DNA of 64,000 nt. Origin: Mustelus asterias (Eukaryota). The stretch is taken from contig NC_135818.1 of the NCBI RefSeq assembly GCF_964213995.1, positions 68,262,001-68,326,000 of the forward strand. The letters run 5' to 3'. Under the pieces are notes generated by a model, which saw only the letters and a program-made list of their open reading frames with translations, did no database searches and was not told the DNA's origin. The position numbers and the translations under genes are program-made. Shown here one piece after another: positions 1-64,000 of the stretch; position 1 is the first letter of the stretch; every line of letters starts with the position of its first letter.

Positions 1-599
1 CTAACCACTGTGCCGCCGTGCCACCCCACCATGACGTGCCGTCTCTTTTGCAAATCTTATAACCAGAAATGTGAAGACCTCAGCCCCATCCATGTGTTAT
101 AATTGACATATCAATTGATGTTATGAGCCAAGTTTCACAGAAGATCACATCCTACCCGACAATGTTGTGTAACTTCACACCACATGGGGTGGGGTGGGGT
201 GGAGTGGAGGGAAGAACAAGCTTTTCTTTTAGCTCGGAGGAAAACAGTATCTTGTACAAATCTTGGCTAAATCCAACTTAGAGGAGCAGTTGTCAGAGAC
301 AGACAAGCACACATGTATACACAGGCAGAAGGAACAGCTGCCTGGACTCAGAATGGTTTTCAGGCACATTTAAGGCAACAATAATGTTGAACTGAAAACT
401 GTAAATTTGCAGGATTCTATTTCAAATCAATGTGTCCCTTTCCTTATTGGATTAAAGAAAGAAACTCACAAAGCCAGCTGCTTGCAGATTTATTAAGAGG
501 ACTTCAAAATTCACAAAAGAATGAATAGAGGTTTGTTTAAAAACAACACATTTGCAGATTTTAATCCAGCTGATACATCTTCACTTGTATATCTTCAAT

Positions 600-885
600 T
601 ACTAGGGGGCACAGGTTTAAGGTGCGAGGGGCAAGGTTTAAAGGAGATGTACGAGGCAAGTTTTTTACACAGAGGGTGGTGGGTGCCTGGAACTCGCTCC
701 TGGGGGAGGTGGTGAAAGCAGATACAATAGTGAATTTTAAGGGGCATCTGGACAAATACATGAATAGGATGGGAATAGAGGGATATGGTCCCCGGAAGGG
801 TAGGGTGTAGTCGGGCAGCATGGTCAGTGCAGGCTTGGAGGGCCGAAGGACCTGTTTATGTGCTGTAGTTTTCTTTGTTCTTTGA
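600..885 (+). mobile_element. CR1/HER1 LINE 3' fragment
   Basis: RGARFKGDVRGKFFTQRVVGAWNSL C-terminal motif plus 3' UTR. Confidence 0.9.
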
Positions 886-1083
886 TGAAACAAAGGCAAT
901 AATCACTAAAAGGGAAGAATGCTAGATAACATGATGGTACAGCACATTGGGGTATAAATAAATGGTACTACAGAATGGTTAGCGAACATTCATTGATGCC
1001 TGTTTATCATTGCAACAGCGTGTTGAAAACCTGATTGTTGGTTTATCTGCTGCTCTGCCTTTATTTCTGGTCTAAAATCCTTT

Positions 1084-1208
1084 GGGTGGAATTTTCACGT
1101 CCAGCCTGCCACGGCAATCATAGCGGGCAGGACAGGACCATGCAAAAGTCCATTGGCCGCGGGCAGGATTTTCCTCTCTTGGGGCGAACACGGCCGTAAA
1201 ATCCCGCC
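1084..1208. mobile_element. Short MITE-like element with imperfect terminal inverted repeats
   Basis: GGGTGGAATTTTCAC ... GTAAAATCCCGCC; related GC-rich insert at about 13950-14070. Confidence 0.45.
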
Positions 1209-1519
1209 TTTGTCTTTCCTTTAAAATAGGAAGCAATTGGAATTCATTTTTCTTTGCTTTCTGTGCTTTTTCTCTTAACCAAACTAATCAATTTTTTTTC
1301 AGATGAATTATGAAGAACTCGCTAGCCCAATCATTTTAACTGGAATTCTATCAAAAGCCTGACAGGTGACAAAGGCAAATGACACATAATTCATGAAAAT
1401 GTTCGATTGGAACCCAAAGGCTGGTTGGAAAGATAATAAGAGCATCATTGGAATAGCCATCACAAAGGGAAAACACAATCAAAGCAGATATGATTTCAAC
1501 CATTGTTGAAACATTGTTT

Positions 1520-2305
1520 TCCAGATTTTAATCCGGACAAATGTGAGGGAATGAATTTTGGAAGGTCCAATGCATGTAGGATTTATACAGTAAATGGTAG
1601 AACCCTTAGGAGTATTGACAGGCAGAGAGATCTGGACGTACATGTCCACCGATCACTGAAAGTGGCAACGCAGGTGGATAAGATGGTCAAGAGGGCATAC
1701 ATACAGCATGCTTGCCATCATCGGTTGAGGCATTGAGTATAAATATTGGCAGGTCATGCTGCAGCTGTACAGAACCTTAGTTAGGCTTCATTTGAAATAT
1801 TGCGTACAATTCTGGTCGCCACACTACCAGGAAGATGTGGATGCTTTGGAGAGGGTACAGAAGAGGTTTACCAGGATGTTGCCTGGTCTGGAGGGTATTA
1901 GCTATGAGGAGAGGTTGGATAAACTCTGTTTGTTCTCACTGGAACAACGGAGGTTGAGGGTTGATCTGATAGAGATTTACAAGATTATGAGAGGCATGGA
2001 CAGAGTGGATAGTCAGATGCTCTTTCCTAGGGTAGAAAAGTCAAGTATTAGGGGACATAGGTTTAAGGTGCGTGGGGAAAAGTTTACAGGAGGTGTGTGA
2101 GGCAAGTTTTTTACACAGAGGGTGGTGAATATCTGGAATGCGCTGCTCGGGGAGGTGGTGGGAGGCGATAATGGCATATAAGGGGCATCTAGATAAATAA
2201 ATGAAAGAATGGGAATGGAAGGATATGGACTCCGTAAGGCATCATGATCGGCACAGGCTTGGAGGGCCGAAGGGCCTGTTCCTGTGCTGTACTGTTCTTT
2301 GTTCA
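1520..2305 (+). mobile_element. CR1/HER1 LINE, 5'-truncated
   Basis: LYRTLVRLHLKYCVQFWSPHY...LERVQKRFTRMLPGL motif. Confidence 0.93.
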
Positions 2306-2454
2306 AGACGCAGTTACAGGGTCTGGTAGAAGCAGAAAAGCAACAAAAGAAACCGGCAATGCCTGCGAGAATATTGGCTACTTTATTGACATAAAAAGAA
2401 GACTCGGGAATGTTAAACAACAACTGAACCAGGAAAAGGCACCAAGAGACTCTT

Positions 2455-2820
2455 CAATAAAAGCAAAATATTGCTGGAATCTGAAACAAAAACAGAGAAA
2501 GCTGGGAAAACTCAACAGGTCTGACAGCATTCATAAGGAGAGAAAACAGAGTTAATGTTCCAAATCTGCCTAACCCTTCTTCAGAACTAAAGAGGGGGAA
2601 AATGTGCTGGATTATATCCTGTATAAGAGGTGGAACAGCTGGAACAGTGATTAGTGAGAGCTGGGAGCAACTGCAATGTGGCAAACTTAAGAACAAATGA
2701 CAAGTGGCCCTGTGGGGGAGGGGGAGGGAGGGTTTTGCATAGGATAAAGAAAAGAGTAAGATGGAGGAGAAAGGTCACAGCCTAAAATTGTTCAACTCAA
2801 TGTTGAGTCCAGAAGGCTTT
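2455..2820 (-). mobile_element. Penelope-like element 3' end
   Basis: Minus strand encodes PSGLNIELNNFR (resembles the vertebrate Penelope ORF C-terminus), then a pyrimidine-rich UTR, a degenerate hammerhead and the family tail. Confidence 0.65.
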
Positions 2821-3224
2821 AAAATACCTAATGGGAAGAAACCCTTAAAGATCATCTTAGCTGTATAATTTGTCAAACTGACTTGGAGTGTATCATTTGT
2901 TGAAGAGTAGCGAGCTTGGCATTAAATATTTTAAGTGTTCATAAAATATTTAAAATGTTTGCTGTTAACAACTTCTAGTGAACCATTGGATTTGATTACT
3001 GTGAATGATTGGAAGAGAGTTTCCATAGCCATCTCTGAACATGGAAAGAGGAAAAACAACAAAAACGAACATTAAAAAATAGGCCCTGCAAAGGTAAAGC
3101 CTACAGTTTTCTACAATTGCAAAATAATAATCACTAAGTAAGAAATAAGCAGATGTAAACTGCACTAGGCATTGTTATTGAATTCACAAAGTATATTTAT
3201 GTTGAATAATATAATGAAATTAAA

Positions 3225-3945
3225 CATATAGAGGGATCTGGGCGTGCTGGTCCATAGTTCCCTATAAGTGGCAACAAAGGTGGCCAAGGTGATTAAGGAG
3301 GCATATGGCACGCTTGCCTTCATCAGCCAGGACATTGAGTACAAGAGTTGGGAAATCATGTTGCAGCTATATAAAACCTTGGGTAGGCCGCATTTGGAGT
3401 ATTGCGTGCATTTCTGGTCACCACACTGCCAGAAGAACGTGGAAGCTTTGGAGAGAGTGCAAAGAAGGTTCATCAGGATGTTGCCTGGTCTTGAGGGTGT
3501 TGACTATGAGGAGAGTTTGAATAAACTAGGATTGTTTTCACTGGAAAGACAGAGGCTGAGGGGAGATCTGATAGAGGTCGACAAAATTATGAGGCATAGA
3601 CGGGGTGGATAGTCAGAGGCTTTTTCCCAGGGTGGAAGTGTCAATTATGAGGGGGCACGGGTTCAAGGTAAGAGGGGGAAAGTTTAAGGGAGATGTGCAG
3701 GGAAAGTTTTTCACGCAGAGAGTGGTGGGTGCCTGGAACGCGCTGCCAGAGGAGGTGGTGGAAGCAGGCACATTAGCAACATTTAAGATCTGGTTGGGTA
3801 CATGAATAGGGAGGGATTGGAGGGTTACGGACCGACTAGGGGCAGAAGGTTTTTTTTGGTAGTGTGGTTAGGGCATCATGATCGGCACAAGCTTGGTGTG
3901 CCGAAGGGCTTTTTCCTGTGCTGTACTTTTCTTTGTTCTATTATA
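3225..3945 (+). mobile_element. CR1/HER1 LINE, 5'-truncated
   Basis: LYKTLGRPHLEYCVHFWSPH motif; absent from the paralogous proximal copy. Confidence 0.93.
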
Positions 3946-5277
3946 CAAGGATTTAGGATTGGCAAGATATTGGAATTTATTAAAATATTGTAAATCGTTT
4001 ATAAATGTAGTTGTTGGTGTGAGAAAATGTTTTTCAAAACACTTGCATCTTAATTCAATATTTCTTTGACCTGTTTACAGCTTGAAATAACTAGTTGGTT
4101 TATTGCATTTTGTGTTGTCAATGAGTAGTTTTTAAATCTGGATTTCCTGGTTTTCTGTTGCCTAATTCTATTTGCAGCTGCACTGTAAACTGTCTAAGTA
4201 CACACCAGACAGTCAAGTTTCAGACAACTCATTATCTCTAAAAAATTGAATTGTAGAATTAACCAGTAAAAGCACAGACACATCCCAGAAGTGTTTATCA
4301 GTTCATTATGTCACCTCACCTCCTGACTGCACAGAAAATGACTCATTCAGTAGCTCACCCCGTAGGTGTCAAATAAACACACACATTCAACTCCAAAAAT
4401 GCAACTGTATTTGATAAATAAGGACTTGGAGACTATTTTAGGGACCGTCACATCTAATCTCCAGTGTGCACATGCAAAAAGCGTCACTGAGCGCAATTAA
4501 TCATTTTTACGTCATTTGCTTCCTTGGCAAAGGGGAACAAGATAGCAAAGGACTCTTGTTTCGAGCAACGTTCTTTACTATCGTTGTTTTTTTTAAAACA
4601 TTAAGCATTCGGGTGCTCTGGTTTCCTTCCACAGTCCAAAAGACATGCCGGTCACGTGCATTGGCTAAATTCTCCCTCAGTGTACCTGAACAGGTGCTGG
4701 AGTGCGGCGACTAAGGGATTTTCACAGTAACTTTATTGCAGTGTTAGTGTGAGCCTACTTGTGACACTAATAAATAAACTTACGGAAGCTGAGTTTAAAA
4801 TTGAGATATTTAATTTGTTTCTGTTAGCAATTTTTAATGCATAGAGAAATTAAAATCCAAACTCCAGTAAATACAACCAACATTAAAGTATTGCAATTGT
4901 TTCAGGAGGCCCTTACAAGCACGGCAATGCATTGCTGCTTTAGGTAAAAAGGAGACACAGAAAGTAGTAAGAGTTTTTAATAGTTTCAAATTATGTTATA
5001 ATTCGGTGGCAACACCGAACATTGCAGAAAGAGTTAAGTTCTGGTTTTAATTTATACAAAAGCAAAATGCTGCAGAGGCTGAAATAAAATTCCCCAAAAA
5101 TGCTGAAGTTCATAGCAGGTTAGGCTGCATCCTCTGTGGAGAGGATAACATTAACATTTCACTTCAATTCCAGGCTCTCTTCTCCAAAGGTCATTAGTGA
5201 ACTAGTTGGGTTTTTACAGCAGCTTTCTTGCTCAATTCTTTCTGGTAGAAACACTCTTATAATCTGATACAAAGTCA

Positions 5278-5370
5278 CCCCTGATGAAGGGTTATCCAGA
5301 CTGGAAACGTTGGCTCTATTCTCTCTTCACAGATGCTGTCAGACCTGCTGAGGTTTTCCAGCGTTTTTGT
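5278..5370 (+). mobile_element. Penelope-like tail fragment with degenerate hammerhead core
   Basis: CTGATGAAGGGTTATCCAGACTGGAAACGTT followed by ACAGATGCTGTCAGACCTGCTGAG. Related fragments at about 5057-5160, 22455-22595, 30115-30200 and 34245-34350. Confidence 0.55.
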
Positions 5371-5467
5371 TATAATCTGGTGTATTGGATTCAGTTTCAG
5401 TACCTGCCATGTCGCGACTGACACCCTGACCTCTTAGGTCCAGTACTATAACCACTAGACTACTTGT

Positions 5468-5738
5468 GGGCGGCACAGTGGTTAGCACTACTGCCTCACA
5501 GCGCCAGGGACCCGGCTTTGATTCCCAGCTGGATCACTGTCTGTGCGGAGTTTGCACGTTCTCCCTGTGTCCGCGTTGATTTTTTCCGGGTGCTCCGGTT
5601 TCCTCCCACAGTCTGAAAGACGTGCTGGTTAGGTGCGTTGACCTGAACAGGCACCGGAATGTGGCTACTCGGGCAATTTCACAGTAACTTGCATGGTTAG
5701 TGTAAGCCTTACTTGTGACTAATAAATAAACTTTAACT
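5468..5738 (+). mobile_element. V-SINE, alternative-tail subfamily
   Basis: tRNA head and V-domain with tail TTCACAGTAAC..CTTGTGACTAATAAATAAACTTT; partial copy at 4608-4781. Confidence 0.88.
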
Positions 5739-6249
5739 ATAGTTACGGTATTCAGAAGGCCTTTATTTGAGCCATGACAAGTTACCACTTTCATCTGCTG
5801 AAGGCCACGAGGTTTAGAGAATTTTGAACAAATTTTGACTGCAACAGGTTTTGAACCTGCAACAGAATTTTGAACAATTTTGACTGCAACAGGTTTTCTT
5901 GATTTGTAAGTCAAACACATGAACTCCATACAGACATTATGTAGCGTAAGCAATAAACAATCTCAATACAAAACAATGCTGAATGTTTATATATTATTCA
6001 ATCTTAGAAATACAGCATATAATCAGTAAAGTACTCACAACTACCATCTACTCCCTTACACCATGCCTCCTCTCCCAGTTAAAACCTTGATTATTTTTAA
6101 TTCTTTCAAGGGATGTGAGCATTGCTGGCAAGGCCAGCAATTGTTGCTAATCTCTAAATGCCCTTGATATAAAATCATAGCCAGATTAAGAAAGACTGAG
6201 CTGACCTTATATTGCAATTGCTTTATTTCATGTAATAGAAATAATATAG

Positions 6250-8515
6250 ATATAGAATCTTCAGGCGAGACAGGGGAGGAGGTGAAAGAGGAGAAGGTAT
6301 TGCGTTATTAGTGAAGGAGTCAGTTGCTGCAGTAATTAGAGATGATATCTTGGAGGGGGCATTAAATGAAGATTTGTGGGTAGAGTTTAGGAATAAAATA
6401 GGGGCAGCCACATTGTTAGGTGTTTATTATAGGCCCCCTGATAGTCAGAGGGATATTGAGGAGCAAAATATGTGCTCAGTTTGTAGAGGTGTGTAAAAAC
6501 AATAACAATAGGATTATTATATTAGGTGATTTCAACTTTCCCAACATTAACTGGGATATATGTAGTGTTAAGAGGAGCAAATCAGTGGAGGCATTAGTGA
6601 GGTATGGAAAGTGCAGGGTGGAGCTTAAGAAAGCAATGAGGAATGCAAAGAAGGGATGTGAGAAAGCTCTGGCTGGTAAAAGCAAGGAAAATCCCAAGAT
6701 ATTCTAAGTATATCAATGGGAAGAGGATAACCAGAGAAAAAGGAGGGCCCATTAGGGACCAAGGGGGCAACCTGTGGATGGAGCCAGAGGGCATTGGCAG
6801 AGTGTTGAATGAATACTTCACATCTGTCTTCACCCAAGAGAATGAGGATGATGGTATGGAACTCAAGGAGACCATGAGGTGCTTGAGCAACTTGACGTAG
6901 AGAAGAACAAGGCATTGGAGGTGTTGGCAGCCTTAAAAGTGGATAAACCTCCAGGTCCAGATGAATTGTACCCTTGGCTGCTGTGGGAGGCAAGGGAGGA
7001 GATTGCAGGGGCTCTGATCCAAAGTTTCAAATTCCTCTCAGGCCACAGGAGAGGTGCCAGACGACTGGAGAACAGCTAATGTGGCTCTGCTATTTAAGAA
7101 GAGTTGTAGAAATAAACCAGGGAACTACAGACCAGTGAGTCTCACATCAGTGGTCGGGAAACTATTAGAGAAACTTCTGAAGGAGAGCATCTATCTCCAC
7201 TTGGAGAGGCAAAGCTCGATCAGGGATAGCCAGCTTGGCTTCGTCAGAGGGAGGTCATGCTTAACAAATTTGATTGAATTTTTTGAGGCGGTGACCAGGT
7301 GTGTAGTCGAGGGTAGTGCAGTCGATGTAGTTTATATGAATTTCAGCAAGGCCTTTGATAAGGTCCCACATGGGAAACTTGTAAAGAAGATAAATTCACA
7401 CAGAATACAGGGTAATTTGATAAACTAGATTCAAAATTGGCTCGGTTGTAGGAGGCAGAGGGTGATGACAGAAGGCTGCTTTCATGACTGGAAGCCAGTG
7501 TCCAATGGTGTACCACAGGGATCCGTGCTGGGCCCCCTATTATTCATCATTTATATAAATGACATTGATGACTATTTGTGGGGGGGGCAGGATTAGTAGG
7601 TTTGCGGATGACAAAGATTGGATGGGTCGTTAACAGTGAGGTGGAGTGTCTTGGGCTATAAGAAAATAGAGACGGAATGGGCAGATAAGTGGCAGATGGA
7701 ATTTAACCCTGAAAAGTGACGTGATACATTTTGGAAGGAGTAATTTGACAAGAAAATATTCAATGAATGGTAGGACACTGGGAAGTTCTGTGGAACAAAC
7801 GGACCATGGCGTGTTTGTCCAGAGATCTCTGCAAGTGGAAGTGCATGTTATTAGGGTGGTGAAAAAAGCACATGGGACACTTGCTCTTATCAAGCGAGGC
7901 ATAAATTACAAAAGCAGGGAGGTCGTGTTCGAGTTGTATAGAACTTTGGTGAGGCCTCAACTAGAGTACTGTGTGCAGTTCTGGTCACTACATTATCAGA
8001 AAGATGGGATTGGACTGGAGGGGGTGCAGAGGAGATCACCAGGGTGCTGCCTGGGATGGAACATTTAAGTTATGAAGAGAGATTGGATAGGCTTGGGTTG
8101 TTTTCATTGGAGCAGAGAAGACTGAGGGGCAATCTGATCGAGGTATACAAGATTATGAGAGACATGGACAGAGTGGATAAGGAGCAGTTGTTCCCCTTAG
8201 TTGAAGGGTCAGTCACGAGAGGACATATGTTCAAGGTGAGGGGCAGGAGGTTTAGGGGGGGATGTGAGGAAAAGGTCATTTTCCCAGAGGGTGGTGAGGG
8301 TCTGGAATGTGCTGTCTGGGAGGGTGGTAGAGGCGGGTCGTAAAGGCGGGTTGCTTCGCATCCTTTAAATCGGGATGAGCACTTGGCACATCAACATTCA
8401 AGGCTATGGGCCAAGTGCTGGCCGATGGGATTAGGTGGGAGCTCAGGTATTTCTAATATGTCAGTGTGAACTCAATGGGCTAAAGGGCCTCTTCTGCGTT
8501 GTGAGATTTTATGAA
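6250..8515 (+). mobile_element. CR1 LINE, large decayed copy (endonuclease fragment plus RT)
   Basis: GVYYRPP, IILGDFNFPNINW, PGNYRPVSLTSVVGKLLE and FSKAFDKVPH, with frameshifts and an internal deletion. Confidence 0.95.
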
Positions 8516-8568
8516 TTCCATTTTATACAGGTTCCCTGCTATGATCTTCTCAAAATGAAATTAATGGG

Positions 8569-8588
8569 TTAAAATGCAAATTCAAAGA
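8569..8588 (-). other. Duplicated ATXN3 terminal exon copy (VFEFAF-stop); alternative last exon or pseudo-exon
   Basis: TTCTTGTGTCAG|TC TTT GAA TTT GCA TTT TAA, paralogous to 16197-16216. Confidence 0.4.
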
Positions 8589-8710
8589 CTGACACAAGAA
8601 TCAACAGAACAATTTAATATATATATGAATTAATGTTAAAGCCACTAAGCAGCATTTAAATACCAAAACACGGTCAACATTTGAACAAAAACAATTCTGT
8701 TGACTATTAT

Positions 8711-9001
8711 TCATAGAATCATAGAACCTCTACAATGCAGGAGGGGGCCATTCGGCCCATCAAGTCTGCAACGACAACTATTCCACCCAGGCCCTATCCT
8801 CCTGACACTAAGGGGCAATTTAACATGGCCAATCAACCTAACCCGCACATCTTTGGATTGTGGGAGAAAACTGGAGCACCCGAAGGAAATCCACGCAGAA
8901 TGTGCAAACTCCACACAAGACAGTCACCCAAGGCCGGAATTGAACCCGGGTCCCTGGCGTTGTGAGGCAGCAGTGCTAACTATTGTGCCACCGTGCTGCC
9001 C
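8711..9001 (-). mobile_element. HE1-type V-SINE
   Basis: Reverse complement of the 11911-12263 family. Confidence 0.9.
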
Positions 9002-10029
9002 AATTATTAACTATACCCGTTAAACTATGAAATGCCTGACCACTAATCTGTTGCCAAAATATAACTTATTGCCTAAACCCCAAGGTTAATTTGGGTGCAA
9101 GATCTTTTAATTCTTCCCTGTAATTTACCTAATTAAGCTGTGCATGAAGAGGGCTCTTTAGAAGGCAAGGTGCTGCAATTCAGACCAGAAACACAAAATC
9201 GTAAACCACAAATGATCCAATGAGATAGATTCAAATGTTTTTTATAGTACAAGTGTATACATAACCTTGGCTCTCTCAAAACATGTGTACATTTCACATC
9301 TTGTCTGGAAGACAAGGGACGTGCAGTACAAGCAAAGCAGCATTGGGAGTACAGTTGTTATTGGAACATTACATTTTTTTAAAAATCAGCTTCCTTCCCG
9401 TTTTGAATTATCATTGGCACCAGCTTCTAATGACAGTGATACGTCAATTTGAGGCATTTCTCATTGTCATCAATTAATGTTGAGTTCCATATCAGCAAAT
9501 TGAAGTGAATGGCAGATAATGCACGTAATGGGCAGCAGATTAAAACCAGTCATTTTGTGAAACTGCCCAAAATAATCTTTGCCTCTTGGTTCTAAAAATG
9601 ATACTTTAAGTTAGCTGAAGAAAGAATGTCCTTATAAACTTGTATTACCCACTTTATTACATTTTTAGTCTTTGGTTCACATTTCTTGCTATATGTGTGA
9701 TATGTGATGTACACTATCCTAAAACACTTCTATCAGAAGATGAATCAGTACCAATCTCTTATAGATGCTTTGCATAAAAAAAAGTATGGACCCACACCTC
9801 TGATGTTCAGAAATTCTTTATGGACTGTATTCAAATAACATTATCAAAATCTTCACACACGCATGTGCACGCAATCTAAAATTCAACAGAAATAACAGCA
9901 AAACTTTGTCTTCAGGGTTAGTTTTTATCCGGAAACCCACTGTGCTACTTCACAGGCGGATAAAGCTTTGGGAAGTAACCCAAACAATTGACCCACCCTG
10001 AACAAGCAACAGCTGAGCCAATTCTTATA

Positions 10030-10215
10030 CACAGGATTTTATTAAAAAGGGATCACTTGCGGCACAAAAGCTTAATGGTTAGTTGGCATATAAAGAGACT
10101 GATTTTAAAGATACTACTGTTTATTCAAGAGGGCTAACATAAACAGATTAGGAACTTGTCTTCAGTGCTTCACCGCTGTGTTTGTCTCGTCAATTTGAAT
10201 GTTCTGGTTATAGGA
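10030..10215 (-). pseudogene. Degenerate duplicate of ATXN3 exon 10 and its downstream flank
   Basis: Aligns by eye to 19031-19200 (TATAACCAGAACATTC vs TACAATCAGAAATTTC; GCACTGAAGACAAGTT vs ACACCGAAGCCAAATT) but has in-frame TAA/TGA and lacks the GTATGT donor. Confidence 0.6.
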
Positions 10216-11910
10216 GGTTATGCTAAGCATTATATAAAAGGCCACAACTGAAGATCTGTGGATCACACTTTAGGAAGAATGTCAAGGTATCATAGAATCT
10301 CTACAGTGCAGAAAGAGGCCATTCTGCCCATTGAGCTGCACCAACAACAATCCCACCCAAGTCCTAACCCCATAACCTCATGTATTTACCCTGCTAATCT
10401 CGCGGGCACTAAGGGGCAATTTACCATGGCTAATCAACCTAACCCGCACATCTTTGGAAGTTTTTTTTCCAGCATTTATCTTGGAGAGGGTGCGGAGATT
10501 TGCAAGAATGAGGTCAGGGATTCAGAACTGCAGACTTGAACACAGTATTCAAGTATGGTCTAAGCCCTAGTTATAGGATCACTCCTTGTGCTGACTTCAT
10601 TTGGGGAATCTATTAAAATCTATTGGGTGCACTTGATTATCACACTCAGTTTATTCAATTAAAATGGTTTGCATGGTGTAGACTCAGTTCCTAACAGATA
10701 CGGGTCCACGGCAGAAAAGTGCTCCTACAATGGCATTAATTGGCAACTTTCACAGATGTTACACAGCTATGAAGGAATAGAGAATGGTGAAGAGAGCAGA
10801 AATTTGCAAAAGGACCGATAGTTTATGCAAGTAGACAAAATGATGATCGGTACAATTTAATGTTACGAATTGAAGTAAACCATGATCGTGACAATGGAAA
10901 ATAGAAATAAAATCCAAATGGTAAAATGCCGATGGCCGCAGAAATAGATGGATCAAAGGGATTTATGAACACAGGTATAGAAGTCATTAAAGCAGGTTGA
11001 CAAGCGCAGACACAATGAAAAGGGCCAACAGGATGTCAGGCATTATAAGAGCTATAAGATACTACAGCAATGAAGTATCACTGCGTTCATCAGACTTCCA
11101 GTATCTGGAAAAGTGTGGTCAGTTTTAGGCACCCAATTTTACAATCAACTGACTTCGAAAGAAGCACAGCGATGATTCATAGTGAAATCTGGGGTGGGGT
11201 GATGTAACCACGGAACTAGACAATGGACAATACTCTCTGGTATTTAGGACATAATCTAATTGAAGAATTTAAAATGCTGAAGAGAACTGGTGGAGTAGAA
11301 TAGGGGAATTCATAACAAAATATAGGCCCAGAATTTTATGTAACAGGGCATCAGTCTGCATGCAGTGTGAATTAGACTTGATCCTGTACCTTTTGGGTCA
11401 AAATCCGTTCACCACAAAGTTGCTAAAAGTGAGAGTTGATCACGGCGACTGCAAGACACTTGGGTATGACTGTTTATTTCCTTCACCAACGAGAACAAAA
11501 GATTGAGAAATTAAGTGAGGGTGGACTGAAAATTTCTCATCTCTGCTTTAAACAGAAAACATTAGCTTGGATTTTGCATCGAGAATAACGGTGAGCCTCA
11601 CCACACTCAGCATCATCATTCCGTAAATCAAACAGTAACATCCAAAGTGTGCACACGCAGAAAGCTGGAAGTTGCTGAGCAAGATGCTCTGTTCCCCTAT
11701 AGGTGGACCAAAACTGTATCTTGCCCAGAGACTCAGCATCGAAAGCTATGTAGGGATGTGAAGTTGTGCTACTTACCCACCAGCTACCCATTAAAGAGGC
11801 AGAAAAAGTTACGGTTGGTGTATTCTGCTGTAATTGAATTTTAATAGTGTGATAAATCTGCCAAACAACCTCTCTGACACAAAGTTTATAAATGTGGAGT
11901 CTCATTAATT

Positions 11911-12263
11911 GGGGGCGGCACGATAGCACAGTGGTTAGCACTGCTGCTTCACAGCTCCAGGCACCTGGGTTCGATTCCCGGCTTGGGTCACTGTCTGTGT
12001 GGAGTTTGCACATTCTTCTCGTGTCTGCGTGGGTTTCCTCCGGGTGCTCCGGTTTCCTCCCACAGTCCAAAGATGTGCGGGTTAGGTTGATTGGCCGTGC
12101 TAAAATTGCCCCTTAGTGTCTTGAGATGGGTAGGTTAGAGGGATTAGCGGGTAAATAAGTAGGGATATGGGGGTAGGGCCTGGGTGGGATTGTGGTCAGT
12201 GCAGACTCGATGGGCCGAATGGCCTCTTTCTACACTGTAGGGTTTCTATGATTTCTATGATTC
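11911..12263 (+). mobile_element. HE1-type tRNA-derived V-SINE, full length
   Basis: A/B boxes (GGTTCGATTCC), V-domain and CR1-like tail ending TTCTATGATTTCTATGA. Confidence 0.92.
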
Positions 12264-13098
12264 TTCCATAATTTAGGTCAAAAGAAATCAATGTACTAAT
12301 TAGCCTCAAACTAAAAGTGCCATGGTTAATACGCCAACATGTTAAGCCAATGCAGTTGAGATAAATACTGATTACCCATCATTACTACACTTGTACACCT
12401 TATGCCAACAGGCCAGCTGACAGGGTGAGGGGAACAGAGGAGCATTCTCTCCAGGTTCAGAACTATATGCTTCCTAAGACTCAGCTGTTCAGTTACAGCA
12501 CTTGTGGATAGAAAATAGCATTAATGTGTTAGTCTCTGATCCTTCAATAACAGGAAAAGCAGTTTAATGTGATTGGAAGAACCAAAGGCGACGCGAGGAA
12601 ACATTCTGCTTTTTAAAAAGAAAAATAAAGCAAGCTGTGATCTCAAATGCACAGTCTGAAAGGAAGCAGATTCAAAAGTAACATTCAAAAGAGAATTGAA
12701 TAAATGCTTGAAGAGAAAAATGAAGGCTATGGGAAATGAGCAAAGGGAGGGAATTAACGGTAATGCTCCACCAAGGAACTGGGACAGGCACAATACAGAA
12801 GGCTGTATCATTCTATGATTCTATGTAATAGGCAGAATTTTTAAGGCAGATGAAAGAGGCACGGCTGAACCAAAGTGTAGTTTAAAAGGTTAGACAGAAG
12901 TGGAAAAGCAGGCAAGAAATGTTGCAAGCCAGACTATCAGTTACTTCATTGGCACAGATGGAAGGTTCAGTCAGGAATGTGAAGCCACAGTTGGACCAGC
13001 AAAAGGCAGCAAGAAATTCCAAAAGATCTTTGCTGTTTGATTTATCGTGCAATTTGTCACAGGGTTTTCTGCAACAGATGGATACAAGACATATGTTT

Positions 13099-13394
13099 TA
13101 AAGTTTATTTATTAGTCACAAGTCGGCTTACATTAACACTGCAATGAAGTTACTGTGAAAATCTCCTAGTCGTCACACTCTGGCGCCTTTTTGGGTACAC
13201 TGAGGGAGAATTTAGCATGGCCAATCCACTTAACCAGCACATCTTTTGGACTGTGGGAGGAAACTGGAGAACCCGGAAGAAACCCATGCAGACACGGGGA
13301 AAATGTGCAAACTCCACACAGACAGTGACTCAAGCCAGGAATTGAACCCGGGTCCCTGGTGCTGTGAGGTAGCAGTGCTAACCACCGTGCCACC
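13099..13394 (-). mobile_element. V-SINE, alternative-tail subfamily
   Basis: Reverse complement of the 5468-5738 family. Confidence 0.88.
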
Positions 13395-16196
13395 AGTTGT
13401 GGACAAAAACTTGGGAAACAATATCTATACAGAATAAGGCCATCACAAAATCCAAAAAGTGTGAGCGCACCACTAGATATTAATCAATAAAACATTAACA
13501 TGTTTGGGTTAAGAATGTCTAGTGAACCACTGGATTTGATAACTGTGGATGATTCATAGAAAGCTTCCATAGGCATATTTGAACAAAGTGCAGAAAGATT
13601 AGAAAAGATATAACCTGCAAAGCCAAATGATCAAAGCATTCAGTATTTATCTGTAATCATAATCACAAGAAACATAGTTGCAGTTAGTTGTCTGCTTAAT
13701 GTATTGAATTCCTAACCTACTGATGAAATTAAACATTATGGAAGGATTTACGATCTCCAAAATTATTTTTTTATTCTTTAAAAAAATTGGTGAGAGAAAT
13801 GTTGTTCAAACATTCCCATCCTAATTGACTTTTTCTTTGGCTTAAATGCTCAAAATAATTAGCCGGTTTGCTGTCAATGAGCATTTAAAAAAAATCTGTA
13901 TTTCCTGTTACCTTATTTCATTCAGACTTGCACTGCAAAATTGGAATCTAGACAGTGGCCGCACACGCCTAAAGACCGGAAATTCCCGTCGGAGGTCAAC
14001 GGACCTTTCAATGGTCTGCCAAATTTTCTTTCCCGCCCACTACAATTCACACAGTGGGAAATTTCTGGTCATTATCTCCACAAGACAGAATTGGGCATTT
14101 AACCAGCAAAAACATGCACACATGCCAGATGTGCTTATCACATCATTACGTCGCTTCACTTCCTGACACTCGTGTCAAATAAAACACACGCGCTAAGCTC
14201 CAAAAATGCAATTTTATTTGATACACAGCAACATGGATACTATTTTAGAGACCAACACATCTTATCTCCAGTGTGCACACGCAAAAAGCATTGCAAAGCA
14301 CAATTAATCATACTTTACGTCATAAACCTTCTTGACAAAGTGAAACAATTGTTTCTTCCAACATTCTTTACAATCTTAATTTTGTTTTTCAATGAAGCAG
14401 AGTTAAAATTGCAATATTTCTTTCTTCAGGCAACTTTTATTACATAGAATTTAAAATCCAAGCTTCAGAAATACAACCAACATAAAAGTATTGCAACTGT
14501 TTCAGGAAACACTTGAAACATTGCCGCATCTTTTAAAAATATAAAATAGCCAGAGAATTTTAGTAGTTGCAAGTTATGCTATAGTTTGGTTGCAACACTA
14601 TTAAAAACACACAAAGTTGCAAAAAGAGGCAAGTTCCGGTTTTCATTTTCGACTCAATGCTTTCCTCTCAAAAGCATCGACTACAACTGAGGTAAAGTTC
14701 TACAGGCTTAGTAGTCTCCCTCTTGCTCCATATACAAGCTATTGTTCCCATAGGCCTCAACACTTGACCAGCAACAGGTTGTTCCTCATCAGAGGCCAAG
14801 GAGGACTTGAGTGATTTCCCCATGTTACACTAGGTACTACGAGGTCAGTCATTCTACCTGTTGTCAAACCAACTGAGATCAGGTAACTCTTTCCAGTCTA
14901 TGGATTGGATCTGGCTAAGACATTCTTTTACAGAATTTTCCATGACAAATTTGTGTCTCTTGCTAGAAGTGAAAATACTAAACTTCCTGGTGAGTCAACA
15001 GTTAAAGGTAGTGCATGATCTAGCACTTTGCCACAAAGAAGATGATTTTATGTTCCATTTCTGGCCTTTGCCATCCTAATTGAGATGAATCAACTGATCA
15101 ATGTGCCTGCTGCAGTTAGCCTCAGTGTCCCCAGGCTAGGTGATAGAAGAGAGAAGGAAAAGGTGAAGAAAATAAGCCTCATCCTGACCACTTTCACAGG
15201 CTTCTGCTCAAAGATGTGCGATTCCTTCTATGCAGATAATGCAGCTCAGCCATGATTCTACTGTACCACCCTGTTCTCCACATCACACCGCCCCGTCCCA
15301 GCCCATATTGACATGCACTGTTTAGACCAGTGTGTGAAGAATACCACTTGCACCATAGTGCAGGAAGGCTGCTGGTTCCTTCAAAACTGTGCTCCAGGTT
15401 ATGTCAAAATGTTTGGGCAAAGGCAGACTAACAAGGGAATGCAATAAAATGCAGAAATTCTTTCTCAAATTCGCGTTAATTTAAAAAAATGCATTTTACA
15501 ATTTAAAATCATGTTCTTGGAATATGGGCAACAAAGGTAAAGAAACATTTTTGGGCTGAGGACATTAAGAGTCCAGCATTGGAAGTAGGTTCTCTTCCCC
15601 ATTGGTCATTAGAGAACCAGTTGAATTTTAATGAAAATCTAGCAATTTTCATGGTCAATTTTTCCTGGTCAAAGCCCACTTATTATTGGAATCTGCCACA
15701 TCAGGATTGAACCCCCCATTTCTCACTCCAGTACTGTGACCACCAGGCTACAGTAGCTACAGCATTATTCAGAAGGCCTAAATTTGAGGGATGGACAAAT
15801 AACCACTCTCATCTGCCAGAGGTTAAGACTTTTAAAGCATGCAGAAGAAAGGATAAAAGATTGCAACAGGTTACACTGTTTTATCTTGGTCCATACAAAC
15901 ACATGAACTTCATACAGACATTAACATGTAGTGTAAGCAATGAAAGGTCTCAATAAACAGCAATTTTAACTGTGTTTATATTATACAATCAGGAATACAG
16001 CATACAATCAGTAAAATGCACACAGCTAGCATCTACTCTGTTACATTTCCCAGTGAAAATCTCGATATGAAACCACATCTTTTTTTAAACGACAGAGTTG
16101 ACCTCACATTCAAGTGCAGTTTTCTCTATTTCACCCAACTCCATTTTATACATTTATGTTCCCTGGTATGATCTTCTCAAAAGTGAAGTTAACAGG

Positions 16197-16216
16197 TTAA
16201 ATTGCAGATTCAAAGC
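16197..16216 (-). CDS. ATXN3: Ataxin-3 terminal exon candidate (GFESAI-stop) followed by 3' UTR
   Basis: TTCTATTTTCAG acceptor, phase-compatible with exon 10. Acceptor, frame and TAA are retained in the duplicated copy at 8569-8588. Very short, with no homology support. Confidence 0.55.
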
Positions 16217-17479
16217 CTGAAAATAGAATCTGCATGGTTTTGTACTACACATTAAAACAGAATAAGAATTGTGTGTTAGAACAATTGAACAGCATTTAAA
16301 TACCAAGACCAGGTCAACATCCAAAGCAAAAACAGCTCTGCAAACTTTCAAGCATCAAACAAACCCCACAAAGCTCAAGTGCTTGTTGCATACCATCCCC
16401 CTTGACATGTCCAGAGTTTAAAATGTACCTGATTCTGACATAGGCAACAGTTAAGGGATTTATACAAGTATATTTTCAAAAAGTAAACACATCAACATTT
16501 GTTTTCTTAGATCCCATCATTGGTTGTACAATTAGATCAGAAAATGCCAAAAACTCAAGATTTTTAATGGGTGCAAAAATCTTTCAACTCTCTCCCGTAA
16601 TTTACTCAACCATGTTGTGTACGAAGAGGACTTTTCATGAGATAAGGTGCGACAATTGAAGACCACAAACTGAAAATCTTGTAGATTTATACCACAAATG
16701 ATCCCATAAGTCAACCACAATGCTCTTTGCATCAAGAGTGAACATAATCTTTGCTCTCTCTGAAAACATGTATATTTGTCTTTGTGGTTGAGGTACAAGG
16801 GGAATGTAGTACAAGTATATCAGTAATGGGAATACTGTAGATTCATTTTCGTATTAACTTCCTTTCCCCTTTGAATTATCATTGGCACCAGCTTCTAGCG
16901 AATTCAACACATCTGCTTGAGGCAGTTCTTGTTCAGTCACACTAGCTATTAATAAAGGAAAAAAAAATGCGGTTTTAAGTATCACAACTTTTATAAGTCA
17001 ATGAAGGAAGGGTGCCCTCATCTATACCTTGAAAAACCTGATTTTTTAGCTTCATTTTTAGCTTTCCTACGCTACTTGGTGCAGAGGCTGAACGAGGAAA
17101 GCAGTGAAGATATCAGAGAAACTTGGGCGGGCAGTAAAGAGAGTGAGGATTTTGAAAAGGAGAGGAGTGGAACAAGATGAGATGCTCAAAAGGAGAAGAA
17201 AGTGCCAAGGGAGTAAGGGAACAGACCAACATGTAATTTGCCACCACAATGATCTGGGCATAACAAATGGGCATTGTCCAAGTACCAGTTTCTCTCAGGG
17301 ATGTTTCTGTGCTGAGCAATTACTTATCCTTGATGATTTCCAATTCTGTCTCAATTCATCATACAGTATCTCCTTAGAATTCATCACCTGCAAGGTGAAT
17401 TTGCCAACCTGTATTCATGGCTGCCACCTTGACCCTGCCATCTCATGTGGCCTCAACTCTATCATTTTAACCACTGATA

Positions 17480-18775
17480 AGGCCATATTGATCACCCCCT
17501 TGTGCTCCCCAAACACATCCTCATTCCACCTCTGAAACCCACTTCCTTCTGCAACCGTCTCTGGAATAAACATGTCACTTACAGCTGGGCCTCCAGAAAG
17601 TTTCATTCTGCACTGGACTGGACTTCCAAAGTCCCAACCATCGAACCTTGGCCCTCCATTTACTACGACACTTCTTGCTCAGTCACAGGTCGGCCTAGCC
17701 GCACCCTCATCTCTACCTTCGATAACCTAGTTCTAATTAAAACCGTTACTCTCTCTCACCATGGCCAATTCACCTGGCGTGGCCCTCTTCTCTGTTAGCG
17801 TAAGTACAAGGGCATAGCCTTGAAAAGATATGGCATACAAGTGGTTTAACCATTCATGACCAGATCTGGCTGCACCACATAAAACACTATCAAGCCCTGC
17901 TCTTGTCTGCCAAACAGCCGGTTATTTCAGAATTAACCTAAAATGCAAAGAGAGCCCCAGTTTCTTTCCTCTACTGCGAACATCTTCTGAAAGACCTTTC
18001 TCATCGCCTCCACCCTCACCCAAACAAACACAAAGCACTTGTGGACTTCTTTGTCACTAAGACTGAGACTAACTGATTAGGTACCTTAGCCACCTTTTCA
18101 TTAGCCCACCTGGCCAAACTTCTTCTAAGATTCAATCCTGTCATAACTCTGAGCTTTCAACTTCCTCCCCATCTCCCCTCATGCCCTCTCTGAGCTCAGG
18201 TTGTCCATGAGAACCACATCCTTTTCTCTTGTTAGCTAATATTGTTAACAGTTCATTCTCTTCAGGTACTATCTCCTTCTTCTTCAGTACAGAGAGAGCA
18301 GGATGTCTTGGTACATGGTCCTATACAGCTTCAGTAAGACATCCTTGCTCCTGTACTCGAGTCCTCTTGCAGTGAAGGCCAACATACAATTTGCCTTCCT
18401 AACGGCTTGCTGCACTGGTTTTCAGTGACTAGTGTAATACGACACCCAGGTCCCTTTGTACAACAACATTTCCCAATCCATCGCTATTTAAATAATACTT
18501 TGCCATTCTGTTCTTCCTACTGACATGGATAACTTCACGCTTATCCATGTTATACTGCATCTGCTGTATAATTACCCACTCACTCAACTTATCTAAATCA
18601 TCTTAAAGCTTTTTTAGATCCTCCTCACCACTCACATTCCCACCTTGTTTTGTGTCTTCAGCAAACTTGGAAACTTGCATTAGACTCTGACATTCAAATC
18701 ATTGATATGTATTGCGAATAGCTGGGGTCCAAGCATTCAACCCTGCGGTACCCCACTAGTTGCTACCTGCCACAT
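17480..18775. mobile_element. Decayed LINE remnants (L2-like on plus, then CR1 on minus from about 18290)
   Basis: Reverse-complement CR1 RT signature (GGGGTACCGCAGGG..GCTTGGACCCCAGCT); absent from the distal duplicate. Confidence 0.6.
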
Positions 18776-19038
18776 TTGCCATTAAACCTACCTGTGACCA
18801 AGTGTTTGGTCCTCCCTTTTAATATCTTGTGGTCCGATGCCAAATTTTAATTTATTCTTCTGTCATGCGTCTTGGGACCCTCTTATGTTAAACACAAGTT
18901 ATCACTTGTGATATTAGTAGGATATGGTCCATACTAATCACTTATCAACTCCAATTGGTGCCTCACAACAAAACCAAAATTAAAAACCTACATCTTGGCT
19001 CCTCAGGAATTCTTGAATCTAAGTTTTGTCTGCAGGAC

Positions 19039-19044
19039 TTTATT
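19039..19044 (-). terminator. Candidate polyadenylation signal for an ATXN3 exon-10 read-through isoform
   Basis: AATAAA overlaps the in-frame TAA at 19043-19045 and is also kept in the duplicate at about 10038-10043. Confidence 0.45.
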
Positions 19045-19137
19045 AAAAAGGATTACAAGCTTTACAGCATATAACGAAATGTATGTATTTTACATCGTAT
19101 TGCTTATTCAGTAGGATTAAAATATCAGGAAACATAC

Positions 19138-19211
19138 CCAAATTTGGCTTCGGTGTTGCAGAGTTTTGTTTTTCTGGATGATCCGAAATTTCTGATTGTA
19201 CACGTTGCTTT
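19138..19211 (-). CDS. ATXN3: Ataxin-3 exon 10 candidate (KQRVQSEISDHPEKQNSATPKPNL), position of the mammalian polyQ exon
   Basis: TTTTGTTCCAAGCAG acceptor and G|GTATGT donor; 74 nt with phase 2 in and phase 1 out, as for vertebrate exon 10; open frame. Peptide similarity is weak. Confidence 0.75.
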
Positions 19212-19345
19212 CTGCTTGGAACAAAATATATACATTGTATAATAAGCCTAGCAGTACTTGCACGTCCTATATATAGCCAGGCATTCTCTACTGGGTTAAA
19301 TTACCTGTGAACAGTATTGATTATTGTTTTAACATGTGAGAAGTG

Positions 19346-19392
19346 ATATATACATACAAAATATATATATTATATATATATATGATATATAT
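19346..19392. repeat. Imperfect (TA)n microsatellite
   Basis: Directly visible. Confidence 0.8.
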
Positions 19393-19844
19393 TTAAAAAA
19401 GCACTAAACAAAGTTTTAAATAATTTTAATTCTTAAGGAGTGTCATGATTTATTTGAAGATATTTATCTTTTAACATCTGAACTTGACAAATGTAGGATT
19501 TTGGGGGAGATTTGATACTGGAATGTGTTTACTCCTTTTGCATAGGGTTTTTCGTCGACTGGATGCACTAGATTATCAAATTATTTATGGGGCCTGGATT
19601 CTATTCAAGTCAAATGACCAATCTGTTGATTTAGATTTTAATGGTATGAAGGGATATGGGGAGGAAGCGGGAATAGGGCATTGAGTTAGGGGATCAGCCG
19701 TGATCACATTGAAAGGTGGAGCAGGCTCAAAGGCCTACTCCTAGTTTCTCTGTTTGCCCGTCAGGACCAGTTCCTCACGGATGTGGGTTAACAGCACAAA
19801 AACACTCCTAAATTGGCATTCACTGGAAACTTTCATAGATGTTT

Positions 19845-20995
19845 TGACGCCTTTGACAAGGTCCCGCATGGGAGGTTAGTTAGGAAGGTTCAGTCGCTAG
19901 GTATACATGGAGAGGTAGTAAATTGGATTAGACATTGGCTCAATGGAAGAAGCCAGAGAGTGGTAGTGGAGGATTGCTTCTCTGAGTGGAAGCCTGTGAC
20001 TAGTGGTGTGCCGCAGGGATCAGTGCTGGGTCCATTGTTGTTTGTCATCTATATCAATGATCTGGATGATAATGTGGTAAATTGGATCAGCAAATTTGCT
20101 GATGATACAAAGATTGGAGGTGTAGTGGACAGTGAGGAAGGTTTTCAAAGCTTGCAGAGGGAGTTGGACCAGCTAGAAAAATGGGCTGAAAAATGGCAGA
20201 TGGAGTTTAATGCAGACAAGTGTGAGATATTGCACTTTGGAAGGACAAACAAAAGTAGAACATACAAGGTAAATGGTAGGACACTGAAGAGTGCAGTAGA
20301 ACAGAGGGATCTGGGAATACAGATACATAATTCCCTAAAAGTGGTGTCACAGGTAGATAGGGTCGTAAAGAGTGCTTTTGGTACATTGGCCTTTATAAAT
20401 CAAAGTATTGAGTATAAGAGTTGGAATGTTATGGTGAGGTTGTATAAGACATTGGTGAGGCAGAATTTAGAGTATTGCGTGCAGTTTTGGTCACCTAATT
20501 ACAGGAAAGATATTAATAAGGTTGAAAGAGTGCAAAGAAGGTTTACAAGGATGTTGCCGGGACTTGAGAAACTGAGTTTGAATAGGTTAGGACTTTATTC
20601 CCTGGAACGTAGAAGAATGAGGGGAGATTTGACAGAGGTGTATAAAATTATGATGGGTATAGATAGAGTGAACGCAAGCAGGCTTTTTCCACTGAGGCTA
20701 GGGGAGAAAAAAACTAGAGGACATGGGTGAAGGGGAAAAAGTTTAAAGGGAATATTAGGAGGGGCTTCTTCACACAGAGAGTGGTGGGAGTGTGGAATGA
20801 GCTGCCAGGTGAAGTGGTGAATGCGGGTTCACTTTTAACATTTAAGAAAAACTTGGACAGGTACATGGATGAGAGGGGTGTGGAGGCATATGGTCCAGGT
20901 GCAGGTCAGTGGGACTAGGCAGAAAAATGGTTCGGCACAGCCAGGAAGGGCCAAAAGGCCTGTTTCTGAGCTGTAATGTTCTATGGTTCTATGTC
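19845..20995 (+). mobile_element. CR1 LINE RT region, 5'-truncated, relatively young
   Basis: 305-aa ORF with GVPQGSVLGP and KFADD motifs. Confidence 0.96.
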
Positions 20996-21009
20996 ACTTC
21001 TTTTTGTTA

Positions 21010-21790
21010 CATTTGTTCATGGGATGTGAACATTGCTGGCAAGGCCAGCAAAAGTGGCCTCTCTCTGATTCCCCTCTCAGGTGGTGGTAAGTTGCCTTCT
21101 TTCACCAGTATAGCCCATCTTGTGCATGTGTCCACAGTGCAGTTTAGGAGGGAGTCCCTGGATTTTAATTCTGCAAGTGAAGAAGTGGTGATATATTTCC
21201 AAGTTGGGATGATGCATGGCACAGAGGGGAACCTGCAGGCTGGCATGTTCCCATGCATCTGCTGCCCTTGTCCTTCGAGGTGATGGAGGTTATGGGTTTG
21301 GATGGTACTGTCAAAATAGTCTTAGTGAGTTACTGCAGTGCATTTCGCAGATGATACACAACAGCCACTTTGCACCAAAGATGGAGGGAGTGAAGATCTA
21401 AGTTTGTGGATAGCCAAAGCCAACTGCTTTGTGCTGGATGGTGTTGAGCTTCTCAAGTGCAGTTGGGGTTGCACTCATCCAGGCAAGTAGACAGAATTTC
21501 ATCACACTCCTTGTAAATGGTGGACAACTTTGGGGCGTCTCACCACAGTATTCGCGACATCTAATCTGTTCTTGTAGTCACAATATTTTTATCACTCATC
21601 CAGCAAATTTTCTGGTCAATGGTAACGTCCAGGATGTTAATAGTGGGGGATTCAGTGATACTAACGCAGTTGAACAAGAGGAGATGGTGAGATTCTCCCC
21701 TGTTGGAGATATTATTGCCCAACACTTGTGACACAAATGTTACCTGCCACATATCAGCCCTAGGCTGAATATTGTCCAGGTCTTGCTGCA
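21010..21790 (-). mobile_element. Decayed LINE 3' part (non-HER1 family)
   Basis: QQDLDNIQ..ADMWQVTF RT-like remnant; tail shared with 6100-6170, 25000-25100, 26965-27005 and 54635-54990. Confidence 0.7.
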
Positions 21791-22987
21791 TGTGAGAAGG
21801 AATAAATGGATAAAAAGATTTAGGGATGCAAGTGTCAATAAAGCAGATTGACAAGTGCAAATGTGAAGCAAAGGACCAGGAGGATTCCAGGCCTCATCAC
21901 AAAACATTTCAAAGTCATGAGATATTATTTCATTGACTTGCCTTCATATGGAATAATGTGGCCAGCTTTTGGCATCTAATCTAGTAATAAACTGACCTTG
22001 AAAGGAACCCAGTAATAATTCACAGGATGATACCTGGGGTGAAAGGACTTAACAATCAGAGACTAGATAATGAATAATATTCTTTGGCAAGTTAAAGGGT
22101 TATCTATTGAAGAATTTAAAATATTAAAAGGGCATGAGATCTTTAAATTCAAACTAAGCTGACGAAAAGCAAATCCAGGAAACATTTCTTCACACAGAAG
22201 AACTGTGTGACTGTGAAAACAAAAAATAAACCACAGATGTAGAATCAATTAAGGATTGAAAATGAATGTAGATAATTAATTTGGAAGGTGATGTATTAAG
22301 GAACATGGAGGGCAGGGAATTGGAAATGGAATAGCAGTGTTATCACAGCTAACAAAGGAGTCAGAACAGGCACAATGGCCTAATCTTGATCGTATGTAAT
22401 TTCACGCAGATGGCTGGAAGAAACTGAACACCATTCAAACTTGTAAAATTATGCCAAAAGCAAAATACTGCAGATGCTGGAAATCTGCAAAAAAAATAGA
22501 AAAGGTTGCTGATACTCAGCAGGTCAGGTGGCAGCTGTGAAAAACAAATTCCACAGCTATTGTCTGACCTGCCGAGTATTTCCAGTAATTTCTCTTATCT
22601 GTAAAAGTACTGTCTATTCTTTTGAGACGAGGGTTCAGAAATGGCTGAGACCAGAGTAGGGAGAAAAGGAGCAAGCAAGCTACTTTCCACTGCAGCTGAT
22701 GGTATATGTCCAGTTGTCAAGTGCTCAATGCTGGCACTGATGTCTCAAATAGAATTCCCAGTTCTCACTTCAACATTTCTTGTTTTAATGTGCACAAAAG
22801 ATAATTGAAATAAATACATCTGTAAAGTCAATATTAAACAAGAATAAAAAAAAGCTTCAGAAAAACTGACGTGTTAATACTGTTAAAGGTGTAAAGAAAT
22901 TAGGTTCTCAAAGAGGCAAAGTCACACACTTTCTATCATGGGCATTAAACCAAGTTTTGGAGTGGTACAAATCAACGGTCTGCTTGC

Positions 22988-23120
22988 CTTTCAAAGTACG
23001 CTTGTCTGTGTCTTCGTAGTTCCTCTGCTGAAGGAGTTTCGGTATGAATTGTTCTTGAAGATTGTGCAACAGCATTCTGAGATGAAGTCACCTCTGAATT
23101 TTCTGGCCCTTGCCCAAAAC
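22988..23120 (-). CDS. ATXN3: Ataxin-3 exon 9 (GFGQGPENSEVTSSQNAVAQSSRTIHTETPSAEELRRHRQAYFER; VCP-binding motif)
   Basis: 133 nt, in phase with exon 8. EELRRHRQAYFE matches vertebrate EELRKRREAYFE. Ends at a GC donor (AAG|GCAAGC). Confidence 0.9.
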
Positions 23121-26100
23121 CTAGAGATTCATTAATAAGATTACATTATTAAAATGAAATCAATTCAAATGCTTAAAATGTTACAGTTCAATTGTGACGT
23201 ACGAGAATCAACCAAACCTACAAAAGTGTTTAATTTTCTTCCCATTATATGAATTCTGTTCAATGTCATTTAAGCGGTTCTCTACCTCTTTAGGTACTGA
23301 TGCAACATTGGTAATGGGAAATATCGGCCTGTGCCAATATTTTTGACATTATCATGACACAAGACTGAGTGAGCAGATTGAACTGATCTTTCCCTTTCAT
23401 GGTTCTTCACATCTAGTCAATGATTGGGAATTTTCCATGTTGGAAATCTTGGTACAAAGCTTACCACTGTATGGCACAACACACTGGTCAACTCATGTAC
23501 TACAGTACAAGTGCTTTTCAAAGAAGGCTATAGTAATTCGGATTAAGAGCCTCAGTGGTCATACTAGACTCTGGATACTTTTGCATATGATCATCAATGG
23601 TTAAAATTATAGCTGAAATGACGCAATTGCTAAAACATTAGAACTCTATACTCAGGATATACGTGATGTTTAGTTACTGCATGAAGTGGCACGGTTCTTA
23701 TTTTACAGTTTGTTTACAGAGATCATCTTTGCTAGTCTTGAAAATATACATCCACCCTGCCTTTTTACCTTGCCTTCCTAGAGGCAGTAACTGAACCCAG
23801 TATTCATGCAAAAGACTGCCAGGAAATGTCAAAACATGGGTGGGGCATCACAGACAAATCCAAATCCCTACCCAACCAATATTCACAAACATGCATTTCC
23901 GGAAGTAGTGACTGTAGTACAATTCACATTTGCTTTCCCTCCTTCCTAACTTTAGCAGCAATTAATTACTGCCCTGGCTCACACCAGGTAAGTAAGTGAG
24001 TGAGTGAGTGAGACCGGAACCTTCTTGGTCTGTACAGTTCAGTCACAAACTACATCACATTTACCCGATGGACATTCAAGGAATTCAATTTGACAAATTA
24101 CTACAGTACAATCCACAAAAGGAAAAGGGGTGTCCACTAAGGGTAGAGGAATGTATACATTTTCAAAAATGATTCACATGTACTGTTGTCACTTTTGGAA
24201 AATAGGTCCAGTTTTAATTGGGGAAAACCTTAAAACTCAGAGGAGTGCCTGAATAACACCCTTTAAAAGCAAAGTGCACTTACTGCTGTAGAATACAAAA
24301 GCCAGTTTTACATGCAATTTAATTTTACACTAATTCCATTAATGGAAATGATTTGCTCTACGTGGAAACCCCAATTTACCTAAAGTTAAACAGTAAACAA
24401 TTGCAATCTAGTGGATGATTTCCCAATGATAAATAGTTCCAATAAAAAGGCCTCATGTGAAATGTCTCTACGATGATTAATCTGAGATGCATTTCCAACA
24501 TTTTCTATTTGTATTTCACAATTTCAGCATTTATGTTTGTGTTCCCAATCATTCATATAATTTATGGAATCAGGTCAAGCTAGGCTGTTCTGTACTCATG
24601 ACAAAGTAATTAAATACCGATAGAAATGTGAAATAAGGCCAGTTAGCCCATCTGAATTAACCCTATTATTCAGAATAATTTTCATCTCCCTTTGGGACCT
24701 ATTGTTTATGTCATGTCAACCAGCTCACTGAATAACCTCCCTCCTCTGATGACGGTAATCAATCTAGTTAATGTAGCTCATTCCCTGCCAAGTCACTCCA
24801 CTTCCTAAACTATAAATCTAACCTGTTTTAAATATACCTTTCTTTTGCTAGTTCTGAAACATTTGAATTGAAAACAATGTACAACAGCTGAAGTTCTGTT
24901 CCAAAACACTTCATTTTGTAATTGTTTGTATAACATTGATTGTCAAACTTCATTTAAAAACAAACAGACTCCCTGAAATGCATTTGCACAGCAGCATTTT
25001 TTTATTCATTCGTGGGACATGGGCATCACTGGCTGGCCAGCATTTATTGCCCATCCCTAGTTGCCCTTGTTTAGAGGACAGTTGAGACTCAATCACGTTG
25101 CTATATACAATGGCAAAACTGCCATAAAACTAACTCAGTTTTATAATTGGAAAGTTGGAGCAAAATAAAATTGCAATCTCATCCACGAGGAAACTGAATG
25201 GAAATTGCACATCTTCAGGATACTGGTTCCAGTAGCTTGCCCACCTTTCGGTCACAGACCTTGTATGCCGCAGAAGCTCAAATATGGAAAGGGCAGGAAA
25301 TTAGTGTTAAAAGAGTGACGAAAACCAAAAATTATCAGGCACAAAAATATCTGGAAGTCTGTTTGGCCCATTAAACCTTGTTGCTTTGTTAGTGGGGTAA
25401 ATGACAGGATCTTGCTGTGATAGCAAACTGAATTGATAAACAGACAGAGACTATAGAAGGACCTTTGTTATTAGAAAGTAACAATGAGATGCTGCTGGGC
25501 ACAACTGGAGAAAAGGAACTGAGCTACAAATTTCCAGCATTTATATACAATCACACAAAGCTACAATCTTCTTCTTTTGGCTTCTCCCATTTTACTTGGG
25601 GTTGCCACAATGCTGGCTGATCACCTTTCCCCTTATAAGGTACAATCAGCAACGCTAACAGTTGGCCTGTCATTTTCTATTGAACGTCATATCCAAGCCG
25701 AATGTGTGTGAAGAACGAATACAGATAAAGATGTTTCCTGAGACTATAATCACTGGGCTCCTTTGGCGATGAAGCAAATTTATTCAAAAGGATCCAAGTT
25801 AGACCTTCGTACTCTTGTTTGTATTGAGCTGGCCCATCTCAGTCTGGAGAAGGGGACACTTGATACAATTCAACAAATGGCCTGAATGTTTCCCACCAGA
25901 AGTAACAGCAGGAGCACGGCAGAAGAGGGCAGAATCGGATTGGCTGGAGAAAATCTGTGACGGAATAGTTTGTGAACAGTCATGGTAAAGGAAACACAAA
26001 AATGGGAAAATACTGCACCCAGAAATGCACCAAATCCTTCCAAGGGTGGCAGGGATGGGAATGCCGGTGAGGGGCATAAATATGTCATTCAAAGAGGAAC

Positions 26101-26404
26101 AAATAAATAAATTGCAGTTTCTGCCATTTTGAAGTCAAGCCGTCTGCTTTCCTTTGTCTGGTTTTTCACAACAAAATTCTACCCAGCAGAAACCTAATCT
26201 ATTCCTTTAGTCATTTTCCAATGGGAGTAAGTTGAGTTCTTTTGGCATCTCTTCACAGCTCAATGATGAAAAGCCAGAACAATTTCTGTTTCTATGACCT
26301 TTATCCATTGCCTGTTTTTTTCTGTAACCAAATACTGAGTGTATGGCTTGCCTGAATGTATTGTGCAGGTCAATTAATACTCTCTTTGCCTTACAATTTC
26401 CAAT

Positions 26405-26950
26405 AAGATCATAAGAAATAGGAACAGGAATAGGCCAGTCAGCCCTTTGAGCATACGCCGCCACTCAATATGATCACGGATTATCTGATTTTGGCCTGCA
26501 TAACTCTTGACTCCCTTGTCAATTAAAAATCTATCTAATTTAGCCTCAAATATAGTCAATTACCTGGACCTCACTGCTTTCAGGGGAAGAGAATCCCAAA
26601 GTCTAACGACCTTCTAGAATAAAAATTTCTCCACATCTCTTTTTTAAAATGGGAGACTCCTTATTTTGAAACTGTGACTCCTAGTTCTAGATTCACTGAC
26701 AAGCAGAAACATCCTACCTTTATCCATCTGGTTATGTCCCTCACAATCTTTTGTTTTAATAGGAACACCTTGCATTTTCCTAAACTCCAATGAGTATAGG
26801 TTGAACCTTAAATATGCCCAAGTGCACACAGTGCTCCAGGTGCAGTCTAAGGCCTTGAACAACTATTGCAAGACTTCCCTACTCCTGGGCTCCATTCCAC
26901 TTGCAATAAAGGCCATCTTTCTATTTGCCTAACTACTTGCTGTACCTGTT
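26405..26950 (-). mobile_element. CR1 LINE 3' fragment
   Basis: ESRTRSHSFKIRSLPF motif and CR1 3' UTR. Confidence 0.8.
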
Positions 26951-29399
26951 TTAAAATTAGTGTATGAGATGTGGGTGTTGCTGGCTAGACCAGCATTTAT
27001 TGCCCTTTAATGTTTGCCACTGATTCTCCATCGTCCTATCTTCTGACCAACTTTCCCAGTCCACTCTAGCTAACTGTCTCCATGCCCTTGTAATAGTCGT
27101 TAAATGAGCTTAAGACACAAATCCATGTTTCTCACCATCAAACTGAATGTGAAATTCTATGTTATGATCACTATTTCCTGGAGTATCCTATACTTTGATC
27201 ATTTACTATGACTATTTCACCTTTACAATGCCCAAATAGCTTGTTAGCCTTCATTCTGTGCTATATCTACTGATAATAAACAGCGTATATTTGCATACTC
27301 AACCATGTCAGCATCAATACCATGTTCCCAATGTTCAGTTCCCTCTGCCCCATTACTAAGATGTTACATATCACCCCGAGAACAAATACCCTCTCTGGAA
27401 TAATTAACTTTGAATTAACTTGGAAATGTAGCCTTCCATTTAGAAAGTACTCTAGAAGAGCATATAAATATTCTGAACAGAAACAGGCTTTACACATTCA
27501 TTCCTACACGGCTCCTTTCTTTTGCAAGAGTTCAGGAATAACCTCTGCTTAGTACTGGTTGCACTGCAACAATACAATTCTACAGGTCAACCAGAAAAGT
27601 ACTGCACAGATTAGTAACTGATATTTTAGTCAGAGCACAAACTTGCAAGAGGATGGTTAGGTCACCCGATTTGCATAATGATCATTAATATATTTTCTTT
27701 GTTCCCTATTGCCCTGTTTAAACAATTACCTCACCCACAACTTTTACCAAAACCTCCAAAGCTTTCAGTTCAGCCGAGTGACTTCTGAGCAAACTTAACA
27801 AATGTTTTCAAAAGACCAAAATAGAGAATAGCAAAACCCTTACGCAATTAGCAATATAATGACCTCAAAAAGTGCTCAATGTGGATGTGGACAACTTTTT
27901 TATAAACCCGTTTTCGTTCTTACTTTATACTTCGGATATTTTGGAACCAATGTTTGAGTTTTCCGAAATCATTTGGTATAGTTGCATTGTCTGAACTTTC
28001 AAATTTCCATTATAGTATCCCTTATATTTGCTTTAATTAAAATATATTTAAGAGCCAGAAGTGTTGGAACATATTTAGGCTATGGGCTATTGTTTGCACT
28101 TTAATCATCATTTAGGAGATAACTCACTTCCTTTAACATACCCTGTTACACCAACTAATAGTGAATCTTCAAATATTCCAATACCTCGTCGACCATTTCA
28201 TCGCTGACCACTATTTTCTCCACCACCTCAGATGCATCCGCTGTCATTTGTTACTCAATAGGGAATATTAGCAACATCTTCCAGGGAAAACCACTGTGAA
28301 AAATAATTTTAGAATTCAACCGTACTATCATAACCCTCTCAGCTGTAAGTATTACTTGAAGTGTCTACAGTATTATAGCCAAAAACAATTCTAAAAATGT
28401 TTCTTCACTATTACAGAATGCACCACAACCTTAATTGCAGATTAACCCACAATTGTTTTCCCGGCTTCACAGGTTACTTAAATGGCAATAAGATAATCAT
28501 CATGACGCAAAGTAATTAAAACAAGCCAGTCATTAGTTACAAAACAAAATAATTTTCAAAGATGTAAAGCATTCAATCTACCTTGCATAAATGGAGAATA
28601 ATCTGTACTATGAAGAGTCAAAACAACACCTGGTAATTTAAATACCAAGATGATACAAGACATTTTATTCCCTACTATGTTACTCCAAAGGTAACCCTCA
28701 GCATAAAACAAGCCTCACTGCAGCACCCACCCACTCACCTTACTACCAAACCTAAAGAACTCTGCCAGTTTATCATCACATCGTAATTGCGTTGTGATCA
28801 TTTCAACACAAAAATTAAATAGGTAACCAGAGAAAACCAAGCTTATAATGGGCTTATACTATAATCATGAGTCACCAAGAAATCTGTCAACAAAATTAAA
28901 CTCCCTAGATTTCAATTATAAAAGAAATGTTTTTCTTTTGATTCAAATCGGGAAAAAGAATATGTTAGAAAATAACACTGCCTGTTAATCTGCAGTCCAT
29001 TTTATGAGCAGCCATTCAATTTCCCATGGCATTGCATTTTGGGTGCCAAATAACATGGTCACACCCATGCTGGCTTCTGCTGTCTTTATGCAGCTGTGTT
29101 TCTCACTCTTTTTCATTTCTCTTCTTTATGTTTTTCTCCCCCTTAAATCTTGTTTTTATTTCCCTGATGTTATCTCCTCCGTATTTTTCTTCCTTCCTTT
29201 CAGATGGAATGGAGAGAAGGAGAAAGAAAGCCGCTAATGGTTGCAGCAGTGGAGGAATAAAATGTAGCCCCCGGCACTCCCCATTTCCAAGCCATCCCCA
29301 AATCACTCATGCCCCTCAAATCTGTCCAACTTTTAAAAATCTGCTTAACTATTTAATCAGATGCCTCAACTCAATTTTAAATGCCATTGTTCTATATGC

Positions 29400-30470
29400 C
29401 TCAATATCTGTACCGTACAAAAAACTATTAGTTTTCAAAATTTCAGTTGACCCAACAACCACAGCCTTTCAGGGGAAAAAAGTGAGTTCCAGATTTTCAC
29501 TGCCCATTTGGGTGAATAGTCCTGGATGATTTTCCTCCTTAATGGGCTGGCCCTAATTTTAATATGATGCCCTCTTGTTTTGAATTCCCCACCAAAAGAA
29601 ATGAGGTTTTCTGTAGCTATCCTATTGAATACCTTAATTGTTTTAAACACCTTTTTTAGATTACCCTTCAACCTTCTAAACTCAAGGGGATATAAACTGA
29701 ATTCTATCAGTTATAACATCATACTTCCCCACAATAAATTCCACCTGCCATTGCTTTGCCTACACAATTAAGCTGTTCTGATTCCATCTACATAACTTCT
29801 CAATTTACTGCTTCTGTACCCCCTAACATAGTTTCAGCTGCAACTCTTGTTTCCTTCAGCCAAGTCATTAGCATATATGGTGAAAATGTGTGGTCACATA
29901 CAGTTCCTTGGAAAACACCATTTGTCATTACCCTGCCAATCAAAGACAAACCCTTTATATCTCTATTTTGTCTCATATCTTCCCAACCAACTACCAACTG
30001 TGTCACAACCTGACCTACAACTCTATGCACTTTCATTTTTGTCAATCTGCTTATCAAATACCAAGTATAAACATAAAAAGTCAACATTTCAGATTGTTGA
30101 TCCTTGTCAGGTCATCCACATGAAACATTCTTGTTTCTCTCTCCACAGATGGTACCTGACGTGCTGAATGTTTCCAGCACTTTCTGTTATTTCAGATTCT
30201 CAACATTTTTTTGTACCCTTATCAAAGGCTATCTGGTGGTCCAAACGCATAGCATTCACAGGCTCTTCTCCCCTTTCCACAACGCTTCCTCAAAAAAATT
30301 GTAACTGGATAAGCCAAACATAACCTACCCTTCATAAATCCATGCTGACTCTCTGGTCAACTCATACTTGTCCAAATGTTCAGCCATTCTGTCTCTGATG
30401 ATAAGATTCCAGTAACTTTTCCACAACTGATATTAAATTGATGGGTCTATAGTTACATGGTTTCTCCCTC
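29400..30470 (-). mobile_element. Decayed CR1 LINE fragments
   Basis: GEFKTRGHHIKIR and degenerate RT motifs. Confidence 0.7.
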
Positions 30471-33152
30471 ATACCTAGGAAATTCTGTGGTCTTGAAATG
30501 AAAACTTTATGGAACGCATTAAAGGAAAATTCAGTGGGTGCATTTAATCACTCTTGTAAAATATAATTTGATACATTGTTTAAACCCTTATCTTAGACAT
30601 CAGAAGTGTAATTACCTATCAAAAGATTGAGAAAATGGAGTAATTTGTGAAAACGCATTGATCAGATTGGACAATCACTGCATGATATGCTCCAACTATT
30701 TAATAACATCTACTGTGTACCATAAAATCTGGGACTGATAGCATTGAAAAGGCCCATCACATTGCCACATACGGGAGTAATGGGTACGGCAAGCACTTGA
30801 AAGTTTTCAGACATAAAGCAGGTCCCATGCACTGAATATACAGTGGAATGCACTATTTTTCCTTTAAAGTTTATGTTCTTCCATGCTGTTGGTTGTTACA
30901 AGGTATTTAATAGTGGGCTGGGGTCAGAGTTTGCCTGGTTGTAGGAAAGCACCCATTTTCTGCTTAGCTCTGCATGGCTGCCATCAGTTAGTAAGGACTT
31001 CTGAACATATCCTAACACTTTATAACATCATATGCTACAGCTCCAGTACTCCATACTTTGAATATTGAATGGGTCCAGACAGTTGCACATTTAAGTTAAA
31101 AGGCTAATTTTTAATCAGTGGTTTAGAAGACAATGCATTCCTGTCAAATTTATGGAGTGAAATTCTGAAAACATTGCAGAATAGAGGTTAATTTTATAAT
31201 TAACTTACTTTAGTTATAAGGAAAGATGAGAGAAATTAGGGCCTTTATCACTAGAACAGATGAGGCAAATTGGAAATCTGATACATGCGTTCACATTTGA
31301 GGGGTTTTGATAAGGGAAAATAACTGAAGAAAGGGAAAGAAAGAACACCAACAAAAAGATAGAGGAAAAAGCTAGAGGCTTCAACTTAATATTGAAAGCT
31401 GCTTTACCATGCAAAGCCTTAACAGAAAGAATGCTGGAAAAGAGGTAATCTTTAAAAAGGGAAATGGTTAAATGTGAAAAAAGCTAATTTAAAAGGATAT
31501 GGGAGAAAGGGGACTAAGTGGATGCCTGTTTAAGAAAGCCAGGGCAGATACGACAGGCAAATAGCATCCTCTGTTTTGCACAATTGTATAATTCTATTGC
31601 CCAACTAACAAATTTACTGGAATTCCTGATTTTTAAACTTCTGGCAGTCCAATTATGGAGGCAGGGTTATGTCAAAAGAAAAATTTCACTATGTTACGTT
31701 TCAGCACTCAACTAAATGTCAAATCCGATTTGACAATTATATAGATGATTCCTCATAGAACCATTGTGCGATATACCTCATTGATTTCTCTTACTGGATT
31801 GATTTCATTGCATTAATCTGGAAAAACCTTTTACGTGGTCATAATTACACTTCAACAGTGTGATTAGATCAAAACTACTTTATTCTACTTTTTAAAGAAA
31901 CTATAAATATCTGCAGTTAACTAAGATTTTCTAAAACTACAAACAAAGATAAACATAAAAACATAGTTTTCATGTTTTATTTCTGAATCAGTTATAGAAC
32001 AGAACAGTAATGAAATCTCTCTCCCTTTCGAGACTGTATGTACATACGGTATACAGTACAGCTTTGCTCTCATTCCAGCCATGCAGGGGATGTGATGACT
32101 ATCACCTTCTTTTGTACATTTCTGTGTCAAAGGATAAAAACTATTTTAATCTACTGCTAGTCCAAATAACACATAGTAACTGTAGAAATATAGCAATATA
32201 AAATGTATTCTAACTGAAAATGAAATAAAACAGAACTGTAGCAATTTACTATTTAGCTTGCTTTTCACAGAAAGGGCATCAAATCATTTAGATCAATACG
32301 AGATGTTGAAGAGGAACTGAAGCAGATGGAAAAATACAGCAAAACATTAATGCATTGTCACAGTTTTCCCTCTACATTCTTTGGCTGCTGTGAACTGAGT
32401 ATATCACAGCTAAAACAAAAAAGAGAAAAGGACACCTGTATTTAAAGCAGTTCTCATGATCTCAGGACGTCCTAAAGCACTTTACAAACAATGATGTACT
32501 TTTAAAGTGTCGTCACTACGATAATGTAGAAAACACAAAGCCAATTTTGCATATAACCACCTCCCACAAAAAGACAATAAAACAAATGACCAGAGCACCT
32601 GTTTCAGGTGATGGTAGAGGGATAAATTTTGGCCAAAACGCTGGGTGAACTCCCCAACTCGTCTCTTGATTTGCAACTTTCTGCGTCGGAAGTGACAGTG
32701 CTACTACTGAGCTGAGGGAGACATCTACAAAATGTAGAAACTAACTCTGCAGGCTGAGAATTGACAAAATAGCAGCAAAATGTTTCCTGTTGTGTTGCTA
32801 AGTGTCCCCCAACCCCCAATTGCTCTCCACAATCACCCATGTGTACCTTCCCTGGAAAATAAAGCTACCTCATTAGTGCTACTACTGTTGCCAACTATTG
32901 CCAGCTATATGACAGTGGCCTGCAGTGATGAGTTTCTCTGTGTACCTCTGGTAAAGTGATTGGCCTCCGCTTCCCCATTATTGGGAAGCGTTGAGATCGG
33001 GAATTAACCATGCAGGAATCTGAGATGCAAATCTTTCATTGCCTCATTTCTTTGTGCAATATATTAAGTTTCATGGGCTTGTGCAATGAAGCCACTGTAG
33101 ATAGGGTGTCCACCATTTGTGCCTTCCTTTACAAATTGACGTAGAATCATAC

Positions 33153-33382
33153 AACCAAAAGAGAAAATGCTGGAAAATCTCAGCAGGTCTGGCAGCATCT
33201 GTAAGGAGAGAAAAGAGCTGACGTTTCGAGTCCAGATGACCCTTTGTCAAAGCTGATAAAAGGTCGTCTGGACTCGAAACATCAGCTCTTTTCTCTCCTT
33301 ACAGATGCTGCCAGACCTGCTGAGATTTTCCAGCATTTTCTCTTTTGGTTTCAGATACCAGCATCTGCAGCAATTTGCATTT
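33153..33382. mobile_element. Penelope-like element terminus (second family), 97-bp inverted repeat
   Basis: Arms 33153-33249 and 33254-33350 with about 4 mismatches; degenerate hammerhead cores at the centre. Confidence 0.7.
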
Positions 33383-34748
33383 TTAAAAACTAGAATCAGA
33401 ATCATAGAATCCCGACAGTACAGAAGGAGGCCATTCAGCCCATCGGGCCTGCACCAACAATCCCACCCAGACCCTAACACCATAACCCCAAGCATTTACC
33501 CTGCTCATCCCTCTGACACTAAGGGGCAATTTTATAGTCTAATGCATTCTACATATTTGTAAATCTTTTCCCAGTTTGCAATATTAATTGCTCCAAACTG
33601 AGGCACACTGACATAACTGTGCCTTACCCTGGTCCCAGCTTTTAATAACTTCAATGCCAAGCTGAATGCTATTCCCAATATGAACGAGTGCTTTTAGAGG
33701 CACACATTCCTCCCAATGGACAATAATTCTACAGCTATCATTTCATATTAATGCGACAGGTTCTCCTTGTTGGATTGGCAGTATATTTGTACAATTAAAA
33801 ATTACTTGAGTTGGTATTGAGGTGGGCAAGATCTGAAACAGGCACAAATGTACAGTGTGCATGTGAAAAACAGTGTATGAACAAGAATGCTGACAACAAT
33901 CCAGATATGTTGAATGGCAGACAGATTAAGTTATTGTAAAGCCTGATTCAACAGTACCGCAAGAGAAATCTGTGTCTTATCTATCAGCTCCAATCGCAAG
34001 GTCGCCAGTACTGGAATACTTAATTTGACAAAGGAAACAGTCCAGTTAAGTTGCAGGGAAACCATTACGAGAGCAGGAAGGAATCTAGGGGATGGCATGG
34101 CAATTTTCCTGCTCAATTCATGGACCAACTCCAACAGATAAGTGCAGTGGTTTCATGAGCAGAGCAGACATGCATCACATTGCTCCGACTGAGATTTCAG
34201 CTTTACATCCAAGTTGAAACAAAGTATAAAGTGAGGAAAGGTTATCCACCCGAAACATTTAATCTTTTTCTCTCTCCAAAGATGCTGCCTGACCTGCTGA
34301 GTATTTCCTGTTTTTATTTCAGCTTTCCAGCTTCCGCAGTATTTTGCTTTAATATAATACACATACTCATCATTACAGGCAATGTATTTTCTCAAAGCAT
34401 CACAAAAAGCTACCATACTTTTTAAACCGAATAATGTTGGTTTAAAGTTTTCTTATTGCAAGATGAATAAGTTATTTTTAGTACGATTAAGTTATCGTTA
34501 AGTACTTTTGGTTAAACAGTGGTGAATCAGATTCTAAATGTTCCCTATTATAATTTCAATAATAACAACAGCAGCAAAAATAGCTAACACTGCACAGGCT
34601 AAAATCTGTAGGATCTTACTCTGAAAATAAGGATCTGAAATCTAAGCTCCAGATTAACTTGTACTCGGACAAAGGTTCAGTGTTTGTCATTTTAAGGGCA
34701 GTTCTTTTAACAGAGCAGCTACTTTCTCAGCAGAGCACCAAGCCTCAC

Positions 34749-34918
34749 CTTGCATGCTGAGGTGAATCGCTCTTCGCAGATCCGCTTCTTCATCTTCTGT
34801 CTCCATGTGCTGGCGGCTTAACGTCAACGCCCGCTGCAGATTTTCATCATCTTCATCCAGAGCATTTGTAATTGATTTGGACATATCGATTGCTTGTTCC
34901 CAGTCATTGTTCTGTACC
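34749..34918 (-). CDS. ATXN3: Ataxin-3 exon 8 (UIM1 and UIM2: DEDDENLQRALTLSRQ / EDEEADLRRAIHLSMQ)
   Basis: 170 nt, TAG/GTGAGG boundaries, two UIM motifs. Confidence 0.97.
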
Positions 34919-35289
34919 CTATAAAACACAATTTTAAAAATACATTAAAGGACAGAATGTGTCAAAATACATTAAAGGAGAGAACCCAAGTTGTTCTTAC
35001 TTGGGTATTACATTCCAAATACTGTTAATCTGATCGAGGACATTTTTTCTCCCTCATTTAGTCTATTTTTGTACTTAGCTGCTATAAGGCATTTAAAACC
35101 ACATTTTGTTCCCTGGAACATTTCTGAGCTTATCTGGGGAAATGGGTCCTGTAGTACTTGGGCGTGATGCCCCTCAGGAGTCAGAATTTTACATAGCAAA
35201 ACAGGCCAAGAAATGATAGGCACCAGGTGTAGGTTGTTTTACAACAGAAAGGAAAAAAAAAGATTTTGAGCAATTTTAGTCCTCAGTAC

Positions 35290-35428
35290 CTCTGACCAAA
35301 TTCTGTTCGCTGATTTGCCTCCTCGCCAATTAGCTTTGGCCTCTCTCGTTGCACCACTTTCATCCTTTTTAGTAACTCATCAGCTTCGCATTCTGGCAGT
35401 TCTCCTCTCACTACAAATATCGAATAAC
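35290..35428 (-). CDS. ATXN3: Ataxin-3 exon 7 (GYSIFVVRGELPECEADELLKRMKVVQRERPKLIGEEANQRTEFGQR)
   Basis: 139 nt, CAG/GTACTG boundaries; end of the Josephin domain. Confidence 0.96.
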
Positions 35429-35454
35429 CTGGAGAAATTATGCAATTAATCAAC

Positions 35455-36305
35455 CAACCTGGGCTTGATAAATAGAGGCATAGAGTACAAAAGCCAGGAA
35501 GTTAAGTTAAACCAAGATAAAAGCACTAGTTTGGTCTCAGTTGGAGCAGTGTGTAATTCTAAGGTAAAGTTTATTTATTAGTCACAAGTAAGGCTTACAT
35601 TAACACTGCAATGAAGTTACTGTGAAATTCCCCTAGTCGCCAGTCTGGTGCCTGTTCGGGTCAATGCACCTAACCTTCACGTCTTTCAGACTGTGGGAGG
35701 AAACCCATGCAGACACAGGGAGAACATGCAAACTCCACACAGACAGTGACCCAAGCCGGGAATCGAACCCAGGTCCCTGGTGCTGTGAAGCAGCAGTGCT
35801 AGCCATTGTGCTACCATGCTGCCTGGACATCAAGCTTCAGAGAAGACAAGGAAGATTTGGAGAGAGTACAGACACATTTGCTAGATTGGTTCTGGAGATG
35901 ATAGATTAATTGCGTGGAAAGATTGGAGAAGCCGGGGTCGTTCTCCTTGGAGCAGAAAAGGCCAAGAGTAGACCTGGTAGTGTTGATCAAAACCGTGAAG
36001 AGCTTGGAAAGAATAAATAAAGAGAAACTGTTTCCAATGGCCAAAGGGTCAATTATGAGAGGACAAAGATTTAAGCTTCGAACTAGTGATGGTACGAGCA
36101 AAACAACTTATTTTTAACACAAGTGATCAGGATTTGGAATACACTGCCTGGTAGGTTGGTGGATACAGGTTCAACAGTGGTCTTCAAATGGAAATTGCAT
36201 GGATCTGAGGAAAGAACATGGGAGTGGAACTAACTGGCTTGCTCGTCAAAAGAGCCGGCTCAGACCCGATCAGTACATGACCTCCTCCTGTGCTATACTA
36301 TTCTT
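35455..36305 (+). mobile_element. Decayed CR1 LINE interrupted by a minus-strand SINE (35566-35823)
   Basis: FSLEQKRPRVDL..EKLFPMAKGSIMRGQRFK. Confidence 0.75.
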
Positions 36306-36809
36306 TCATTTGATGAAATTAAACAAGATATACTTTTTACCACAAACCCTTGGTTACCTACCTTAAATGAGATTATTCTGACTTAAACACAAGCCTCTCC
36401 TCAAATAAACAACCAGGTAAAATCAACTGTGACGCTACATTACCAACTGTGACATTGAGCCACCTAAAAGACCTAACTGGTTAAGATCAAGGACCTCCTC
36501 CCTTTTGGGCCAGTGGGCTGGATGCTTACAGTACAATGACTAAATGGGCCACATTTGATCAACCAGAATCATGATTAAATACAATGTCCTAAACAACCAT
36601 ATTATTTCTGCTAAAACATGTGCGCATTTGTAGAAAAACTGTCTACAAAATCCAAGCCCCATGCATTAAAAATCCAATTGCCCACCATCCCTAACCTTCC
36701 CCCCTCTATCCTGACACTTCAATACAGGAACTCTAACATTAAAAATCAGAGTCCACAGAGTACAAATAATCTATCTCTGTATGTTAGAAATTTGCAATAA
36801 ACAAAGCAG

Positions 36810-37430
36810 ATGCCACCTCGGCTCACCATTATCTACTCTTGATCATAAGGTTGTGGGTTTGAACCCACATGAGGCTCGGAGATCAGAAGCTCGCAGCAAT
36901 GCCGTGACATGGAAGTGTTGCACTGGGGGAGGTGCCAATCCATGGGTGGGACAGTAAACTGAGATTTTCCTGCTCAGGGTGACATTTCTGCACTTTTGAG
37001 GAAGAATTCTGGCCTCAGGTCGCTGTCTGTGTGGAGTTTGTACATTCTCCCCGTGTCTGCGTGGGTTTCCTCCGGGTGCTCCGGTTTCCTCCCACAGTCC
37101 AAAGATGTGCGGGTTAGGTTGATTGGCCATGCTAAATTGACCCTCGTGTTAGTGGGATTAGCCAGGTAAATATGTGGCATTGTGGGAATAGGGCATGGGC
37201 GGGATTGTGGTCGGTGCAGACTTGATGGGCCGAATGACGACCTTCTGCACTGTAGAGATTCTCATAGGCACTTGCCACGTTATCTGACCAACATTCCTTC
37301 CTCAACCAACACCACTAGCAATGATTAACTGATAATTCAATTTACTAGTTTGTGGAATGTTGCTGACACAGAACAAATGCTGCATGTGCCTCTGCCAAAC
37401 ACTCGCTGACTTTAGGAAATTTGAGATCGA
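36810..37430 (+). mobile_element. Old Deu-domain SINE with a nested HE1 V-SINE (about 37012-37265)
   Basis: GTGTTGCACTGGGGGAGGTGCC Deu-like core. Other Deu-SINE fragments lie on the minus strand at about 32430-32710, 44955-45085 and 59405-59620. Confidence 0.7.
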
Positions 37431-37515
37431 GATTAATTGTAATAGTATTTTCCATGATCCTGCCTGCTCTGTAAATTATAATAAATAAGCAAAAGAAAAT
37501 GAAAAATGTCATTAT

Positions 37516-37784
37516 GGGCAGCACGGTGGCACTGCTGCCTCACAGCGCCAGGGACCCAGGTTCGATTCCCTGCTTGGGTCATTGTCTGTGTGGAGTTTGC
37601 GCGTTCTCCCCATGTCTGCATGGGTTTCCTCCGGGTCCTCCGGTTTTCTCCCACAGTCTGACAGATGTGCCTGTTAGATGCATTGACCAGAACAGGCACC
37701 ACAGTGTGGCGACTAGGTGAATATCGCAGTAACTTTATTGCAATGTTAATGTAAGCTTGTGACTAATAAATAAACTTTAACTTT
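37516..37784 (+). mobile_element. V-SINE, alternative-tail subfamily
   Basis: Head, V-domain and tail as in 5468-5738. Confidence 0.88.
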
Positions 37785-38890
37785 TAGATGCACTATTCTA
37801 AGGTCAAGACTGGAATATTTTACTGGGACATAGTAGAAGGACCTTTGTCACATACCCAAATAACTGTTCTGGAATTGCTTGATACTGACAGAGTACCTAA
37901 AATGGAAAGTTTTCTATATGTTGGCATAAAAATCCTTCATCTCCAAAGCTGGGCAGGTTAGGTGGAGATTGGCCATTCTAAATTGCCCCTTAGTGTCAAG
38001 ATGTGTAGGTTAAATGGATTAACCATGGGAAATAGGGTGGAGGAGGAGGCGGCCTGGGGAAGATGTTCTATCAGAGAATCGGTGCCGACGTGATGGGCTG
38101 AATGGCCTCTTCCACACTGTAGGAATTTTATAATCGCAATGATCACTGAATTCATAGCCAAAGAGCTAGAGCAAAAGTAAAAAAGAATGGATTTTATTCA
38201 TTGATATTCTAATTTACTTTGTAATGAGACTGTAGAATTATGTTTGATCCCGAGAAGTTGGTTCTTTTTTAAAAAAATGATATAACTCGAGCCAGCAAAC
38301 TGGGATCTCCACCTTCAAAAGCTCTGATTCAGATTACAATTACAATGTACTCTGCTACTGATGCACGTTCCTGCCTGTTTATTTTTATGGCCAATTTCTT
38401 TCCCACCTCACTTCCAAAAGAGTTAACTCCTTGCTGGGTTATGGCTGCACAGCCACAAATCACTGTACAGTAGCTTGCTTAAAGTGGCCAGTCTCTTACA
38501 TGCAATGCTAAATGGCAAAGTGTTCGCAGGCCATTTGATCGTGAAGGTATCACAGAAGGTTTTACGTTTAGAGTAGGTGACTTCTATAATGCAACTTGAA
38601 GAACACTCTTTCCCTCCAGCTTAAGATATCGTACTCTTAAGAATCAAAACATCTATTTGGTGCTGTGTGTGTCCCGAAATGCAAATCTTTCAGTCCTCAT
38701 TTCCAATGTAAGACCTGTGAGCTACCAATAATCTCCATCAACTCTGAAAGAACACCTGGAGGCTTTATTGTCTATAAAACTGCACCTTAGAATCATCAGA
38801 GAACTTTCCCCATTTATCTTACCTAATTAGTTAGGATTTTATTTTTCATTAATAATGAACTAAGTTGTTAGGATATTAATCAAGGGATAC

Positions 38891-38978
38891 CTTCTTGCTG
38901 TAACTGAGCCAAGAAGAGGGCGAGGTAAGTGTCGGAGATCAACTCTGGACCCGTCAATAAAGAATTCAGGTTAAACCA
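38891..38978 (-). CDS. ATXN3: Ataxin-3 exon 6 (WFNLNSLLTGPELISDTYLALFLAQLQQE)
   Basis: 88 nt, CAG/GTATCC boundaries; catalytic Asn134. Confidence 0.98.
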
Positions 38979-39929
38979 CTGGACAGAAAAAAGAAAGCAC
39001 AAGTTATGCATTCCATCTATGAAATGTGCATTGGAAAGATTCATTCTGTGCTGTAGCCATTTTGTGACAACATTCGCATTCACTTGTTTTTCAAGTACAT
39101 CCGAACTTCTTTGCTTATTCATTATCTCCTGTCAGAAAATATGAGGAAGAGTGTCACCTAGTGGACAAGCTCTGGTTAAACAGCCTGTTGTTATCATTTC
39201 CAGGTTTAGGAAAGTTAAAGGAAACCACGACACCACAGCGATCAAGGCCGAGGTTGTTAACTCAGCAGCGGGGACCGAACCGGAAATCTTCCTAATCTGA
39301 ATGGCGCAAGGGTCCAAAACGCATTAAATCTACCAGCTGAGGTTGTGGAGGCAGGAAATTTAACTTTATCCAGATATTTTAATAGGTCGTGTTTTTTTGC
39401 GCAAAACGTCAATTTTTCCAATTCATAAATGTAGCCCTGCAAACATCATGGAACTATAATCACAGTGTAAAGTTAGGCTCTCTTACATTTAATGACTCGT
39501 ATTTATGAAGCACCTTTAACACAGAAAAACATCCCATGCTGCTTCACAGTGATGCTGGGCCAAAGAAGGATCGACCAAAGGAGCGGTCAATGGAAAATGA
39601 AATGGAAACGTTTAGGAAGGGCAGATGACAACATCTCAGCAGCTGAAGGCTTAGTTGTTAATTCTGGGGGGGGAGAAAGGAAGAGAGAGAACGGGTATTA
39701 AGCATGGAGAGAGTTGATGGTGTATGGCTGCAGAAACGTGGTGATGGAAGGCCATGAAGGAGCTTAAACAGGAGGATGAGAATTGTGAATTTGAGACAGT
39801 CAACACAGGTCAGCAGCAACATGGATAATTGGGTAAGTGAAACTTGGTACAGAATGTCAACTTAAACGTGAATGGGGGGGTGGTTATGATCGGTGTTTGC
39901 AGGTGTGGTAAAAAGAGAGGACAATATAG

Positions 39930-41345
39930 ACAGGCTGGTCAGATGGGCAGAAGAGTAGCAAATTAAATTTAACCCTGAAAAGGGTGAGGTGATGCATTTT
40001 GGGAGGACTTAACAAGGCAAGGGAATACACAACGCATGGTAGGACATGCGGAAGTACAGAGGGCCAGAGGAACCTTGGGGTCCCTGAAGGCAGCAGGATA
40101 GGTAGCTTAGGTGATTAACAAGGTATATGGGATACTTACCTCTATTGGCCAAGGTGTAGAATATAAGAGCAGGGTTGTTATGATGGAGCTGTATAAAATG
40201 CTGTTTAGGCCACAGCTAGAGCACTGTGTGCAGTTCTGGTCAATCAGGATGTGATTGCACTGGGAAGGGTTGCAGAGGAGATTCACCAGGATGTTGCCTG
40301 GGCTGGAATGTTTCAGCTGTTCAGAGAGGCTGGTTAGGCTGCAATAGTTTTCCTTAGAAAGAAGGCGGGGGGACCAGATTGAGGTGTACACAATTAAGGA
40401 ACATAAAAAGAGTAGATAGGAAGAAACCTTTTCCCTTAGCAGAGGGGTCAATAACTAGGGGGCACAGATCTAAGTAAGGGGCAGAAGATTTAGAGGGATT
40501 TGAGGAAAAGCTTTTTCACCCAGAGGGTCGTGGGAATCTGGAACTCACTGCCTCCAAGAGTGATAGAGGCAGAAACCCTCACAACATTTAAGAAGCATTC
40601 AGATGAGTGCTTGAAATACCATAGCATACAAGGCTATGGACCAAGTCTGGTAAATGGGTTTAGAGTAGATTGGTGCTCAAAGGCCAGCACAGACATGATG
40701 GACCGAAGGGCATCTTTCTGTGCTGTAAAATTCTATGGCTCTTTGACTCTGACAGGATTGAGGAGGAAATGTTCGGATCAGCTGCAGCTAACCAGGGGAG
40801 TATAGGGCTGGAGGTTCTGCTTGATCAGTTAAGCTGCTGACATTGGAAACAGTTTAGTTCAACATTAAACAATGGTCTGGGAGGAAAACAATGGCTTTAG
40901 TCACCCCAGTGTTTAGCTGTAGGGAGCCTCAGCTCATTCAAGCCTAGATGTCTGATTTCACTGAGGCAGTGGAGGAGCTGAAACAGGCACTGGAAAGTTA
41001 CAGCTGGGTGTCATCAACACATACATGGAAGTTAATCCCATGTCAGAAGATGACGTCACCAAGAGACAGTACGCAGACGAGGGAGAGGAAGTGGCCAAGT
41101 TCGGACCAAGAGGTCCTGATGCAAAGGCTGGAGGAGAAGCTATTGCTGGGAATGCTCTGGCTACAATAACACAGGTATGAATGGGAGCAAGTAACAGCAG
41201 TCCCATTGAGCTGGACAGAGGGATGATGATGATGCAGTCAACAGTACCAAAAGGCTGCCGAGAGGTCGACCAGGGATAATGCACAATGGTCACTGTCAGA
41301 CAACATGATTTGTGACTTTGGTTAGGGCCATTTTGTTGCTGTGGG
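39930..41345. mobile_element. CR1 fragment (plus, to about 40750) followed by a decayed L2-like LINE (minus)
   Basis: RKSFFTQRVVGIWNSLP motif, then degenerate RT-like sequence. Confidence 0.75.
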
Positions 41346-41732
41346 AAAAGAAGAATCCCGATCCCAGTCGGAAAAGGCACCAGCGACTGAACCGTAAAAA
41401 TAATGCAACCAATTGTGTAGCAATAGTTTTAAAATGAGTTCTTGAAAAGCAAACCAAATCTGTTGTGGACTTTCTTTTTCTCTCCAGGTGAAGCTATTTT
41501 TAAAAAATGAGAAACGCTGAAACAGAAAAAAAAAATGCAACTAAGGAGCCGTACAGCAAATCTAACAAACTGAATCGGTGGAGTGCAGCAGGGTAATTTT
41601 TAAGGTTGAATAGAGAGGTGAAACGACTGTGGGAAATGGGGGAAAGATTTTGCAAATGGAATGCTGCAAGTCTTTTGTGGAGATGAGGTTCAGAATTCCA
41701 TTGCAGCTCTTTAATGTTAAAGAGTGAACTAC

Positions 41733-41799
41733 CTGATTTCCTAATTTTCGCACTGTAAACCAATGTTCTTTGTAGTTGCATATAAAAGCCCTTTCAATT
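41733..41799 (-). CDS. ATXN3: Ataxin-3 exon 5 (IERAFICNYKEHWFTVRKLGNQ)
   Basis: 67 nt, CAG/GTAGTT boundaries; catalytic His119 in EHWF. Confidence 0.97.
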
Positions 41800-42041
41800 C
41801 TGTGGAAACAACAAACATGTAGAGATAGACCTTAAACCATTTTGCAAGGAATTTGTTGAAAAATAATCAATTTTATTTCCAAAATGCCAACTTCCAAATA
41901 AAATGGCTATCACATATTTGTGACTGAGCATAGATTGATAAACTAAATCCAAAATCTGAAAATTAAAACTGAGATCCACAATAAAAAAAATTAATCTTAA
42001 AATACTGAGAACACACTGTATTTATATATAATGCGTCTTAC

Positions 42042-42127
42042 ACTGGATCAATCCTTAATCGCTGATATTCTGGGCTGTTGAAGAGGGTAATCTCTAAACA
42101 CCAAACACTCAAGGCAGTACTAATCAC
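42042..42127 (-). CDS. ATXN3: Ataxin-3 exon 4 (VISTALSVWCLEITLFNSPEYQRLRIDPV)
   Basis: 86 nt, CAG/GTAAGA boundaries. Confidence 0.97.
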
Positions 42128-42337
42128 CTGTAGAAATAAAATTGCTTTGAAAGCTCTTTGGATTTTACAACAATACAGTAGAACCCACTTAAAATACGTA
42201 ATTTGAAAAGCAACATCTGGTTTTAACACATGCAAAAGTCTGTGCACTAACTGTAAGACATGCTTCATCAAGGGGCTATTACTTTCATTTTCTTGCAATG
42301 TATTACTTCTTCCTTCCCTCAACCAATTAGGAGTTCG

Positions 42338-42552
42338 TGATGTGGCGGTGCCGGCGTTGGACTGGGGTGGGCACAGTAAGAAGTGTCACAACACCAGGTT
42401 AAAGTCCGACAGATTTATTTGGAATCACGAGCTTTCGGAGCGCTGCTCCTTCATCAGGTGATCATCACTCACCTGATGAAGGAGCAGCGCTCCGAAAGTT
42501 TGAGATACCAAATAAACCTGCTGGACTTTAACCTGGTGTTGTGAGGCTTCTT
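42338..42552. mobile_element. Penelope-like element terminus arranged as an inverted repeat
   Basis: Arms at about 42378-42461 and 42469-42552, each with a hammerhead core; same family as 62801-63014 and 46060-46099. Confidence 0.7.
42423..42463 (-). ncRNA. Minimal type I hammerhead ribozyme motif (Penelope-associated)
   Basis: GAUCAC-CUGAUGA-A-GGAGC-AGC-GCUCC-GAAA-GCUC-GUGAUU: intact core, 5-bp stem II, palindromic AGCU stem III, CUC cleavage triplet. Confidence 0.7.
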
Positions 42553-44691
42553 TTTAGGAGTTGAGTATTTGCAGTTATTTTCCCAATGGAAATAACCAGG
42601 GTGCAATGGATTGTTTCTACTTGGGCTGTAGTTCTTTATATTATCTTGTGCAACTACTCTATTGTATACAGTGTAACGAACAGGGAATTGCATTTTTAAA
42701 AACTCAATGTTCGCACAAAACGTTTGTTAACGGTCCCACAAAGTGTCATGTAATTTTCACATCATGTTTACAATACTCGGCAAAATTCCCTTTTGCAAGC
42801 TTGCAATAACAAAATCAGAATAAAAGTGGGCCATTCAGTCCCTGAAGCCCGTCTGCTATTCAATCAGATTATGGTTGATCTGACATTCCTTGACACCCTT
42901 ACTGTGAATCGGTGGCTTGATCATTTCTGTTGATCCAACATTCACACCATTGGTGGGTGTGGTGGGGAGGAGGAAAGAATTCTAGATTGCCTTTAGCCTG
43001 TGTGTGAAAAAGTACTTTGTGATTTCACTCCAAAATGGTGTAACTCCTTGTTCTGGATTCCCTCACCCGAGGTAAATGGCTTATGTATCTAACTTACGGA
43101 ATTATTTTACTATATTTAGGGTGATCTTAAATTGAGTCCTCTTCTCTATCAATTTTTTTCATGTCTTATTGATCAAAGAATATTAACATGGCAAGATCCA
43201 ACTTAATCCACAAAGAGGAGGAGGGAGCTGGGGAGGGGGAAATTATTCTAAAGATTGGATGCCTTCTGGAGTATTATTTGATTGCTTTAGGAAATCCGGA
43301 CAGGAATTCCCCAAATTTCCCATTCCTCCATCAATTGTAGTTCCCCGCCCATTCAACATGCTTTGGCAATAGAGGGATTGTTCAGAGCTTTCTATCTTGT
43401 ACTGAGTTGTCCATGTTAGTAAATTTGCAATGACAAAAGAAACTGATCAGAAAGGGTGAGGGTAGCTTTTGCAATTAGTTTTCAGAATTTTGCACAGGTT
43501 ATCAACTGACACTGAGAGCTGGCAACTAACCAATTCAGGAATGATTTTCCAGCTGATTTTCCCATCTTTTGGCACTATTCTAAAGCAATATGTCTATAAC
43601 AGGAAATTCAGTGAAATGAGATGGGGAAGAACAAGCATTTGCTCTATCACTGCACGATGATGATGGTGCTATATTGCCAATATATTGTACTATTCAAACA
43701 TTCAGCTCCTTCATTAACAATCTAATCTGGCGATTCATCTGGCAAAGAGAATAAACACAAAAATGAACTAAAATTTATTTAGCTTCTGCCTCCATCTTAA
43801 GTTATTTTAATTGACAAATTATATAAAATGTTAATGCATAATAGCTAAGGAGATGGAGTGCATTTTTCTGATCATACTTGGTTATGGCCAAGTTTGGCTA
43901 ATGTCCATTTCTCACTCCCAAAAATATGCATGTACATTAAAGTACATTTGAGAGCAATGCTTTTGCAATTATCAATGGGGCAATCAGGCACATAACTGAA
44001 AATGCCAAAACTGCTATTTATTTAATCACTACCTTCAAATATTGCCTCCCCACAGGACAAGTGCATTCTCTTGATTTCCTCAGAAGCTAACATTGTTAAT
44101 TTGAGAGTTGTTGTGGCGTCGAGGCAACCTTGAAAATTACTGGTAGCCTCTTCATGCCTACCATCATTCGCAATCACATCCAATTTCAGCTGTAGTATTA
44201 CCCCTCCCCCACCCCCTTCAATTCTCTGATGGTTATCCTCCTTTAGATTAGCCATCAGCTGTGTTAATGGTAGAGGTACTTTGGCACTGATAACTAGGGG
44301 CAGGAATTCAAATATCCTGAAAATTCCAATCGTGCACATTTTCCTATACTAAAAACAGTGTATGCTGATGGTATGTAGATGAAATAGTTGCAGAACTGAC
44401 TTACAAACAACATGGAGAAAATGACTGAGAAAGCCAGATTAGAAATTAAAATGAGAAGTAAAAAGCAAAGGATGACAGTGTAGATGAGCAATGGGAAAAG
44501 AACAAATCAAACTATCCAATTAAATGTCGCCTGCTATGTCTACTATGACTTGATTGTCTTATTTAACAACTCCAAGGGTAAAGAAAAAATAATCGGTTCA
44601 TATCACTTTCGAAGGAGGGGAGAGGGCAAGAAAAAATAAAAAGTTTATTGCTAGATACAATGGATTTATAGGCTTAAATTCAGACACTTAC

Positions 44692-44736
44692 TTGAATTGA
44701 AAAGAATCCACTATCATCCATGTTTCCCGAAGGTTG
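44692..44736 (-). CDS. ATXN3: Ataxin-3 exon 3 (QPSGNMDDSGFFSIQ)
   Basis: 45 nt, AG/GTAAGT boundaries, conserved Josephin peptide. Confidence 0.97.
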
Positions 44737-45148
44737 CTACATTGAGAGAAAAAAATTAAAGATGATGGGATAATGTTCATGGTACACAGACAAAGCATCT
44801 GAAGGGCTGCATAATTTCAAAGGGCAATTAAAAGCACCGAAACTGGGATGGCATTTTACTGATAAACAGGTTAACATCAAGGTGCTTTTTACATCTATGT
44901 GAATTAACTAGAGGGCCGACGAGGTATTTGTTTAATAACTTTCCTTCAACCTGCCACCTCCAACGTTGCAGCACCCCCTCAGTACTGCAGTGAAGTGTCA
45001 GCTTACATTATGTGCTCAGGTCTCCAGAGCAGGACGGGAATGCAGGACGTTCTGACTAGAGGGGAGAGTGCTACCACTGAGTCATGGTGTTTGGTCTGTA
45101 GACAGCAGCATCACTGAAATTGATATTGCGTTAAATTGCAGTTTTTAC

Positions 45149-45313
45149 CTGTAAAAATATTCTATATTCCTCTGTGGTAGTTCCTCCCTCTGCCATTCTT
45201 TCTCGCTCCTCGTCATCCAACTGCTGTGCAATTGTAGAGAGGTCTATAGGGCTAAAGTATTCTCCCTGCAACAAATTGTTGAGGCAATGCTGAGCACAGA
45301 GGGATCCTTCTTG
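45149..45313 (-). CDS. ATXN3: Ataxin-3 exon 2 (QEGSLCAQHCLNNLLQGEYFSPIDLSTIAQQLDDEERERMAEGGTTTEEYRIFLQ)
   Basis: 165 nt, TAG acceptor and GTAAAA donor; contains catalytic Cys14. Confidence 0.98.
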
Positions 45314-45526
45314 CTATGGAATTAAGCAGAGCAAAGCCCATCAGATTTTCATATAAACTGCCTGAGACAGATTTCTTGCTTTGTTGGGTAAATCTGACAA
45401 TACTGCACAAAAATACTTTCTTTTTAAGCAATAAAAAGTAATCTTCAAGTTTTAATTAAACTCTGCAATGGGATCATGCATATTGTAATTTAGGTTTCTT
45501 ACCAACAGGGATTCAATTTCAACTTT

Positions 45527-45835
45527 CATAGAATCCCTACCGTACAGGAGGCGGCTATTCGGCCCATTGAGTCTGCACCAACCACAATCCCACCCAGGCC
45601 CTATTTCCGTAACCTCACACATTTACCCTGCTAATCCCGACACTAGGGTCAATTTATCATAACCAATCAACCTAACCCGCACATCTTTGGACTGTGGGAG
45701 GAAACCGGAGCACCGGAGGAAACCCATGCAGACACGGGAAGAACGTGCAAACTCCACACAGACAGTCATCCGAGGCTGGAATTGAACCCGGATCCCTGGT
45801 GTTGTGAGGCAGTAGTGCTAACCACTATGCCACCC
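45527..45835 (-). mobile_element. HE1-type V-SINE
   Basis: Family match. Confidence 0.9.
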
Positions 45836-45999
45836 CTCATAGACACGTTTTGTATTTTCAATGGCCTAAGCTTGACTTTCATGTACAAAATGTCTGGAAA
45901 AGCAGACCGCAAAATGAACAATGACTTCTTATACTTTTCGGGTATGTGCCAGAAATAATACAGGATACCATCATTGTATGCTCAAATTATATTTAGGGA

Positions 46000-47170
46000 A
46001 ACAGTAGCACAATGTTAATGTCACTGGATTAGTAATCCAGAGGTCTGGACTAACGCTCCTGTTGGACTTTAACCTGGTGTTGTGAGACTTCTTACTGTGC
46101 TAACGCTCCAGAGACAGGAGTTCAAATCCCACCACAGCAGCTGGTGGAACTAAACTTCAATTAATAACAAACCTGGAATAAAAAGGTTAGTCTTTGTAAT
46201 GATGGTCACAAAGTTACCGGATTATTTTTTTTAAAACCCATCTGGTTCACCAATTATCTTTAGGGAAGGAAACCTGCCGTCTTTACTTGGGCGAACTTCA
46301 CGTGTGATTGCAGGCCCACAGCTGATTTTTAACTACTCTCTGAAATGGCCAAACAAGTCTCTCAGTTCTGTCAAACCACTTCAGAGAAGTCAAAAATGCT
46401 GGATGGACCACCTGGCACAGGAAATGACAGAAGATGCAACCTGCAATCACCTCCTTGTTAACAGCTAGAAACTTGTACCAAAGATGTGCGGGTTAGGTTG
46501 ATTGGCCAGGTTAAAAATTGCCCCTTAGAGTCCTGAGATGCGTAAGTTAGAAGGATTAGCGGGTAAATATGTGGGGGTAGGGCCTGGGAGGGATTGTGGT
46601 CGGTGCAGACTCGATGGGCCGAATGGCCTCCTTCTGCACTGTAGGGTTTCTATGATGATTAACAGAGCTGTCCCACAGACTAGTAAAGCAAAAGCCTCAC
46701 ACTCATGAACCATACCTTTCAGCTAGTGTCCCAGACACCACCAACACTATCCCTGTGTTGCCCTGACCTACAGGCAGGCCAGACCCACTAGAGGTTTACA
46801 GTCAGGAAGGAGTAACCCTGCGAGTCCCAAAGTTGAGTCTAGATCCCATGAAGTCTCATGGTATCAGGTCAAACATCCTGCTAAATACCATTTGCAGTTC
46901 TCCTTCAATCAATGAATCACTACTCCTCCATGTGGAACACCACTTGGAAAAAGCACTGAGAGTAGCAAGGCCGCAGAATGTATTCTGGCTGAGCGACTTC
47001 ATTATCCATCACCAAAAGTGGCTTGGTAGCACCATAAGTGAGAGAACTGGCCAAGCCCTGAAGGACATGTCTGCCATACTGGGCCTGCATCATGTTAGAA
47101 AGAAACCATGAGGAAAAATCCTACTTGATCTCACCCAGAGCAATCCACTGTTGCAGATGTACAGCTGTGA
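46000..47170 (+). mobile_element. LINE 5' part with tRNA-like head and AP-endonuclease remnant, with nested insertions
   Basis: Box-B-like GGAGTTCAAATCCC at about 46117; ORF remnant LHVEHHLEKALRVARPQNVFWLSDFIIHH (GDFN-like). Confidence 0.6.
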
Positions 47171-49125
47171 CTGTACTGGCAAGTGAACACCACACAAAAA
47201 GAAATGTAGTGCTGCATCCAGTTCTGGATGCTACACTTTAGGAAAGATGCAAAGACATTAGATAAAATGTAGAAAAGATCCACAAAAATATTTCGGGGGT
47301 GAGGAACATAGATAGAGGGGCACAGTGGCAAGTATTGGTGCCTCACACTGCCAGCAACCTGGGCTCAATTCTGGCCTTGGGTCACTGTCTGTGTGGAGTT
47401 TGCACGTTCTCCCCGTGTCTGCGTGGGTTTCCTCCCGTTTTCTGCCACAGTCCATATGCAGGTTAGGTGGATCAGCCATGATAAATTGCCCCTTCGTGTC
47501 CCATGATGTGTACATTAGGTGGATTAGCCATGGTAAATGCACAGAGTAACGGAGATAGGGCAGGAGGGCCTGGGTAAGATGCTGAGTCAATGCAGATTCA
47601 ATGGGCTGAATGGCCTTCTTCTGCACTGTAGGAATTCTATGATTCAATGATAGATTGGAGAAATTAGGACTGTTTTCCGTGGAAAGGAGATTGAGGAGAT
47701 TTGATAGAGATGTTCAAAACCATGAGGACAAAGCAGATAGGGAGAAACTATTGCCACTGGCATAAGGATCGAGAATGAGATGGCACAGATTTAGGATAAT
47801 TAGCAAAAGAATCGACAAAGCAACTTTTTCATGAAGTGATGGGTAAAGATCTGGAATGCAGGATAATTAAGGAAAGCCAGCACGGATTCATTAACGGAAT
47901 TCACTAATTTGCTGGAGTGTTTTTGAGGAGGAAACAGAAAAAGTTGATAAGGGCAATGCTGTTGATGCGGTGTACATGGATTTTCAAAAGGCATTTGATA
48001 CAATGCCATGCCACAGACTTGGAAGCAAAATTCTAGCTCATGGAATAAAAGGGAAAGTCGGCACTTGATATGAAATTGACCGAGTGACAGAAAACAGGAA
48101 ATAATGATAAATGGTTGTTTTTTTGGATTGGAGGGAGGTTTGTAGTGGAGTTCCCTAGGGATGAGTGTTGGGACCCTTGCTCTTCCTGATTTATATTAGT
48201 GACCTAGATTGTGGTGTTCAGGGCATGATTTCAAAACTTGATGATACAAAGATTGCAAACATTGCCAACAGTGTTGAGGATAATCTTGAACTTCAAAAAG
48301 ATATAGACATGTTGGTGGATTGGGCAGACACGTGGTAATGAAGTTCAATGCAGAGAAGTGTAAGGTGCTTAATTTTGGCAGGAAGAATATCAACAGTACA
48401 AAATAAAGGAAGAAACTAAAGGAAGTGGAAGAGACACATCTAGGTATATATGTACGTATGTACAGAAGACATTGAAGATAGCAAGGCTTATTGAAAGAGC
48501 AGTTAATAAAGCATATAGTATCTTAGGCTTTATTAATAGGGACATTGGGTACAAGAGTAAGGAGATCACGTTGAACTTGTATAAGGCACTTGTTATGCCT
48601 CACCTGGAGAACTGTGTCCAGTTCTGGGTGCCATACTTGAGGAAGGATGTGAAGACATTGGAATGAGTTGGTAAAGGAGATTCACAAGCATGATTCCAGG
48701 GATAAAGAACTGTCGCCTATGGGGATTGGAAAGGTTGGGACTGTTTCCCTTGGAGAAAAGACTGAGAGGAGACTTAATAGAGGTATTCAAGGTCCTGAGG
48801 GGTATGGATAGGGTGAATAGTGAGAAACTGTTTCCACTCAAGAGAGTATCAAGAACAAGAGGACACATTCAAAATAATGGCCAAGGAGTAAAAGTGATGG
48901 GAGGAAACAGAGGGTGGTTTGAGTGTGGAAAGAACTTCTGGACGGTGGTGTAGGCAGGTTCAATTGAGGTATTCAAGAGAATTGGATTGTAATGTGGTAA
49001 GAAAGAATGTGCAAAGTTACAGGAATAAGGCATGAGAGGGGGACTAGGTAGAATACTCTTTCAGAGAGTCAGTGCAAACTCAATGGGCCAAATGGCTTCT
49101 TTCTGCATTGTAAAGATTCTGTGAA
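47170..49125 (+). mobile_element. Cluster of decayed CR1 LINE fragments with a nested SINE
   Basis: DFQKAFD and LYKALVMPHLENCVQFWVPY motifs. Confidence 0.88.
47317..47650 (+). mobile_element. HE1-type V-SINE
   Basis: Family match, nested in CR1. Confidence 0.88.
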
Positions 49126-49589
49126 GCCTACTTCACATCACAATGATGTGATTTCCTGAAATATATACAAAATTCACTTTTGAAAGTTATTAAATTTGCT
49201 TCCCTTCTACGCAATGCACTCTAAATTTTTACAAACTGCTTCATAAAATAGTCTCTTCACCTCTCCTCTGGATCTTTTGCCATTTATGTTAAATCTGTGC
49301 CCCCTGGTTATTGATCCTTCTGTCACCGAAAACAGGTAACCTCGAAAGGAAAGGTTTGTTCATTTAGTGGAATTTCAGTGCTCAATCAAAAAGAAGTGGC
49401 CAAAAAAGCATAGCAATTATTTTAAAAGCCTCTTTTTTTTTTTAAACAACCTGTATTTTGAAACAATTTCTTGACGTACAGTAAGAGTTGCATAACTTGT
49501 CGGACAAAGTTAAAACCCACATCAAACATATTGTATAGACACAAATCAAAATGTAATTTACAAAATTAGAAACCCAGGTGTGTTAATCT

Positions 49590-50750
49590 TTCAAAATTTT
49601 CATGACTCTGGAAAAGGCCGAGCAGATCAGAAAACCGCAAATGTAACACTTCCAATTAAAGTAGGGAGCAGAAAACTACATGTCAGTTTGCCCAACACCT
49701 GTTATTGACAAAAAGCTAAAATCCATTATTAAGAAGGTAGTGGCAGGACAATTAGAAAATCATAATACAACCAGGCAGAGTCAACATGGTTTTGAGAAAG
49801 AATTGTGTTAGACAAATTTATTAGAATTCTTTGAGTATGTTGACAAGGTGGATAAAGTCAACCAGTAGGCGTAGTGCATCTGAATTTCCAAAAAACATTT
49901 GATAAGTTGCCTCATAAAAAGTTGCTGCATAAAATAGGAGTTTATGGTGTTGGGTTGATGTACTAACATGGACAGAGAATTAGCTAACAGAAAATAGAGT
50001 TGGGGAGAATGTGGGGTTATCCACTTGGCAGGAAGAATAGAAAAACAGATTATTTAAATGGAGAAACTTCAAAATGCTGCAGTACAGATGGATCTGGGTG
50101 TCCTTGTACATAAATCATGAAATGTTAGCATGCCAGTACAACAAGTAATTAGAAAGACTATTAGTGTTGGCTTTTATTACAAGGGAGATGGAGTATAAAA
50201 GTAGAAAAGTGTTGCTACAAGCTGTACATTGCACTGGAGAGACCACACCTAGAGTACAATTTTGGTTTCCTTACTTAATTGCAAGCAGTTCAGAGAAAGT
50301 TCACTGAAGATTAGCTAGGTTGATTCCTGGGATGAAGGGGCTTTTTAAAAAAAATCAGGAAAGGTTGTGCCTATACTCATTGGAGTCCAGAAGTAAAGGT
50401 GACCTTATTGAAACATCTAAATTAGGAGTGGGTTTGACAGGCTGGATGTTGAGATTTCCTGGAGGAAATCTAGAATTAGGGGCAGTTTAAAAATAAGGGG
50501 TCTCTCATTTAAAACTGAGACAAGGAGAATTTTTTTCTCTTGAGTGTTGAGAGTCTTTGGAATTCTCACAGTAGTGGAGGGAGAGTCTTTGATTATATTC
50601 AAGGCAGAGTTAAACAGACTTCTGATCCACAAGAGTCAAGGGTTATGAGGGAAAAGCAGGAAAGTGGAGTTAAGGCGACAATCAGATCAGCCATGATCAT
50701 CTCGAGTGGCAGAGCAGGCTCGAGGAGCTGAAGGCCTACTCTTGCTATTG
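49590..50750 (+). mobile_element. Decayed CR1 LINE
   Basis: Degenerate RT sequence and CR1 3' UTR. Confidence 0.8.
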
Positions 50751-50944
50751 CTTAAGCACTGATATAGAAATGGATAAAACAGAACTTACTGTATAAACAC
50801 TAACATGAGTAATGATGTGCATTTGTAGGGGATTTGCCCACAAACTTAACCAGTTTATCTACTGTATTGTTGTGCACAAGAGTCAAAGACTTACACAAGC
50901 CTTAATTACCAGATATAATGGCAGATTTAGATGTTTCAAAAAAA

Positions 50945-51780
50945 TCATAACTAGGAATAGTAGGCAATTTAGCACCTTGAGTGTGTTCCTCCACTTAGTA
51001 TGATCATGGCTGATCTAATTCAGCTTCAGCTCCAATGTCCTGTTTGTTCACCATAACCCTTCAAACCCTAACTAATTAAAAATCTGTCCACCTCTTAAGC
51101 GGTTATTGGATAGGCACATGGAGCACACCAGGATGGTAGGGAGTGGGATAGCTTGATCTTGGTTTCAGATGAAGGTCGGCACAACATCGTGGGCCGAAGG
51201 GCCTGTTCTGTGCTGTACTGTTCTATGTTCTCTTCCTTAAATTTACTCAATGTCTCAGCATCCACCACCCTCTGGGGTAATGAATTCCACAGACTCACCA
51301 CCCTTTGAGAGAAGTAATTTCTCCTCATCTCTTGCTTTAAATCTGCCATCCTTTATCCTAAAACTATGGCCTCTTATTCTAGATTCACTTACAAACGCAA
51401 ACATCCTCGCCACATCTATTTTAACAATCCCCCTTATGATCTTGTACACCTCAATCAGATCTCCTCTCATTCTTCCAAACTCCAGGGAGTGTAGGTCTAA
51501 ACTGCTCAATCTCTCTTCACAAAACAAACCCCTCATCTCTGGAATCAATCTAATGAACCTCCTCTGAACCACCTCCAATGCAACTACATCTCTCCTCAAG
51601 TAAGGGGACCAAAACTGTACACAATATTCCAAGTGCATCTCACTAATGCTTTGTACAGTAGCAGCTACACTTCACTACTTTTGTATTCCATTCTTTCTGC
51701 AATTCATACATGAGGACACCCAGATCCCTCTGCACTGAAGCACTCGGAGGTTTCTCTCCGTTTGGATAATAATTTGCCTT
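50945..51780 (-). mobile_element. CR1 LINE with a nested younger plus-strand CR1 3' end (about 51095-51232)
   Basis: HLEYCVQFWSPYLRRD; the insert is nearly identical to the 3' end of the 53109-54042 element. Confidence 0.9.
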
Positions 51781-52479
51781 TATATCTTTCTTAACAAAAA
51801 GCAACAACCACTATAAACTAGTAACTATGACATTTTACATGGAATCAAGTCAAAGTGTTATCTCCAAATGAAATAGTTATATAGAGTAGTTGTAATTCAT
51901 CCTCCATTTTACATTATCTTATTTTTGCATTTTGATTAAAATTCCAATGTCCACATCTGTATGGGAAACTATACATGCAAGTTTGTCACTGTAATCACAC
52001 AGTACTTTACTGTAACGAGCATCAATCCTAACTATTCGAAAGTCTATCAAAAAGACAACTGAACTTCCACACTTTAGTACATCAATAATCAACTTCATGA
52101 AGTAACACTTTCCTAATAGCAGCAAATTTACCAAGTATTATAGTACAATCACAACAAGACAATTGTGCTTCGATATGGCACAGTAGCACTTTTCCGGCTA
52201 AACGTCCAACTTTTCCACGCTCAAATGGTGTCCCGTACGTCGCGTTTGCGAGTCACACAAAATGCAGTAATTAAAGCTGCACTGGACAAAAGCGGCATGC
52301 TCCAGAAAAATCCTAGGTGTGTTGGACCAGAAAGGGGAAGTCAGAGACTGTTTTAACCCTGATTTACTCAACCCTTCGACGAACTGAAAAGATCAATTCG
52401 GGAGGATTTACGAACATCACCGGCTAACTTTGAGCACTCCTCTGCTGTCTGGTAGAATGTTTGGGGGGGGGGGGGGGGA

Positions 52480-53040
52480 CGGGGGACGTCTGCAGCTTTC
52501 TCTTCAGATGTGGGGGCGGGGGACATTAATCGCACCTCGACCGCCAGAGCTGCGACATACCCCCGTGGGCAAACTGAATTCAATGTGATTATTGTGCCGG
52601 AGCTGAGCTATGGGCGGGGTGGTGGGGGAGAGGAAATGCAGCTGCCAGGGCTGCGAACCCTGTGGCGCTGGCGGCCAACGGGCTGTGTGTGAAGTACCCC
52701 GCCCCGGAAGGTGAAGGAAAGGGGAAAGGAAGGTTTGAAGCAACTCGACATCAGTCGGCACGGGGCCTCTCTCCCGCCGCCACGGCCATTTTAAACCGCA
52801 GTCGCCGCTTCCACCTACTTTCTCGTGAAATATCGCCTCCATGATGGATACTGGACCATCATCCTGTGCGCCGTGACCCCCACCGCCGCCGGGGGTCAAA
52901 GCCGCGAACCAATCACCGGCCGGGACGCTACACGCATGCGGGCGCCGTGCCGGCGACGTAAACAGTCGGAGCAGCGGGCGGTTGCTCCCTGAGGGACACC
53001 GAGTGCCGTCAGAGCGGGAGGGCTGCCCCTCTCTGTGTGG
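52480..53040 (-). promoter_or_regulatory. CpG island promoter of ATXN3
   Basis: GC/CpG-rich around exon 1; CCAAT box at about 52909, NRF1-like CGCATGCG at 52933-52940, YY1-like GCCATTTT at 52785-52792, ETS CCGGAAG at about 52704. Confidence 0.85.
52819..52842 (-). CDS. ATXN3: Ataxin-3 exon 1 (MEAIFHEK)
   Basis: ATG GAG GCG ATA TTT CAC GAG AAA then donor GTAGGT, inside a CpG island; matches vertebrate MESIFHEK. Confidence 0.96.
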
Positions 53041-53108
53041 AGACTTATTTACCGTTAACGTTTATGTATGTGTCACAAGTAGGCTTACATTAACACTGCA
53101 ATGAAGTT

Positions 53109-54042
53109 AGAACATAGTACAGCACAGAACAGGTCCTTCGGCCCACGATGTTGTGCTGAGCTTTATCTGAAACCAAGATCAAGCTATCCCACTCCCTATC
53201 ATCCTGGTGTGCTCCATGTGCCTATCCAATAACCACTTAAATGTTCCTAAAGTGTCTGACTCCACTATCACTGCAGGCAGTCCATTCCACACCCCAACCA
53301 CTCTCTGCGTAAAGAACCTACCTCTGATATCCTTCCTATATCTCCCACCATGAACCCTATAGTTATGCCCCCTTGTAATAGCTCCATCCACCCGAGGAAA
53401 TAGTCTTTGAACGTTCACTCTATCTATCCCCTTCATCATTTTATAAACGTCTATTAAGTCTCCCCTCAGCCTCCTCCGCTCCAGAGAGAACAGCCCTAGC
53501 TCCCTCAACCTTTCCTCATAAGACCTACCCTCCAAACCAGACAGCATCCTGGTAAATCTCCTCTGCACTCTTTCCAGCGCTTCCACATCCTTCTTATAGT
53601 GAGGTGACCAGAACTGCACACAATATTCCAAATGTGGTCTCACCAAGGTCCTGTACAGTTGCAGCATAACCCCACGGCTCTTAAACTCCAACCCCCTGTT
53701 AATAAAAGCTAACACACTATAGGCCTTCTTCACAGCTCTATCCACTTGAGTGGCAACCTTTAGAGATCTGTGGTTATGGACCCCAAGATCTCTCTGTTCC
53801 TCCACAGCCTTCAGAACCCTACCTTGACCCTGTAATCCACATTTAAATTAGTCCTACCAAAATGAATCACCTCACATTTATCAGGGTTAAACTCCATTTG
53901 CCATTTTTCAGCCCAGCTTTGCATCCTATCTATGTCTCTTTGCAGCCTACAACAGCCCTCCACCTCATCCACTAATCTTGGTGTCAACAGCAAATTTACT
54001 GATATACCCTTCAGCCCCCTCCTCTAAGTCATTAATAAAAAT
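53109..54042 (-). mobile_element. Young CR1/HER1 LINE, 5'-truncated, inserted into a SINE
   Basis: 208-aa open C-terminal ORF; SINE halves at 53071-53108 and 54043-54200. Confidence 0.95.
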
Positions 54043-56144
54043 GTTACTGTGAAAATCCCCTCGTGGCCACACTCCGGCCCCTGTTCGGGTACACTGAGGG
54101 GGAGAATTTAGCATAGCCCACCCAATTGCACCTAACCCAGCACATCTTTCAGATGGTGGGAGGACGGACACCAGCGCACCCGGAGGAAACCCACACAGAA
54201 ATGGGTGCCTTGGTCTTTGCTAATTAGCCACCTCCGTGTCTGCGGATCCTATTCAGGATGGCGGGCGGGTTCCTGAGCTTGTGGCCCCCACAGTAATATC
54301 CTGCTTGGTGCCCCACCCCACCACAGGAGGTAGACACTGCTCAGGCACCCAGAGGAAACCTACACAAACACTGGGAGAGAACGTACAGACTCAGCATACA
54401 CAGGACTGGCCCAAGCTGGGAATCGAATCCGTGTCACTGGTGTTGTGAGGCAGCAGTGCTAACCACTTTGCAACTGTGCCACCCTATTTGTGGGGCTCTG
54501 GAATTTCCTCAATCCTGTTAACATTGTCACCACAATGCCAATTGTACATTGACTATTCTTTCCACCCCCCAACTCCCCCAGTTCTTTTGCCCAGGCAGGA
54601 ATGTTCACAAATCCTCCACTTGCAAGCACGGATTTTTCTTTCATTCACGGAATGCTGGTATTCCAACATTTATTGCCCACTCTAATTGCCCCTTGAGAAG
54701 GTGGTGGTGACCATAAGAGGTGGTGGTTGGGAGAAATCAGATGGCTGAGAGTGATGAAGGAAGGGGTAGAAATAGGAAGATAAGAGAATTGGAGGGATAA
54801 GATGAGAAGAGATGGGGTAGAAGTATAGCCACATTCAGGAGCAGAAATAGGCTATGCAGCCCATCGAGTGTGCTTCGCCATTCAATGAGATCATGACCGG
54901 TGGGTTGCCTTCTTGAATTGCTAGTTCCTGTGGTGCAAATGCACCCACAATGCTGTTATAGGAAGAGAATTCCCAGATTTTGACCCCAAAGCAAAAGTCT
55001 GCAGACGTTGCTTGCAAATCTGCAAAAAGAATATGCTGGACATACTCACAGCTCAGGCATTATAGATTAGCAAATAGGAGACATGAGTAGAGATAATAGT
55101 AATGTCTCATTGTTAGAATGTGGCTATAATTCTACCCCATTTCTTATCTTGCCCCTCCATTTATTTTCCATTTCTACCCCCCTCCATTCCATCACTGTCA
55201 ACCATCTGATCACTCCCAACTGCTGCTCCTCCCACCCCGCATCTTCCCAATTAAGGGATCTGCTGGGACCTCATCTTTTCAAAAGGGGGCATAAATATTA
55301 TAGCTATTAGATAGGCAAATCACTTAGGAGGACTTTGTATACAGCTGTCAAATGGAGTGATGGAATCAGATAATACTGATACTGTCAAGGGGAGGCTTTA
55401 TGCATGAACAATGGAGTGGAGGCTATAGGGGCACAGTGGCAAGATAATTAGAGTGGGAAAAGGCTGGTCTGGAATAGTGGAAGCGGGGGGGGGGGGGGGG
55501 GCGGAATTAGATGGATTAGAAGATATCTTGAATCAGTTTCCTACTTCTGATGAATGAGACTTCTAGGTTTTGGCAGCTGCCATCAGAGCATCCATTTAGC
55601 TGATACAAGTTGAAGGCAAGTCCAAGTGCCTGATTCTGTTGATTTGCAGGACAGCAACACTTGCCAGGACTTCTGCCTTCACCCTCAGGCCACTGTCGCA
55701 GGTGAAACAAAGTTACAATGTTGCAAACCTGCCTCCCACCCATCCCAGATACAGCTAGTATTTACAAGCCAGGAACCCAGAGTATGCCCTACTTAAGTTT
55801 ATTCCACTTTATTGGTGATGAAGACACTGTCAGACACAGCAATAGAATATTAGAAAGGCACATCTCAGCACCAAGTGGGATGCACATGTCTTGAAAGAGT
55901 TAGGTAACTGGCTAATTGCATCTGACTATTTATAATTTCCAACTCAACTGCATTGTTTCTAACTGGATTTCTTAAGGAGGCCTATTTGTGTTTAGCCATT
56001 TCTGTATCAAGGTTCAGTGTACACTACTACAATTCTATGAAGCGTTTTTGTATAAATCCATGTACTACCATTACTCATTTAACATGTTACATATTTAAAT
56101 TTAAAAGTTGAAAGCAAAGATTCAAAGTTAAATACAATGTAAGG

Positions 56145-56150
56145 TTTATT
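56145..56150 (-). terminator. Candidate NDUFB1 polyadenylation signal AATAAA
   Basis: AATAAA about 320 nt downstream of the stop codon. Confidence 0.4.
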
Positions 56151-56468
56151 AAGTCTGACATACAATTTGTGTACATCCAAGTTAATGCAAATACAATGAA
56201 CTATTTGCCATGCCTTTTAAATTGTGTGTTCCAATGATACAAAGAGGGAACTCTTGGCAAATTTTAGGACTTTAAACCAATTATTTGTTGCATGAAGATA
56301 AGCAGATTTTGTGATGGATCAACATTTAATAGAACAAAATGGCATTATTTAAATAAACTTTCACTGGATCCCTCATTGAAAACTCAAAATCAAAACTAAA
56401 ACTGACATTGGACTTTTTTTTGAAGTGCAAAAACAATTCCTTGTTTTCTCAGCATGGCTTTCAGCTCT

Positions 56469-56505
56469 TCACTTCCATGTCGCTTCTTCACCTGGTTTCA
56501 ATTCT
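56469..56505 (-). CDS. NDUFB1: NDUFB1 last coding exon (RELKPGEEATWK-stop)
   Basis: TTTAG acceptor, phase-compatible, TGA stop; total protein 57 aa. Confidence 0.96.
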
Positions 56506-57171
56506 CTAAACAGATGAGGTAATTAATTAAAATATAAAACAGTTTGACCAGCTAAATAATATTACATTTTAGTATCACACAATTCACTTTCTAACCCCTC
56601 TCCTTTGTTCTTTCTCCACTGTCCTACATTTCTTCCATTTTTAAGTATATATGCCCTTTGAAAGCTACTATTAAATCTGTTTCCACCATCCTTTCAGGCA
56701 ATGCATTCCAGATCATGACCGTTAAAAAAAAATTCTTATTACCCTCCTGTCCTTTTCACCAATTATCTTAAATTTGTGTCTTCTAGTATTGACCATCCCT
56801 ATAGCCTTGCTTGCTTCAAGAAGATCAATCTCAGTTTCTCCATTCTTTTTCATATCACTAAATATTCTTATCCATGGAACCATTCAGGTACATTTTCTCT
56901 GTACCCCCTCTCCAATATCTTCCTAAAGAGTCTTTGTCAAGCTTAGTGCCCAGAATTGGACAAAATACTTTACTTAAAGTCTAAACAATTGGCCCATCTT
57001 TCCTTCAAGCGCACATTATTATATGCAAGAGCATGTTAAGCCAACCATAAACAATGAGAGTGTAGATAAATAACGCGGTGCTGAAAAAATTTCCATGTTT
57101 AGAGTAATGAAGTGTACTTTACTTATTTTGTTGAACTTTTCAATCATTCAATGAATAAATTAATTAATAAA

Positions 57172-57470
57172 GCTCCAGGGACCTGGGTTCGATTCCCGGC
57201 TTGGGTCACTGTCTGTGTGGAGTTTGCACATTCTCCTCGTGTCTGTGTGGGTTTCCTCCGTGTGCTCCGGTTTCCTCCCACAGTCCAAAGATGTGCGGGT
57301 TAGGTTGATTGGCCATGATAAAAATTGCCCCTTCGAGTCCTGAGATGCGTAGGTTAGAGGGATTAGCGGGTAAATATGTGGGATTATGGGGGTAGGGCTT
57401 GGGTGGGATTGTGGTCGGTGCAGACTCGATGGGCCAAATGGCCTCCTTCTGCACTGTAGGGTTTCTATGA
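57172..57470 (+). mobile_element. HE1-type V-SINE in an NDUFB1 intron
   Basis: Family match. Confidence 0.9.
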
Positions 57471-57575
57471 ATGATATTCATTGATGCAGTTGTGCATTAA
57501 AATAATAAATTATCAGGCTTTTGCAGCCACACAAATTAGTCTGTAAAAAAGGCAATATGGAAATCTCATACTCAC

Positions 57576-57712
57576 CGTTTATACAATAAACTTTTGTTTC
57601 TGAATGCAGTAAGTTTGCTATCATTTCTTTTATCAAGATAATATCCCAGTACAAAACCCAGAGGGACAAGGATATTGGGCCAATGATCGCGTACAATGCC
57701 AACCAGATTCAT
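57576..57712 (-). CDS. NDUFB1: NADH:ubiquinone oxidoreductase subunit B1, first coding exon ([45 protein letters not shown])
   Basis: Clear match to the MNLL subunit. CAG acceptor 4 nt before the ATG (exon starts at 57716) and CG|GTGAGT donor. Confidence 0.97.
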
Positions 57713-58255
57713 TGTGCTGAGAGGGAGAAAGAAAAAACAAACAAAAAAAGCTGTTTAATGCACAAATTCCCAATGAAAAGGTGCTGTATTCCTATCTATA
57801 TAGGCATAGTTACTCATTACTTTGGCCATTTGAAGGTTTTGAAAATTTGGTTTCAAAATTATATCTATGATTTTTTACTCCAAGTAAAGAGATGTGAAAA
57901 GAGTCCTCGCTGTGCATTGGTTTGTTAGTTACAAGAACCTGCATGAAGGTGGTACCCTTTCACTTCATTCACAATTAATGCAGAAAATGACTGAACAAAG
58001 ATGGCAATCTGAATTAAAACAATGCATTTAAGTAAATCACATCACTAGAACTGGATTATTTCTTTACTGTTTTGCAGTTTGTAACTCATTATTACTATAA
58101 TTTCACATCACTATAATTTCTGTCAAAAATATCTCAAAAGTGTCAAACACAAATTGATGACCTCGAAAGGCAGTGACTTTGGTGGGCAACTGTGGAAATC
58201 ATTTTCCCTTTAGAAATAATTCACCTATACCAGTGAGATGAATGGCTAATTATAG

Positions 58256-58578
58256 GGGCAGCACGGTGGCAGAATGGTTAGCACTGCTGCCTCACGACAG
58301 GTTCGATTCCCAGCTTGGGTCACTCAAGCTGGGAGTTTGTGTGGAGTTTGCACATTCTCCCCATGTCTGCATGCATTCCCTCCGGGTACTCCAGTTTCAT
58401 CCCACAGTCCAAAGATGTTCAGGTTAGGTGGATTGGCCATGCTACGTTGCCCCTTAGTGTCAGAGTGAGTGGCTAGGGGAAATGCATGGGGCTATGGGAA
58501 TGGGGCCTGGGTGGGATTGTGGTTGGTGCAGACTCAATGGGCCGAATGGCCTCCTGCACTTTAGGATTCTATGATTCT
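58256..58578 (+). mobile_element. HE1-type V-SINE
   Basis: Family match. Confidence 0.9.
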
Positions 58579-60124
58579 TAAGCTGTCCTTTGGTGGGGAC
58601 CAGTTACAAAAGGAATTTTAGAAGAACTTCTTGGTTTTCTCATCTGAAGATTTTTAATGGGTACTACACACCTCTTGCCACATTGTAAACTCAAACATTA
58701 ATCTTTAGGAACTTTGGCTACTTGGTGTGGTTTGGCAGTTATATATTTCAACTGGATAGGCTGATGTTGCTGGCAATATTACAATTGCATAATTAACGCA
58801 TATTCGTTTGCACTTGTATTATCTGCGCAACTAATCACACATTAGATGGCCAATATAGTATAAAATAACAGAAAATGAATTACGAGTTAAGTAACTTCAA
58901 CAGTAAAATATTAGCATTGTGATAGCTTAGCCATTGCGCTAAATATTTAGCTTGTTCCAATAAATATGCTCCAATGTAAAAAGCTGATTTTCAAAATTAA
59001 AACAGGAATTAAATGCCACCATTTAAAAGTAAAACTCTTGAACAGAAGTCAAAGCTAAAAGGCCATTCAATTACAGCTCAAATTCACTACTAGGGATACA
59101 ATAGAATAACTGAAATACAGAATCCATAAGATCCTCAAGCCTAAGGTAATTAAAGAATCTGAAATGAGAAAATAATTTCAGGTAGTTTTGCAGTAGTCTC
59201 ATTGAAATATTTGTTTCTCCTTTGTTCGCTTTTCCTTCATTGTGCTGTGAGCTTCTGGTCTCATAAGTATGAATATAAAAAAAGGCCATATGGTCCACCA
59301 TACCAGGTCTTTTTACAAGAAATGAGATACAGATTATTTCAATAGTTTTAAGGGATTGAGCACAGGGAGACATACTGTAAGATTAAAGAGAATATATTTA
59401 AGTAAAGAACTTGCATTTATATGGATCCTTTCATAATCTGAGAAGACCACAAAGCATTTTACAGCTAATGAAGTCCTTAAATATAGTCACTGTTGCATTC
59501 TTGGCATTAAAGCAACCAATTAGTAATAATCAAGGGCCCAAGTAATGCACTGAGATATTGGTCAGGTAATCTTATTTTCACTGATGTTGGGTGAATAATA
59601 AATATTGGCTAGACAATAAGAGGGCACGGGACATTTCTTCACAAAAATTACTAAAATGTGGAATTTATTTTCAAGGTTAGCAGTTGAGGCAGAAACTGTG
59701 CCAACATTCAAAATTCAACAATAATGGAAAAGGCCTATCACACACAGAGATAAACATTGATTATTAGGTTGATGTGTTTGCAAAGGGGGCAGAATTTTAA
59801 TTCCTATCCATTATCACCTTTACACAGAAATCACTGGTTAAGGGATATACTTCATAGTGGAGAGATGTAGACAGTTGAGGCTATCAAAGGATCCCATTAT
59901 TTTTATTGAAGAACAGCAGTACCAATTTGGTCCAATAATTTTTAAAGACTGATAGGAGGCACCCCCTTTTTGGTCTTCTACGTCCAAATATTAATGATTT
60001 GTTGTATATTTCCTCTAATGTTCCTCTTGAAATATATCAGTTCCCATTTCTCCACATTAAACTCATCCAATATTTATCTGCCTAATCCTTGAGCTTGTGT
60101 GCTATCACTCATATTCCTCCTCAT

Positions 60125-60690
60125 ATCACAGAATTGTTACCTCACAAAAGGAGTCTGCACCAACTCTCCAAATGAGCATTATGGCTTGGTGCCACTCCCT
60201 GCTTTTTACCCATACCCTGCACATGATACTTGAATAGAAACAATCTAATGCCGTCTTGAATGCCTTAATTGAACCTGCTTCCACCACACTTCCAGGCAGT
60301 GCATTCCAGGCCCAAACCACTGGTTGCGCTTTTTCTCACATCACATTTGATTCTTTTGAAAATCACTTTAAATCTGTGTCCTCTTGTTCTTGAACCTTTT
60401 ACGAGCAGGAACAGTTTCTCAAGATCTACGCTGTGCAGCCACCTCATGATTTTGAACATCTTTATCAAATCTCCTCTTAGCATCCTTCTCTCCAAGGAGA
60501 ACAACCTCTCCAATCTATCCTCAGAACTGAAGATTTTCATCCATGGAACCATTCTTGTGAACCTCTTCTACCCTCTCTCCAATGCATTCACATCCTTCCC
60601 ACAGTGTGGTGCCCAGAACTGTACACAATATTCCAACTAAGGTCTAATTAGCAGAGTTCAGCATAACCTTCATAACCTCCTCTATGTTCT
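60125..60690 (-). mobile_element. CR1 LINE 3' fragment
   Basis: FSLERRMLRGDLIKMFKIM..GSRTRGHRFKV. Confidence 0.88.
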
Positions 60691-60819
60691 TCATTTATGC
60701 GTTGACTGCACATTTTAAAATTCTCTGTTCATCATTAACCATTAAGTTGATCTTTCTGTACACCCTATCTATAACGGCAACACTATATTCTGCACCCTCT
60801 CCTTTCCCTACTTTTTTTA

Positions 60820-61295
60820 GTTTATGTATTAGTGTCAGAAGTATGCTTACATTAATACTGCAATGAAGTTAGTGAAAATCCCCTAGTTGCCACACTCTGG
60901 CACCTGTTTGGGTACACAGAGAGAACTAAGCATGTCCAATGCTGTAGGGATTCCTAACCAGCATGTCTTTCGGACTGTGGGAGGAAACCGGAGGAAATCC
61001 ATGCAGATACGGGGAGAACGTGCAACTTCGCACAGACAGAGACTCAGGCCGGGAATTGAACCCAGGTCCCTGGAGCTGTGAGGCAGCAGTACTAAACAGT
61101 GTGCCACCGTGCACTCTATAAACGGTATCATAGAATCCCTACAATGCAGAAGGAGACCATTCGGCCCATTGAGTCTGCACCAACAACAATCCCGTCCAGG
61201 TCCTATCCCTGTAACCCCACGTATTTACCCTGCTAATCCTCCTGACACCAAGGGCAATTTAGCATAGCCAATCAACCTAACCTGCATATCCTTTG
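60820..61295 (-). mobile_element. Two adjacent V-SINEs (alternative-tail copy and partial HE1)
   Basis: Family matches at 60820-61112 and 61128-61295. Confidence 0.85.
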
Positions 61296-61399
61296 GTATG
61301 CTTTGTCTGCAATACTTTTCACTGTATATTAGTACATGTGACAATAATAAATCAAATCAAAAATCATCCAAGGTGGCCCTGGTGCGCTTTGGGAAAGGT

Positions 61400-61950
61400 G
61401 TCTCCAAGGCACTGACCTTCGCTGGGTCTGGTTAGGCCGGGGAAGGTGTGACAAGGACACCGGATCCTGGCTTAAACCTGGAGCAGGGAGGTTCAGAGCC
61501 CGGGCGGGCCTCACTTAGCCGAGAAGGGCCCAGAGCAGCAAGGGCCTAAGCCCTGGCCCACAGTAAGCACTGACCTGTCTCTCACGGCCTGTGCCTCAGG
61601 CTCTCCTTCAGCAGCCGGGCGGGCGGGTCCACTCTCTCCCGGAGGGGGGCGGAGACAGATGGTGGAGTCCGGTTACCTCTGACCCGGTGACGCAGAGGGA
61701 AAGATGGCGGCCGCGGGAGCCGGTGAGGGGCTGGTGGTGTGAGGAGAGAGGGAGAGACCAGGCCGGCCCGCCGGGCTGCTGCTGCTGCCTCCGCCTCCAC
61801 TATTTGAACTCGGTATGTTTCAGAGTCTGAGTGAAAACTGTGTTTAGGAGCGGGATTTAAAAAGTTGGAATAGGCGGTGTTGGAGGTGGGGGAATTAGAC
61901 ACCCCCTCCAGGATCTACCCCGCTTCACTGCCGCCGTTCATTAATAACCC
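61400..61950. promoter_or_regulatory. CpG island, probable bidirectional promoter for NDUFB1 (minus) and CPSF2 (plus) with non-coding first exons
   Basis: CpG-rich with GC boxes, TGACGCA at 61688 and YY1-type AAGATGGCGG at 61701. Minus-strand donor candidates near 61574 and 61676, plus-strand candidates at 61723 and 61813. CPSF2 identity is inferred only from vertebrate synteny. Confidence 0.75.
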
Positions 61951-62065
61951 CTTTCCGAAAAGTTTCGAATGAATACACACCGGTTCAACAACAACACCCC
62001 CCCTCTAGTCTTCTTCACAATAAACCTCCCAGTCGCCATGTGATTTGCTTCTATGATTATCAGAA

Positions 62066-62384
62066 TAATCATGGAATCCCTACAGTGCAGAAGAAGGCCA
62101 TTTGGCCCATCCAGTCTGCACCAACTCGCAGGCAGAGTATCTTACCCAGGCCCTGTCCCTGTAACCCCACAACATTTACCATTATTAATTCATCTAAAGA
62201 GCGATTTTACCATGGCCAATCCACCTAATTTGCACATCTTTGGAGTGTGGGAGGAAACCGGAGCACCCGGAGGAAACCCACGCAGACACGGGGAGAATGT
62301 GCAAACTCCACATAGTCACCCGAGGCCAGAATTGAACCCGGTTCCCTGGCACTGAGGAAGCAGTGCTAAGCACTGTGTGCCACC
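62066..62384 (-). mobile_element. HE1-type V-SINE
   Basis: Family match. Confidence 0.9.
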
Positions 62385-62800
62385 CATTCATAAAAGTTTG
62401 TTATTCCTTTTTGTCATGATTAAAATGAAAACCTTTTCAGTAGAACACAAGAACACCCAGACCAAATTTGTATCATATTCTTGGAAAAAGCAACCAGTAT
62501 GGGGCAGGATTCCTAATAACTCACCACAAGAGTTGTTAACCGTTGTTAACCGTAGAATTCGAATTTGTCCCTCAAATTGATCTATGTGGTACAATGGGAC
62601 TTGGTATACAAACTGATTTAAAACTCCTAGCTGTTAGGAGGTTGGAGTGAAATAAAAAGTAAAGAATTGGATTAAAAAAAGAAACTGATAGGGATTTTGC
62701 CATAGTGAGCACTTGAGATGCGGATTAGCTTAGTAACAGGGTTAAACTGATGCTTGGTTAAGCAGAGTGGAGATGTGCAGTCTCGTAGTCTCAGGGAAGC

Positions 62801-63014
62801 CATGATGTGGAGATGCTGGTGTTGGACTGGACTGGACACAGTAAGAAGTCTCACGACACCAGGTTAAAATTCAGCAGGTTTATTTGGAATCACGAGCTTT
62901 CGGAGCAGTGCGCCGAAAGCTCATGATTCATCTGATGAAGGAGCAGCGCTCTGAAAGCTCATGATTCCAAATAAATCTGTTAGGCTTTAACCTGGTACTG
63001 TGAGACTCCTTACT
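62801..63014. mobile_element. Penelope-like element terminus arranged as an inverted repeat
   Basis: Same sequence family and architecture as 42338-42552. Confidence 0.7.
62928..62964 (+). ncRNA. Minimal type I hammerhead ribozyme motif (Penelope-associated)
   Basis: UCAU-CUGAUGA-A-GGAGC-AGC-GCUCU-GAAA-GCUC-AUGA; 4-bp stem I, core intact. Confidence 0.65.
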
Positions 63015-64000
63015 CTCAAGGAAGCAAGCTGTTTTGCCGAAAAGAAAACAGTAGTATGCCTGCGTCAGATGTCATATACGCTATTCTAAATTAGAAGAAA
63101 AGTCTCAAAAGAAGGCACAGGTCCTGTTTGGTAATTGCTGGATTTGACTCAGTGTTAGAACCTATGGGATGTTGTTTTGGGGAAGGTGTATTCACAGAGT
63201 TTAGGAAAATAGATACATTTAAATTGGGAGGTAATTTAAGTATATTCTCTGAATAACCATTATTGCTGTTAATTGTAAATGTTGTTCCTTAGTTTATAAA
63301 ATTATTTTGAATAATTTACAGCAAGATGTTTCTGTACCAGGTTTCATCTTTTTTCTGATTTTTTTCCAAATTGTAAAAATTAATAGTGAAGAAAAGGCAT
63401 TCCAAGTTTCCTTCCTGGGACTTGGGATGTCTTTGCTTTGAACATCAACCTGATTTATCACATACCCTTAAAGCCAAAGTTGCTGATGATGTAATTGTTT
63501 GTCAACCACCAAATCCCATTCTTAGCCTCTGCTGGAAAGAGGAATACAATAATGTGAGAAAACTACTTATCTTTCTGGAAGAAGGGCATTATGTACATAT
63601 TCAGTAGTCAAATTGGGAGGAGTCACTCATTTGCAGGATTAAGGGTCTTGTTTACTTGTTTATGAGATCGAAATCAAGAGGTGGCCTGGAATGATCAGGA
63701 CAAGTATGAAAGGGAAGGCGATAGGGGAAAAGACTAAAGAAATACCAGAAGTGTGCCATTTTTCAAAATTATATATAGAGAAAAATAATTCAGACCCAGC
63801 ATGGATTTCAAAAATGAAAATTGTGCTTGACAAACAGTTCTTTTGAGGTGACAGTACAAATGGGGACAGGCAGTGGATGTGATGTTAAAGATCAAGGGCC
63901 ACAGAGGATACCTTGGAGGACTGGAGTCCAAATTAGCAAAGTACAGAAATAGAAGGCATAGTAAACCTGAGGACCAAAGAACACTGCAAGGGGAAATTGC

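Follow-up and report, generated by a model that had tools for sequence, protein, structure and literature searches.

A minimal hammerhead motif in intron 3 of a shark ATXN3 gene is very probably a passenger of a Penelope-like element insertion and likely inert

The hammerhead motif described here is very probably the passenger ribozyme of a head-to-head insertion of a Penelope-like element (PLE). With a length of 218 bp and a target-site duplication on its flanks, this insertion would lock the ribozyme in an 84-bp hairpin, where it is likely inert. The evidence for this origin comprises the boundaries, the duplication, a one-sided tail, the copy number, the link of the repeat family to RT and GIY-YIG coding sequence, and the presence of the insertion in four other DNA runs. 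Because the motif is one of over 50,000 copies and is predicted to be zipped into the hairpin, it is likely an ordinary inert leftover and not a control switch. All positions refer to the window, that is, the whole stretch of 64,000 nucleotides of Mustelus asterias DNA that was analysed; published systems are compared on the basis of parts of the cited papers. The features of the locus are:

42042..42127, minus strand: ATXN3 exon 4, 86 nt, with AG/GT borders and a translation that lies between Josephin-matching exons
42128-44691, minus strand: ATXN3 intron 3
42327..42335, no strand: target-site duplication, left copy, 9 bp (same 9-mer at both insertion ends)
42336..42377, minus strand: PLE tail, a one-sided extension of ~40 nt that stops where the element has its ATG (it runs into the ORF start in L043-L062)
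42378..42461, minus strand: arm A, a 5'-truncated pLTR piece, sense to the ATXN3 pre-mRNA
42423..42463, minus strand: minimal type I hammerhead motif, C3 at 42457, predicted cut 42429/42428
42462..42465, no strand: junction, four bases between the arms without a match to the element (blastn limits 42461 and 42466 against L054 and L065)
42466..42553, plus strand: arm B, an inverted, tail-less pLTR piece in which hammerhead stems III and I are broken
42467..42475, minus strand: consensus 5' splice-site-like 9-mer, boundary 42473/42472, antisense of arm B
42554..42562, no strand: target-site duplication, right copy, 9 bp (same 9-mer at both insertion ends)
44692..44736, minus strand: ATXN3 exon 3, 45 nt, with AG/GT borders

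The host gene lies on the minus strand, which makes the motif sense to its pre-mRNA, as an earlier, sequence-only reading of this DNA had stated. Matches to the Josephin domain (PF02099) were found at 45149-45313, 41730-41795 and 38877-38990, two of the three above the cut-off, and UIM-like repeats lie near 34800, downstream in the gene; exon 4 alone gave no match in a Pfam search. From the Josephin matches together with the UIMs we take the gene to be ATXN3, and its exons are numbered as in the human gene. Since coding starts at 52842 and further exons lie at 45149-45313, 44692-44736 and 42042-42127, the motif falls in intron 3. The distance from the predicted cut to the exon 4 acceptor, previously put at about 300 nt, was measured as 301 nt. 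The same intron holds an additional low-copy repeat at 42825-42898, whose depth was raised in four of four shark DNA runs.

Read from 42463 to 42423 on the minus strand, the letters of the motif agree with the earlier reading and give a complete minimal core: CUGAUGA, GAAA and UC, which conform to the CUGANGA, GAAA and UH of minimal hammerheads. The extra A that had been noticed is there, as a base between positions 9 and 10.1. The pair G10.1-C11.1 is present, stem II has 5 bp and a 3-nt loop, and stem III is a loop-less palindrome, AGCU, at 15.2-16.2. Counting from the 5' G at 42463 puts C17 at 42429, and the predicted cut therefore falls between 42429 and 42428 of the minus strand, exactly where it had been placed. 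The proposed 6-bp stem I stands only in part: six pairs can be drawn at the locus, but the outer two are formed by junction bases and do not belong to the family. A comparison of family copies gave a stem I of four pairs and then a mismatch.

In its sequence, the motif has every feature of the minimal PLE hammerheads. In the parts of PMC4209133 (Cervera and De la Pena 2014) considered here, these features are the core, the extra base between 9 and 10.1, G10.1-C11.1, the loop-less palindromic 15.2-16.2 and a short helix I; sharks are not named in those parts, and the 5-bp stem II is a further difference. No hammerhead match was returned by an Rfam search of the window at E <= 5. The 34-nt core has 2,025 exact matches in the genome against 0 for the reversed control, so that the motif is not a product of chance.

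The boundaries of the insertion had to be revised. Its extent had been given as 42378..42552 (175 bp), which is too short: the ribozyme arm runs on for ~40 nt to the start-codon position of the element and matches family copies down to 42336, and the insertion therefore measures 218 bp (42336-42553). The inverted repeat of about 84 bp was described correctly, with arms of 84 nt at 42378-42461 and 42469-42552 that are 89% complementary. Arm A begins 4 bases before C3 and arm B 7 bases before it; the complement of arm B comes first in the ATXN3 pre-mRNA. Over 125 nt, arm A and the tail differ at 6 positions from the majority of same-length copies. Arm B carries three differing positions around its own cut site, which break both stem III and stem I; the mutated stem III had been recognised, whereas the loss of stem I had not.

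The insertion has the structural features of an EN+ PLE insertion, namely an inverted 5'-truncated copy, a one-sided tail and a target-site duplication. Inverted arms, one-sided tail and duplication are the layout described for EN+ PLEs in the relevant parts of PMC3846280 and PMC8557442. The likeness to Pen2a_Av (PMC3846280) and to the EN+ PLE scheme (PMC8557442) extends to the head-to-head arms, a one-sided tail of 30-40 nt, the 9-bp duplication, and a TATA plus Inr-like motif in the pLTR. In contrast to Pen2a_Av, as described there, the arms at the locus are only ~85-125 nt long and contain no ORF.

To identify the element, seven longer stretches of the family were examined for full units. 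The sequence-only reading had let its PLE assignment hang on a link between the repeat family and Penelope-type ORFs, and that link was found: the family is joined to RT and GIY-YIG coding sequence, and the motif is of the PLE type. Upstream of the ribozyme, longer copies contain the end of a coding region with two cysteines inside a GIY-YIG-like core and CX4CxxC before the core; downstream, the tail leads directly into an ATG and a long reading frame. One stretch (L065) contains a colinear 3.1-kb pLTR-ORF-pLTR unit with a ribozyme motif at each end, 3,018 bp apart, and in a similar unit (L063) ribozyme motifs flank the ORF. Every longer copy examined has stops or frameshifts.

RT pieces from L066 and L064 scored 32.8 and 39.4 bits, above the Pfam PF00078 cut-off of 29.6. 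A Pfam search with the endonuclease pieces gave no match, and the endonuclease call accordingly rests on motifs: in L064 and in L041/L069, two cysteines lie between the GIY-YIG halves and are followed by R, H, H, E and N. Read against the GIY-YIG CCHH features listed for EN+ PLEs in the parts of PMC8557442 considered here, the endonuclease would be a GIY-YIG enzyme with CCHH. Several copies have a CX4CxxC linker before EN, which fits the CX2-5CxxC linker between RT and EN that is tied there to the Neptune and Nematis clades; in this the shark family is unlike Poseidon. The 95 homologues of the element protein are mostly unnamed or uncharacterised, the named ones come from sharks, and no GIY-YIG name occurs among them. 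The best named relatives of the ORF, from sharks, share 87-90% identity with it. A PDB sequence search with an RT piece produced no useful match.

Two side observations concern the coding region. L064 (G000:C1322:45500-52700) holds a near-full element, ahead of which 1.3 kb of its 3' part is repeated in inverted orientation; an insertion of ~320 bp interrupts the element, and next to it lies a 624-codon RT frame of CR1-like type. Part of the element's C-terminal region is 59% identical to a shark protein (P0095) that carries the annotation snRNA-activating complex subunit 5, possibly through an exonised element fragment or an annotation slip.

Copies were counted exactly with genome-wide patterns, each paired with a reversed-pattern control; all four controls gave 0. 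A degenerate pattern that requires an intact core matched 53,230 times, and a minor fraction of these matches may include a single mismatch in a stem. For one family, this exceeds the ~9,000 in Xenopus and ~4,000 in coelacanth given in the sections of PMC4209133 used here, where the search methods differ. A 22-mer near the 3' end of the element has 90,821 exact matches, and head-to-head junctions in which each arm begins at the edge of the ribozyme, within 30 nt, number 1,779 genome-wide. According to the same sections, PLE hammerheads occur mostly as scattered single motifs from truncated elements, and close pairs on opposite strands had already been noted.

The window has two more pieces of this family. 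At 62795-63014 lies a second head-to-head copy with the tail on its left arm; the plus-strand motif has a change in stem II and a C.A mismatch in stem I, and in the minus-strand arm the core is missing its first half. At 46058-46100 (ATXN3 intron 1, plus strand) a 43-nt fragment of the 3' end sits inside another repeat and apparently has its own duplication of ~13 bp. A fold-back of a second repeat family at 33167-33336 carries decayed hammerhead-like cores on both arms, with a different stem III palindrome; pieces of it lie at 2501, 5287-5362, 30134-30179 and 34266-34308. Rfam matches to miRNAs at 33167-33336 were discarded as false, being caused by this other fold-back repeat.

We then asked how individual copies are built, using 60 stretches with 88 arms taken from among the first 100 of the 22-mer matches listed, a sample chosen only by the 3' 22-mer and therefore blind to 5' extent. 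Of the 88 arms, 76 end at either of two sites: 40 stop 29-39 nt short of the ATG and 36 are no more than 4 nt away from it, while 12 end elsewhere. The sample contains 15 head-to-head pairs, each made of one tailed and one tail-less arm, and 12 of them are flanked by a duplication of 8-16 bp.

To assess whether the ribozyme at the locus could act, we computed its folding as equilibrium modelling without proteins or A-to-I editing. The inverted repeat folds at -132 kcal/mol (z -19.9), and 0 of 200 shuffles were equally stable. In the motif alone, or in arm A without the antisense arm, stems I and II form with a probability of 0.57-1.0. In the whole insertion a perfect 30-bp helix of the fold-back covers the core, all eleven ribozyme pairs have a probability of 0.0 and can be imposed only at a cost of 45.2 kcal/mol. 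When transcripts of increasing length were folded, the hairpin was already closed with the 3' end at 42452, before the core was complete. The modelling thus bears out the earlier suggestion that the antisense arm, being transcribed first, would block the fold.

A second minus-strand family motif that might serve as stem III partner was sought in the window and none was found. Given a fold probability of about 0 and the absence of a second sense copy from the window, a locked state, and not a switchable one, is likely. The antisense arm would pair with the ribozyme during transcription and so prevent the active fold, which would need a second copy, absent here, for stem III. On these models, "switched off" would be right as a description of the state, and nothing suggests switching on. 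In the parts of PMC4209133 considered, single minimal hammerheads show no cleavage and dimers only low cleavage; PMC6765202, likewise consulted in part, agrees for the minimal motif as monomer and as dimer.

The hairpin might still have a slight effect on ATXN3 RNA by a route other than cleavage, as an editing substrate or through a 5' splice site. We give this a slim chance; it is compatible with an origin as a PLE insertion. The stability of the -132 kcal/mol hairpin speaks for it, as does the perfect donor-like 9-mer at 42467-42475, the sole such match on the minus strand in the 22 kb from 30000 to 52000. However, that site is mostly paired in the stem, an upstream acceptor is not part of the evidence, and about 31,000 family copies have the identical 9-mer on their antisense strand, which makes it a family trait. 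As a side observation, the antisense of the ribozyme's 5' edge reads as a perfect consensus splice donor, a putative one, and may be a source of exonisation in sharks.

Slightly less probable still, and in our judgement very improbable, is that the motif has been domesticated as a regulated self-cleavage site of ATXN3 intron 3, the antisense arm being an off switch that is released by editing, helicases or a partner RNA. The core and the CpGs are intact in the sense arm only, and its stem I, at 6 bp, is longer than that of the family. Against this stand the want of a stem III and of a partner in the window, the 45 kcal/mol penalty with the 30-bp perfect helix over the core, and a layout that is the default of the family (15 of 15 pairs).

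Selection in the source elements is indicated by the covariation of a stem pair and by the variation at positions 7 and 17. The core was readable in 46 of the 88 sampled arms, where pair 2.1-1.1 is U-A in 23, C-G in 18, U-G in 2 and C.A in 3, position 7 is C in 31, U in 14 and A in 1, and position 17 is U in 23, A in 13, C in 10 and G in 0. Although these tallies count copies, which are inherited states and not independent events, the motif appears from its sequence to vary across subfamilies as a working ribozyme would. The inserted copies, by contrast, look neutral in sequence: among 95 same-length arms, 13-26% differ at the CpG positions, one of which is the catalytic G12 with 22%. These arms are the combined yield of several searches, part of them with a bias toward arm A, and their first 13 bases served to select them. 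A structurally intact motif was found in 32 of the 66 sampled arms that span it. The 36-nt ribozyme part of arm A shows 0 differences, whereas the remaining 89 nt show 6; the chance of so clean a part is about 0.17 (0.952^36, by hand), and 16 of the 95 copies are equally clean. The intactness of arm A is compatible with chance (p about 0.17). A clean arm A beside a broken arm B is nevertheless the direction that selection would give, which slightly favours the regulatory idea.

The insertion occurs at the same site in four of four other shark DNA runs, from four studies, as seen in single-copy contigs at its ends; these reach 20-27 nt into the element from the left flank and 23-28 nt from the right, and then break off within the repeat. 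The flanks in these runs have 12-36 other letters per ~460 nt. Common presence in the four runs suggests that the insertion is older than the split of those lineages and, with flanks 12-36 letters apart, that it has been kept for some time, a point that domestication can also claim. Since insertion, the locus copy has likely drifted neutrally.

Conserved intronic hammerheads in amniotes (PMC6155905) also lend domestication some plausibility. In the sections of that paper considered here, RECK and the other domesticated hammerheads are, like the shark motif, of type I, in a host intron and sense to the pre-mRNA. They are reported there as highly conserved, whereas the shark motif is a minimal one in a dispersed repeat and is paired with its own antisense. 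The locus lacks the stable monomer with stem III that RECK-type function calls for, having no stem III loop and a probability of 0.0 in context. Domesticated amniote hammerheads have a canonical stem III and loop contacts. The earlier idea of a special or regulated cleavage site in ATXN3 is not supported: the site is one of tens of thousands, its intactness fits chance, the block is constitutive in the computed folds and the window holds no same-strand partner. For ATXN3 the motif probably has no importance, with tens of thousands of such sites and this one predicted to be folded shut. If, against our expectation, the regulatory reading held, it would be the first antisense-locked minimal hammerhead recruited in the orthologue of a disease gene in a vertebrate, for which we see very little prospect. 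No paper on this shark family or on an ATXN3 hammerhead was found in the literature; supplements, Repbase and Dfam may name the family.

Animal non-LTR retrozymes, reported in one chondrichthyan in the parts of bioRxiv 10.64898/2026.07.22.740005 that were available to us, resemble the locus in deriving from PLE pLTRs and in their type I hammerhead. They consist, as described there, of tandem same-strand units each with a ribozyme, whereas the locus is a single inverted pair with one motif per strand and so falls short of the at least two tandem same-strand units of a retrozyme. That the fold-back is itself a non-autonomous element, MITE-like or retrozyme-like, spreading as a unit has almost no probability: 1,779 short head-to-head copies of similar size would suit it, but junction sequences vary from copy to copy, the shortest arms have ~30 nt and the longest over 300 nt, and of the two sides one, and never both, bears the tail, all of which would be expected if each fold-back had been made afresh; the locus also has no tandem same-strand units.

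Formation as a PLE insertion can be outlined with the help of PAc (Poseidon of Anolis carolinensis). In the parts of PMC11167929 considered here, the tail results from two adjacent internal RT starts, which explain the pattern of one-tailed pairs and two end sites; cutting and extension on both strands were shown, and ribozyme mutants had no effect on insertion. As in PAc, two adjacent element ends define the tail, and copies span the ribozyme, consistent with an unprocessed RNA template. In PAc, according to those parts, the ribozyme contains the start of the ORF, and reverse transcription begins 111-118 nt into that ORF; in the shark family the ATG follows ~125 nt after C3 and the ends lie at the ATG and ~35 nt before it. 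We infer that the same mechanism applies to the shark insertion. The element protein would have nicked both DNA strands about 9 bp apart, and reverse transcription would have been primed at two neighbouring internal RNA sites, at the ATG and ~35 nt upstream. The two short cDNAs would have ended just beyond the 5' edge of the ribozyme and then been joined head to head.

The 5' ends of copies were analysed for traces of the transcript start. Among the 88 arms, 19 begin within -12..+2 of C3, compared with 13 that begin in the preceding 47 nt; another 5 start within the motif and 7 in the neighbourhood of the cut site. Genome-wide, 31,101 copies reach the A at -6, and in 5,358 a non-element base (not C) precedes it; 28 of 30 inspected cases were true junctions. 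At -5, 3,178 more copies have a non-templated neighbour, and a sharp single-base start was therefore rejected. A TATA-like box lies 31-33 nt upstream of the -6 A in 32 of 48 longer copies. This TATA-to-start spacing is as expected for a promoter start. As far as the parts consulted go, a TATA plus Inr-like motif is known from the rotifer pLTR (PMC3846280), and Drosophila Penelope has a TATA-less internal promoter (PMC2377424). Of 13 host-joined copies, 7 have a G directly before the -6 A, which is a weak hint of a copied cap, since an untemplated G can mark one (PMC9341517, in the part considered). A G excess before the -6 position (72 of 100 among the matches listed, counted by hand) was discounted as a cap signature, because half of the inspected copies, 15 of 30, lie next to an inverted arm with a G-rich complement. 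Cleaved RNA was likewise rejected as the main template, with only 7 of 88 5' ends near the cut site and 66 of 88 arms spanning the motif.

We tentatively propose, giving it somewhat less than an even chance, that this stub and thousands alike arose by run-off on element transcripts that were capped and uncut, each copy covering the whole 5' UTR. RT would start either at the ATG or ~35 nt upstream and run off at the TATA/Inr start site, which would coincide with the first strand of ribozyme stem I. Alternatively, RT stopping at an RNA structure would explain the clustered 5' ends. If the run-off proposal is right, the shark genome would be a fossil record that places the ribozyme at the cap end, and uncut RNA would be the main template of transposition in vivo. 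The family, with more than 50,000 ribozyme copies and sharply clustered ends, is more useful than the locus: it opens the role of PLE hammerheads to tests, for which counts in the genome, a map of RNA 5' ends and a single in vitro assay would serve. In the stretches L085-L144 at least three ribozyme subfamilies can be told apart, which differ in stem I pairs, in positions 7 and 17 and in a spacer that follows the cut site and can be longer by 7 nt. One subfamily without a TATA-like box still has 5' ends at the ribozyme edge.
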